From assembly GCA_029953675.1 (NCBI GenBank), contig JAMWBK010000004.1:2294001-2358000 (forward strand): DNA of 64,000 nucleotides, in the 5' to 3' direction. This document shows, one piece after another, positions 1 through 64,000 of this stretch. Both the position numbers and the translations under genes were made by a program. Numbering within the stretch: position 1 is the stretch's first letter; every line of letters begins with the position of its first letter. The notes beneath the pieces are model-generated. The model ran no database searches and was not told the DNA's origin. It saw only the letters and a list, made by a program, of their open reading frames with translations. This DNA is from Rhodosorus marinus CCMP1338 (taxonomy: Eukaryota > Plantae > Rhodophyta).

Positions 1-36
1 GGAGTGGAAGCGGGGTTGGTGAGGAGGGGGATCAAT

Positions 37-1008
37 ATGAGCGCTTTTTTGAATACTTTGGATTTGACTTCCTTGGGGAAGTCAAGTAAGACTGCGGTCT
101 CGTTTAGGAGGCCGGCTGTCGTGAAGCGGCAGGTTATGGTGGGACAGAATGGCAGGGTATGAACAGCATGAAAACGCGTCTCATCACACTGAGGAAAAGC
201 GTATTTGGTTCTGAGCGGGTTGTCCCTTTTTCTTAATCCAGGCTCTGAAGGTGGACATACAACGGCCGGCGGCGAACAAGAGGAAGATTTCGTCCTCTAT
301 TATTATCCAGGAACCCACTTCAGTCGTTTGGAAGGTTTTGACGGACTACAATAGACTTGCGGAGTTCATTCCGAACCTTGCCATTTCCAGAAGAAGGTTC
401 CACCCGAATGGGGGTATTCGAATAGAGCAGTGCGGAGTACAATCCATATTAGGTAAGAACCACTCTAAGGGTTCAAGACTTGCAATCGGTTCGCATGATG
501 CGGAAAGGAGCGGAGCTCTAACTTGCGTAACTGGGTGCTTTTGGTCAGGTTTTGAATTTAAAGCGAGCGTGGTACTTGACATGGTGGAGGTGAACAAGAA
601 TAAGATGGACAGAGAGATTCGGTTTGAAATGCACGACAGCAGGGACTTCAAGGAATTCAGTGGAAAGTGGTCTCTGAAGAACGTTAACAACGGCAATGAT
701 ACTCAGCTGAGGTAAGCTGCTAGGCGCTCTGGACTAGGCTCGTAGGCTCCAATCTCCAAAGTCGTTGCGGCGTTGTCAAAGTCTGAGTGTAACGAGTTTC
801 ATTGCCCTTTTGCAGTTATGAGGTCTGTATCGTACCGAAGGGTTTGGTGCCGGTAAACCTCGTTGAGTGGAGAATCAAGGAAGACGTGCCAGTGAATTTG
901 CGAAGTGTCAAGAGCAAGAGCGAGACGATGACAGATGAGGACATGCGCGCTTACAAGCCAGCTCTTAGTCCCGGAAAGGAGCTCCGCAAAGGAGAAGCGG
1001 CGTGCTGA
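37..1008 (+). CDS. START/SRPBCC (polyketide cyclase/COQ10-like) lipid-binding protein, probably plastid-targeted; paralog 1, 4 exons
   Basis: Exons 37-156, 242-452, 549-711 and 816-1008 join in frame through GT-AG introns. Motifs VWKVLTDYNRLAEFIPNL, FKEFSGKWSL and VEWRIKEDVP. The N-terminus MSAFLN... is Ser/Arg-rich and transit-like. Confidence 0.85.
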
Positions 1009-1479
1009 GGGAACTCAGCCAGAGTTGTAGTGTTTAACTGATACGAGGGAGAATGGAATCGTAGCATTTTGCGACCCGAACTTGGAGTAGATAGTGCTCG
1101 TCACAGATACCCTGAAAGCGCTAATTGGCTCCGTTTTAGTGTTGACCTCCTCGTGCGGGTGTAGTTAATTCACTTTTTGTGCGCAGACGGCTAAGATATG
1201 GCCACGATTTATGATGCGGAGTTCATTTTGCCATGTATATTCAGAGGCTCTTTCTTGCAGCCGCAAGGGGAACCCTACTACGGCAGTGAAGGCTGGAAAG
1301 CCTTCGATGAAACTGAATAGGAACAGAGGATAATTAAAAGGGAAAATAGTTTATCAAGAAAGTTTTCACTAGCTAAAGCCGTACAAAGCCAGTTCTCTGC
1401 GGTAGCTTCTCTTCCGCGCAGGCAAATGTCTGTTGGCCCTGGTTCTGTCCGACCGGTAAAGAGGCATTGCAACTGTTCA

Positions 1480-3543
1480 CCTCTCCACCAGGAAAGTCCT
1501 ACTCTGTTTTGCTGTTAAGGTGATGGAGTTGCCCACACCCGTCTGCGCCTCGACAAAGTGGTGCACACGCTGTTGAAAAGAACAAAATGTCAGCCAACCA
1601 AAGGCTGTATCGTTACCCAAAAACAGGAGCGGTCGCAGGAGTCGCTCAGGGGCTGAGCGGAATGCGAGCAGCTCAGCGCTCTACTCACTACTTCACTAAA
1701 ACCGAGGTGAGAATTCGCGTACCAGCCTCGTCACGAAACATTGCCTTCCTCGCGTCCGCCCCGAGCGATCTCCACACAATCGCGAGGGATCCGATCGCCA
1801 TGATCAAGCTTATCACAATCCAAATCAAACCCTGAAATTCATTTCGACCGTTAAGGACATGACTAGGCAAGACAATTGCTTTCTGTTTTACCGTACCAAA
1901 CCTGGTATTTGCCTCTTCTCATTTACAACCGTCGCTTTCGACTTGGAGATCGCGTTGTTAATGTAGTCGAGCAGCTCTGCATCGTGGATTTCACCTACTT
2001 GATCCATGCACTTCGGATTCTAGGAAACCCCTGCCCAACGTAAGGATTGTCCCTCAACAATCTTCCACACACTCGCGAACAAGCCAAAGTTCCTCACAAG
2101 CATAACATTCAGATCCTAATGAAAGTCTAAAATGAAGCGTTTCATGACTACAACACTGATGAGCCTAACCTCAGTCTGGTCAAGCTCTTTCAACGTCTGC
2201 GAAGACATGGAGTTCTCATGAAGGAAAGCGGAGGAGTCACTATGTTGGTTTGAAAAGCCGAGGAATTTTGATCAGGCTTTTGTGCCACTGTCCGGTTCGA
2301 ATTCTTGTCCTGCTTGGGGGGAGTCCGTACATGTACTCGTGTATTCGATGTTGGTTCGTTCAGCTGGACTAGCAGTGTTGAACACGCTCGCGTGTTGACA
2401 ATTCGCGAATGTGGTATATCTTTAGTTAGCGATTCGCGATCGCCAAGTGTGCTTGAACAGCCTATTGTAGAGGTTAACACTTGCTCGTTGGGCAGTGACT
2501 CTGGGTTTGCGCCACCTAGTTCTCCGAATATCAGGTAAACATTTACCACAGACCCCGAAAAGTCAATTTTCTTGATTTCGCCCGGTGCTCACAGTCAATC
2601 CTCATTGCTGAGGCCCTGTAGTCTGCGCCACATACCGTGCCTCGTGACAGTTTTGGAAAGAGACTTGCAAAGGAAACCGGCGGTTGGATGTCCGTTTTGG
2701 TGCCCAATCCCGATTGTCCTCAGTGAGCTACTGTTCCACATGAACACTAAACGGTTTTGAGGGCCATGCGAGAAAACGTAGCCAGTTGAAAGGATTCTGG
2801 AGTCGTGAAATCTTTTTGCGGTATCAGCTGAGTATTCGTTCAACAAAATTGGCACTTTCCGAGACCCTGAGGCAGAGAAATTTCACAACTCAGCGGCTAC
2901 GTCCGTTTCAGCTCCATGAAATCAGCTTTTCTTAGTCAACAGTTTGTTCGCTAACGAGCGTCCTAATAGCTTAACGGATTACGAGATGCATCAACTTGCT
3001 GATCGGCAGCTTTCAACCTCTAGTTGTGTACTCGAGCTGATGCCGGGGAGCAGATCCTCTGAACATATTCTAGGTGGCTGATGCAATCGAGTTCCTCCGC
3101 CAGCCCAGAAACTATTGTGTCTCACTAAGAAGCAGATAACGAGCGTGGATGGGCTTCAGAACAGCACTTGGGGGGAGATCTGAGCGCGCAATGCAAGGCA
3201 ATTTTGTTCGCCACTGGGACCCTCTGAGCAAGCCACCTCCCATATCTTAGGGAAAAGCTCTTTCGCAGGTATAGGTTTTTCTTTCGCCTTGTCTTTCACG
3301 TAGGTCAGCGTGACTTTATACCATTCCTTAAAACTTTTCGCAGCTGTACGTATTCTCAACCTACATCCAACCCATCTCGCCTGGCGAAACAAGTCGTTCC
3401 TACCGCGACGGGCCTAATCCTATTTCCACAAAATTCATCCGCTGTGGCCAAAAGTCAAATTTTGACGAAGATTTCTTCTGCAAACCTCGCTCCAAGGACT
3501 TCGTGTCGTTTTTGTTTCTTTTGCCATTACTGAACAAGGTCAT
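1480..3543 (-). CDS. Probable multi-exon gene of unknown function with a hydrophobic helix near the C-terminus; boundaries uncertain
   Basis: Chain of minus-strand protein-like ORF pieces (3156-3392, 2595-2855, 2190-2549, 1688-1870, plus CMDQVGEIHDAELLDYINNAISK near 1900-2010) with plausible gtatgt/gtgagt donors. TM-like segment GLIWIVISLIMAIGSLAIVW. No family recognised. Confidence 0.35.
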
Positions 3544-4509
3544 AAAATAATGACTTGTTCGTATGGTACACTTCTTCCTTCTTGCTCTAGAAAGCCTCGC
3601 CCCGGAATGTGTATATGAGCCCTTCAATCAACAACTTTTAGCCCCACCCCAAACCCTCATTCCGCGCTGCTGACACCCGTTACCTATGCCCTCGATGTTT
3701 TCCATAAATATTCCAACGGTACACATCCAACAGAGTACAAGAGAACCAATTATTTCATACCGCATACACATGGAGTATTAAAACAGAACTCGATTGGATA
3801 GAATTGTTTCTTGCTAACCAATTAAACATGTAATCTACATATGCCATTATAGTGATTGGCTGCTATATTGAATTTCTCTAAAATCGATTTACGCGGAATC
3901 GGCTGACAGCGCACCCAAATGAGGGCCGGCAGTTGGTGGGAGGTGGTTGAGCGTTCAGCCACAGTTAATGCCCTGTCCACACACCTTGACTGAGCATCCT
4001 TAGTAAGGAGAAGATCTCACTATTATTTCTGAATTTATCTCCCTCTTTAGTAGTTGTATTGAGAGACTGTTTCGCCCCTCCTCAGTGTTCGCGGATTGAT
4101 CGAGGAACCTTAAAAAAGAGGCCGAATTCGATCGGGCTTAAGACGGGTCACTGACAGTTGGGTGTTAATTCACGGCACCTTGTTCGTTTACCTCGTCCTC
4201 GTTTTAGCACGGACAGACTCGTACATGAAGGATAGCATGTCCTGTCCAGAGGCTGCAATCCCAGTCCAAACGATCACAGGGAAAATCTATAGAATTTTCG
4301 TCACACTTACGGAGTAGATTTATTTGGGCCGGGGAAACCCATCGAGCAGCGATGCTTGGTCTCAATGAGGGTTGCGATGATGGACTCGACGTTTCTCTGT
4401 CAGGTATCTTCAACGTGCCCTGTGTATAAGTAGCTACTGCTCTGGGCGTTTTGCTTGTATTAGGAGAGGCTCGACTTTTGAGTTGTGAGAGAGGCATACC
4501 AAGATCAAG

Positions 4510-5464
4510 ATGCAGACGTTAGTACTGGAGAAGACGGACGTGCTGAGGAGCAGGGATGATACCAGGAGCTTGATATCTTCTGCAAAGGTACCTGGGGCTG
4601 CTGTTTGTCATCATTCGCAGCTGGATAGGGAGGTATGAGGATATAGATTGCAAAGCCAGAAGGTTTTATGTGAACGCGACTAACTGTGAGCTCCGCTTGT
4701 CTCCCGATAGCAGGGGCTTGGTGTTGAAATCCAACGGACTGGTGGCAACAGTAGGAGAATTATATCGTCCATAGATATTCAGAGACCATCATCCTTAGTC
4801 TGGAAGGTTTTAACAGACTACAACAGATTGGCAGACTTCATTCCGAATCTCGCGGTTTCCCGATTGCGACCACACCCCAGCGGAGGGATTCGCCTTGAAC
4901 AGAGTGGTGTGCAATCCGTCATGGGTAAGATCACAAAAGCTTCTTTCACGATGATGATGAGGTTCACAATTTTGCGTCAGAGAGGACTCACAGTTCGATC
5001 TGATCCTTGATGAACAGGTTTTGCGTTCAACGCGAGCGTTGTTCTCGATATGACCGAGGTGAACAGTGATCAGCTGGACAAGGAGCTCCGGTTTGATCTT
5101 CACCAGAGCAGGGAGTTGAAGGAGTTCAGAGGGACATGGTTTTTGCAGAGTATTAACAACAACAAGGATACGAGGCTTTGGTATGCTCACTATGCTGAAA
5201 ACTTTAGGACAGTGTGAACTCGTCCTGATGAAACACAAAATTTTGCTCTTTTTGCCCACCGTGCGTAGGTATGAAGTGAACATCGCACCGAAGGGACTCG
5301 TGCCCACGAGGCTGGTTGAATGGCGGATTAAAGAGGATGTTCCAGCGAACTTGAAGAGCGTCAAGAGGAGGATTGAGAAGGTGATGGAGGGAGATATTTA
5401 TTACGAACCGCCGATGAGTCCTGGAAGGCAACTTCCGCTCAGTTCCCTGCCACTGGTCCAATGA
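4510..5464 (+). CDS. START/SRPBCC protein, paralog 2, 4 exons
   Basis: Exons approx. 4510-4632, 4711-4924, 5018-5179 and 5269-5464. Motifs VWKVLTDYNRLADFIPNL and VEWRIKEDVP. Its three introns match paralog 1 in position and phase. Confidence 0.85.
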
Positions 5465-6251
5465 TACGCATCCTTTGCATACTTTTGAAATGAGCGCGCC
5501 TGGGTCGACTGCGTGCGTTTTCGTGTGTCTCGCTTGTACAAGTATATGTCAATAGATTTTTGTTGGGTTCCGATTTTTTCTGTGTGTCAGAGCACTCCTG
5601 TGCTTCTATGACGGAAGTTGTCATCACGACTAAAAGCAAATTTTGGAAACATGCGGTTTAGATTTTGAGAGCGGATTCTGATTGTGGGTTTCACGCATGG
5701 GGCGTGCTTCCGTATGCGCCCTCCCTCCAGCGAGAACTTCGAGCATCCTCGAACGGGCTCCCTTGTACACGGTCTTGATGTTCTCACAGAGCCACAACGG
5801 GAATTATACATCTTCAATTTTTACTACCGCAATTCTGCTTCGATATTCCAACTGCCTTCCGAGAAAAGCAGTCATCAGAATGAAATAGCGTGAGCAAACT
5901 ATGGTTCGGGCTTCGCCACAATAGATCGCTCGTTTACAGAAAGGAAGATCATCGGACTTTCTCTCAGTACAACTGTTACAAATACAAAAATCTCATCAAA
6001 CGGCATGGCCAAGGCTTTGAGACAGGCACATTTCTCCGCAGACTTTCAAAGGAAACTCAGCAGAACGAGAATTCTCCCCACCAGAATTACCCGCACTTCC
6101 TGTTCGGCTAACCCAGACAGGAACGGCCTTGCTCTGTGCTCTTGGATGAGAACTTCAATAATAGACGTAGTATACATATATATTAACTAGAAACCGCCTC
6201 AGCTCATCTCCCAAACAAACGTTAAAAATGCTCCAGGTCTGTGACTATCAG

Positions 6252-6962
6252 CTAGTCACCAATGTCACATGACGACTCAGTTTTCGCTTCCGCTTCTATA
6301 GTTTCTTGAACGACTCCTTGCTCTTCTCCTCTAGATACAAACTTGTAAAATGTACCTCTGTTCAAGGTATCTAGATTCGTGTTCTTCATCATGTGCGCGA
6401 GCGCGAAGAGGTCTTTATCAATTCCATCGTTGGTATACTTCGCGTTTTCTCCTTGTCGCTTCTGAATGAGCCATGCTCTAAGCACCTTGTATTGTGCCGG
6501 CGAAAGATTCGGACCCTTGTTGACGGTACTTTTTCGAGGCTTTTGTAAAGTGCGAGAGATATCCAGGCCACCGCTGGCCTTGAACGGGGCCGTGACACTG
6601 AAGTTAGTACGTCGTGCTTCTTGAGCCCTTCTCTGCAATGTATTTCCGATTGTCCGACCAGATCTATTCTTATCTTTCCTGAGCTTGAGAATAGAGTCGT
6701 ACGCAGCACAGGTTTTCACCGACAAAACAGCCGACAAATCTGGAGAGTCCTGCAGGGGAAGCGTTGCCGGTGCTGCATCAGACCCGCCTACAAACGGACA
6801 TTGGTTGGGGCCATTCGCCTGGGAGGCCCCTGCTTGCCCATTTTGCCGCTCCTTGAGGTGACAAAGACTTTCTCCAACAGTTCCCCATGCCGGGGCATTC
6901 CCGGTTCCGACACCCTGGTTTTCCCTAGCCTTTGCAAGAAGAGCTGCTGTGGGGATAATCAT
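6252..6962 (-). CDS. Hypothetical protein (~236 aa) with a weakly homeodomain-like C-terminal segment
   Basis: Long uninterrupted ORF (track 6252-6986, first ATG 6962). KGPNLSPAQYKVLRAWL resembles TALE homeodomain helix 1, but there is no clear WFxN helix 3. Confidence 0.55.
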   Translation of the reverse strand: MIIPTAALLAKARENQGVGTGNAPAWGTVGESLCHLKERQNGQAGASQANGPNQCPFVGGSDAAPATLPLQDSPDLSAVLSVKTCAAYDSILKLRKDKNRSGRTIGNTLQRRAQEARRTNFSVTAPFKASGGLDISRTLQKPRKSTVNKGPNLSPAQYKVLRAWLIQKRQGENAKYTNDGIDKDLFALAHMMKNTNLDTLNRGTFYKFVSRGEEQGVVQETIEAEAKTESSCDIGD

Positions 6963-7201
6963 CAAAGCCGCTGCCTCGTCTTGCACTTCAAAACAAGTCT
7001 TAATATATCCTCTTCACAAAACCGAAGAGCAAATCCCTCCGATATCCCACGTTCTCCCCCCAAAATACTCACACACTGAAAGTCCAAAATCGCGCACTAC
7101 ACCGAATTCCAACTACCAAAACGATCCATCCTCCTCTCTAGACCCCACCATTCCTCCTTCAAAACATCTCAAACCCATTTCCTTCACGACTTGGAAACAC
7201 T

Positions 7202-7206
<5 letters not shown>

Positions 7207-7237
<31 letters not shown>
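7207..7237. repeat. (CT)n microsatellite, about 15 units
   Basis: Perfect ctctct run seen directly. Confidence 0.95.
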
Positions 7238-7241
<4 letters not shown>

Positions 7242-9944
7242 GGGAGGTCTCAGATCCTCGTTCCACGGACACCAAAATCCCCAAAAAACAAGACCCGAAC
7301 TCAAATACGTAAGGTCTCCATCTTCCCGTCTTCAAGGCCTCCCACTTCTCTCGAAGCCTTCCCTCCCAACAGAGACTTCATAAATCCAATATGTGCTCAG
7401 TACTGGCAAATGCTCTCTCCGGAAAACTCTCGTTAAAAGCGCTCCTTTCGCTTCCCTCAAAGCGCAGCGTTTTCTTTCTTGAATGTTGACGTCACAGCAG
7501 AAGAAAACACACTCAAAAGGCGGACCAAAATTTACCCCAAAAAAACCAACCGTTTCTGTCTCCAGGAAACTTGGGGAGAACAAAACATATGCAAGCTGAT
7601 ATGTAGAATTAGAACAAGATTCCAAATAATGACGCTGATCATACCCGCTTTCGCCGATTTTAGACCAATATTTAGAAAGTTAGGTCTGAATAAGATATAA
7701 ACTGCTCAATATTAGGTCTTGATCTGAACAAGGGCGGCGGGGAGCGTATGGGATTTGTACTGGGGGTGGAAGCGGAGGATAAACCAACAAAAAGGGGTTT
7801 AGTCGAACTTATTGTTGCGCACAGCAAAAATGTTTAATAGTAAATTAATAACTCATTATTGACTATTATCGTACCCCTTAACGATTTTTCAAGAATGAGT
7901 ACCAGCAGACGGGGCAAAGGGGTTGGAAGAATATGCCAACCTTGAATGTATTTGTAACTAATTTTCAAGTTCGTAGAAGGTCGTATTGAAAACTATTTGA
8001 GGGGTACGTTGTATTTATTTTTGTTTTACATAGAGTTACCACCTGAAAATTCGTAGATAGTTTTGTAGGCGATGCGTCAACTTGCCTCTCGTGAGCTTAC
8101 ACGATAGACATACCTTTCCAGCGTCAAAAAAAATTGATAGAGTACGAACTTTCCCCCTTCCTCATAATATCCATTTTCGAATAAATCAATAATTTATTGA
8201 TCATTATGAATTTGTTCTGTGGATATAATATTGAATATTCTACCGCTTGCTGACCATTCTCATTTTTACCGCTTGAATTCTCTTCAAAACACGTAAAGGC
8301 CGTGTGCGAACAAGAAAAATTGTATTAGTACAAAAAATTGTTAGTACGTTTGGCCCATAGTACATACATTTCCGCGGAATTTGTTCAGAAAAATATTTGT
8401 CTCGCTTATTGTACGAAGTAGTGTCAGCTTTAGGCTTTAGGAAAATTTCGTGTTATCGATCGATGTTGGAGGGCGCTGTTTGACGGACGGGACCCCGGGT
8501 AAGGGACACTTTATCGACGCCTGGGTGCAGGTTTCCGTCTCTGCGCCCCGTGTTTCCAGCAAACAGGGGATGTACTTTGCGTAACTGGAGAAACAGATGG
8601 CGCCGCTACCTCTCAACCCGGACTGATTGACTATGTTAGCCACGTCCTGCAAGTGAAAAGGAATCAGGCTGCACGTCTTAACCGTTGTTGCCCTCGTGGC
8701 GGCTAGGGCACCATTCTTGTGTGTAATGGAACCAACACTAGGCCGCTGTACAGCAATCTCATCTAGCAGTAAGGCGAAACTGACTTTGTGGTTGTGAGAC
8801 CAAAGCTGCTACAGAGCTATTCGACATGGAGAGGTGGGCAATAAGGGAAGAAGCCTCCTTTTGCATCCCGACCATTTGGACTTTTATCCATCGGGGCAGA
8901 GTATTTTGAGTATTCCCACGATGTCTTTTTTCTCAATCGATAGATGAGATAGATTAAAAGTAACCGGTTTTCCAGTCTTTTGCACTTTGCATAAGGAGTT
9001 CGGATTTTGTTGTTATGGCATGATTGGTTCTATCTAGAACGGATTCGGAGAAAGGCCTTTCTTTCGGCAATGGATTCGATGCCTTGTCCACCTTTTTGTA
9101 GAAGCTGCAGTGGCGAGAGTGCTCAGCTGTCAATTCTAGAGCTGGAAAGCTAGAGCTTTCAGGCGTTTTCGGACAAAGATTCAGTTGCAAGGACTAACGC
9201 TGACTAACGCTGGTTCAGAGAGGAAATGGTGACGAAGGCGACGAAGGAAGTTTGTGATCATGGACATGAGATTGGCTGAATTGGTTGAGATTGGAAACCC
9301 AGCAAAGCTGCAGAGACCGTATCGCGCTTCGACTTTTAAGATCACCCTTTTCCAGCAAAAATAGCAGCCACGGAGTCATGATGATCCCACTCCGCCTCTT
9401 GCTCAGAACCTGACAGGGGGAGTGGGGCATAGAGAAAGCGTTTTCTGTTTGCGAATCCTTAGCATGCTGCCCTTGCCCCGCAACGGAGTAGGATCCATGC
9501 AACGCTATTGAAACGATTGCTCCTTCAAACACATTCTTAGTACTGAGTTTTACACATAGTAGTCAACGTTTAGGTGCATGAGGCATCAGCGTCCGGGTTC
9601 GATGAAAATGGAATCACCCACGGTTGCTCGCTGCACATTGAAAAGGCCGAAGGAAAAAACTCCAGAACAATGGGGCGATCGCCTTGTCAAGAAACGGTCA
9701 AACGGGATCTGAGGCGGGGCTGTTGTAGATCGTTGCCAATCATCCTCAGTGGTGGACAGGGCAGCTCCATTGCGCCTTCCAAAACGATCGAAGAGTGGAG
9801 GGGTTCATCAGCACGTCGGATCTCAAGAAGTCGTCTCGATCTTGAACATGGAAATCTTAAGGTGACAATCGTTTGGTGATCGAAACGACAGGCCACGATC
9901 GGACGGAACGGAGCTAGCATGCGAAGAAGGCTATAGACGACGAT

Positions 9945-11114
9945 ATGTTCCGAGGGGTACGGGATCAGTTAAAGAACCCGCGGGCTCGGCGACGTCTGTG
10001 TAAAGGCCTTTCTGTGCTAGCTGTGACGTCTGCTCCTTGGGTATGGTACTACACAAGCGACTCGAAGCAGATCTTGCTGCTCCAGTGGAATACAATGCTT
10101 AAGAGCTCGTACATGTTCGAAGGTACGGGTCTTTCTCAACGTGCGGCGGCGGCTCGCGAGAGCTTCTCTGGACAAGTGAGCAGCGTGACTCCCGATAGAG
10201 CGGTTCTAGAGCTTCGAGAAATCATGAACGTTGAGGGACTTTCCTCCCCGGACTGGGCCCATGAGGAGCTGGCGAGCTTAGGTGGTGTTGGGGTTTGGAG
10301 GGTTACCAACGCCGTCGCGAGTCCACAGGACAAGGACGATGAAGTCGCGATAATGTATGCCCATGGAGGCCGATTTGTTGCTGGAAGTGCAATGCGATAC
10401 ATGTATCTTCTGTCAACATGGACGTACCCTCTAAACGCATCGATCGGTGTTATAGACTATCCTTTAGCTCCGGAGGTTTCACCGGAACACATTGTAGAAG
10501 CGTTCACGCAGGCCTGTAGGTCGATCCTCGATGAGCAAGGTGGTGAACGGTTGATACTTGCTGGTGATGGAACGGGTGCTGCGATTATCTTCAGTGCCCT
10601 TATGAAGCTCAAGGACGAAGGTCGCGATCTTCCCGCGGCGGTGGTCCTGACGTCTCCTTCTGCGGATTTGTTGGCAGAGGGTTCCTTTGAACAAGACCGT
10701 TTGACCAGTAACCAGACATGGCGAGCGGTCAGAAGCCTCACAGGATCGGAGGAATCCCTACGGAGAGTATCCCCTCTTCGGCAAGAAGGCCTTGAGAAGT
10801 TTTCCGGCATGCCCGAAACACTGATTCTCTACGGAACCAGGGACCTCTCTGTTGACCAGGCCAAGCAGCTCAAGGACAGACTACTGAACGCCGACGTGAG
10901 GGTTGAAACGATTGAAAGAAAATACTTGTGGCCGAATTGGCTATTTTGCTACTACACATTCCCCGAGGGCTGGGCGGATATGCAGATAGTGAGAGATTTC
11001 ATCGATGGTGCCACATCCAGAACTCCTCAGGACGTTTCCCTTCCCCAACATCCATTCTTGAAATGGATAAGGGGAGTCTGGACGCGGAATGACCCCCAAG
11101 CCGAGACATCGTAG
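9945..11114 (+). CDS. HSL-family alpha/beta-hydrolase-fold protein (Abhydrolase_3-like) lacking the catalytic Ser; N-terminal membrane anchor
   Basis: 389-aa single-exon ORF with motifs YAHGGRFVAGS, IDYPLAPE, LILAGDGTGA, VLTSPSADL and LILYGTRD. Confidence 0.85.
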   Translation: MFRGVRDQLKNPRARRRLCKGLSVLAVTSAPWVWYYTSDSKQILLLQWNTMLKSSYMFEGTGLSQRAAAARESFSGQVSSVTPDRAVLELREIMNVEGLSSPDWAHEELASLGGVGVWRVTNAVASPQDKDDEVAIMYAHGGRFVAGSAMRYMYLLSTWTYPLNASIGVIDYPLAPEVSPEHIVEAFTQACRSILDEQGGERLILAGDGTGAAIIFSALMKLKDEGRDLPAAVVLTSPSADLLAEGSFEQDRLTSNQTWRAVRSLTGSEESLRRVSPLRQEGLEKFSGMPETLILYGTRDLSVDQAKQLKDRLLNADVRVETIERKYLWPNWLFCYYTFPEGWADMQIVRDFIDGATSRTPQDVSLPQHPFLKWIRGVWTRNDPQAETS

Positions 11115-11615
11115 GGCTCAATGCACGTCAACTCCTTTTCAACTGTGTATGGACCCACTGCTTGAGCGTATGTACCATTAGTGAAACCTAAAAAGAAAGA
11201 AGCAGAGAACTCGAGCAAGAGAAAGTGTAGTAAAGCCACCATGGATCAATATTTACAGTGAAAATAGACATGATCGGATAAGTGGAATGCCGCATGCCAC
11301 TGTGGTCCTATTCTACTCCGGAAGTTGACTGAATGTTTCGATCTCCACGATGCAGACAAGCGCCTGGTTGCAGGTGGTTGCTTCCCTGAAGATTCATCAT
11401 TCGATACGGTCAAAGCTTCTCTACCATTAAGTCATTGTTGGACAGTCCAAACGAATCAGCTCCCGGTCTCCAACTGCCTGAACTAGTTGGTAGCTGCCTT
11501 CGGACCCCTTCCTCGCAAGTTATCCTGCTATACTGTGCCGGCAGCACGTGAACCTAGCAGAGATATCGGAATTCTTGGTCGTTTAACACAGGATTCCTTC
11601 CCAAAGCGTTGTGGG

Positions 11616-14600
11616 TTATGAAATTCCTACCTGAAGAATTTGATCTGCATGATCCACACTGAATACGTACGGGTCTTCGGCAACCGGTGCCTCCACCATC
11701 ATTATCTTAGGTGGGCTCAGCAACCCGCTTCGAAGAGGTATTATATGCCTCACAATATTCTTCTTTTCTGCCACAACCTTTCCTCTCTGCTTTCCCGCAA
11801 CCACCCACTCCTTTGGGTCGTGCTTAATTTCATACAGAAGAAGCTCTTGAGCAAGAGAGTTTTTCGATGATTCCAATATCGGCTCTACAGTAAACTCAAA
11901 CTTCACTCTTGAACCCACGACTGCATTTCCCTCAACACTGCGGCGGACCTAGCGCACGAATACCGAAGAAGCACACGAGATGCTGCTGTTAGCTAAGGTT
12001 GAGTGTAGGTTGATGCAGCAATACGTTCTTTTAGTACGCTGTCGGCTTTCGTTACCAAAAAGCTTTTCGCCTCCTTGACCAAAGCTTCCAAGTTGCACAC
12101 CCCCTCTGAGAATTGGGAAGCCCTATCTCCTCCTGCAGCTTGCACCTCAACGCTTATGGAGACGAGGCTCTCCTCATCGGGGCCTGAAGTATCCGCAGAG
12201 CGTTTGACTGGAAACACAGTGTGAAACGTGCTTGCTGGTTGAATCTTCTGCTGGAGGAGGTCGCCGTGGGGTGGACGCTCGGTTCTGTCGATTAACCATT
12301 TCTTGCCGGTAATCTTGAGCTCTGCGTTGAGGATCCCAAGCTCGGCTTGCTTCATTTCGTTCAGGATAGCTATCGATAAAAGAGAGGAATCCGGCGAAAC
12401 GCTTTCCAATCTCGCGATGAACTTAAGCGGTCTCACGAATTCCAAAACCTTCGACATCTGCCGGCTGATGACTCTAGGCATACCACCATGCGAGAAGGAC
12501 AACGTCGCCTTAACTTCCAATTCCGCTTGAAACACTTTGCGTTCCAATGAACTCTCCAACATGTACCTAGGCACGACTTGATCAACTCTGAAAGGTACTT
12601 GCACACTATACGCTGCACTTGGTTCCAACTGAAGGTCCACCCTCTCCGAAACAGAAACACACTCGCTTCCATCCTTGTCCATCAAGTGTATGCCGGCTTG
12701 TACGTCCCTTCGCAGGGATTCAGGTGTATTAAGTTTTACGTGCATTTCGACAGTACCATCGTACCCCGAATTCCCAGCCACAAAGCTGACCCTAGCAGAA
12801 TTCTCACTGCCGTTGATCAGGGGCAAGTCTTCAGCATCCTCGACAGAAACTTCCAAGGGTGTTGAACCAACGCTTTGAAACAATAGGTTCGATGGTGTTC
12901 TCCCACGCACCCCGCTTTCAAAGTTTTCCCAAAGCCTGAGCTTTTCTAGGCTCATGCTCACCGTGTACAGCTTGAACCACCCCGCAGAAGCAACTTGTTG
13001 TGTTGATGCCAGAACGGAAGTAGTGCCCGGCTTCAAGTGGAGCGGCCCAGGGTTGGTGAACATAAGCACCGCAGTGCTGATCCGCTCCTCCTCCGCTGCT
13101 CCTCGCATCTCCACAACCAAGGAAGTGAACGACATCTCAACCTGAACCCTGGAGCGGAATGTAATGACGACTGACGCCTGCTCGCCTGCAGTCCAGATTT
13201 CTGCTTGCGGCTGTATTTGTACAGAGAAAAGCTTTCTCAGGTCGAACTTCATCTCTTCCGGCAGCTCACTCTAAAGACCGGTAGATTTCTGTAAGTAAGT
13301 CATGACGTTCGGCAAATTTTTTTGTGCGAAGTCCTTACCGCTGCTTTAGTGGCCTCCTTAACCCATTTTTGCGAGTCTTCTGAAAAAGCATTCTCGCCCA
13401 TGTCAAGCACCAATTGATCAGACCCGGATATTGTAACTGCAGCCAGAGCGCTAAGAAGGTAGTCTTGCTTCAAATTCAACCTTCTCTCCAAGTCAGCTAC
13501 TCTTGAGCGGATCTCATTGTGAAGCAGATCCCAACCACCCTTCGCAGAGAACTGGTGACAGTGACTGGCCAGCAGCTCTACCGCCTGCTTCTCAAACCCT
13601 TTCTCAAGACAGAGTTGTCCGAGTTGAATTTGCATTCTGTCCGCAAAGCTGGACCGTCCAGCAGCCTAGCCGAGACAGTACGTAGGATTGGTGTCAGAGG
13701 ACCACGTGAAGAGGTTTCGTAGTTGCTGACACGCGCCGAAAGGCTTACCCTAAACACTTCGGCTGTCTGCATAGTCATTTCGGTATATAGTTCCCATGCG
13801 CTTTCTCTGCTTTCAAGCGCTCCTTGGAGCTCAGGGTGCTGGATGAGCCTAGCAGTACACGCACAAGTCTCGAGCTTTAGACTAAGAAACAGAATCCACG
13901 TGTAAGCGTGACAATCGTGGGAAAGGCTTACCTAGCAACTTCTGCCGACTTGGGAATGCTTTCGACTATGGACATACCATCAAAAAGATCTGGAATGCTC
14001 GCTTCAGCCATTGCACGAAACTGGTCAAGCGCATGTTGACAGCAGAACGCAATGAGCTTCGCAGTTTTTCGACGGGTTGCTTTCTCCGAACCATCCTCTT
14101 TTCCGGCAGGTCCGATCAAGCCCGATAGGACATCTATAAGAGTTCTGGATAGGGCGCGGCAAAGGGGAAGATGAATTCTTCTCAGTTCGGGCATATATGA
14201 TGTTGAGTCGCAGGGTTTGGGGTTTCTGCCGCTTCGCAGATTCCTTGGAGGTCCGTCTTCAATTGCTCAGTTACCTCGATGCTGAAAACCCCCACAAATA
14301 GGATGCAAACCTGAGATACTCAGACTTGGTCTTCTCAAATTCCTCCTTGAACCTCCCTTGAACGAACTCCAAGAATTTGATTCCTTTTTCTCCCACCTGC
14401 ACTTTCCTGTCCTGTTCCATCAGAATCTTCATCCTCGATGAAAACAAGTAGGTTCTAAGGTCCAACTCAGTGATCGTCCCAGAGGCGATCATCCTCCTAT
14501 AACTTTTCGCTTCTGGATCTATAACATTAGCCACAAACTCCCCTGCGTCAGCGGGAAAAAAGGTAGTTGCCCCTTCTTTCCTCTCTATCAGCGCCTGTTC

Positions 14601-15618
14601 AAGCTCCTCGAAAATCCTACGACAGGAAAACAAAACGGGAACTCAAAATCGATCCTCGAACTTCTTTTCCGTCAAAGTAACGCCTGTTTCAGCAGTTGAG
14701 CAAGGTGAAATGCAACAATAGCTAGCCCCTCGTCAAAAAAAAACCGGGACTTTTTTGACTTACACAAGAGCCAGATCGAGCCGATTCAGTTGAACGAAAA
14801 GCTCCGCCTGAGGCACGTAGGCGTGCACGTAGCTACAGAATGACCTGTTTCGTAAGAATCAAAGAGAATTTGGACGTTAATGTCAGCCGGAGTTCGTTCG
14901 CTCGTTTGCGTCACTGACGATCCCTTTTGAACCAAGAAGTCTTAACTTCTTCTGAATAGTTCGAAAGTTGGAAATCATACCACCCAGGAAGGAGCCTGTT
15001 CGCATGCGCCTGCGCCGCTTCCTTCTTCAGCGATTCGATCTTCAGCTGTATCGAAATGTTCAGCGATTCCCGCAGCCTTAAGCTTAACTCTTCCCACGAA
15101 ACGCTTTCTAAGGTCGCAGTAGCATTCACGTAGAGTACTAGCAGTCTATCCTTGCCGCCTCTAGTCAACCCCAAGGTGATTCTGAACTTTTCCAGGGTTG
15201 CTTTATTTGCTTTCGACTCCTCCGCTCCTTGCCTGGATACGTAAGCCACGAGCCATTCCGTACTTCTGTCCGTGCATGACTCCACAAACTCGCTGATTCG
15301 AGAGCCCTTGTCTTTGAAAGCATCATCACTCAATTTTGAGAAGAAAAACAGCTGCACGTATGGTCTCTTCAATCCAGTTGCCGATGGCTGCCTCCTCAAA
15401 TTCTCAGCGATCCCATCTACAATATCACCCCTCAAATCATTAAATAAGAACGTAACATTCTCAGCTTTAATCACAGCCCCTTCTGCGTTTCTCCACGCTA
15501 CAGAGGTCTCAAACGTAGCCGGGAGCTGTACACGGGACCCAGCATTTCCATCATCTGAAACTCGTATCGCCAGCCCTCTCCCAGCCTGCCGATCCTCGCG
15601 TTCCTGCGCGCTAGACAT
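11616..15618 (-). CDS. TRAPPC10: TRAPP II complex subunit TRAPPC10/TRS130, multi-exon
   Basis: Exon ORFs 14911-15618, 14271-14633, 13928-14194, 13300-13800, 11993-13252 and 11616-11918. Motifs RLLPGW, TTFFP, ITELDLRTYLFS and the C-terminal WVVAGKQRG...IIPLRSGLLSPPKI match the TRAPPC10 family as I know it. Confidence 0.8.
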
Positions 15619-15798
15619 CACTTCTCCATCCCAGCCTTGCACAAAAATACTCTGACATTTCCCTCTCCTCCCTAACAGCCTTCAAGTCAAAACCCAAAAC
15701 CAAGCTCCCCCCACCGCTCCAAAATAAAATAAACAGTACACCTCAAACGCGATCTGGCATATGCCCAATGCTCCACCTCAATCCGAGCAAACCTCCCT

Positions 15799-16253
15799 GG
15801 CCAAAGCTAACAGGCGGATGCTACCCACACAAACCCACGCCTTGTCCTGGCCAAAGCAAACCCGCCAATGTTACACACTCAAAGCTTTTCTAGGCCAAGT
15901 CTATTCCTGCCAATGCTACCCAGTGACACTCTGGTGGGGACGTTTTTGCTGGCCAAACCAAACATACCATTGCTCCTACCAAACAGAACACACGATCTTC
16001 TTCCCGGGGGCCAGACCTAACCCGCCAATGTTACTAAGTCTCGACGGCGTTCTAGTTGAGGCAGCCGAACTAGACTAGGTTGATTGGTTTCCCCTTTGAA
16101 ACCACAACTCTTTTACGGGCCAAGCCTAACCGGCGAATGGTATCCAGCGACACCCACTTGGGCCCCTCTTGCTAGACAAACCAAAACAGCCAATATTACT
16201 CCTATCTGACAGTTTATCTTCCCCGCTGGGCCAACCTAACCAGCCAATGTTAC
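15799..16253 (+). repeat. Degenerate repeat-spacer array: 8 copies of a ~26-bp core (consensus ~GGCCAAACCTAACCNGCCAATGYTAC) with unique spacers
   Basis: Cores start at 15799, 15849, 15893, 15951, 16009, 16118, 16174 and 16228. Periods are 50, 44, 58, 58, 109 (one missing or decayed unit), 56 and 54. Confidence 0.8.
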
Positions 16254-16377
16254 TTCTCACGATGTAGTATTGCTTAATATAGGGAAGTGTTACGGAGCTT
16301 ATCCTTTGAAACCGTTGCAGACGTACCTCATTATCAATCCTCGTTAAACGCTTCAGTTGAATCGTGGAGGTGGATTG

Positions 16378-16579
16378 AGCTGTCCAGGACTGTGGCGGGA
16401 GGGCTTTTGAGTATGCACATATCATTTCGCTGCACATGGTCTACCAAAGACAACGACGCCTGGATCAGATGGATTGCTAGCTGTCCAGGACTGCGGCGGG
16501 AGGGCTTTTGAGTATGCACATATCATTTCGCTGCACATGGTCTACCAAAGACAACGACGCCTGGATCAGATGGATTGCT
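16378..16579 (+). repeat. Tandem direct duplication, 2 x 101 bp, one mismatch
   Basis: agctgtccaggactg(t/c)ggcggg...cagatggattgct occurs at 16378 and at 16479. Confidence 0.95.
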
Positions 16580-17029
16580 GAGCGCTAGATACTGCTTTTC
16601 TGCCGAATTGTTTTAGCGCTTAACAGGATTGATACCGGGGACAACTTAGGCTTGATACTCGCCGCTGTTCGTCTGTAGAAAACAAAAGCTGTTTGCGATG
16701 GAACTCTATTCCCCGACCACGAGGAAGGAGTGAACACATATATGAGATGTTCGTTTAGCTACATGTACCCATATTGATGTCGCGCTGGTACGGTTACTGC
16801 TTTGATGCTTGTTCCCGAGGACGTTTTTCAAAGCGAAGAGGATTGTGACATGAGATGGCAAGAAACAGATCTTTTCATCCTGAAGGTAAGCCTTCCACAG
16901 AGTATTAGGCGCGGCCCGGCCTTCGCCTGTCTCGGAGAATTTTGAACCGACCTGGTGCACAGCCTTAAGAGTTCCAGTCCGGTGTGATTTTGTTTTAAGC
17001 TTCTCCCGCGTGGGGTGATGGACGCCATG

Positions 17030-17537
17030 AATCAGCATCAGCAGTCCAAAAATCGGACAGAATCCAGCACAAGCGTGGTCTGATGCTGAACATTTTCTCC
17101 GGGCACTCGTTTACAGGATAGAAATACTAGCTCTACTGCGGGCTTGGATAGCTGCCTCCGAAGTTCTACCAAGCCTCGACAAGACCGATGCAGAGCAAGA
17201 TATCAAGAACTCATTAAGACAACCATGCAATCCAAAACCTGGGCTGAAAAGGGACGACGTACTATCTAGAAGCCGTAAGTTCATCCGTGGTACCTTGATG
17301 TTACGCCTCAAAACTGTACGCGGTATTGAGGATACCTCCGCAGTGGGATTGCGGGTCCGAGCCACGTGCTCTTCAGCAGCACAAGCACAAAATCTCAGCG
17401 AGCTGCGGAACTTCGAAAAAGTACCTCGTGGAGAAACTCTTTTGCGTCAACAAGGTGCAGTCTCCTCATGGTATCAATGTTTGTCCAAGCACAGCGCCTT
17501 CACCTTGACGAACCTTCAAATATTGACCCAGCAATAG
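17030..17537 (+). CDS. Possible internal exon of an unidentified gene
   Basis: About 169 open codons (AWSDAEHFLRALVYRIEILALLRAWIAASEVLP...) with no early ATG. A strong donor (gtaagc) lies at ~16886 upstream, but no complete model was built. Confidence 0.3.
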
Positions 17538-17626
17538 CTTCCCACGCGCTCGCCTTAGCGTACTCAAAGGCTGGGAATCTACGAAGTATTCAGAAACTTG
17601 CAGCTACTCCTTCCCGGGTCCAGACT

Positions 17627-19327
17627 TCATGTAAGGTTTTGGATTAGCGTGATTGCTATCCTCACGGGAAGGAGCAGGTATAGCGGTAAAACCATGCCAG
17701 CGGCCTGCAGGTATTTCCAGATTAGAAGCTCGTTAAGTGAAAGCACGAAGGATGACGATGAAGAGAAAACATGAAGCTCACCGTAAGCAAGGAAGGTTTA
17801 TGATAAAAATCGATGTACGGAGCAACGTTCGACTTCACCAAGTAAAACACTGCCAGGGACAGCACCAACAGGGAGACGAAAGAAACGGTCCATACGAGGA
17901 CCAGCCCAGTTGCAAGGAAGCCCCTAAACTCAGTCAAGGCTAGGATTGGGAAGGCTGATCGGTGCAATTGAATCTCCAGCTCAGCTTTTGAGATACGAAT
18001 CTGGGAGGGCTGTACGTGAAGATGCGCGATCGTCTTCACTGGCGGAGTTGGCGCAGTAAACGGAATCTTTTCTGCAAACGTCATTCTCACGGTTTGGTAT
18101 TCGCTCTGGCGGGATTAGTTGAAGCGGCGCACATCAACCAGCAATCAGCAACAGACTATTCAACGCTGGAGACGTCTTGGCATGACTTGACACATTCTCA
18201 CCGTAAAACCGCACAACAAGGGAACGAGCAGTATCCATGCCCTCAGTGTCCGAATAGTGGAAGATTGAAACCGCAGCGAAGTGACTGCAGCATAGCTTCC
18301 CACTGTTTCACCACATAGGTTCTCTACACCCATGAAGACCTTTTGAGAGGAAAAACGGCTCTCATCAGGTTTAGAAAACTATTCCCTGGAGCTGTCGACT
18401 TAGCTGTTCAGTCCTCAAGATACCTTAAAAGAATTAGTTGCAAAATTTCCATCTGATTCCGGTAGAACCATATTCAGGGATGCGGATATGGACTTCATGT
18501 CCGGAGAGCAGGGACATAGTCGGCGGCAGGAGCAATCTGAGTGACATGGAGAGGCGAAAATGCGACTAGAACTGAGGTTGCCTACCTTCGAATGGTAGAA
18601 CCGATCAGACGGAAGGGTTGCCTGAGCGACGAGCCTAAGGGCGAGTACAAAAGGAGGCAGACCATGGCGCTGTTAAATTAAATAACGGAATGCTCTGAGA
18701 GCAGGCCCGTTAGTGAATTGCTTACGTGTAGTTCTCCCCCAAAGGCACGAAGTCAATAGGTACTCGAAAATTGGTTCTGGTAAACAACTTCAGGTAGCCG
18801 TACAGACTGTTCCCAAAGGAAGGCAGAAAATTCCTTAAATGAGTCTCAGGACTAGAATTGGAGATGATAATTACTCAAACACAATTGATTCATATTGACG
18901 GGTTCGCCTACGGAAAGAAGGTGCTGTGGAAAGAACAACTGCGTTAAGTACAAATCGCAATTTTGCGCCACACTGGCTGGTGGATAGCGAATCCCTGCGC
19001 GTACCATGAAACTGAGAACGGGATCAACGTAAGGCCGAGCAAGAACACGGCCAGGAGAGTAAGCCTTCGCTTAATGCGTCTTCTGCGAGCTTTTCGAAGC
19101 GACTCAACAGCTTCCTTCGAATCTATCGTGGTGCTCGATACGGATGTCAGGGACGAACTGTCCCTATCATCAATCCCCCGATCCAAAACCTTCCCTGAAC
19201 TCCACCAGAATCCACGTGCAGAGCTACGAGAACTGCGAGAACTCGATACCTCACTGCTCGTGTCTTCAACTGGCACCGGCGTCTCACTTGCCCCCGCCTT
19301 TCCTCGCCTCCTCCTGAGTCCCAACAT
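17627..19327 (-). CDS. Probable seipin (BSCL2/SEI1-like lipid-droplet biogenesis protein), multi-exon
   Basis: N-terminal TM (RRLTLLAVFLLGLTLIPFSVSWY...HQPVW), luminal pieces (SVRLPEVVYQNQF; CLLLYSPLGSSLRQPFRL..LLLPPTMSLLSGHEVHIRIP), then IRISKAELEIQLH directly before a second TM. This order parallels seipin. The last intron (17781-17705, gtgagc..ctaat..ctgcag) joins in phase 0. Confidence 0.55.
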
Positions 19328-20159
19328 TTCGCTTTCACCAATTTAATAAAATAAACAGAAACAGTAAGAAACAAAAAGCCCAACAACGTGATGCGAAACC
19401 AAAACTCGTCGAGCCCGTACAGACGCTGGTCACTACCAGAGACACTCCAACCCCTTTTTCTCCTTGGTCCTTACACTTTGGTATCAACGGCATCTAAAAA
19501 CGTCCAGCGCAAAAAACCTCGCCAACGGAAGGGGAAGCGAGGCACAATTGAATTCCCTAACAAAGAAACACAACTATGATATTAAAACGCTAAACTCAGT
19601 CAATATATTATTCTTAATGTATAAAAAAAGGAGTATACTTTAAACTATTTTTTAATTAAATATATTCATGGTTATAAAATGATAAACAAGCACAATATAT
19701 AAATCTTATTTTTAAAATACAAAGATGTATCAGTCATTATTTTCCCTCGTTAGCTCTTCGAATTGGATACAGAAATTTATTCTTGTCCTTTTTGTATTGT
19801 TGGACCAATGAATACTTGTGAAGATGTTTCAACCGTTTTTCCAGTCAACATAATCGTACTTTTCATGAAATAAATAAAATTTCAATATCTGTTTTTAAGT
19901 ATTTCTTGAAAATCTTGTTCGAGAAATCCAATGAAAGAGCGTCGCATGAAGGGGGGTTGGTGTAGATCTGGGAGAAAATTCTTTATTAAGATAATATTTC
20001 TTTTAATTAGGAATTATTTTCTTGATTTTGGTAGGGAGGGACGTCGTGAAGACATAAGGAGAATCGATTAGGTTGGCAGCGAGGAGAGAGGGGGGTCCGA
20101 TGGATGCGTGCTGGGACTGGATTTGGTTCGGGAGACCTGGGACAGGCTATTGCATCACG

Positions 20160-21982
20160 ATGGATGGTTTACAATGTTTTGTGAGCGACTTGAATGTCGT
20201 AGGAAGGGGTAGAAGGTGCAAGAGGATAGTGTGCACTGCTGCGGAGAAGCCGGACGACGTGATTGTAGTCGGATCGGGGATGGGTGGACTGGTGACTGCG
20301 ACTCAACTTGCAGCTAAAGGGTTAAAAGTGAGAGTTTTGGAGAAGTACTTGATCCCTGGTGGATCCTCGGGGTACTTTGAGCGGGATGGCTACACCTTTG
20401 ATGTGGGCGCTTCGATGATATTCGGTCTCGGAGATGAGGGGTACACGAACTTGCTCACGCGGGCTCTTGACGCTGTTGGGAAGAAAATTGAGACTAAGCC
20501 AGATCCAACTATAGTTACGTACTATCTTCCTGATGGACTGACCGTCCCCGTTGACCGAAACTACGACGTTTTTATGGGCGAGCTACGAGCAAAGTTCCCA
20601 TCCTCCGCTGACGGCCTCAAGCAGTTTTACGATACATGCGCCGATGTTTTCAAATGCCTCAATGAGATGGAGCTTTTATCGCTAGAGGAGCCACGATACC
20701 TTTTGAAGGTGTTCTTTCAGAAACCTGTCAACTGTCTCAAGTTGCTGTGGTACATGTTCCTGAACGCTGCCGACGAGGTTGGGAAGACTGTTGCCGACCC
20801 CATTGCGAAAAAGTTCGTGGATATCGAATGCTTCCTGATCTCAGTCGCCGGTGCAGACCGGACGCCATTGATCAACACTGGAATGGTGTTCGCAGATCGC
20901 CACTATGGAGGAGCAAACTACCCAATAGGTGGGGTGGGTAAGATTTCATTGGCCCTCGCGGAGGGCTTGGAAGAATACGGTGGTAAGATTGAGTATGGAG
21001 CCCGCGTAAGACGAATCATTGTTGAGGATGGCAAAGCAGTGGGTGTACTACTCGCGAATGGCAAGGAGCTGCTGGCCCGGACTGTTATCTCGAATGCCAC
21101 CAGATGGGACACATTCGAGAACCTCGTGCCTAAGGAATCCGTTCCCGAGGAAGAAAGCATGTTCCAGGATAGGTATAAGAAGACTGCGAGCTTCATATCC
21201 CTTCACGTTGGCGTGAAGAGAGACAAACTTCCTAAAGACCTCGAATGTCATATGATTATTCTCGACGACTATGATAACATGGAGAAGTGCAGGGACGCGG
21301 AGGGCACCTTGTTCGTGTCTGTCCCCACGGTGTTAGACTCTACAATTGCCCCGGATAATCGTCACATTTTCCACATATTCACAGCATCGGATATGGAAGA
21401 ATGGGAAGGCCTTTCCGTCGCAGAGTACAACGAGAAGAAGGAGGAGCTTGCCACAAAGATCCTGAAGAAAGTTGAAGCAGCAGCTGCTCCAGGGCTCACA
21501 GACTCGGTAAGCGTTTCTAGAGAATAAGCAGTCTATTGCATTATTGGCGGCTTCTAGTCCCGCCGAGGATTTGTTCTCCGGAGCAAGACGCCGTGTTTAC
21601 TCGCTAGGTTGGGGAACGTGTAGGCTAGTGAAGCTAATCGGTCCTTGTTCCTTTTGGTGAATAGGTTGAGCTCCTTGAAGTTGGTACTCCACGTACGCAT
21701 CGAAGGTTCCTCGGTAGAATTGATGGGACATATGGCCCGGTTCCAAGGAGGGTCCTTCGAGGACTCGCATCCATGCCGTTCAACAAAACTGCCCTTCCGG
21801 GTCTGTATTGTGTGGGAGACTCAAGTTTTCCGGGCCAAGGGCTGAACGCGGTGGCGTTTTCAGGTTTCTCTTGCGCTCACCGAGTCGCGGCAGACGTAGG
21901 AAAAGAGGACAAGCTTCCGCTGCTTGATGAGCCTTTACAATATTTGTTAGGAAGAAAGAGGCTAGAACTGTTCAACAACTGA
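20160..21982 (+). CDS. CRTISO: Prolycopene/carotenoid isomerase (CrtH/CRTISO), plastid, 2 exons
   Basis: FAD motif [46 protein letters not shown], and [14 protein letters not shown]. Intron 21507-21664. Confidence 0.95.
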
Positions 21983-22212
21983 AAGCGGGAAACAAACTAA
22001 ACTTATATCAACTTGAAACTCTCCAACACGCGCCGGTTCACATCCGACGAGGCGCGGCGCGACCCTAGATTACTAACAGAATCCACAGACATCCCGTAGC
22101 AGCTGGGACGACTTGCGACCGGGAGAGTTGTTCCACTTCAGCAAAACTAGTCCTGCCATTACTAGTTAGCACGCGTTCCTTGAAACTCCGGCGACGGATA
22201 GGTAATAAGGCA

Positions 22213-23244
22213 TTACAGTGTTGAAACTTCGCCAGTGTCGACTACTTCTTCATCCAAAGGGTCGACTTCTGCCAGATCTTCTACGCCTTCGAGGTCGTCT
22301 TCGTGCGCTTCCACTTCTGCTTCGATATCGCCCCTGATCTCTTGCGCTGGTGCATCCTCAAAGTCTGCGTCCCATTCGTCAAAGTCAAAGTCGTCGCTTG
22401 GGTTTGATTCCTCAAGAGGAGGGTCTCCAGGTCTTGCAAAAACGACACTCGCCGCGACAGAGGCGCCGAATGACTGGCCATACCCAACTCCTTGTCGTTC
22501 AACTGATTGGGGTAGCTTTGCAAGTCGCAGTCGCAGTTTCCCACCGGCGCTCTCTGACTCTACGACGATGACATCAAGTTTCGTGCTGTAACGGAGGTTG
22601 TCCAATGTCTCTCGCTTTCTATCACCCCACAGATCAGTGACATGCAGAAATCCATCCACTTCACATCCGATATCCACAAACACCCCGAAGTTTGAGATGC
22701 GAACAACGATACCGTCAAAGCGATCGCCCTCACGTACATCCTCGACCCGCAGTCTCTTCTCCATTACCGGGCGCCCGACCATAGACAAGCCAAGCGTCGA
22801 TTTCTCCGGATCTACATATTTGATAAAAACCTTAACTTTTTCACCCTCCTGTAGGACATCCCGCGGACGAGTGACGAAATCTAATGACATGTCGCGCACG
22901 TGGAGCAGCCCATCCCGCTCGGCACCAATCGAAACGTATGCCCCCCAATCAACAAAGTTCTTAACGACGCCAGTAACCTCCTTTCCTACTTCGAGCTCAG
23001 TCAGCTTCGTCCTTGGTTTCCCCCGGTAGTACTTGGTTTTACCACCTGATCTCGCCCGCCTCCTTTTCCCAGTCTGATTCTGCTGTCCGCTGATGGACTC
23101 CTGTCCACCACCCGGAACAGAATCACCGGACACAGCAGGGACGTCATCACTTATTCTCGTCAAGCATACTGCCCTAGTCCTTCCTCTCCCATTCCTCACG
23201 TTCACGTTCAAACAAAAACCCAGTGCGCCACTACCTAAATTCAT
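22213..23244 (-). CDS. Plastid-targeted protein with two S1 RNA-binding domains and an acidic tail
   Basis: 343-aa ORF with S1 repeats GVVKNFVDWGAYVSIGAERDGLLHV and GIVVRISNFGVFVDIGCEVDGFLHV, plus a transit-like N-terminus. Confidence 0.9.
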   Translation of the reverse strand: MNLGSGALGFCLNVNVRNGRGRTRAVCLTRISDDVPAVSGDSVPGGGQESISGQQNQTGKRRRARSGGKTKYYRGKPRTKLTELEVGKEVTGVVKNFVDWGAYVSIGAERDGLLHVRDMSLDFVTRPRDVLQEGEKVKVFIKYVDPEKSTLGLSMVGRPVMEKRLRVEDVREGDRFDGIVVRISNFGVFVDIGCEVDGFLHVTDLWGDRKRETLDNLRYSTKLDVIVVESESAGGKLRLRLAKLPQSVERQGVGYGQSFGASVAASVVFARPGDPPLEESNPSDDFDFDEWDADFEDAPAQEIRGDIEAEVEAHEDDLEGVEDLAEVDPLDEEVVDTGEVSTL

Positions 23245-24423
23245 GTTTTCCTCTCAGGCACCCAAAACAAACGCACGCACACACACAACAACAAATTTCA
23301 GCGTCAGAAAAGAAACAAACTCCCACTGAAGAAGAACAATACAATCAAACACAAAAACAATTCTGTTCCTATGCTCATCAGCTCCCAATGCAAACTTATT
23401 CCTTCAACGTCGTAAACTTCCTCAATCCCCTCCTCCTCACCCTCCCACCCACTCAACGACCAACCACTAGGCCACTCATAAATCCGCCCACCATCGCAAC
23501 AAAAACCCTCGTAACCGATATCCCACATTCGCAAGCTCCCAAAAAAAACACCACATTCTATGATAAGTGTCATCTTGTGTCAATCTATTTAAAACAAAAA
23601 TGTCAAATTAATTATTCCACTCAGTCTAAAACCTAAAATATTGACTGATATATTTGATGACGCTTAAATGGATCATAGCAACAATTAAATTATCGTAAAC
23701 GATTAAAATCATCTATTTTGCCTTGATTCTGGCGAGATAGGTATCATCAGTTGTGAATATTGATTATTAAATATATTAATGTAATATAGTCAATATAGGA
23801 AATGATGCAGATGACGATTAATTTCCTACTCCGCGACACTCGTCAACGGCCGGCGGGACCGGTTTGAAAATTAGTAGAAAAATATCGGGTTTGATGAGAT
23901 TTTTCGTTTTCGGGATGCAGGAGAGGTGCCCTGTCCGACCTTTGACGCTGGAGAGGTTGGTTTCACTGAGCTGTAAGTTCTTGTCCTTTTGGTTCGTGTC
24001 TAAGTTTCAGCGCCTGTAACTTGAAAGGTCTGTGTTACTCTCGTGGGATGCTGGACTGCTCACCGTGGCGTTGATCGACATGGTAAGGGCTTCTTAACGT
24101 TGGCGTGGGGAAGTTGATTATGTTTTCTGAAGTAAAATGAATGCTTTTTCATAGAGACATTTCGGGGATTTGGTTTTGAGGGGAGATATGGAAGAGACCG
24201 AAGAGGCTCATGTACCAGGGCAGCTGGGGATTGAGTCATGGTGCTGGAGCCGACACAATCGGGCTCTCTCCGTGCAAAATTGTGTCACCAATGCTGATTG
24301 ATACCCGCACAGACGTACGACGGACGCTCACAATTTGGCTTGTTCATCGTTACCCTACTAACCAGTCCGGCGTGCTTCCCTCCGCTCCGGGGAACCCGCT
24401 CGCTGCTCGTTTCGTTCAGTAGC

Positions 24424-24849
24424 TTAAGATCTTTGACTGCTACAAGTTTGGTGGGTGGCGCAGCATATGACGGAGCCTGGATACCTCGAGCACATATTCC
24501 ATCCTTGCAGGCCAAGGAAGCCTCTTCCAGGTACTGTAAGACTTCCCAAGTGGAGACCCTCCTCAGACTTCAAAGAGCACCAACCCAGCAGAAAGCCATC
24601 ATTTGCAGGTAATTCTAACATTGCCCAAGAGACAGGGCTCTCAAGCCCATCCAATCTGGCTGCAATCTCGTAAACGCCCTTTTGAGACCTCTCGAAGGAA
24701 GGATTTGTGGGAGGGATATGGACTATCGCCCACCTACACCACGCCCCCCCCTGCGGCATCGCTTCTGCAATTCTAACAAATCCGTGTAGAAGAAGCCCCA
24801 GGGCTTCATCAAAATCGTCCGCTATCGAGATCCTGGCGGAACGTGGCAT
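24424..24849 (-). CDS. Hypothetical protein exon or ORF
   Basis: 141-aa ATG-started ORF with protein-like composition. Splice-like signals also occur on the + strand, so the strand is uncertain. Confidence 0.3.
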   Translation of the reverse strand: MPRSARISIADDFDEALGLLLHGFVRIAEAMPQGGAWCRWAIVHIPPTNPSFERSQKGVYEIAARLDGLESPVSWAMLELPANDGFLLGWCSLKSEEGLHLGSLTVPGRGFLGLQGWNMCSRYPGSVICCATHQTCSSQRS

Positions 24850-24909
24850 TTTTGAATTCTGACACCAGGCACACGTTTTTGACAGAGCGACGTCTAGACA
24901 ACTCTCTCT

Positions 24910-24993
24910 CCCGGTGATGACGGGGATGGGTCGTCATCGACTTCTCCTGTTTGGGAGCGAAGTCGATGACGATCCATCCCCGTCATCACCGGG
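24910..24993. other. Long inverted repeat/hairpin: 35-bp stem with 1 G-T pair, 14-nt loop
   Basis: Arm 24910-24944 is the reverse complement of arm 24959-24993 except at one position. Confidence 0.95.
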
Positions 24994-26543
24994 GCGATTC
25001 AAAAACAGAAAAAAAAGCCGAAGGGTGAGCTATGCCAGGGAGGTCTACCGCCCTCAGCTCATCGTCATCGTCACGTAGTAAATAGATGATACCAAGGAGC
25101 GCGCATCCGATCCCTTTCCTCACCTCACCACCACCGAAAGCGACATTGACCGAACCAAAAAAAAAGGACAGAGAGGAAGAGGAAGACACACAAAACCTCT
25201 CGCCAATCAAATAGGATATATTTTAAACAGAATAGAAGCAAATGACAAAAAAAGCCAAGACTCCAATACAGTATTTGATGTTCCCATGCTCCAGTGCACA
25301 AGGTCCCAAAATAAGTAGACAAGACCACGTTCCTGTTCACATGAATATAATTGGTCGGCATACAGCAGCATCCAAAAGAATAATGCATTTCATATACATT
25401 TATGCAAAACAGAACAAGTTTATTTCCCCCACCCCCTCCCGAGGTCCACGTCCACCCCTTGCCCTCATTAACGGACCATTTGTTTTAAAAAACCAGCCCC
25501 CCCACCCCAACCCGCACCCCTACCCCCACTAGGTCGTTCATTGTGGATTGTGAAACTTCGTTTATTTGATTTATTTGGTTTGATTTCGTTCGGCCGCACT
25601 ATCTCAATACCCGGACGTCCAAAGTCCGCCATAGGGAAAACACTTGATTTTTTTTTTGGTTCTGTTTCGCGAAACCCGCCTTCGGATTTTCTTTTACTTT
25701 TTGGGGGGACCTCTTTGCTCTTACATTGTTAGTATATGAACCTTTCTCATTCATTTTCCAAATAACCACCAACGAAAATCTGCCGCATACAACAGTAAGG
25801 GGGGTTGTGATTTCGCCTTTCGACGTTGAAAAGGAAAATGATGAAATTCAGCGAGGATTTGGAGAGTGTGATCTGCAAAATAGTCCCCCCCTCCTCCTCC
25901 CACGCTTAAACTCTTCCACCGCGGAAAGCTGGAAAACGCCTTTCCTTTGAGTTTTTTTGGACGCGTACATGAAACGCCCATAAAATTACTTATAAAAGTG
26001 AGAAAAGGGCACCCAAGCATGACGGTATGAATAATAATATTTTGTAAAGTATTTTGTCTTTGATTGGTACGCTTAGAAACAGTTTTCAATTTTAGTAAAT
26101 GTTTAGCTAATTTTCTTCGCCAAGGTATGCCTTTATTGTTTTTTGGAGAAAAACTATAGCCAAGTATTTTGTTTATTTTAAACGTTATATGAGGCTTTGT
26201 TATTGTTTTGTGTATAATTATTCATTATTTCTCATCTTGTTTTTATTTGATTTCTTTTCATATGTTCGTATCTTGTATTATTTTTCAAATTTTCTGTTTT
26301 TGGTGTCATCGTGTTTTGTTTTCTTTCCGGTTGCGTCTCTCGTTCACTCTGCTCAGATGTTGGGGTGTGCGGGTTGTGCGTTTGAGATGTGCTTCTGATG
26401 GAGTGTTGGGGAATAAATAAAAACATCGGAAGAGAAGTTTGTAAGGGTGAGGATGGGGAGAGATGGAGGGAGGGCAGGGAGGGGATGAACTACGCTTTGG
26501 ATTATCGCGAAGGGCGGGAAGTTGGTGAACTGATACCAGACAA

Positions 26544-27452
26544 ATGGCGTCGGAGGTTGATACAAAGCTGCCCCCTATATCCGACATAACGAAATTGATG
26601 GAACATGGCGACATTGATAATGGCCTAGGCCGTAGTGTCTCCAGCTCGGTATCTCCAGTTTTCGAAACGAAGGTTGCCGAACCTGGTAAGCTTTTACAAA
26701 CGGTCCCTAGTCTGAACAAGAGAATAAGCGGAAGCGATAGCAGCGGAGGGAACGGTTCTGACCTTGTCTCTGTGGATGCGAGCGAGAAAGAGAAAAAGGA
26801 GAGGTATAAGCGCAAGAACCGAGAGTATGGGAAGAAGTTCAGGGACTTGCAAAAGAAGCGGATCCAGGAGCTTCAGTCAAACATCGAGGACAGAAACATG
26901 GAAATCGCGAGTCGCAAGAAGAAAGTAATTGAGCAGGAGCGCATGCTCCGTCGCTACGGACTTGGAACAGACTTGTCCTCCGTCGCAGGTGTTGTCAAAT
27001 TGGACCATCACTCCATACCTCCTGTAAAGCGACAAAATTTAGATCGAGAAATGCTTCTGTGCGCAGCAGAGAACAGACTACTAGCGCAAGAGATTTCGAG
27101 TCACAAAGAGGAGCGTGAGGTTCTCTTATGCGTGTTGAACACCGACAAGGACTGCCAGGTGAAGTGTTATAAGTCGATCTGTAGCGTCTTTGCCAATTTG
27201 GAGGACGAGGTGAAGGGATCATACGTCTGGGAAACGGTGCATCCGAACGACCGTCTGGCGCTGAGGATTCTTCTGCGGTGCTTTCTCGAGGACAAGCTTG
27301 TGCAACCTTTTAGATCAGCGTACAGACGTGAATCTCGTCGGGACTCGAGAGAGAATCCCGCCTTTGTAAGAGTACACGCTCGAATAGACCTCGTCCTGGA
27401 CTCGACGAGGACTCCAGTGGGATTTGTCATAGCCGAGTTCTTAGAACGCTAG
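26544..27452 (+). CDS. bZIP-like transcription factor with a C-terminal PAS-like domain
   Basis: Basic region KERYKRKNREYGKKFRDLQKKRIQEL followed by a heptad coil. C-terminal SYVWETVHPNDRLAL...FRSAYRR...FVRVHARIDLV...VGFVIAE has PAS-fold character. Confidence 0.75.
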   Translation: MASEVDTKLPPISDITKLMEHGDIDNGLGRSVSSSVSPVFETKVAEPGKLLQTVPSLNKRISGSDSSGGNGSDLVSVDASEKEKKERYKRKNREYGKKFRDLQKKRIQELQSNIEDRNMEIASRKKKVIEQERMLRRYGLGTDLSSVAGVVKLDHHSIPPVKRQNLDREMLLCAAENRLLAQEISSHKEEREVLLCVLNTDKDCQVKCYKSICSVFANLEDEVKGSYVWETVHPNDRLALRILLRCFLEDKLVQPFRSAYRRESRRDSRENPAFVRVHARIDLVLDSTRTPVGFVIAEFLER

Positions 27453-29688
27453 TGCAGCCGTCCAAACTTGGCGAAAAGCTATGTTTCTTCCTTTAGTATC
27501 TATTAAACATATTCTACTCACTACCAGGGATTTATGGCTCTCGCACAGAATTCTTCCATATTCAAAACCTCCGGAAAATTTCGGTCGACGAGAACCTCCC
27601 TTATGGGCGAAGCTGCTGCGAAACAATTCAAGCCCTTCCTTGCGCCCAGTCATTTGTGATCATATACCCGCAACATGACCACCACCCCCCAAGCAGTCTA
27701 GTATATTTTTTCTTAAAAACTACTCACATTTTTTCCCCCTTTTCAAAGAGCAAAAACATGCTGCTACCAGACGCTAATCTTACTAATTCCAAAAATACTT
27801 TCAAAGGATATAAGAAAAACAAAGGCTCGAAACGCTCTCTTTTCAGTTTCTGAAGAAATTCAGCTATGGGAAAACTGGAATATCGCCCATCCGCTCAATC
27901 CCCAAAACTTGACGAGAAAAAGTTGGATCCCAAAACATACACATTCAATACTCCAAGTATATCCCCACCACCCCAGTACTACTCCCCGCAAGAAAACGCT
28001 CCCCGCTTTTCTATTCCCGAAAAAGTTTGTCACACGAAGACGCACAAACACACACACAACCGTCAGGGATCCTAAACGCAAAAAAAATAAAATTCCAATC
28101 CTCTCCGGACAAACCGGATCTGTACTAAGGGCAAGTATTCAATTTACTGTCCAGAAATTGGTCCATGTATAGAATACCCAAAATTACGATATTTTGAAAA
28201 TATGTAGAGGAAAATCAGTGTAGGAATACCGTTTACCCCATATTGTACTAGCACATCAGGTACGTACTATTCTTCGAACACAAAATGGTAAGAAAAAAAA
28301 AGAAGAAGCGCGGAAGGGGGGGGGGAAGGTGAGGGAATCAATTCGCTTGTGAATCTATCCAGGGAACTAGACAAAATCCGGTTTATCAGGAGAATTAATT
28401 GAGGTTCAACTTTCCCTGTTAAAATAACCTAAAGCAATCTATTTACAAGGAAGCAGAAGCGTAAAGCAGTAATAAAACAAGCGTATCAGACTTGACTGAT
28501 GTCTGCTGCCCAGTAAATTTGCGACAACCAGGAAGAAATACTCAGGGAAAAGCATTCTAATTATTTATTTATGTTTTTCATCATTCGTGTCCATTGCCGG
28601 TAATTCATGTTGATCTCATTGAAAACAGTCAAAAAAATTCAAGCGTCCAAAAAGTTAAAAGTAAACTAAGGTTTGTCGGGGGTGGGGAAGAGAGGGGATA
28701 GGTGGAGACCCTAAGAAAACATTAATTGTTGAATACATTCAAGATTTGATAATATTTTTTCCTACCGAAATGGTTTGATTGTGCCGCTATGGCAAATTGT
28801 GGTCATACTGCCGTCGTATACTGATTCAAATGGGCGAAGGGATTTGCTTTGGGCACTTTTCCGTTATTTCGAATTTTACCTGTCTGCCTGGGCTGTTTTC
28901 CTTTTGTTTTTATGGTTTCTTTCTCGTGGACGGGGAGATGTTGACGTTGGCACGTGCTGGGGGGGTTTGATTTAGGCTATCCCTGATCCCCTCGTTCTCG
29001 CGGGAAGCAAGGCAGTTGGCCAGGGACACAGGCGGGTCCAGTTGCCAAAAAAAGTTCTGTCGGAGCGCAAAAAAGACTTTGCTAAGAACTAGGCTTTGAA
29101 TTTATTTCCGTGGTGAGCATTTACTGACTCCCGCGCAACCTCGCGGTTTTGAAAAGCCCGCAGCCGAATATGTTTCTCAACGCGACCTCCGTTCGCTTAT
29201 TTTTGGCATGGGTCGCTGGCGGCGGCTTCCATAGCATGCCGAAAGTCCTGGTGGCCAAGCGGGAGGTTTTCGCGTGAAACCCTTGAGACCTTCCAAACCT
29301 TGCAGTGCCTTTTCGCTTAATTTTGCCAAACTGCTCCTTTGTTGCCTTCAGAAAGCCTCCATAGCTTCTGATACGAAGCCCTCTGCGCCAGCTGGCATGG
29401 GTTCTTAGAGCTCCGGGGAACCTAATCCCTTGCTCGTTGTGTCTCCAACCGAGTGATGATGTCTTTTGACTCGACCAGCGCAGCATCCCTACCTCGTAGG
29501 TACAATTAAAAATCAATAGTCGCACGAGACTAGCGACAGGCACCTAATGCAACAGGCTAGCACAGTGTTGAGTTCCACGTGGAAACGAAACGAACCGCCT
29601 CAAGCTTTTGTACTGTAGCATGCCCAAAAGGGTTGACGACGTAGAACCCGGATTGCCGCAGGATTCCACTTTTTTTGACCCGGCTGCC

Positions 29689-32600
29689 TCACTTCCAATC
29701 AGTGCCGTGCATGTAAGCATAACTATCAGCTTGATTTCGAACAACAGGATCATCATTCAGTCGTGTCGCTTCGAAAGCATGCCCCAGACCAACCATCCGG
29801 TGCTGTGACCCCGCAAACAGTCCACCCACAACCTGGCTAGTCGGGGCCTGGATTGGGTAGGGTACGCGTGACTGGAAGGCAACCGGAAGTCCATTCCCGT
29901 TCATGTGACCATTTGGGACTCTCCCCTTATCAGCGCTTCTTGCAGGATCAGGAGAACCGTTTGACAGGCCGTCCTCGCGTACCTGCGAAAGAGGAAAGTT
30001 GATGAAGTACATTAGCTTATGTTTTTTCGACTCAGAAGTGCGGGGAAGCGCTTACCTGCCCTTCGATTGGATTGATGCGAGCATAGGACCCGTTCGGAGG
30101 TTGGAATTCTGATTCTCCCGTTTCGCGCTTGCCTGTATGGAAGTGTTGGTTCATCCTGACTCGTCGAGGTTTTGGAATCTGCACCATGGACTGTTTCAAA
30201 TTGTTCAGTGGTCCTTCCACGAGGGCATAGTTCTCCTTGTAATGTGTAAGAAGATTCGCCCACAACGGTTGTTTTGCCAACACCTTCGCGTTTCCGAGAA
30301 CGGCAATGCCCAAACGAGCACGGGTTAACGCAACGTTCAGCCTTCGCGGGTCGGCAAGGAACCCAATTCCCTGAGACTCATTTGACCGAACGCAACTCAG
30401 AATCACGTAGTCCTTTTCGCGCCCTTGGAAGGCGTCGACGGACGCAACCTCCACCTCCTTGTAGAGTTCCTGTCTCATAGACCCGAACCGCGCGAAATGT
30501 GCGACCACGTATGCCCGCTGACCTTCGTAAGGAGTAATTACGCCGATTCTGGAAGGAGCAACCCCTCCACGCAACAAGTGCGTAACCGCTTTCTCCACGA
30601 ACGAGGCCTCCACTGGATTCAGGAAGCTGGTCCCAGAAGCGGAGATCTCTTCAGGTCCACTAAGAACCCAGAACATCATCGGTTTATTCTTCGACGGCCA
30701 TGGGAAGTCGACAGTTGAAGGAGAGCGATCGGTTGCCGTCACACCATTCTGCAGAGAGCCTGCGAAAGCACAAACAAAAGCAGCTTAGGAATCGACCAGG
30801 ATCAACCGCTCACTTACTCAACCTATCCTTATCACGTTTCACATTTAAACGACAGCTCCCTACCTTCGTAGAACATATTGGACGGAAATTCGGACAAACA
30901 CGGGTGCATCCTGTACTGCACAGTAAGCCGAATCGGACGTATTCCAAGAGCAACCAAACGCTCGAAGAGGGATTGGCCAAGTCCCGCTTTCGCGGCAGCT
31001 TTGGCGGTGATAACGGGTCCCAGCTGGCAATGGTCCCCGACAAACACCAACTGTTTACATCCGTGCACGATCGGAATAAGGGCTTCTGGTTCGGTAGCCT
31101 GCAGCGCAGAACGCACAGTTCCCTTTTAGAAATGTACAAACGAGGACACACAGTTCCATGTTCGTACGACAAAAACATCGCAGGAAGTCGTTCATACCTG
31201 GGTTGCTTCGTCAATAAGCACGTATCGAAACTTGAGCTGGCTAAGGCGTGGATCTCCAGCCGAGGCGCATGTGCAGGCGATAACGTCCGCATTCATCAAC
31301 AGCTCCCGTTCGAGACTTCTCTTGAGGCTTCGAAGTCGACGGTCGTCTTTCTCGTTAAGCTCTCCTACCTCATCTCTCAACTGCGAGAGTTGCTGCAACT
31401 CGGAAGTATCGCTGTCATCAACATGGCGCACCTAGTTTCGAGTTAGAACAAGCCAGAAACGTTTATCCGATTAGCACAGAACAAGCGCTTTCTTTCCAAC
31501 CTAAGGGAGGCCAATTTCCCGCGAGGTGGTTTCCTACCTGATAATGAAGAGTTAGGTGCTCAACGGGAGAGGACAGCGCCTCTCGCGATTTCGCACATAG
31601 GCGGACGACTTTGAGGCCACTCGCTGAGATTTTTTCCGCGAGCTGATCCACAGCGACATTGCTCGGAGCGCAAACTAGTACCTTCGCGCTCCGGCTTTGT
31701 TTCGAAAGGTGGTATACAATGCTCGCGGATGTCACAGTCTTTCCAGTTCCCGGAGGCCCCTGAATCAACGACAAAGGGCTTTCCAGGACAGATTTGACAG
31801 CAACAATCTGAGAATGGTTGAGTTCGGGCAGACCAGGCACAGAAAACTCGTCGGGAATAGAGGCTGCGCTGATAACCTAATATTGAGACCCACAAAATGA
31901 AAAGATTCCATCCTTGAATACTTCTAGCTTTTGCTACTACTTTCCTGCAAATGATCGCGACCGCATACCTGCTGACTGACGTCATGACCAAGAATACGAT
32001 GATACAAGTATCCAGAGACAGATGTTTCGTCCACCGAAAAGGTTCTCATTGCGACCTGCATTCTGTCAAATGATGTTGCTTTCCAGACCACGTCTACGCT
32101 GAATCCAATTGATGCATCTACTGGAGCACGGCTAGCTGACTTTCCTCGTAGTTCTAAAGCAACTTCCTCGTCAGAAGTGAACCCCTTAACATTGCCCACG
32201 CATTCCCATTTGAGTGCGCTGTTCTTCAGGCGAAGTTCGTCTCCTGTAAACATCGAAAGAGAGACGAGGAGTAAGTAAACTGTGCAAAGAACGCAGTTGT
32301 TTGCTTGGGCTGAAAAAGGCCCTCACCGACGAGGATCTTTATCTCGCCCTCTGAGGATTGATGCATGACGAAGAACGCGACCCTTTTCTTATTCAGCCCA
32401 AAATCCCATCGAACCGTAATCCCACTCCTCGATTGTTCTTCCTTCATTTTTCGGTCGTTCTCAGCCTCCAGTTTAATCAGAGGGCCAAGGACGTTCTGAA
32501 AGTGGTAGCCATCGTCATAGCGCAAGAGCGCGGGCTGCGGTTCGTCCGTGTTTCCCGGCTTCATGAGGTCTTCCAAGCCGGCGTTGGGATCTTGCTTCCA

Positions 32601-33419
32601 CAGCATTTCAAGCTTGTTCAATTGGTCTGTCGTAACTTGGCGCGATCGATTGACATCCTTCTCCGCCGGGAACTTCACCAACCATGGGAGAAAACTCCGA
32701 TCATCGATCAAGGGCTGCCACTTGTCCAAATCCCAGTTCATGTCGCGCAATTTACTGAGGTGAAGACATTCTCGGCAAAGTAGAACAACAACGGAATCCC
32801 CTGCAGATGCAAGACAATAACTTCTCCTGTCAACAGTCCTTATCATTGGTCATGCGTTCTAGCCCCCTGGAGTTCAGTGGGGTGCTATTTCTTGATACTT
32901 TCAGCCCCATCCCAAGCATAAAAAAAAAGGTGTTGAAAGCTGCTTACCTTGCGCTGGAACGAATCCGAGCATGAAAACATTTCGGTTTCCACAATTGTAA
33001 CATTCTAGAATTGTCTCTCCGAGTGGACTATCCTTATGGAGCGTAACTTCTCGATGCCTTGCGCGCACCAGGTGCATAACGATGTGGCTCCCTGGCGTCT
33101 TGCTTCTCGCGTTGCAGAACCATTTCCCATCTTTGTTGTCCTTCACGACACAGGCAGGGTCATGAATCCCACAGTATGCACAAGCATAAGGTGGCAATTC
33201 GGCAGGGGGGGCAGATTCCTCCTCCTCGAAGTCCAGGTCACCGAGAGTCGCAGAGGCTCCCGTCTGCCCTTTCTCAGCGCTCTCTCGGCGATAAGCTGCG
33301 ACATCTGCTGGCGGATTCGCTACCTTTTTCCCACTTCTTTCCTCATCATCCTCTTCCAGGAAAGAGAGGGTACCATCAAAAGCACCTACCTCCAAATCTC
33401 CTTCCCCTTCCTCCGCCAT
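29689..33419 (-). CDS. UPF1: UPF1/NAM7 nonsense-mediated decay RNA helicase, multi-exon
   Basis: CH zinc domain [13 protein letters not shown] and [56 protein letters not shown] and [10 protein letters not shown]. Confidence 0.98.
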
Positions 33420-34425
33420 CCAATGTCAGGCCTTCCCCACCTCCCACAACCACACCGCACTCCCAAAAGGCTAACACCTACAACTTATTCTCCTCATATA
33501 CCAGCACCTACAGCCCCTTCCTTGGACAATTCCGTTACCATACCAGCGCTTCTTCCTCCGCCCAACAAACCGTTTTTCGCCACAGGCTTCACACCCTCCC
33601 CCACACGAAATGTCAAACTCGAGAGAGGCCTATTCTCTAAGCTTCAGAGTAAAGGATTTCAACCCTCACCAACGGATCCCCCTTCCCGTCCCAGTCGATT
33701 TATCACGAGCAACGAACAATCAAGATATCATTTATTAATTAACTCAAATAAAATCCCTCCTTTTGGAAGCCCACCTGTCGCTGTCGGGTAAAGGATATTA
33801 TAATCACCTCAATGGAGGGGTCGGTCTGGCCCCCACCAAGGCCTGGCAGTCAAAGGCCGTCTTTGGCGGAAGAGAAGAAAGGTTCGTCTTCGCCGGGGGT
33901 ATGTGATCGTCCTGTTAATCGTAAAACATGTATTGCCGGCGTTGAATTCGCGTTTTTTTCATTTTTTGAGGACAAAGCTGTGCTGGTTGAATGAATGTTC
34001 ACGGGAATGTATTTCTGTCTAGGGGTGGTCCTGATAGTTGTAAAATTTTCTCCACCGGAGAACGCTTCAATCATTTTTGTTTAGTAGTGACTGGATATTG
34101 TTCTTATAAACATTTGCTTTCCGGAAGCTGCCTGAATGGGAGGAGTTCAGCTCCATTAAGTGTCCCCCGTTGCCCAGGTCTTCCTTCCCCGAGATAGGAA
34201 ACCGAAGCTCAAATCCATGTAGAGGAAGCCTGCATAGAGAGCAGTGAAACCTACACGTCCGCAGGCACCCAACATCGGTGACCCCGTTCTGTTGGCGAGG
34301 AGCTCTGTCGATAGTCTGTCTTTGAAACATGGTTTGTTTCAACCAAAAAAACCAGCAGTGCCCCCACCTGTCGCCGTCTTCTGAATACTTTTGGTCGCTG
34401 GCTAACTCTTTTTTAACCTCGTCCG

Positions 34426-35839
34426 TTATTGCTGGATCTTCTCTTGCTCTTTGTGCACCGTCTCTCCGGGCTCAATCGGTTCCGGGTCTTCAATGACATC
34501 CTTGAAGCAGGAAGTGAAGTAGATCACGTTCTCGTATGTTTCTCTCATTGGATTTGACCCGTCTGTTAGCTTTGTATTCTCCGGAAATCCGTGCTCATCC
34601 ACGAACTGCATGTGAGTACTCACGCGGGAACGTTTTAGGCACACATCTTCGTAAGCACCCATTAAGCAAGAGAAATCGGTTGGAAAGACAACGTCGCACT
34701 CGTACATGGGAGCATCTGAAATGCACATATGGACGCGCTGAGGCTTGTACGACTGGACAAGAGGACCTAAGCACAAGAGCAAGAAAAGACAACAGCATGC
34801 CAGCAACAAACTTCAGCACTCCGTTCTGAACCACCGAGGCTTCAACCTTCCGGGGTATCCTACCATTCGTTCCCGGGATACACCTCGGGAGAAACTCGAA
34901 ATCGGATAGTAGCAAACTGTGTTGTGGAAATCTGTGTGCTAATTTGTGCAGAAAATCCACACCGACACTTGGAACGAAGTATTCACCATCTCCCAGAGGC
35001 ATGAAGTTTCTGAACTTGCCGATCAGCCATTTCATGCAGAAAGTAGGTGTGAAAGAGCTAGGATCCTTGTATCCCTTTTTCGCTCTCCAGTAGTAGAGTG
35101 CTCGTAGAATTTTTTCGTCTTCTATTGGTACAATCTCGAACTTGGAGTTTCCGTTTACGTCAATGACGACGTGGGTCTGGAAAACAGAATCCTGCATGAG
35201 GACGACCTTGTCGTGCGGCATGTTGTCCAGGACCTCGAGAGCAACAACGCAGCATGGATCTTCTACAAGGTTTTCCCAATCCATGATTGATCCGCGGAAG
35301 AGTTCCGCCCTTCCTTCGTCCATGAAGCCGGCGAGCCGCATTTTCTGCGTGTTGGCCATGGCATAGCTGACCTCGATCACAGTATACACGCACGATTCGT
35401 AAACATCGGGATGGTGCCGTTGTAGGTATACAAGACAATCTTCCGCAGTCGAGCCATTGCCCGCTCCAACCTCGTAAATCCTGAGAGGCTGGTTTTTCTC
35501 CATCAGTCGGTGCTGGGTCATTGCCCATCTCGCAACGCTTGCACCGTACCAGGGTCTGAACAACTCGGAAGGGGTCACAAATTTCCCACCTTGCTGTTTG
35601 ACGATTCGCTCATATGTTTGATCGTAATCCGCTCTGCTTTTGAAGCCGTTGAAACTTTGCTTCGGGGCCTCAAGAAGCGGCAACCTTGAGAAAAACCCCA
35701 CCTCTTGATCGTAGAGATATCGATGCAGGTAGTCCCTCAACAGCTCACCTTCAGAAGGCTTACGCTTCATGACCTGGTTCCGGGCAAACATCCTTAAGTC
35801 TCCCAAACCCCTGGCTCCGCGGGTCACTTCACCCAGCAC
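34426..35839 (-). CDS. NDUFAF7/MidA-family SAM-dependent arginine methyltransferase (mitochondrial); 5' end uncertain
   Basis: YLYDQEVGFF, FVTPSELFRPWYG, IYEVGAGNG, VALEVLDNMPHD and, after an intron (~34861-34769), CDVVFPTDF...DGSNPM. Confidence 0.85.
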
Positions 35840-36739
35840 CTGGGGTCGAGAACAAACAGGAAATATAGAGACCGGGAGCCGTCATTACCGATCAGCAAAA
35901 GAATATGATACGAGATCTAGCCGAAACCCATTCGCATCCCAAGCGCATCCCATCCGACAAGAAAATCTGTTTTGCGGGACCAGCTTTGCACTTCGAACCT
36001 TCACCCACTTTGGCAAGGACGGGGGAAGAACCGTTTGGGGGTCAGTCCCCAACCACTTAGGTACCGACAGGGGGAGCTAGAAAAGTACGCGACAGGACAA
36101 AACCACTCGCCCCTACAGAGCGGAAATAGTCCCAATGATAAGCCTACATACGCAAGAATCAGGCCGAGAAACTCTCAACGCATGACAAAACAACCTCCGA
36201 ATCTGCAATCTACATTTCTCAATACCGTCAACATTCTACACAACAGGGACGGGGTGCGGAACGGTGCAGGACAAGAAATTGGGAAACTACCTCCGCCCGC
36301 ACAGATTTTCTAAATACCAAAAAAGCGAGCAAATCCAACCTCCGAAGTTCCCCACCTCTGCTCCTGCTTAGCAAAACACAACTCTTCCGCAACGCCACTT
36401 CAAAAGCGGCCAAAAAAGAAAAAACAATCCAAAATTAATCATTTTTCTTTATCTCTCGATGTTTCTAGTAGATCGAAGAAATGTGCACACCCATATACTC
36501 GACCTGCACAAATCCTTCAAAACTCTGTCAAAAAGTGCTCCGCACACTTGCACCTTTTTCCATTGGTTTTGAGGAAATGGTGCTGTCCATATGGGGTTGC
36601 GGTGGATGGATACATTTGAGGAAGAAGAAGTGAGGTCTGTTTTAGGATGTCTGAGAGATGGGGAGTGCTGGATGAGGAGGATAGTATTGGGGATGGATAG
36701 TATTGAACTGGGATTGTTGGGAATTTTTGTGATAAGGTG

Positions 36740-38269
36740 ATGGAGTTGAGGGTGAGGTATGGGAGCGGTGAGTTTTTGTTGGAGGGTGTGGATGGGGGAA
36801 GTTTGTTGTCCGAGGTGAGGGAGGGGATTGAGAGGGCGACGGGGGTTATTGGGAGGCTGCAGAAGATTATTTGGCGTGGTCGTGTTTTGGAAGGAGATGA
36901 GAGGAGTGTTTTGGAGCTTGGGATCCCCGTGGGAGGCGCGAAGCTATTCCTGGTTGGGTCGAAGGAGGAGGAGGTGCAGACGGTTGAGAGCTTAAAGGAG
37001 GATCCTACAGTAAGGCCGCTTGATGGTGGCAGACCCAGAAGGCGGAGGTTTGAGGCAAAGCCGACTAAGTCAGTACAGCAGCCGTCAAAGTATGGGTTCC
37101 TGAGAACAGAAACGCTTTCGGGCTTGCATGATGAACCACAGGCAAAGGCGCTCCTGGAGAGGCTGGCTTCGGACGGAGGAGTCATGGCAGTCATGCAGAA
37201 GCATCGATGGACAGTTGGGGCATTGAAAGAAATGTATCCAAAGGGCAAAGTTGGAGTGGATCCCGTCTGTGTCCTGGGCCTCAACGTCAACAAAGGGGCA
37301 GTAATCCAAATTCGACTCCGCACTGATGACCTCCGAGGTTTCAGGACATACTACAAACTACTGGAAGTTATGTTCCACGAGTTGAGCCACAACGTCCATT
37401 CTGATCATGATCGAGAGTTTTATGACCTCATGAATCAGCTTCAAAGAGAAGCAAAGGAACTGGACTGGGTCCAGTCAACCGGGAGGACAATCGCTACTGG
37501 AAGACGGGGATCAGCTCCTGAATTTGCTCCTGCTCCACATAATGACTTCGATCCGGACTACGAATCCGAGGAGCCTTCAGCTCTAGGCGGTTCCTCATCC
37601 GTACAAAGAACGCTGACCGCAAGACAAGCAGCTGTCCAAGCTGCCGAGGCACGAATGATGGCAGCGAAGAAATCATCGCCGGAAGCACAAGGTTCCCAGG
37701 AAAGGCAGGAAGAAGTGACTGTGGCAACCAATTCTGTCCCAGTTCCAGACAAATCTCCAGAGCAGCGGCCTTCTCAGGGACCAACAGCTGTGGACACGAC
37801 CATGGATATCACCCCGTCTCCGAAAGAAACTGACATGTTTGACGTGGTGGCCAAGGATCAGCTATCGGCGCTGGAAATCGATAGCAGCGTACGTTCACCG
37901 AAGGCGGAGGTTTCGGAAGAAGAAATTACTGGTGGTTCCAGCGAAGGTCTCCGGTTGCTTGAGGAGATGGGCTTTGATACGCAGCAAGCTGAGGCGGCAC
38001 TTGAACACTGCGAGAATGACACGGACCGAGCAGTGAACTGGATCATCTCCCGTAGACTCTATAAGGAAACAGGTCCATCCGAGACGTGGAGCGAGGATAG
38101 TACACCTGTGGAGCAGGCGAGTGACCAACCTGCTCCAACACAAGGTGCCGGCGTCGATGACTTGACCTCGATGGGATTTTCAACGTATAGTGCTGAGCGA
38201 GCTCTCCAGAGCTGCAGCGGCGATTTGGAAGCTGCTGTCAACTGGATTGTCTCTCGAGGGCTCTCCTGA
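36740..38269 (+). CDS. WLM (Wss1-like) zinc metalloprotease with an N-terminal ubiquitin-like domain and two C-terminal UBA domains
   Basis: UBL (LQKIIWRGRVL); WLM (MQKHRWTVGALKEMYP, LGLNVNKG, IRLRTDD, FHELSHNVHSDHDREFY); UBAs (LEEMGF...AVNWI and LTSMGF...AVNWI). Confidence 0.92.
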   Translation: MELRVRYGSGEFLLEGVDGGSLLSEVREGIERATGVIGRLQKIIWRGRVLEGDERSVLELGIPVGGAKLFLVGSKEEEVQTVESLKEDPTVRPLDGGRPRRRRFEAKPTKSVQQPSKYGFLRTETLSGLHDEPQAKALLERLASDGGVMAVMQKHRWTVGALKEMYPKGKVGVDPVCVLGLNVNKGAVIQIRLRTDDLRGFRTYYKLLEVMFHELSHNVHSDHDREFYDLMNQLQREAKELDWVQSTGRTIATGRRGSAPEFAPAPHNDFDPDYESEEPSALGGSSSVQRTLTARQAAVQAAEARMMAAKKSSPEAQGSQERQEEVTVATNSVPVPDKSPEQRPSQGPTAVDTTMDITPSPKETDMFDVVAKDQLSALEIDSSVRSPKAEVSEEEITGGSSEGLRLLEEMGFDTQQAEAALEHCENDTDRAVNWIISRRLYKETGPSETWSEDSTPVEQASDQPAPTQGAGVDDLTSMGFSTYSAERALQSCSGDLEAAVNWIVSRGLS

Positions 38270-38863
38270 CGATTGTCAATCGCAATGGGAGAACAAATTT
38301 CAGAACTAACTAGAGAGTGACTATAACTTGGCGTCCAACGTGAGAATGGACAAAATAAACGAGCAATCTAGCTTTTTAGGGTGGCTCAACGCCCGCCAGT
38401 CGAGAGGTGAGCGTACGATGCGCGAACCCCGTAGGAATCCAGTCAACCTATAGTCTACTTGTTCGCGTCTCTGACACTGTCCCAACGGACAAGCTTCCTC
38501 TTCCTTACGGCCATACTAGAAAGCGAGAAGAACATAACAGCTGCCGACGCCGGGGGGGGTGGGGGGAAGTGAAATACAACTAGGAGGTCATCGGGACGTC
38601 ATAACGAACCCGTCGCGAACCTCTTCCGAGCTCGTAGAGGCACGGGCCTTGCAACCAGAACACAACCAAATCCTCATGCCATCCCAAAATCACCCTCTAC
38701 GAACAATCCCATCTCGAAATGTGACAAAAAAAAATCCCTCACAAGGCGAGATTCTTCCAAAAGTATCAACCATTCAATATAAATATCAGTGAATATTTGA
38801 TTCTAACATCAACTAGGATCTCCGTAAAAAACTAATATTTTCGGCTACCAATCCGATTTATTC

Positions 38864-38896
38864 TCAAATTGGCGTCAAATTGGCGTCAAATTGGCG
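38864..38896. repeat. 3 x 11-bp perfect tandem repeat TCAAATTGGCG, intergenic
   Basis: Seen directly, ~420 bp upstream of the ORF at 39312. Confidence 0.9.
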
Positions 38897-39311
38897 TTCG
38901 TAAGTAATCAAAAAGAGAATCTTTTTGAGAGATATTGCTCTCAGCTGAAAAAAGTACTACATTTTGGTATATGAGAAATCGAAAATATGAAACTTTTAAA
39001 TTAGATTTGCGTTTTGTGGAAAAATAGTTTTGTTTTTTTCTGTTTCTATCTCGGGGGAGAAGAATTCAGGATATGAAGGCTTTTTTGTTTGTTGGGAAGA
39101 AGATGGAGGTAAGGGATCTCACTGAGGAGATGGAGGTTGGGGGTTTGGGGGGAGGTCAAGGGCCTTGATATGATACCGCCGAGAATGCAGACGGGAAGAG
39201 GAGAAAGTATAGATCCATATGTGTAGAAAATTACAACCTGTGGATTTGTGACGTGATTTGTTTTTGAGAACAAAGTGTTCTTACTCTGGATGAACTGCTC
39301 CCTGTAAGGAG

Positions 39312-40166
39312 ATGGCGATGGATGTGCTGTTCGTGGTTGGAGGCGGGCTGCATGCTGGACGGGCGAGGAGTCCGCTTCGCGATCGAAAGCGGAGTATTGT
39401 ATGTACTATAGGCGGTTTCGTGGATGAGAATCAGTTTACGCTTCGGGAACGGAAGAGACGTGTGCTGGCAGAGGAGTTTGGCCTGGACAAACTCCAGACT
39501 CAGCTGCATACGCATGTGTTCGTCAGGGACGAACTGGATGATGCGTTTCTCGATGGTCTTCATCGGCATTGTAGGGATATTAGGGCAGGTGAGGGGGGAG
39601 GTCATTATCTGTTGATGGCATTGCACGTGGCAGATCCTTCGTGGGGGGGGAACAGAGGCATACCCCCCCCACATCCGCGGTTCATGCTCGTTGAGGATGA
39701 TGTAGCTGAGGACACAAAAACGGCCACAAGCCAGTGGATCGAATTGCTTGGAGATGCTCTAGGTTCTCGGCTTCTGCGGGATGAGACCCACACCGTGCCA
39801 TACAAGAGAGTCCGTAGATTTGGGGATCCGAAGCTTGGTTTGAAGCCCGAGCGGGACGAGGACGAGCTGGTTTTGGTTGTGGAAGTGACTAACGCAGACT
39901 GGACATCGAAGGAAAAGATAAGCGGCCTTTCCAACTTGCTGATGCAGAGAGGGCATGAAATGATCGATCAAAAGAGAATGCTCTGGTACGAAGTTTTGCA
40001 GTCCGAATCTGAGCCCTCTGTTTTCAAGACTTTGGAGTTGTACGCAACAGTCGATGACTTGATGACAACAGTGGAGGAGACAGACGAGGAGTATTCAAAA
40101 CAATTAGAGTCTTACAAGGCAGCTGTAGCTAGGGTTAGACAAGCTTTTAGAATTATTAGGCCGTGA
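39312..40166 (+). CDS. Probable plastid protein with two ABM-like (dimeric alpha-beta barrel, LsrG-like) domains
   Basis: 284-aa ORF with a transit-like N-terminus. Segments HVFVRDELDDAFL...PRFMLVE and WYEVLQSESEPSVFKTLELY resemble the ABM pattern. Confidence 0.6.
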   Translation: MAMDVLFVVGGGLHAGRARSPLRDRKRSIVCTIGGFVDENQFTLRERKRRVLAEEFGLDKLQTQLHTHVFVRDELDDAFLDGLHRHCRDIRAGEGGGHYLLMALHVADPSWGGNRGIPPPHPRFMLVEDDVAEDTKTATSQWIELLGDALGSRLLRDETHTVPYKRVRRFGDPKLGLKPERDEDELVLVVEVTNADWTSKEKISGLSNLLMQRGHEMIDQKRMLWYEVLQSESEPSVFKTLELYATVDDLMTTVEETDEEYSKQLESYKAAVARVRQAFRIIRP

Positions 40167-40224
40167 AATCTGCAACGGAAAAAGCGGAAAAAACAACATA
40201 TTATCACACCAATCGACAGCAACA

Positions 40225-43184
40225 CTACCAGCCTCGAACTTCGTAGATGGAGCTCTCAATGAATTCGTCACCGGTGATAATTGAGGTCGGAGCGAATAAA
40301 ACCCTCATCTTCGGATGACGTTTCTTGATCGCTGCTCTCATTGCTGACAGCTCAGATCGAGTCACACCTCCAAGGACGACAATCACGGCACGGCTGGGCC
40401 ATGTTTCACTACGGACAAGGACCTTCTCCGTCGCACTTTCGCCCTGCGCGAATACAAGCCCCACGGTAGGGTTAAGGGGCAGAGGGAGGTTAATTTTCCG
40501 ACAAGAATTATCCTTTGCTCATGTTCAAATAAAGGACCACAAACCCCAGGCACCAGAGGCTTCTTCGCGATGGTCTGTTGTACACTACTAGGAAACTTTC
40601 TTTCTCGCAACCCGCAATCCACAATCTTCGCGGACAGAGGTATGAAGCCAGAATATGGGGCTTCCTCTTCGTGTTCTTTCTCATCTGGGTCATAGTCGTG
40701 GACGAGGTCCCAGTGATTCTTCATCAACAGCCACGAAAAGTTTTCATACTGCAAACATAACGTGGTCAACAAGATGAGGTTCAATCCTGTGTGTCTCTGA
40801 ATGACCAGTACGATTGCAGCAATCCCTTTCCGTGTGAGGGAGCTTACCTTCATGTACGAAGGTTGGTTTGGTGACCTGAGCCTGGTAATACCATCGAAAA
40901 CCGTGTCTGCGTAGTCAAACGAAGACCACATGCCAAATGGATATGCGCGATGAACCTAACCATGAACAGTAATCCGAGAGCGTAACCTCAGGACGCCTAT
41001 CACAGAAACTCAAAAAGGGAGACTCCTCGCACGTCGGTGGTCGATTTTCGATCCACGTGGTACTTTGGAAGCTGAGACTTGTTGAAGAACTTCCATACCG
41101 CCGTAGATATCTCGTTCGCTGCTTGGTCAGGAATCGGTCCGTTCGTGAACTTCCATAGAAGGAGCATGCGCAATTGCGAATAGAGAGATTCCTGTCTTCC
41201 AGTGCACTCCAAGAGGAACTCTTTTGCTCTAAGAGAGAGAAGCGGTGAGGCTCTCAGTCCGGGACTTTGTGGGATGACTCGACGATCGCCCCGGTAGCAT
41301 ACTTACTTCTGCACGTCAATATTACCATCAACCATCTGACGCTCAAGGTCGAAACGCTTCCTAACAAACTCGTCTTCAAAAGTTCGAGCGCTGATTTCTT
41401 CGGCGAGCGCCGTATGCATCGAGGCGGAGTGAGACTCATCCGTCTTAGAACCAAGAACCTCAACGAATTTCTTTACCTGCTTGTAGGAAGGAGAATGGGA
41501 CAGTGACTTCTGTAAGATTGGACAACTCAGTGGAGCAAAGTTTGGGCTACAGGCAAACTTGCCTCGTTAATGTCAGCATTTTCTTGTTTTGGACGCGTCG
41601 CGTAAAAGTCCCGAAGACCAGTAGCCACATTCCCAATCTTCTTTATGGCGACGGCAAAATTGAGCTCACGGAGTTCTCGAAAAATCGGGTCAGCGTTCGT
41701 CATCTTCTGCCGCACCGCCCCTGCTGAGCACAGGGAAATGAAACAATGCAGATGTGGGTTTCAGAGTCAGTAGGATCCGTTTCTTTAGCGCTTCCCAAGA
41801 TCAACAGGGTTGGGATGGACTTACTTTTCCGTTCAGAAGGTCCTCCGGCCTCTCCTTGGAGTATTCTCTTTTCAACCTCTAGCACTGAATTTCTCATTTC
41901 GAAGACCTCATCAAGCATTCCTGAGTATGCCGTGACGGCAGTTCGGATGAGTGCGAACACCGTTTCGACAGCTGAACAGCGGAGTCCTTTGCAGAAAAAA
42001 CCTCGGTCGCCTTACCTTCATACGTCCATTGGGTGAGAAGCGGCGTGACAATGTCGACACTTCTATCTATGACAAGGAGCAGGGAATTTCCTTCATCACC
42101 CTGTCTAGGTGTGGGAGCAGCTTTGTCCTATAGAATCAATATTCAGGAGTGGAGGACGCATGACAACGTTAAGGCCAAATCAACCGGGAAACCTTGCGTT
42201 GCCGAGAGTGGCAAGGTTCGCAAGCTCTCACCGTTTCGATAGAGAAGCTTTGATAGTTCAGATCCAGGCCATTTGTGAACACTTTCTTCCCGGCAGGAGT
42301 CCGCTTGTTGGCTTCTCCAACCTTTGCAAATTTATCAATCACCCTACTGGCGCGGTCCCCGACGCTCCGGAGAACTGTGAACTGGATTCCGAGCAGATTT
42401 TCGAGTTGTGCCAGTTCATGAGCACACGCATTGACTGAGTTGCTGTAGTAGATCATCCAGAGCTCCCTCTTAGCGCCCTTCCAGTCGAGGGTAAGCAGAT
42501 CATCTTCCATCGCGAGGAAGCCCAAATCAAGCGTCTCTCCAGACACATCATCAAGGATCTCCTTCGATAGCAAGCTGTAAGGAAAACGCTCGAAACAAGC
42601 CCCCGGGCCGCTTGGAACGTACAGGATCAAGATTTTTCCACGCCTAGCGCGTCGCTTAAAGCGCTCCACAACTGAATACAGAGAGTGCCTCGTTGAGTGC
42701 AATTGCGAGTAACGTCGACAGATAGTTTCACCCAAACGCAGGCCACGTCCAATTTGCAGATCAGATATGTGTAGGTGCTCAGAGAGCACGGGAAATGTCA
42801 CCTCGAAATCCGGGGAGGCCCATCTCCACCGCCACCCTACGTCCCACGATGAAGACGAAATTCTCAATCTGGTTGTCCTTTTCATACTTGAGCGCTTGGT
42901 CAACTGCAGTCTCGTCAAGCGGGCACCACGCGAGAACATTCGCGGTTGAGTCAAAGTGCCGGTCTCCGATGTGTTCAAGGAATCGAAAAATGCCGGTTCT
43001 GCAAGCACAGGAAGAAGAACAGGTGATCAGGGACTGTGGAATCCTCTACTCGATCCGCTCATATCACATCTTACTCTTCTTCAGCAAAAATAACCTTCTC
43101 GCCAGGTAGTCTGGCAAGCTTGCTCAGGAGTTCATCCTTCACATGCCTCGCAACGCGATTTGCCGTACCCGGCTGCCACCCCAT
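40225..43184 (-). CDS. VPS33: VPS33 (Sec1/Munc18-family HOPS/CORVET subunit), multi-exon
   Basis: ELLSKLARLPGEKVIF, LYVPSGPG..FE, LGFLAMEDDLLTLD, YSGFIPLSAKIV and VVLGGVTRSELSAMR. Confidence 0.85.
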
Positions 43185-44455
43185 AGTTTACGCCGAAGTC
43201 TGTGTCACGTCGATCGCATCAAAGCAGCCTCTCTCAATCAACACAAAGGGCCGAGGTTCGTCCTAAGGGGGCTCGCGTTCCTTCAAAGCACTCTACCAGT
43301 TTCGGCATACAGTGGGATGCAGGACTAACGGAACCGCCGGCCAGAAAAGCTGGTCCCCTTTCATCTGAAGTGACCGCATAGCGATTCATCCGTCCTTTGA
43401 TAACCAGCTGATTTCGTCATCAGATTAAACCGCAAAGCAGACAAGTAATCGTGAAAACTAAGTTGTTGTTGCGAGTTCAAAGCCAACCTTCTTCTCCAGC
43501 CCAACCCCAAAAGCACCGATCTGGCTAGATCAGTTCGGGCACTTCCGCGTCATCATCCACGGCTACCTTCACCAAGTTGAGAGGACGACTAGTACTACAT
43601 CATGAAGTAACAGGTCTGCTTAGTTGTCATCTGATACAGCCTCTGCGGACGAATGTCATAAAGTCGCGGAGTGTTCAAACTGAAATTGCTGACTACATCA
43701 CGGGGCGAGTTCAGCTGTTGCTGAGTCGGGCAGTTTGTCTACCGCAGACGCTAACTGAAAGTAGAAGGAGGCTTTCAAAGTTACTCGACCATGTGGGCGG
43801 CTCGGAAATGTGTGCGTCATTGGCAGCTGAGTTTCAAGAGCGAATGGCTGATTTTTTCTGGAGGCGGAATTCTGTTTTCCGGCTCTGTTGACCGTTTGTA
43901 GTAGGAAAATGACTGCAGCATGGATCCTAAGACTGTATTTCTGCTCTACGAACTTATTTTAGCGAAGCCGTGGCTGCCGCGCTCTGCCGAGACCAAGCGA
44001 GTCGCAGATCCCGTGCGGTCGCAATCAGATGGAATTGTTGTACGACTAGAACTCGTTAGTTCAGATTCTTCATGCAATCAGAGACATAACAACCGCTTTG
44101 GGAGGCAAAATTAACTATGAGTTGAGCCCTTTGCAGTCCCAGGTCGTCTGGGTTTCGTGCAAACTACAAGGTATACCTTTCTGCCTTGCGCCTTGGGGAA
44201 ACTGATCTACGAAGATGTGCACATTCCCTCGCTTTTTATGCTTCTTCTATGCCCACAAAACTCTTAGTAGAAGCTTTCAGGCCAAAGATCAATCAGGAAA
44301 TCTTCCCCAATGTAAGAACCCTTCTCAACCTCACACCAAGCGCCCGGGCTTTTCAATGACGACGGACTTGCGCAATATCCGTTGACAGATTTTCCAGTTC
44401 AGTTGGCCATCCCCTAAGAACTCAGCAACAAATTCGAACGAAGGGAATCGTAAAA

Positions 44456-45002
44456 CTATTTCGCAATGTTTTTGTACGCCCTAGCAACGCTTAGGGGTAG
44501 GGTGGGAATTTTGCAAATATTCGGCATTGTCATCCAGCCGTTTCGCAAATGGTCACTGCTACCTGATGGTCTGTCATAGATGTTGCTCAGCACATTATCC
44601 AGACAAGGCTTGATAGAAAGTGGCATGAACCCATACGAGTAATGAAATAAGATTCGACTGGCAGAAGATGGGTCTTGCACCCGTGAAAGAGCGCAGAAAC
44701 GTGGGCAATCTGTAGTGCTGAGAGGGTTTTCTCCTTAAGACAGGGCATGTGTTCGTCCCACTCCTTGCTCGCATCGATACGATAAGCTGATCGATATCCA
44801 CATCAGTCTTTTTGGACAAGTACAAAATGTGACTGGCCTTTGCTGCTCTCCAAGGAAGCTCCTCGTCCCCCGACAAACCCAGATCCTCGTCCGATCTATT
44901 CTGCGGGTCCTTCAAATGCAGGCCGATCTTGACTGATCCTGCCGATCCGTTCGTTTTACTATTACTAAGTTCCACAGTCGGATCGGCCCTTTCAGATACC
45001 AT
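44456..45002 (-). CDS. Hypothetical multi-exon protein (5' part); may extend towards ~43300
   Basis: 135-aa ATG ORF 44595-45002 plus an overlapping-frame ORF 44456-44680. No family recognised. Confidence 0.4.
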
Positions 45003-45657
45003 GCTCGCTCATCGTATGGAGCGTATGACTATGCCTCTGCAAACTGGCCACTCAATCCCAACCAACTCACCATCCTACTACCCCGTCGCAACTCCCAAAT
45101 GGAACCAACCGCAAAAAAAAAAAACAACGCCGGCACCCAACAGTAGGTCCATAACGATCGCACAATCAAAAACTATTAATATTTTTACCCCCACCCGCTC
45201 CCCTCATCATCGCGATTTGAGCTAATGTTCCATTAATTTTGCACTTTTCTAATATTTTTTTTTCTGGGGTTGGCGATTCCAATTTAGTGTTCCTTTGCAA
45301 ATTTTCTGGACTAGTAAAAGGAAGGAGGGGGGTGGGGATTTTGATTGGGGTGAGGTAGATCATGTTGTTTTGAAGGATTTTGGTAGAAAAAGGGGGGAAG
45401 TTGGGGAAATTGGAAAGGGATTTCATTGTGTGGTTGAGGGCTGGTGAAAAGTCGTTTAGTTTGAGTGGCTTGGGTTGTTTGGAGGGGTAAGGTCCATTTT
45501 GTGTTGCTTTTTTCTGTTTTGATCGGGGGGAGTTCTGAGAGGGAGAAAGAAAAGGGTGTTTAGGGGGGAAAGGGGAAGGAGGAGAGAGGGTGGGGTAGGT
45601 CGGGGAGGGGGAAGGGGGTGGGAGGGGATAACGTTGGAATCAATATTGGTAAGGAGC

Positions 45658-45682
45658 ATATATATATATATATATATATATA
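45658..45682. repeat. (TA)n microsatellite upstream of the ADP/ATP carrier
   Basis: Perfect atat run. Confidence 0.95.
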
Positions 45683-45746
45683 GATCCTTTTTTTGTGAAT
45701 TGAGTGTCGTTGGTTGTATTGTTGGGGGATCTTATCATTATTAAAG

Positions 45747-46814
45747 ATGGTTGGCAGTGTTTGGGATAGTGTGGCGTTTGCTAGCCGTGGGGCGGCAAGC
45801 TCGACGGCGATGGGGGGATCATCTGTGACGGGCATGGCTGTAGCGATGAGCTCGATGATGGAGCGTCCGGATATTGTTGCTGCGGCGGCGAAGGAGGGTA
45901 AGCCGAAGTCTTCCCCGAAGGCCTTCATGATGGATCTTGCCGCGGGTGGTGTCGCGGGAGGAATCTCGAAGACTCTCGTCGCCCCAATTGAGCGCGTCAA
46001 GTTGCTGCTTCAAACCCAGGACGCAAATCCGAGGATCAAGTCCGGAGAAATCGCAAGGTACACGGGTATCGTCGATTGCTTCAGCCGTGTCGCCAAGGAA
46101 CAAGGAGTCTCATCTTTCTGGAGAGGAAATCTTGCAAACGTCATCCGATACTTTCCCACGCAGGCGTTCAACTTTGCCTTCAAGGATACTTTCAAGAACA
46201 TGTTCCCGAAATACGATCCCAAGACCCAATTCTGGCCTTTCTTCGGTACAAATCTGGCATCTGGAGGCGCCGCAGGTGCTTCTTCGCTCTTGATCGTGTA
46301 TCCTCTGGATTTCGCCCGTACTCGTCTCGCTGCTGATGTCGGCAAGGGCAAAGAGCGTGAGTTTACCGGCCTGTTGGATTGTCTCTCAAAGATCGCGAAG
46401 CGCTCCGGCTACTTTTCGCTCTACCAAGGGTTCGGAGTATCAGTCCAGGGAATCATTGTCTACCGCGGTGCATATTTCGGATTATTCGATACTATGAAGG
46501 GACTCCTGTTCGAAAACGAAAAGGAAGCCAACATTCTCGCCAAGTGGCTCGTCGCCCAACTCGTTACCACTGCAGCCGGAGTCCTTTCGTATCCGTTTGA
46601 CACTGTCAGGAGGAGACTTATGATGCAGTCCGGAGCCAAGGAGAAGATGTACAACGGAACTCTTGACGCCTGGCGTAAGATTGCAGCGAACGAAGGCATC
46701 GGTGCATTCTTCAAGGGTGCCCTTTCCAACGTTCTTCGTGGAGCCGGAGGAGCCCTCGTCCTCGTCATGTACGATGAAATGAAGAAGGTTATCGACGAAA
46801 AGTTTTTGGTTTAA
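45747..46814 (+). CDS. AAC: Mitochondrial ADP/ATP carrier with an N-terminal extension, single exon
   Basis: [59 protein letters not shown]. Confidence 0.97.
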
Positions 46815-47896
46815 GCAGATGAGCCATGGAGCCTCGGCTCCGGGAAAAAAAAATAAAAAGCTATTTTCTCCACTCAAAAACGAAAACATCACGACCTCCG
46901 TGCCTCTTGTTCGGCCGCCGAATGGGTCGACAGTTAGTTTGTCGGAAAGATTCGAAACGCTGCAGGGCAGTCAACTTGCAAGCTTTTCTGACGAGCGTCC
47001 TCCTCATCAGAATTGGGCAGTAGAAGCCATCCTGTCATCTTGCAAGTCCAGCTAAAAGCGTCCCGCGAACAGATCGTCCAGTTTTCCGAATCCTTACGTG
47101 GCGATTTCGACGGTTACACCGCCAACGGAGTTTTCGCGAACTCGACAACTATTATAACCCACCCCCTTCTAATAGTACCAGCAACTAAAGTTCTTTAAAT
47201 ATAGAAACTAAAAAAGACTTAACACGCAGGGTTGGAACCTACCCCCTCAGAGTTAAAGATTGTTTTGAATTGAATGGGGATGGTAGTTGCTGTCGCACGC
47301 GGGGTTTGCGTGCGCGTCCGGTTCATGTTGGTCATGGCGATGGCATGCTATGATCATGAGCGCCGTTTCGTTGTCCAAAATTGGCTGTTCATCGGCGAGA
47401 AAGCTGAAGGAATAAGCGCTTGAGAGTTACAACAGTTCTACCTGCTCGGAGTTATCGTAAAACGGACTCATGTCCTCCACGTTGCAAACTGGCTTAGGAC
47501 CTCTGCCGGATGAAACAGCCTACACATCCGCAAAAAACAGACGTGCGCTGTGGCGAGAAGAGCTGCTTCTGTTTTGATGTACAAGGCAAGATTTGTATTG
47601 GTACATTTGTTTTTATCTGGACGCGGTCCGGAGGATCCCATCTCAAGAAGATAAACTTGCGAAGTCGCAGATGGACACTTTGAAGATTAAGGTTTTGACG
47701 CCATGGTTGAAGATGTATTAGTGTGCTTCGACAGAACATCGGCCCTTCGCAACGGTCACGAGGGAGCACCCTAACAACAGACGTGTGAGTTCATATTTCG
47801 GAGCAGACGCGTCTCCTCTTTGTGATCGGTTCCAGTATATGCATAGTCAAAGAGCACATCGATATTTGATCCTTACAACAAGTTTCACCGTCAAGC

Positions 47897-48824
47897 TTAA
47901 CAATTACACTGCTCCTCCGCGGGTTTTCTATTGATCTCAACAGTTTCCGGCAGAATACTGCAATTGCAAACGGAGACGCTGGTTAGATGTCGGCTAAACC
48001 ATCTAAGATTGCGGAGTATGCGAGTGGTCCAAAAACTGTAAGCTGGTGGTGAAACTCACAATTCTTCCTCCTCCTCACCACGTTTCACTGCACTTCGGGC
48101 CACCGTCTCAAAAGCGAGGTCAATGTTTATGTTGTCAGCAGCGCTAGTTTCAAAATGAGTAAGTCCCCCCTTTTGCAAACACCACTGCTGTGCTTTCTTC
48201 TGTGAGACCGCACGCGGTCTACTGATCAAGTCAATCTTGTTCCCAAGGACAACAAAGGGAAATGTGTCTGGGTCTCGTGGGTTAGCGGAAACGATGAATT
48301 CCTGTCTCCAAGCATCAAGGCCCTAGGTCAAAGATTATTTCAAAAAATGATCATGAGGGACTATTGACAAAAACCTGCGCAGTACTCGTTATCACTGCAA
48401 CCATCCATTCTAGAATTCGATTGCTGGCGCACCTCAAAACTTCTAGCGTCGGTGACATCATAAACCAGTAGGACACCGTCCGCTCCTCTGTAAAAGGCGG
48501 CACCCAAACTCTGGTATCGTTCCTGACCAGCAGTATCCCATATCTGAAGAGGGACTGGCTTATCATCGATTATCACATCCATTGAGAGAAAATCGGCGCC
48601 AATTGTCGCCTTGTACTGCTGCGAAAAACTGTGCCTTACATAGCGCTCCAGAATCGAGGTTTTCCCGACTCTATCCCCACACCAAGAACAAGCAAAGAAA
48701 AACGCGGGAATACAAGGCACTAAGTAAGCTTCTGGCGAACATCAATTGCGTTTCTTCAAGATTGGTTTGCGTACCCACTCTCCCCGAGAATGATCACCTT
48801 CAACAACTTTGTGCGTTCGGGCAT
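47897..48824 (-). CDS. RAB7: Rab7 (RabG) small GTPase, 4 exons
   Basis: [11 protein letters not shown]|[46 protein letters not shown], and C-terminal CNC prenylation motif. Confidence 0.96.
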
Positions 48825-50081
48825 TTCATCAACTGTCCCCCTCCAAGCGTCGATAACCAAAAAACAAACAATAAAAACCAAACCACAAGCTCGTGCACCA
48901 AACCTTACAACCCCGCTGCTCACTGCGAGAGTCCGGGTACTATCAAAAACCACAACTCTAAATTCGTCCAGGAAAAAAAAGAAAAAGACGGGTGTCCTTG
49001 GCACACACTACTCTAAACCAACCCCAACCAAGCCCTAAAAACAGGCACTCCACAGAGCTTCTCACCGATCAGCTTATGATCCTTGGACAACTAACAGTTG
49101 CTACAATAGAATTAAAGCTAGTTACTTCAAAGGGCATATACCTTCTTTGAAATGATCCACACTTCCACACCCCTCGCTTTCCTTCCTCCTCAGAGCGAAC
49201 TCTCCAATTTGTTCCCCCTCCCCATTCCCCCATCACAACCCCATCGCCATCTACATTGAAAAAGGGTAACATCCCGCAAACGAAAAACCCACACCCCAAA
49301 CGGAAAATGGCTACGAAAAGATTTCCAAAAACTAATTTTATAATGACTGATTATACTTAATTGATTGTATGCGTTCATGAATTCATATTTTCTTAGTCAA
49401 TAAATGACTGAATAGATGAATATATTTCGGATTTTCTTAGATTCTTGCCCAATCGCTATTGGGGATTGTGATTTGTTTTATATTTCATTTTATTCAGCAA
49501 GCACCCCCCGGACTTTTTGGGGGGCGTTTTCAGGTGCGACTGGCGGAGGAGCGGTTTCGAGAGGCACAGCCGGTTTAGGTTTGATGAGTGAAGAGGCTTT
49601 CAAAACGCTCTGTGTTTTTATACACGGATCGTCCCGCCTTCCGCATCAACTTGCATGGGTTGGTTCCGTCGCATGCGCGTAAACACCACGCGGAAACGCT
49701 TCGGGACGCTTAGTGGTCGACATGGTGGATATCCCAGGAGCGTCTGTGTCGTAATCGAGGCGCACGGCGGCGTTGACTGTCCATTCTTGACAATTGATTC
49801 TCTCGCGGCCTTCATGGGGGACTCTCAAGCAGTCTCCAAACTCGGCCGAAATCGAGAGCTGCGCCGTTCGCTGGTTCTACGTTCGCCGGTATCTCGGTGT
49901 CATTTCAACGCACTTTTCTGCTAGACATGAGAACCACCGCTGCTCAGCAGGTCATCGACACTGCTTGTGCCTTCATGCACAAACATCTTCCCGTCTACGA
50001 CGCACTTTCTGCTACAAGGAGGGACGCTGTACAACATCTCTGGGATTTCCCGGAGCTCATTTCTTTCTCCAACACCATGGA

Positions 50082-53000
50082 CTACTCGCCTTCAACGTAT
50101 AGTTTCCCAAGGTCGCTTAGTGGAAGCACTCGGACATTAGAATCTTCTGAAATATTTTCGAAGCAGACGATGCCTTCGACCATCACGTCGTCTCTTTCGA
50201 CTCCAATAATCGTGCCCGCCTCACCAACCAAGGACGCTTCACCTCTCAGCAAGCAAACTCTGTCGTTCTTCTCAGGAGCGATTGGCTTCAAATCCGAGAA
50301 CGCTATCTCAGTGGTCCCACCTTCTTCAATAAAGTGCACGATGTACCTCGGAGGTTCTGACTCGACAATGAGCTCCTTGATGTAAGCCCGTTTTCCGTCT
50401 TGCTCAATCTCAACATTGACCATGGCCTTGGCCTCTCCAATTCCACTATCCTCTTCCTCAGCTGGAGACTCTGCTTGTGGATCGTAAGGCGTTGACGGCC
50501 CCATCATCGGTGTTGCAGGACTGCGGGCATCCAAGAAGGCGGGGGTTCCAGGGTCCCCTGGTGTTATTGGTGTTCGCGCTTCACGGTAGGCGTAGTCGTC
50601 TAGGCCAGGTGTTGTAGGACCGCGCGGGTTAGCGTCAAATGCACTAGCATTGTGTGCTGGCGTTGTGGGTCTCCAACCTGAATGCCGAAGATAAATATCA
50701 AGCGCAACAGAAGATTTGTAAGGAAAAACTCTCATAATTATGATAAGTTTTCAGAGTCATATCACGCACCGTCCGTGAGCGGCGTCCGGGGCTCATGAGT
50801 GGGATTCGCAAATGAGTTATGGAGCGGGGTTCTGGACCCGCTATCGCCCATCGGAGTACGAGGGCCTAACTGGTCTCGCCGAGGCTCATGCAGCGGTGTC
50901 CGAGAACCAAAGCTGTCATGCAACGGTGTTCGGGAACCAAAGCCATCGTGTAACGGTGTCCTAGAGCCAAAGCTGTCGTGCATTGGAGTTCTGGAACCAA
51001 AGCTGTCGTGCATTGGGGTTCTCGAACCAAAGCCATCACGCATGGGAGTCCTTGATCCGTACGAGTCATGCATAGGAGTTCGGTTGCCGGAAAGCCCCCT
51101 TGAAGCACCGAAGCCTTGACCGCCGAAACCACCTGAGAAGCCACCAGACCCTACGCTGGCATCCTTCGGTATCACAGCTTCCCTTGGAACAGTAACAACC
51201 TTACATATTCCTGTATTGAATTTGCAACGTTTGTTGGTGGTTAGGACCAATTACGGTAGACAATTTCCCAAGACGGGGATAAGCAACACTCTCTTCGCCA
51301 CCTTAGCACTGCACCCCTCAGGAATTCTGAAGCGCACCTTCTAGTTCCACTCGGATCTTGTCGTTTGATGCATCAACAGCTCTTCCTGCATAGCCCTTAT
51401 AGCTACCTGCCTTTATCTTAACTTCCTTCCGTACGATTGGATCCCGCCCACGACCCCGACCACCTCCTCCGAAACCGCCACCGAATGATTTTTGTGGGGC
51501 TTTAAACTGAGGGACACCACCACCGCCAAAACCACCAAAAGACGGTCCCCGCTTCTGTCCTTGGACCACGCACGATCTGGCAGGAGCAACGAGGAGACCG
51601 CAGTTCCGAGTCTCATCCGGGGCCTTCAAGTCGCAGGATGTGAAGAGTTGAGGACGCGTGAGAATACGAGTTCAGAATCTCGACAGGTTTTTCTGCCTGT
51701 TCTCACCTGGAAGAAGATGAAGTTGTCTGCAGTATGCTTCACTACACCGTGTCTGTTTGTGTGCGGTCCTTCAATAACCTTGACCGAGTCGCCCACCGAA
51801 ATAGGATGCCTGGACCTGTCTCCAGGCCGATTACCCCGATCGTTGAGTCTACCCCTGACTTCCTGAACCGACTTAACCACAGCATTGCCGTCTGTGTCCA
51901 AAAGAGTCACGCTATCTCGCGAAACCTTCACCACGACACCTTTGCTCCGAACGTCGGTATTTAAACTGACCAGGTCGAAGAGCTGATACAAGTTGTGACC
52001 AGCTGGAGCTGCGGATAAATCTGCATCCGAGGTGAGGTTCGAAGCCAAGACCTGCCAGAGTGCACAGACAATGGTCAGGACCCTCGGTATGGGCACACTG
52101 CGAACCTTGGAACATACCTTCAATTCTTCCTTTGAAACATCATTGAACAAAACAACGATTTCCCCTTCGACTTTTACGACGGTTCCAGAGTCACCAGCAT
52201 ACCGACCGCTGTTCACCTTCAACGTGTCTCCTATCTTGAAGCTCTTCGTGAGGTCCCCCTTCTCACAGGTTACTGGCTCGGGGAGCTCCTTGGCAGTCAC
52301 GACGACATACTCCCCTTCAACTGACTTGACAGATCCTCGCAACCCCTTGAGGTCTCCACGAATGAACAGCACTGAATCGCCGGGGAAAAAGCTAATCTTC
52401 CGTTGGCGAGCAATAGAAGATAGGTTTAATGGGACGGCCGGGGCTTCAGCTTCAAGTTCCTCGATCTCAGTCCTCATTCTCTGCTCCGCGGTCTGAAACA
52501 GTTCCAGTTCCTCTATTTGCGGCTGCAAAAGCATAGAAAAATTTTCTTTTTTGTAAGCAACATTCGCCATAGCAAAATAAATACCCACGGAGTGGCACGC
52601 CAACGGCGAGTCGCATACCTCTTGAATGTCAGTGTCGAGCTGCCTCGCGGAAATCCTTTTGTACAACATGCCGTAGGCGAAAGTTTGCCCTTTCCATACT
52701 TCGGACCTCTCACCGGTGTATGTGTCACTTTTCTCTTCAACGTAGGTCTCACTTAGCCTTTCCGCCTCTTCTCGTTCGAAGAGCTTCTGCGGTGGCCTGC
52801 TCTTCAAGTTTTCGTCGTTGAAGGGTTTGGAGCTAGCGTAATTGATTCGCGGAATCAGTCGCAATGTGACAGAGCCTGAAGCAAAATTCATGCAATCGTT
52901 CCCACTCTCTCAGTACGCGTCAGTCGCGAGAAAGAAAAAAACCAGAGACCAGTCGCTGCAGGAATTAATCGAAGTCGTAGCGTGCCTCGCGTACCGTCTC

Positions 53001-54120
53001 CGCGCCCTTCATGGACTTCATAAACTTGACCAAGGTCGCCCGTATATAATCCACGATTCACTCGAACCCAGTCGCCGATCTTTGTCTTCTCTTTTGTCGT
53101 AGCCACGTGCATGGCCTCCGTCATCTCGTTAAGTGGGACGAGCTGCATATCCTTCTCAATCATGACGTTAAGACCTGGAGACCAAGAGAAGGGTCAAAAG
53201 ACGACGCTTAATACATCCCCTGATTTTCCTCTGAAGAGAATCAGCCCTTCCGTTTTCTCACCTCTAATTGCGTTCTTCACAGACTCAGCTTTGTACGCTT
53301 CAACATATATTGCCCCTTTTATATGTGCAGGTGCGACAGCAGCAGTGATGCCGATGTTCTGCCCTTTCTTCAGAAAGTTGGAGTGCTTCTGAAGCAGTCT
53401 GATGACTGCCTCCCGCTCCCTACCGATCCGACATTTAACGTAGAAGAGCTTTGCATCTTGGGCTGTGGGTTGCAAGCTCTCTTGCTCGATTCCTAGTGAA
53501 CACCGTGAGCAACAGTGAGTTTCAGAGCTTCGAGATCTAGCTAGCATGCAATCCACGAGACCTTCAACGAACCTGTTGTCTGCAATTCGTCATCCGAGCC
53601 AACCTCTCGAACCTCGCGCTGACCGCCGTATCTTCTCTCTACGTACTCCTGAATATCTTCAGCATCTCTCTGAAGCAAGTCTCCTTGCCTCATCCGCTGC
53701 TGACGGGCAGATTTATCAACTTCATCCTGTGCGGCTTCAGCTTCGACCTCCTCATCGTCGATGAGATCATGTAAATCTCCGTCATCCTCATCGTCGTCAT
53801 CTTCTTCATCGTCCTCCTCGGCCTCGTCATCAACGAACATTCTCATGCGCTTGCGATGCGCTGTTTTACAACAAAACAACAAACCAAAGTCCTTGGTCAG
53901 TCCATCACTAGCTTACAATAGTGGAGCATGGTTGCGACTATTCGAAAAACAAGTCTCTTCGAAGGGGATAAAACATGGCCGGAAAAAAACCGCCTAGAGT
54001 TTCAAACACCGCCAAAACGCACGGAGCAAGTGCTTTCATGGGGCTGTACTTACGGTTCTCATCCTCGTCCTCCTCTTCCTCTTCCTCGTCATCTCGTCTC
54101 TTCGCTCCTCCTCTCCCCAT
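50082..54120 (-). CDS. SPT5: Transcription elongation factor SPT5, multi-exon
   Basis: Acidic N-terminus, NGN domain ([14 protein letters not shown]...GAIYVEAYK), several KOW motifs ([34 protein letters not shown]) and CTR repeats. Confidence 0.96.
50830..51085 (-). repeat. Coding tandem repeat (SPT5 CTR), about 8 copies of GSRTP(M/L)HD(S/G)F, 30-nt unit
   Basis: Translation of ORF 50762-51250. Confidence 0.92.
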
Positions 54121-55197
54121 CTTTCCTCAATTCCCAAAGAAAGTACTCCGCAAGAAAAATCACCACACCCCTCTCAGATCAGAACAGATTTTCCAACAAC
54201 CGTATTGCTTACCCTTGCGATTACCAACAACGCAAAATTTCATCTTCGGAGCTGAACTGATCTACCCATCGCCTCCTCTACCTCCACGTGCCGATCCCCC
54301 TCCGAACTCACCCCAGCCGATCATGGAAGCGCATGGCTTCTCAGAAACAGATCCAAAACGGAACCCTGCTTAAAAGCACCCTGAAGCATTTCCGGAGTCG
54401 AGTAATTTCCGTCCATGACTCATGTCTACCCCCTCCTCATCCAGTGACATGAACACGCAAATCAAACAAAAATTTACCCTCTACGCCGTGTCACTCCAAG
54501 TGAATATATATTTAATTAATATTCACTAATTGAAGAATTTCGCAGTTAGTTGCTCGAATACAACGCCTGGTGAGGTTTCCTATTTCTTTCTTGTTCACCG
54601 CAATAAGTTCTCCCAGGCGTGGGTGTGTCGTGGGGAAAGAAACACATTTGGCTAGATGTTAGATTTCTTCTGCTTCTTTACAGGTTTTTTGGTTCTGCAC
54701 TTCGCGGATATTGAAAAAACAATATTTTCTATTCTAACAGGCTGTCCTAATGGTGACTTTGATGCAGCGATGGAGAACTTCATAGATAACCACTTTGGGA
54801 GGTTCCTCCAATGAGAGTTTGAGAGAACCTGACGAGGTACAAACGACAGGCGCACTCGTACAAACGTGCTCGCTACAATATGCCACTATGAATCTTCGCA
54901 CCATCATGGAGCACGTCATTTAGTAGAAGCTTCTTTTGACACAAATTACAGACCGTAGAAACTGCCGAGGATGACAAAGACTGGCATATGTCCCACAAAA
55001 GGGCACGCCTCCACCGTCGTCTTTCGTTCATGTTGTTCCCAGCAGCTCTGCGGTCAAACTTTGTACAACGAGCCGGGACTTGAAACTAGCGGTAATTATC
55101 AATCACATATGCACGATGTCGACAGCCGTTGTCCCAAAAACGTCTGACCAGAAACCCTCAGATAACCTAGAATGAGATAAAATCCGCATGGGTACTC

Positions 55198-55610
55198 TCA
55201 CTCGTCCTCCCTCTTAAGAAGCGATTCTCTTCTTTGCAGCTTTCGCGAAGCTTCAAAAACGGCCTTGTATACTTCACAAACTGAGTCTGCCTTCTCGCTA
55301 TCTGCACAACTGGCTTTCAATTTAGACAATATGAGCTCTTCTCTCCAGGGGACATAAACCTGCGGAGGGATAAGTTCTAGGTTAGCAATGCTTTCCGCAA
55401 CCAGCGGCCACTCATGACACTTACTTCCTCGTTCGACGCCATTTTTGCTTTTCCAATGGCAAGCGATAGAGCAAATCGTTTTTGCAAGGATTCCACAATC
55501 TGCTGATCAATTCTATCGATCTCCTCCCGCATCAAGTTCACCGCCACATGGTTACTGTCCACACCGGGACGGGGCGAAACAAGGGGTTCTCCGTTCTGCC
55601 CATTGGCCAC
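55198..55610 (-). CDS. Small monofunctional AroQ (type II) chorismate mutase, at least 2 exons; start uncertain
   Basis: MREEIDRIDQQIVESLQKRFALSLAIGKAK | VYVPWREELILSKL...EVYKAVFEASRKLQ. Residues equivalent to E. coli R11, R28, K39, R51, E52, S84 and Q88 are all present. Confidence 0.85.
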
Positions 55611-55908
55611 AACTAAAGCCTAAAAATTCCGCACCACCAAAAACAAAAAGCCATCTGTTGAGCGAACTACAGACGACACAACAAAGAAAAGGGAGAATTA
55701 ACAACACACAATCTCATGTTTGAAACCTTCCCAGCCAACACCCACCTCTTCACCTACAGAGCTCATAGTGTCAAACAAAGGAGAAACACAAAACAAACCA
55801 AAATTCACGTGCCTGATCCAAACTAATCTAAACTATAAATATTCGTCTTTTCACATGCATCCAAAAGACCTCCCTCCTCACCTACAAACCAGTCCAGCAA
55901 ACCTACAG

Positions 55909-55987
55909 ACTCTCTCTGTCTCTCTCTATCTCTGTCTCTCTCTCTCTCTATCTCTCTGTCTCTCTGTCTCTCTCTATCTCTCTCTCC
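55909..55987. repeat. Compound (CT)/(CTGT)/(CTAT) microsatellite
   Basis: Seen directly. Confidence 0.9.
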
Positions 55988-58554
55988 ACCCTTTCATATC
56001 TCTCCAGAAACCAACACCAGCCTCCCGAAACCCCGACAACATCTTGCGGAATTTCTCAGCGGCTACCCGTGTTCGAGAGCGGACCATCAAATAAATAAAT
56101 AAAAACAGCCATCCCCTTATCCCCTTACTACTTCGAAACTGTCCATCCCACACACGCCCAAACCTCTTCCTTACACTTTCAGCCGACACACCCCCCCTTT
56201 TCTTTTGACCGACTGAAGGATTTGACCCTCCATAATATTTCTTAATTATACAAAAAGACATATGTTCACTCACTTTTGCATGAAAATTGAAAACCGGTTT
56301 ACTACCCTACCCCGTCGGCATAAAGCAACTTCTGAATCTACGCAGTTGTGCGGGAAAGAACGAATATAGGTATTTGGATGCAATCGCAACCAATCATGCT
56401 CCAAGGAATTTCGATATACAATCATTTAAGTATAATGATTGAATTCGTATTTTCTTTTAATTTATTATATTCTATATGGGACGCGGTAAGACGATTTCGG
56501 CATTTATTATTCGTTTTTCTTGTTTTCTTTTTTTTGGGGAGGGGGTGGGGGGTGGTTGGGCTGACTCCCTCTCTGCTTCCTTCCGTTGGGGAGGGAGATG
56601 GTGGGGAAAGGGGCCGTCTCCTAGAGAAGAGTTGTGCTGACTTAAAGCGTGACATCGTAATGTTGGCTTGTGCGCTTCTGACGGGCACTATCGCGAGCAC
56701 GAGTGGCGAGGGTGAGGGCGAAAGGGTTCCAGTGCTTCCTAAGAATCACGGTTTCTTTTGGGTGCCGACTTCTATCGAACTGTTGGAGGCCCTGGTTTTC
56801 GCTCTCGGACTGAAGCAGGGATCATCCACAGCTTTGGATGATGTGCCTCACTCTTCTCAGGTAGATGATTGAGGGGCTTGGTCCTCGCAGGGAGGTCGTC
56901 TCGAAGTCTCCAGACAGCTCGACTGTGCTTCTATGACTACTCCAACATGAATATGTGCAAGACGCACTACCACTGTTCCGAACCAAAAACATAATACCAC
57001 CCGATGTTGCTCAACAACGGCTCACACCGTGCCCCAGTAAACCACACTCTCCTCCACATATACACCCATCATATCTCAGCTCCCTCATGATGCATTTCTT
57101 CATCGCTACACGACCACATTCCAACCTGAGTTATTTTTTGTCCAGAAGAGGCAGAGCCTCATCAGCAAAAAATCGATTGGCCCAAAGCATACGAGCCTCA
57201 CTTCAAGAGATGGGTTAACAACCTGTTCACAAGGGCAATAATACCATTCCCTCCCACTCCTCCCACTCCCCCCCCTCCCCGTGTCCATCTCTTCCCAGTT
57301 CCAAAACTTACCAGCCCCTTTCGCTGTTCCATCCAATCATCAGAGAATACCTTACCTACCGCGATCGTCTGATTGGACATCGAGTAAGATTAGTATCTCT
57401 TACCAAAAAAAGAGGAGGAATCAACTTCACCATCAGATAAACTTTAAAAAACAACTTAAAAAGGAAAACAAGCATTTGGGTTTGACAACCACGTACCGTC
57501 CTGGCCCCCCCCTTCTAGCAAGTCCAAATCCACCCATTTATTGAATACCAAAACAAATCACTGCGTACTGATGTTTTAAGCAATTGAATATCTCAACCCC
57601 CTCGAAAAAGAATTTCCAGATCTTTCCACGGCCTAACCCCTACATCCATCAACGATTATTCCCGCAAAAAGTTGTTTTTCGGTTCTTTATTCGTCTATTT
57701 CTGGGCGTTTAATCATTCCACCCCCCTCGTACAGCGTATCTTTCGACGTTGAACGTGTAAGGAGGCGTCATCCGTCAAGGATAGTCAAATCTATCATAAA
57801 ATTATTGGTAAAAGGATACTATTCGATTTGGTAAATGGGGTTTGGTAAAAATGTTTTTCGGATATTTTAGGGGCTGTCGAGTTTTCTATCACATTCCTTC
57901 TCGCTTCGGAAAAAGGTTCTCTCACAGGAGCTGGTTTTGCATTCGTTTAAGGGAATCCTAGTTGGGGTAATGGGTGGAGGGGTTGGGAGGGTTGGGGAGG
58001 GTTTGGTCTTGGAGAAGCCGAAACGAGGAATTTTATGAGGTCTGGAAGAAGACGATTAACGTGATTTTCGGTTTTTTCGTAGACCAGTTCGTTCTTCCTT
58101 GGCTCCTGCTGTGGGTTTTGTTTTCCTGTTCGGCGTGGGCGTTGGTGGGAAAAGGGGGCAGCAGGTCGCGCCTTTGTGAGGGTGCTGTACTGTACATTGG
58201 ATGTGGTGAGGAACTGAGAAACTATCTCATTTTTGGATGCTTCTGACGGGTTTCCTCTGTGCGCTTTTGTGCGGCGGGGTGAAGACGGGAGAGCATAGTG
58301 GTGGTTTGTTCATGGTAAGATGTGTTCGAGGCATGAGGTCGTTGGCCGAGGGAGGAGATCTTTGTGGAAATTGCCAGGGAGTTCGGATGTGGTGAGGAAT
58401 GTATAAACGAGGTTTTTTTCTGTTAAGGAGGTGAGGGAGGGGGTTTGAAGTTGTGGAGCGTTAATTGCAATCTTCGGGACGAGCGGGTGAGGTTTTTTTT
58501 ATTGGCAGGTTGCTTGCCAGGTTGTAATTGGTGTTGTTATCGATTTGTACAAAG

Positions 58555-59519
58555 ATGTCAGGTCAGGAGGGACTAGCCAGTGTTGCTAGGGTGGCTGGAA
58601 AGCAAGAGAGTATGCTCCATGGAAGTCAACTGGGTACTCCTGGAAGCAGCATGTCCGGTGGGGCAAGTGATCAATTTGGGACTGTAGAGTCCCCTGTAAA
58701 AAGTAGCGCTGGTCATGGTTCCTCTCCATCGGGCCAACATGTTGATGCGCTGCTGCCAAAACAGACCGTGGTCACTATTGTTGGAAACAACAGGACAAAA
58801 AGGTAGCTAGTAGCCGCCAATTAAGGCCATTCCTATTCGGAGGTCCTGATTTGGCACTTCTTGGAGCCCTCGTTGCCTGGAGTGGTGGTAGAAACTGACC
58901 GCTCCTTTGCGTTCACCTCTTGCTCCGATATGCAGTGACCTCATTGGAAGGCAGGGAGTTGTAAAAGGCGCTCAAACTCTGGGTGGCTGGCATGAAGTGC
59001 TTCTTGAGGTGAGTATGGCGCACATTTTTTTCCCGGTCCTGTATTTCTACTGACCATTCGTCCTTCTGTACTCTTGCCCAACAGCATGGAGGCCTTGTGA
59101 GAGTGCAAAGGAATGCGCTCAGAGTTATTTCGATGCCGGTCGTCAGCACTATACCACAGATGGTGGCTCCACTGGGGCTCACAAGCCCAGATAGAGGGAA
59201 CTTGATGACTAGCGAAACTGGGAAGGGCAAATCCAGTCATAGTCCCGGAGGATCGTCGAAGAAAAGAGGGGGAAGTAGCATACATCCCTCGCCTGTGAAA
59301 ATAGACAAGCTCGACCTCTCATCGTTGCGCCGGTATAGAAATGTATTTAACTTGAAGCTGAGGAAGGACTGTACTCGAGAGGAGTTGGTGTTCGCTGTTC
59401 GGAAGCATTTCTCTAAAACAACAGTGAACGAACATGAAGTCATTGTAAATTTCGTGAGAAGACTGTCCAAGAAGTACGGACAGATACAGCTCGGGAATGG
59501 AACGAAACAGGCGCTGTAG
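58555..59519 (+). CDS. SAP30-function-related (AFR-like) Sin3-HDAC subunit, 3 exons
   Basis: Spliced LPKQTVVTIVGNNRTKSDLIGRQGVVKGAQTLGGWHEVLLEHGGLVRVQRNAL resembles the plant AFR N-domain. KIDKLDLSSLRRY...AVRKHF...VNEHEVIVNFV is a SAP30 Sin3-binding domain. Confidence 0.85.
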
Positions 59520-59927
59520 GCCAGGCCTTTGAAGAGCTTCTCCTGTCAGACGCCTTGCGTGAGTACTCCCCGACTGCGGGATTGTGAAGGGTCAGGTATT
59601 GCACAGAATAGTGCTTAAATGGCTTGCGATACCGTGTTGCACGGCTGAAGCAAGGCATTGGTCAGTTGGTAAATAGATTCAGCAAGGTTTTTCTATGTAT
59701 TTGAGGTCGGTCCTGTGGTTAATAGTTTGGTGGCCAAAACATAGCCTGCTGGTCAGCCAGAACCGAAATTCTCTTTGAATCAAAATCGCTTAATTAATTG
59801 TGTATCCTTAAACAAGTAGTTCTTAGTAAACAAAACAAGAGTACCTCTATGTCTACATTTATAACGAAAAGGTTCCTCGCGGCTCGACAAGCTCCGCACG
59901 CACGATCGCCGTCGAGCGGCCACCTTC

Positions 59928-61321
59928 CTAGTCGGGAGTAATGAAAGATCCACCCCAGGCTCTCAGAGTTGCATTTACGCCTTCATGTCTCTCCATTGCC
60001 GCCTTGATATCGTGCAAAGTGACCGTCAGTTGAGTTCCTTCCGATCCGCTCTCGAGCACCTCAGCATCAAGCAGCTGCGTCCACGCCTTGTGTGCCAATC
60101 GCTTGGAAACTATCCCGCCGCCACCCAGCGCTCCACTCTCATCCAATAAGTTAGCATTTGTCTTGGCCCTGAGACGACCCTCTCCGATATTCATCGAGGC
60201 GTACTCTTCGTATACATTGGAGAAGCTGTAGTTGTCAATGCCCTTCCTCATCACAAGACGCCGATATGAGATAAGCAAGGCAATCTCCAAGGTAGAAAGA
60301 CCGAGTAGAACCTTTAGGCAGGATAATCGTAGAGTCGAACAGTTGTTTTTGTCAGATAGTCCGGAACGAAGCTATGAAATGCTGCTGTGTACCTCTTCAA
60401 CGACATCTCCAAGCACAAGATATGGCGAGCTTGCTGCTAAATCCTGCCCATCATATGCTGCTCGCATCAGGATTGTGCCCATTACTCTGTCGATCTTCAG
60501 CTGGTCATCAATTTTCTGTCGATTAGCTTTCGTTGATCGATAAGCAACGTTCTTCTGCGCAAGTAGGCTTTCAACCTGTAGGACGAAGTGGGAGCTGAGT
60601 GTGGTCCCGTTTACGATTAAAGTTACTGTGTGAGCTTCACTGCACCTCACCTCGTCGACATCGGATGGCCTCGGGACTACAAGGACTCTTTCTGAGAATC
60701 TACTCCTCACGCGCTTCTCGAGCAAGTCAGCCGCATCAATTCGGATTGAGGTGCCGATTAGGACTATCCCCACATCCGAACCTTGAGCAAGGTTGAAGAG
60801 CGAGTACAGAAATGCTTGCTTCGGGCGTAGCGCGAAAAGCTCAAAGTCTTCCAGTATGATTACATACGTTTGAGAATTTTTCGCGCCTTCCGAGATCGCC
60901 TTGGCACTAATTTCGAAGAGTCTTGGAATGGTCGCGTTCAGGACTTGAGTTCCGCCAACTCCAAGCTGATGCACAAGAGAAGCATAGGCTTGACGATCGT
61001 CATTTGACTGCAGCAGACCTCGAAGATGAACTACTACCGGATTGCTTTCCAGTCTCTGAAACCAGCACCATGGCAAGCAAGAAGGGGCAAACACAAGTTC
61101 ATTAGCGAAATATCGATCTGGTCCTTCCAACAATCGTGAAACGGTGAGAGGAATCCACAAACCTCTATCACATTTTTCACGATCGCAGATTTACCACTTC
61201 CACGGGGACCAATCAACAATAGTGAACTGCTGCTCTCAGATCTCCGTGACGTCTCTATGTACAGTAGAATCTCATCGACCAGTTCATTAGCAGCCTTGGT
61301 CAAACAGTTTGCAGTAGCCAT
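59928..61321 (-). CDS. ORC4: Origin recognition complex subunit 4, multi-exon
   Basis: Walker A LLIGPRGSGKS, IILEDFELFA..KQAFLYSLFN, and DLLEKRVRSRFS. Confidence 0.92.
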
Positions 61322-62155
61322 CGTATCTGAGCAGCCTCGCTCATAGAGAACCGCAGTCCCTCATTACGCGGATAAGTGAAGCGTGAATTCCCGGTCCAGT
61401 TTTCGCTTCAGATGACATCACCAGGTGACAGCTCTCAAGGTTGTACTGGTAGGATAGGAAGTGATAGCTACTCGATTCAGTTCGGAAGCTGTCTTAGCAG
61501 GCCCAGAGCGGCCAGAGATTACAGTGTACACCATCTAGCATCTTGTGAGCCTTGCTCAGCACACAACTTTAAACTGAACTTTGTCTTCCATCCTCGTGAC
61601 CAAATAATGCACGTGGATCGGCGTGCTAGGAGGGGTACTTCTGTTTTTTATCTGCGAGCGGAAAACGAAGGATGGAGTTCTTAGCGGCCCGCACGAATCC
61701 TGCCGGGTCAAGCCAAAACTCTGAAGTGGCCGATTCTAGTGTCCCCACCTACATGCAGTACTTCCTTAAAGCTAGTTCCTGTACTACCGAATCTTCCTTC
61801 AGCCTCCGTATGAAGAGCCTGGCTAGTCCTACAATGCGTATTCAAAGCATAGATAGATCAAGGCAAGCGCACCAAGGGCAAGCGAGACTGAGCTCAGTGC
61901 AAAGTGTTCTCTTCAGTTCGTACGCCACAGTCGCGTTCCGAAGCGTTCCGCACCATTTTCTTCCGGGAGCGTAGAGTAAATCACACTGGAGCACTAGGGT
62001 AGGGAGGGGCAGTGTAATTCTGTTGCAATTGCGGTTTGAGCTCCGGAAGCTCAAGTTATGTTTCATACGGCTGAAACATGGCGATGGTTGTTTACCCCCT
62101 TGCACCAAGTCCTGCTAGTTGATTCTCTCGTCGGTCTGACGAACGTGAAGGCCGG

Positions 62156-63115
62156 ATGGAAGTTTGCGAAGTTTGTGGAGTGCTCGTAAGCACGTCAACG
62201 GCGAAGGGCATAAAGCAGCATCTCAGATCAAAACCTCATAAGGATGCCTTGAGGCATGGGAGAAAGGAGGTCGAGAAGAAGGTCGCTGTTTCCTGTCAGC
62301 TACACGGCTTTGAGGATGCTGGCATGAATGAGCTTCCAGTAGTCCATCCGAGGGAGCTTGAGCCTGTGGAGAGTAGCTTTTTGGATCCAGACGGGTTTGT
62401 GGTCTGTTTGCCACCCCGTCTTGTGCAGAACCCGAAAAAGCACATGAGCTCAGGGTATCCGTTCCTGACCTTGAAAGCCTTGCCCCACAGCCGGGAAGAT
62501 CGGGTCATAGACCTTGATATCGGCCAAGTAGTTGAGACTTGCTGCTGTGCTGGTGGTAGGAGACTTCCGAATGTGGATATTAACGGCGAAAACATCTGCG
62601 TGAAATCGCACCCGGAGGCTCTCACGCTTCTCCGGTCAGCTATAGATGAGAAGAGGCCATTCTGGGCTTCTGTCCAAGCCGATAGCGAGGTAGCTCACCC
62701 AGAGTGGTGGCCGGCGGATAGGATGGTTCCAACTTATACCAACATTCTCATCACGCAGGGAGAGACTTGTGGAATTGGAATGCACATTGATGTGGATCAC
62801 TACGCAAACTCGGGACCAGTCATCGACACCTACCTGACGATCATCAAAGGTTCGAAGCAGGTTCTAATGTTCCCTCCCAATGGGTCCAAGGAACACGAGC
62901 AGATTGGCTCTAGCAGTCTCCCCAAGCTGCTGACCAAGGACCAGCTAGAGAGGATCGTGGAAGGCAACGGATACTTCTTCACGCTGAGCGCCGATCCGCG
63001 ACCAAGGACCCTGTTCATACCTCGGGCATGGCACCACTGGCTAGTGTCCACTTCTTCAGAATCTATTGCCTTCACGTCTTCCGTGTATAGACGAAGTCCT
63101 GATAGCGCTGTCTAG
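62156..63115 (+). CDS. U1/matrin-type C2H2 zinc finger fused to a JmjC/cupin 2-oxoglutarate oxygenase-like domain
   Basis: CEVCGVLV...KQHLRSKPHK at the N-terminus. GIGMHID, IKGSKQVLMFPP and TLFIPRAWHHWL give the HxD...H facial triad. Confidence 0.8.
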   Translation: MEVCEVCGVLVSTSTAKGIKQHLRSKPHKDALRHGRKEVEKKVAVSCQLHGFEDAGMNELPVVHPRELEPVESSFLDPDGFVVCLPPRLVQNPKKHMSSGYPFLTLKALPHSREDRVIDLDIGQVVETCCCAGGRRLPNVDINGENICVKSHPEALTLLRSAIDEKRPFWASVQADSEVAHPEWWPADRMVPTYTNILITQGETCGIGMHIDVDHYANSGPVIDTYLTIIKGSKQVLMFPPNGSKEHEQIGSSSLPKLLTKDQLERIVEGNGYFFTLSADPRPRTLFIPRAWHHWLVSTSSESIAFTSSVYRRSPDSAV

Positions 63116-63545
63116 CTCGAGAATCTTAGAGACCGTGGCCTGCAGCCCCACGATGCTGACTACTAAAAACTTACAGCATGTTCCAATGAGAAAAGGCATC
63201 GAACAAGGCGATTCAAAAGATGTCCACCAACTAACATTAGAGCATTAGTGGTGAGTTCGTCCCACTTCCACATCGGTTGATGAACCCGGATCGTCCAGAC
63301 AAAGCATATGTCATCTCGAGCTCATGATACCCCTCCAATCTCCAAGCCACGACGTCGCTCGCTGTCATCTGTGAGCAAGACTTAGAAGTTACACCGAACT
63401 CACCCGTGGTCGTTTGTACAGGTTGAGCCGCAGTATCGTGATGCCTTTGGAGTTCAGAACGCCGGAAAGCCTTGACCAAGTATTGCTCCAAAAGCTCTGA
63501 ATGTAATGACACACAAACAAGAACAGATCGAGAACATCCTTCCCT

Positions 63546-63604
63546 TCCACTGTGGGGAGATACAGTTCCAGTTTGGGACTGGAAATGTATCTCCCAACAG
63601 TGGA
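63546..63604. other. Inverted repeat/hairpin: 27-bp stem with 2 mismatches, 5-nt loop
   Basis: tccactgtggggagatacagttccagt-ttggg-actggaaatgtatctcccaacagtgga. Confidence 0.9.
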
Positions 63605-64000
63605 TTCCTCCCCCCCCCGGTGGACTTAATGTGAAATTTTTGCCACGTTTTTCTACTATTTTTCTTTTCTCTCAACCGAGGAGCAAGCGTCGATTGGTCC
63701 AAGGGTTGTACCTTCAAAGGACCATTAACCCCCCTTCTAAAACAAAAATGTATTCATGAAATAAACGGATGACTAGATTTCTATTTACAGAAACCATATA
63801 CTGGGTACAATAACCGTAAACGTAAGGACATTCTTAAAAGAGACGGGACGGGGGTTGGGCGCGGGAAGTTGCCGATCTGTTTAATTTCCAATGTTTTTCT
63901 CTAAACTAAATTTTTCATGTGCGGACGACATGATCTGTACTCAGGATCATCTAAAATCCGATGGGACTGCTCTAATTTTATAATAATAAGAGACGGTTCT

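Follow-up and report, generated by a model that had tools for sequence, protein, structure and literature searches.

The array studied here lies in the nuclear DNA of Rhodosorus marinus CCMP1338, on a 3.19-Mb nuclear scaffold where the nearby genes bear introns. Positions refer to the window, that is, the whole 64-kb stretch of DNA that was analyzed. The array is placed between the 3' end of the seipin gene and the start of TRAPPC10, both of which lie in tandem on the − strand, and the GC content of the region (~50%) equals the nuclear background.

11410..15618, − strand: TRAPPC10 gene, with a 1113-aa product in the NCBI annotation and the ATG at 15618.
15721..15733, − strand (the TRAPPC10 strand): T-rich TATA-like stretch TTTATTTTATTTT, 103-115 bp upstream of the ATG.
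17627..19327, − strand: seipin gene, lying upstream of TRAPPC10 and sharing its strand.

The N-terminus encoded by a Rhodosorus transcript from MMETSP (91% identity) confirms the ATG at 15618; this transcript-derived protein was the sole relative found for the TRAPPC10 N-terminus and has no contig on record. The array occupies the region 132-722 bp upstream of the ATG, with no called gene between the two, and it is 130-180 bp from the TRAPPC10 ATG and 1.4 kb from the seipin stop codon. A preliminary description of this DNA had placed the start of the array ~180 bp upstream of TRAPPC10, and the first core was found 181 bp upstream of the ATG. It had also noted no cas, transposase or reverse transcriptase gene nearby, and none is present among the called neighbors (abhydrolase, TRAPPC10, seipin and amine oxidase). 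We infer that the T-rich stretch TTTATTTTATTTT is a candidate core-promoter element of TRAPPC10.

Two other repeats were observed in the window. A second tandem duplication, 120 bp from the array at 16371-16579, consists of a 101-bp unit in 2.1 copies with 97% identity and is very young. A perfect 3-copy repeat containing ATTGGCG is located at 38864-38897, upstream of another gene.

Units of the array

The array consists of eight full cores, additional partial or core-less units, and two higher-order blocks.

15750..15775, + strand: partial extra unit u0, GATCTGGCATATGCCCAATGCTCC, the copy nearest TRAPPC10, in which the CCAAT half of the core survives.
15799..15824, + strand: core u1, GGCCAAAGCTAACAGGCGGATGCTAC, with a degenerate CCAAT (CGGAT).
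15849..15874, + strand: core u2, GGCCAAAGCAAACCCGCCAATGTTAC, with 0 mismatches to the degenerate pattern.
15887..16111, + strand: higher-order block A (u3, u4, u5, x), ~225 bp.
15893..15919, + strand: core u3, GGCCAAGTCTATTCCTGCCAATGCTAC, 27 nt with a 1-nt insertion; unit 1 of block A.
15951..15976, + strand: core u4, GGCCAAACCAAACATACCATTGCTCC, with a degenerate CCAAT (CCATT).
16009..16034, + strand: core u5, GGCCAGACCTAACCCGCCAATGTTAC.
16063..16117, + strand: core-less unit x, the fourth of block A, inside the 83-bp gap and ending in CCTTTGAAACC.
16112..16340, + strand: higher-order block B (u6, u7, u8, x'), a duplicate of block A with ~62-69% identity.
16118..16143, + strand: core u6, GGCCAAGCCTAACCGGCGAATGGTAT, with a degenerate CCAAT (CGAAT); unit 1 of block B and cognate of u3.
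16174..16199, + strand: core u7, AGACAAACCAAAACAGCCAATATTAC, cognate of u4.
16228..16253, + strand: core u8, GGGCCAACCTAACCAGCCAATGTTAC, cognate of u5 with 81-85% identity.
16254..16340, + strand: tail x', which belongs to block B, corresponds to the 83-bp gap and falls outside the coordinates of the preliminary description.

All eight cores of the preliminary description were recovered with the same sequences and positions, and the spacer lengths it gave (24, 18, 31, 32, 83, 30 and 28 bp) are correct. The periods were said to be mostly not multiples of 3, and the values of 50, 44, 58, 58, 109, 56 and 54 bp include one multiple. The partial unit u0 (GCCCAATGCTCC, ~15750-15775) is additional to these eight. 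It resembles unit u4 (CCATTGCTCC) by eye and in alignment, and its ATTGG is located at −151 from the TRAPPC10 ATG in gene orientation (the box lies 147-151 bp from the ATG), on the upstream side of the T-rich TATA-like element and ~35 bp from it.

The 83-bp gap had been explained as one decayed unit, which is plausible, and a counterpart of the gap follows the last core. Unit x retains an inverted ATTGG and GCCGAACTAGAC, which by eye only is like a 5' half-core, and the tail x' carries GGAAGTGTTAC, which is like a 3' half-core, together with CCTTTGAAACC. The latter sequence is found both at 16094 in the 83-bp gap and at 16305 after the last core.

Tandem and block duplication

The units run head to tail in a single orientation with a roughly regular period, as in a tandem repeat. 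With u0 and x counted, the periods are 49, 50, 44, 58, 58, 54, 55, 56 and 54 bp, and autocorrelation gave peaks at lags of ~50-58, 102-110, 160 and 210-225. No autocorrelation peak appeared near lag 14, as a ~14-bp sub-period would give (GCCAA occurs twice per core), and TRF did not call the array as a repeat.

Blocks of several units are also repeated, as in a higher-order tandem repeat. The global alignment of block A with block B, including both cores and spacers, scored ~11 sd above shuffles, and an unbiased BLAST aligned 16105-16254 with 15880-16035 (68.6% over 156 bp, E=1.2e-10). When the spacers alone were compared, S5-S8 (p=0.004) and S3-S6 (p=0.01) were the top two of 36 pairs, and both are cognates predicted by the duplication; the third cognate pair, S4-S7, ranked 7th of 36 (p=0.08). 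Spacers S1, S3 and S6 form one family with 54-64% identity, the u3 and u6 spacers being 64% identical. Homology over whole units is thus seen in the young layer (blocks A/B and S1/S3/S6) and is undetectable in the old layer, in which spacer similarity has fallen to background.

Because the block was duplicated with its spacers and the gap has a counterpart, the array is a decayed tandem repeat with a ~54-bp unit and hierarchical duplication, and not a repeat-spacer array built by insertion. The preliminary description had considered the spacers mutually unrelated, which does not hold for the homologous pairs S3-S6 and S5-S8 or for the ~225-bp block duplicated with its spacers; integration footprints, one of the origins it offered, are contradicted by the same tandem and block-duplication structure. 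It had itself taken spacers that align with one another above chance as the sign of a decayed minisatellite, and such alignment was found. Its expectation that an ordinary minisatellite keeps its spacers similar is true of young repeats only: the spacers of the young layer are similar, and those of the old layer are at background.

These data trace the array to an ancient repeat of a ~54-bp unit, now represented by ~10-11 unit equivalents at 15744-16340. Unequal exchange or replication slippage, the usual routes of tandem duplication, enlarged it in two layers or more: the old one produced the individual units, and the younger one copied the four-unit ~225-bp block. The parts between the cores have since drifted, down to background similarity where they belong to the old layer and to ~55% identity where they belong to the young one, while the core has stayed at ~72% pairwise identity.

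Conservation of the core and its putative binding sites

The core has the 26-bp, CCAAT-containing consensus (CT)GGCCAAACCTAACCnGCCAATGTTAC. In the 64-kb window, the degenerate core GGCCAANNNNANNNNNCCAATGNTAC gave 7 matches with up to 3 mismatches, compared with 0.51 expected, and 0 of 100 shuffles reached 7 matches. All of these matches are in the array, on the + strand and within 455 bp. A PWM of the cores scored 28-36 bits inside the array versus a mean shuffle maximum of 13. Outside the array, the degenerate pattern and the PWM found nothing above chance in the 64-kb window, the PWM scan being a check that the preliminary description had proposed, and BLAST detected no dispersed copies of the 2-kb intergenic region in the window. 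Weak inverted matches between u2 and the 101-bp repeat (I1, I2 and I5) were rejected as chance, and the PWM has no match there. The 18-nt core pattern CTAACCNGCCAATGTTAC was found in 12 metagenome contigs, with a single match in each and no arrays, i.e., as chance hits, and a scan of viral sequences with this core pattern gave 0 matches.

The mean pairwise column identity was 0.72 in the best 26 columns versus 0.29 elsewhere. The old-layer spacers are at background similarity (~15-25%) while pairwise core identity ranges from 58 to 88%; in these tests the core is defined from the very sequences that are compared, and the comparison is between paralogous units in one genome. In the young blocks, A versus B, the cores are 78% and the spacers 55% identical (Fisher p=0.0005, a value with some circularity, since these sequences also served to define the core). 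Within the core, invariant columns stand beside a column of zero information, a profile that looks more like a contact pattern than like wholesale homogenization.

The contrast between core and spacers was compared with neutral simulations at a uniform rate, in which indels were included, the inferred duplication tree was used and the sequences were re-aligned in the same way. None of the 800 runs matched the observed contrast (maximum 0.31 versus 0.44 observed), a result that rests on the assumed tree and indel model. Since the contrast did not arise in any neutral run, the data point to constraint on the core beyond uniform neutral decay.

The core is composed of a CCAAT box, a second GCCAA 14-15 bp upstream of the CCAAT, and, in the interval separating the two, a CTAACC element. 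Five of the 8 full cores have an exact CCAAT, as does u0, and one further copy stands in the gap in the opposite orientation. The remaining three full cores each depart from the pentamer by one mismatch (CGGAT, CCATT and CGAAT), and NF-Y is normally intolerant of an altered CCAAT pentamer. Boxes of the NF-Y type typically stand ~60-100 bp upstream of the TSS. The core-to-core spacing is 44-58 bp, without helical phase. CCAAT/ATTGG pentamers, counted in the 500 bp upstream of each of 13 other genes in the window, are mildly enriched there (1.77 vs 1.07 per 500 bp) and mostly have the ATTGG orientation, as at the array.

The best explanation of these observations, with about an even chance of being correct, is that the array is an old tandem repeat whose core has been held by purifying selection as a cluster of composite protein-binding sites upstream of TRAPPC10. 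The most likely reason for such selection would be that the core is a composite site for sequence-specific DNA-binding proteins, with an NF-Y-type CCAAT box, the second GCCAA and CTAACC as the predicted sites in each core. Because the conserved 26 bp far exceeds an NF-Y site, at least one further factor would be involved. The array could then act as a homotypic cluster, or upstream activating region, through which factors would occupy the TRAPPC10 promoter to a higher or steadier degree, and the proximal unit u0 would supply a CCAAT box ~35 bp upstream of the TATA-like T-rich stretch. A homotypic cluster of composite sites was among the options of the preliminary description, and it stands as the best functional reading because the core is conserved beyond neutral decay and the array is directly upstream of a gene; the near-regular ~54-bp phasing it proposed is a spacing that varies over the range given above. 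As in a homotypic cluster, at least three motif copies occur above chance within a few hundred bp, and the intervening sequence changes faster than the sites, as judged from paralogous units of one genome and in a model-dependent way.

Other explanations and significance

A functionless, decaying minisatellite, a neutral relic of tandem duplication whose core is no binding site, is a less likely but serious alternative. The core would then have been kept through local mutation or indel rates, homogenization of very short tracts, or chance together with ascertainment. The hierarchical tandem structure is clear, and the young 101-bp duplication in 2.1 copies 120 bp away indicates a region prone to duplication. 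CCAAT has been lost in 3 of 8 cores, the spacing is not maintained, the motif is confined to this locus within the 64 kb, and TRF does not call the array; all of this fits decay. However, the core/spacer contrast was reached in none of the 800 uniform-rate simulations, and neutrality needs a several-fold rate difference that is sharp at 26-bp resolution. Gene-conversion tracts are usually far longer than 26 bp, so conversion would have homogenized the spacers too.

A boundary function, in which the protein-bound array would keep seipin transcription out of the TRAPPC10 promoter as a roadblock terminator or insulator, is improbable. It draws on the tandem arrangement of seipin and TRAPPC10 on the − strand with the array between them, on the apparent constraint on the core, and on CTAACCCG within the core, which we take to be close (one mismatch) to a Reb1-type Myb site as used in yeast roadblock termination. 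The position is more promoter-like, however, given the distances of 1.4 kb from the seipin stop and 130-180 bp from the TRAPPC10 ATG.

A foreign or mobile origin concerns where the array came from, and is compatible with function or with none. The sequence would be a NUMT from the R. marinus mitochondrial minicircles, more exactly from their constant region with its tandem repeats, or else a piece of a dispersed repeat; unclassified interspersed repeats make up ~4% of the genome. We consider such an origin very improbable: no part of the 2-kb intergenic region has a second copy in the window, the units are deeply diverged from each other, unlike a recent transfer, the GC content of ~50% is that of the nuclear background, and no organellar gene fragment was seen in the flanks. 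The supplements of the genome paper list no NUMT coordinates.

The chance is slimmer still that the array encodes polycistronic small RNAs (snoRNA-, miRNA- or crRNA-like), in which the core would be a handle for processing or protein binding and each spacer a variable guide. The outward layout alone (conserved core, variable spacers, ~54-nt units on one strand) agrees with this option, which had been raised in the preliminary description. The spacers are partly homologous through duplication and not independently acquired, and the cores vary too much among themselves to serve as a processing handle. An Rfam scan of 14000-18500 at E<=10 found nothing over the array, and the RNA fold of the whole array was no better than shuffles (z of −0.36 on the + strand and +1.33 on the − strand). 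The folds of single units gave z from −2.45 to +1.17 with no consistent strand or hairpin, and as to C/D boxes, no RTGATGA was present on either strand and CTGA occurred once. Searches for coding sequence were likewise negative: no ORF in the intergenic region matched Pfam, and the spurious ORFs that cross the array, sought in assemblies of sequencing runs, were not on record.

A CRISPR-like adaptive array, the headline of the preliminary description, or repeated integration footprints have a practically negligible probability, because nothing but a visual repeat-spacer impression speaks for them (superficially, a ~26-bp conserved element alternates with ~18-32-bp variable stretches) and the array fails each defining feature of CRISPR arrays tested: the repeats are 58-88% alike (mean ~72%) and not near-identical (typically >90%); the spacers are 18, 24, 28, 30, 31, 32 and 83 bp and not uniform, and S3-S6 and S5-S8 are homologous and not unrelated, having been duplicated along with the repeats; the locus is a putative promoter region in red-algal nuclear DNA, on a 3.19-Mb eukaryotic scaffold with intron-bearing genes and not a prokaryotic or viral genome; no cas or integrase gene is among the neighbors; and the core pattern CTAACCNGCCAATGTTAC has no viral match.

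Read as a repeat-derived cluster of putative binding sites, the array has counterparts in several known systems. Promoter tandem repeats are described in two reports as modifying the expression of the neighboring gene (PMC4857002, PMC3566118). Like promoter minisatellites with transcription factor sites, the array stands immediately upstream of a gene and is built of head-to-tail units, tens of bp long, that arose by tandem duplication. In contrast to those usually studied, which are young, homogeneous and polymorphic, it is old and TRF-negative, its units are ~50% identical overall, and conservation is confined to the 26-bp core. Homotypic transcription factor site clusters are treated as a source of robustness in a review (PMC4621482). 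The array resembles them in its 8-9 composite motif copies within ~500 bp near a gene start and in sites that exceed the inter-site sequence in conservation; it differs in that its sites are putative and the tandem and block duplications that produced it can still be read, unlike in most clusters.

Multi-CCAAT (NF-Y) promoters, such as those of cell-cycle and topoisomerase II-alpha genes, carry several inverted CCAAT boxes at a spacing of ~32 bp. The array likewise has several boxes in ATTGG orientation within a few hundred bp of the start, with the proximal box near a TATA-like element, whereas its spacing is ~54 bp and 3 of its 8 full cores lack the exact CCAAT. As in alpha-satellite-type higher-order repeats, cognate units across the ~225-bp blocks are closer than neighbors within a block, but the array has two full, strongly diverged blocks over ~0.6 kb and lies in a putative promoter region, not a centromere. 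The 60/81-bp enhancer repeats of the Xenopus rDNA spacer have a conserved core, are stacked upstream of the promoter and are additive; they serve RNA polymerase I and are homogeneous. The array, known from sequence alone, shares with them units of tens of bp, a conserved core and upstream stacking.

The composite core is absent elsewhere in the 64-kb window, the part of the 31-Mb genome that was scanned, so it is not yet a recurring cis-element. There is a small chance that the 26-bp element (GGCCAA-CTAACC-GCCAATGTTAC) is the recognition module of an undescribed red-algal regulatory system and recurs in arrays at other Rhodosorus loci, which would be, e.g., promoters of membrane-trafficking genes or boundaries of tandem genes. 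Arrays of this kind, expanding by tandem duplication as selection favors site number, would form a lineage-specific cis-regulatory "array" code, not a one-off relic; the ATTGGCG repeat at 38864-38897 would be a young example.

The main value of this analysis is that a false lead is removed, since this eukaryotic array is not CRISPR-like. The locus also illustrates how an ancient tandem repeat comes to look like alternating repeats and spacers once only a portion of every unit survives. If the core is a composite binding site, the locus would show cleanly, in nature, how duplication of single units and of blocks multiplies a cis-regulatory module. Its paralogous units serve as internal replicates that reveal an apparently constrained 26-bp element in R. 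marinus; for red algae in general, hardly any promoter elements have, to our knowledge, been characterized. Should protein binding prove true, the core would be a candidate element (CCAAT plus partner sites) for promoter dissection and for red-algal expression tools, a use that would be helpful, if not surprising.

The repeat array and its genomic setting

The array is part of the 2 kb of intergenic DNA between the seipin gene, which it follows, and TRAPPC10, which it directly precedes; both genes are on the minus strand. The Rhodosorus marinus CCMP1338 nuclear genome (31.2 Mb, 49% GC) contains ~15% repeats, without annotated satellites (PMC10250338). Neighboring genes were placed using Pfam and the gene calls of contig JAMWBK010000004.1, assembly GCA_029953675.1.

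Genes around the array (contig gene calls and Pfam)
9945-11114, + strand: alpha/beta hydrolase, single-exon
11410-15618, - strand: TRAPPC10
17627-19327, - strand: seipin
from ~20160, + strand: amine-oxidase / carotenoid-isomerase-like gene

The TRAPPC10 start codon at 15618 was confirmed by an MMETSP Rhodosorus transcript, whose product begins MSSVQEREDRQAG and shows 91% identity to the first exon in the window. The region 15001-16000, spanning the TRAPPC10 5' end and the array, has a GC skew of -0.34, a strong strand asymmetry; its plus strand is C/A-rich, hence a G/T-rich gene-sense strand in the promoter region.

The eight ~26-bp cores (u1-u8, starting at 15799, 15849, 15893, 15951, 16009, 16118, 16174 and 16228) were all recovered at the positions and with the sequences reported in the preliminary description, and its spacer lengths were correct on checking. 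A partial ninth unit (GCCCAATGCTCC, ~15750-15775) was added on the gene-proximal side. Allowing up to three mismatches, the degenerate core pattern matched seven times in 64 kb, against an expectation of 0.51, and 0 of 100 shuffles reached seven; all seven were inside the array on the plus strand, and the remaining core copy has a 1-nt insertion. The core weight matrix scored 28-36 bits within the array, and scanning the whole 64-kb window with it detected no core outside the array beyond the shuffle level. The array was absent from the TRF output, which fits units less than ~70% alike.

Elsewhere in the window, the 30/60/90-bp TRF tandem repeat at 50889-51081 (minus strand) is coding: it encodes the decapeptide GSRTP(M/L)HD(S/G)F in the C-terminal repeat region of an Spt5 homologue (Pfam Spt5_N, NGN, KOW1-5 and CTD on the called gene), an ordinary feature. 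Intergenic CT-rich microsatellites, with (CT)n and CTCTCTCTGT variants, occur at 55910-55986 and 7207-7237, and the highest self-similarity of the window is at 55600-56100.

Block duplication and spacer kinship

The array is a tandem repeat close to the promoter, duplicated hierarchically and now decayed, in which a 26-bp core containing CCAAT is conserved. The preliminary description had treated it as a CRISPR-like array with mutually unrelated spacers; the observation of repeated cores was real, but neither the unrelatedness nor the analogy held. The stretch 15887-16111 (block A) is duplicated as 16112-16340 (block B), spacers included. Printed in register, the two series correspond one by one: the unit at 15893 resembles that at 16118, 15951 resembles 16174, 16009 resembles 16228, and the 83-bp gap resembles what follows the last core. 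Global alignment of the two blocks scored ~11 sd over shuffles, and BLAST, run hypothesis-free with the intergenic region as query on the whole window, matched 16105-16254 to 15880-16035 (68.6% over 156 bp, E=1.2e-10). Among all 36 spacer pairs compared without their cores, S5-S8 (p=0.004) and S3-S6 (p=0.01), both cognate as predicted, took the top two ranks, and the third cognate spacer pair, S4-S7, ranked seventh (p=0.08). S1, S3 and S6 form a spacer family with 54-64% identity in multiple alignment, and autocorrelation of the array peaked at lags of ~50-58, 102-110, 160 and 210-225. These alignment, BLAST, spacer-pair and autocorrelation results indicate a tandem repeat of ~54-bp units with higher-order structure: a four-unit block of ~225 bp occurs in two copies, and two to three more units stand before the first copy.

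The 83-bp gap had been taken as one decayed unit, and block A does have its fourth unit there, without a core. The matching stretch of block B, 16254-16340, lies beyond the previously described array; by eye, a 5' half-core survives in one of the two and a 3' half-core in the other. The spacers align above chance, the outcome that the preliminary description had listed first as refuting its reading, since it would point to a decayed minisatellite; the array very probably arose by tandem and block duplication.

A small hairpin, TGGTTTC-CCCTTT-GAAACCA (16085-16104), lies inside the core-less unit of block A; its block B counterpart (~16300-16316) retains only CCTTTGAAACC, so pairing is not conserved. 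A very young tandem duplication at 16371-16579 (101 bp x 2.1 copies, 97% identical), ~120 bp past the last core, lies in the same intergenic region and shows that such duplications still readily arise there; apart from weak inverted matches at chance level, the duplicated sequence has no relationship with the array unit.

Conservation of the core

When the eight full units were aligned with MAFFT, mean pairwise identity was 0.72 in the best stretch of 26 columns and 0.29, close to the composition background, in the other columns. Neutral decay at a uniform rate, including substitutions and indels, was simulated along the inferred duplication tree, with parameters fitted to the identities seen among cognate and non-cognate units; the resulting units were re-aligned identically. 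The observed contrast of 0.44 was reached in 0 of 800 simulations (mean 0.11-0.13, maximum 0.31). Between the young blocks A and B, cores were 78% and spacers 55% identical (p=0.0005), a comparison that is partly circular as the core was defined on the same sequences. The invariant columns (GGCCAA, C-A-ACC and GCCAATG-TAC) flank one column with no information. Gene conversion generally works on tracts far exceeding 26 bp, so homogenization would also have affected the spacers. Purifying selection on a 26-bp element is the simplest reading, and the core is probably under functional constraint. That the array is a functionless relic is possible, although we consider it rather unlikely.

Candidate function and alternative origins

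The core consensus is (CT)GGCCAAACCTAACCnGCCAATGTTAC. Of the eight full cores, five keep its CCAAT box exactly, as does the partial unit, and the gap has one exact copy in the opposite orientation; a second GCCAA lies 14-15 bp upstream of the box, with a CTAACC element between them. We take the resemblance of the CCAAT to NF-Y sites, and of CTAACC to Myb-type, telobox or Reb1-type sites, as leads. In the TRAPPC10 orientation the box reads ATTGGC; a T-rich, TATA-like stretch follows the proximal box at a distance of ~35 bp, and the ATG follows it at 147-151 bp. For the 13 other annotated genes of the window, the 500-bp upstream regions show a mild enrichment of CCAAT/ATTGG pentamers (1.77 vs 1.07 per 500 bp), a weak effect in a small sample, with the ATTGG orientation commoner (16 vs 7).

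A gene of unknown function (284 aa, ATG at 39312) is preceded, at 415-448 bp from its ATG, by a perfect 11-bp x 3.1 tandem repeat (TCAAATTGGCG) at 38864-38897, with GTAAGT immediately after the repeat. Each copy contains ATTGGCG, the heptamer of the conserved 3' part of the TRAPPC10 core, in identical gene-relative orientation; this may be a young multiplication of the CCAAT box or a coincidence.

Our probability estimates for the readings of the array are nested. There is about an even chance that the cores are protein-binding sites acting on TRAPPC10 transcription; a boundary or terminator role, a variant of protein binding, is improbable.

The R. marinus genome has abundant NUMTs, and its minicircle constant regions contain tandem repeats (PMC10250338); that paper lists no NUMT coordinates. 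A recent NUMT is unlikely owing to the deep divergence of units, nuclear-like GC content and absence of organellar gene fragments, features that do not make an old NUMT unlikely.

For RNA or coding readings, Rfam (E<=10) found nothing over the array, the fold of the whole array did not surpass those of shuffles for either strand (z -0.36 and +1.33), and neither a consistent hairpin in single units nor a C box on either strand was found. ORFs crossing the array had no Pfam match and no record as genes, and the unit periods, as first described, are mostly not divisible by three. Searching metagenome contigs with the 18-nt core pattern yielded 12 single matches, at chance level and with zero arrays, and a viral collection yielded none. 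A CRISPR array is ruled out, as all criteria tested fail: the repeats fall short of near-identity, the spacers vary in length and some are related to one another, cas genes are absent nearby, as had been noted, and the host is not a prokaryote.

The array belongs among known promoter tandem repeats and homotypic site clusters. Among 5.8 billion clustered proteins, the TRAPPC10 N-terminus (14911-15618) has a single detectable relative, the MMETSP product at 91% identity, so a second, appreciably diverged Rhodosorus lineage exists, which would be the natural comparator for the array.
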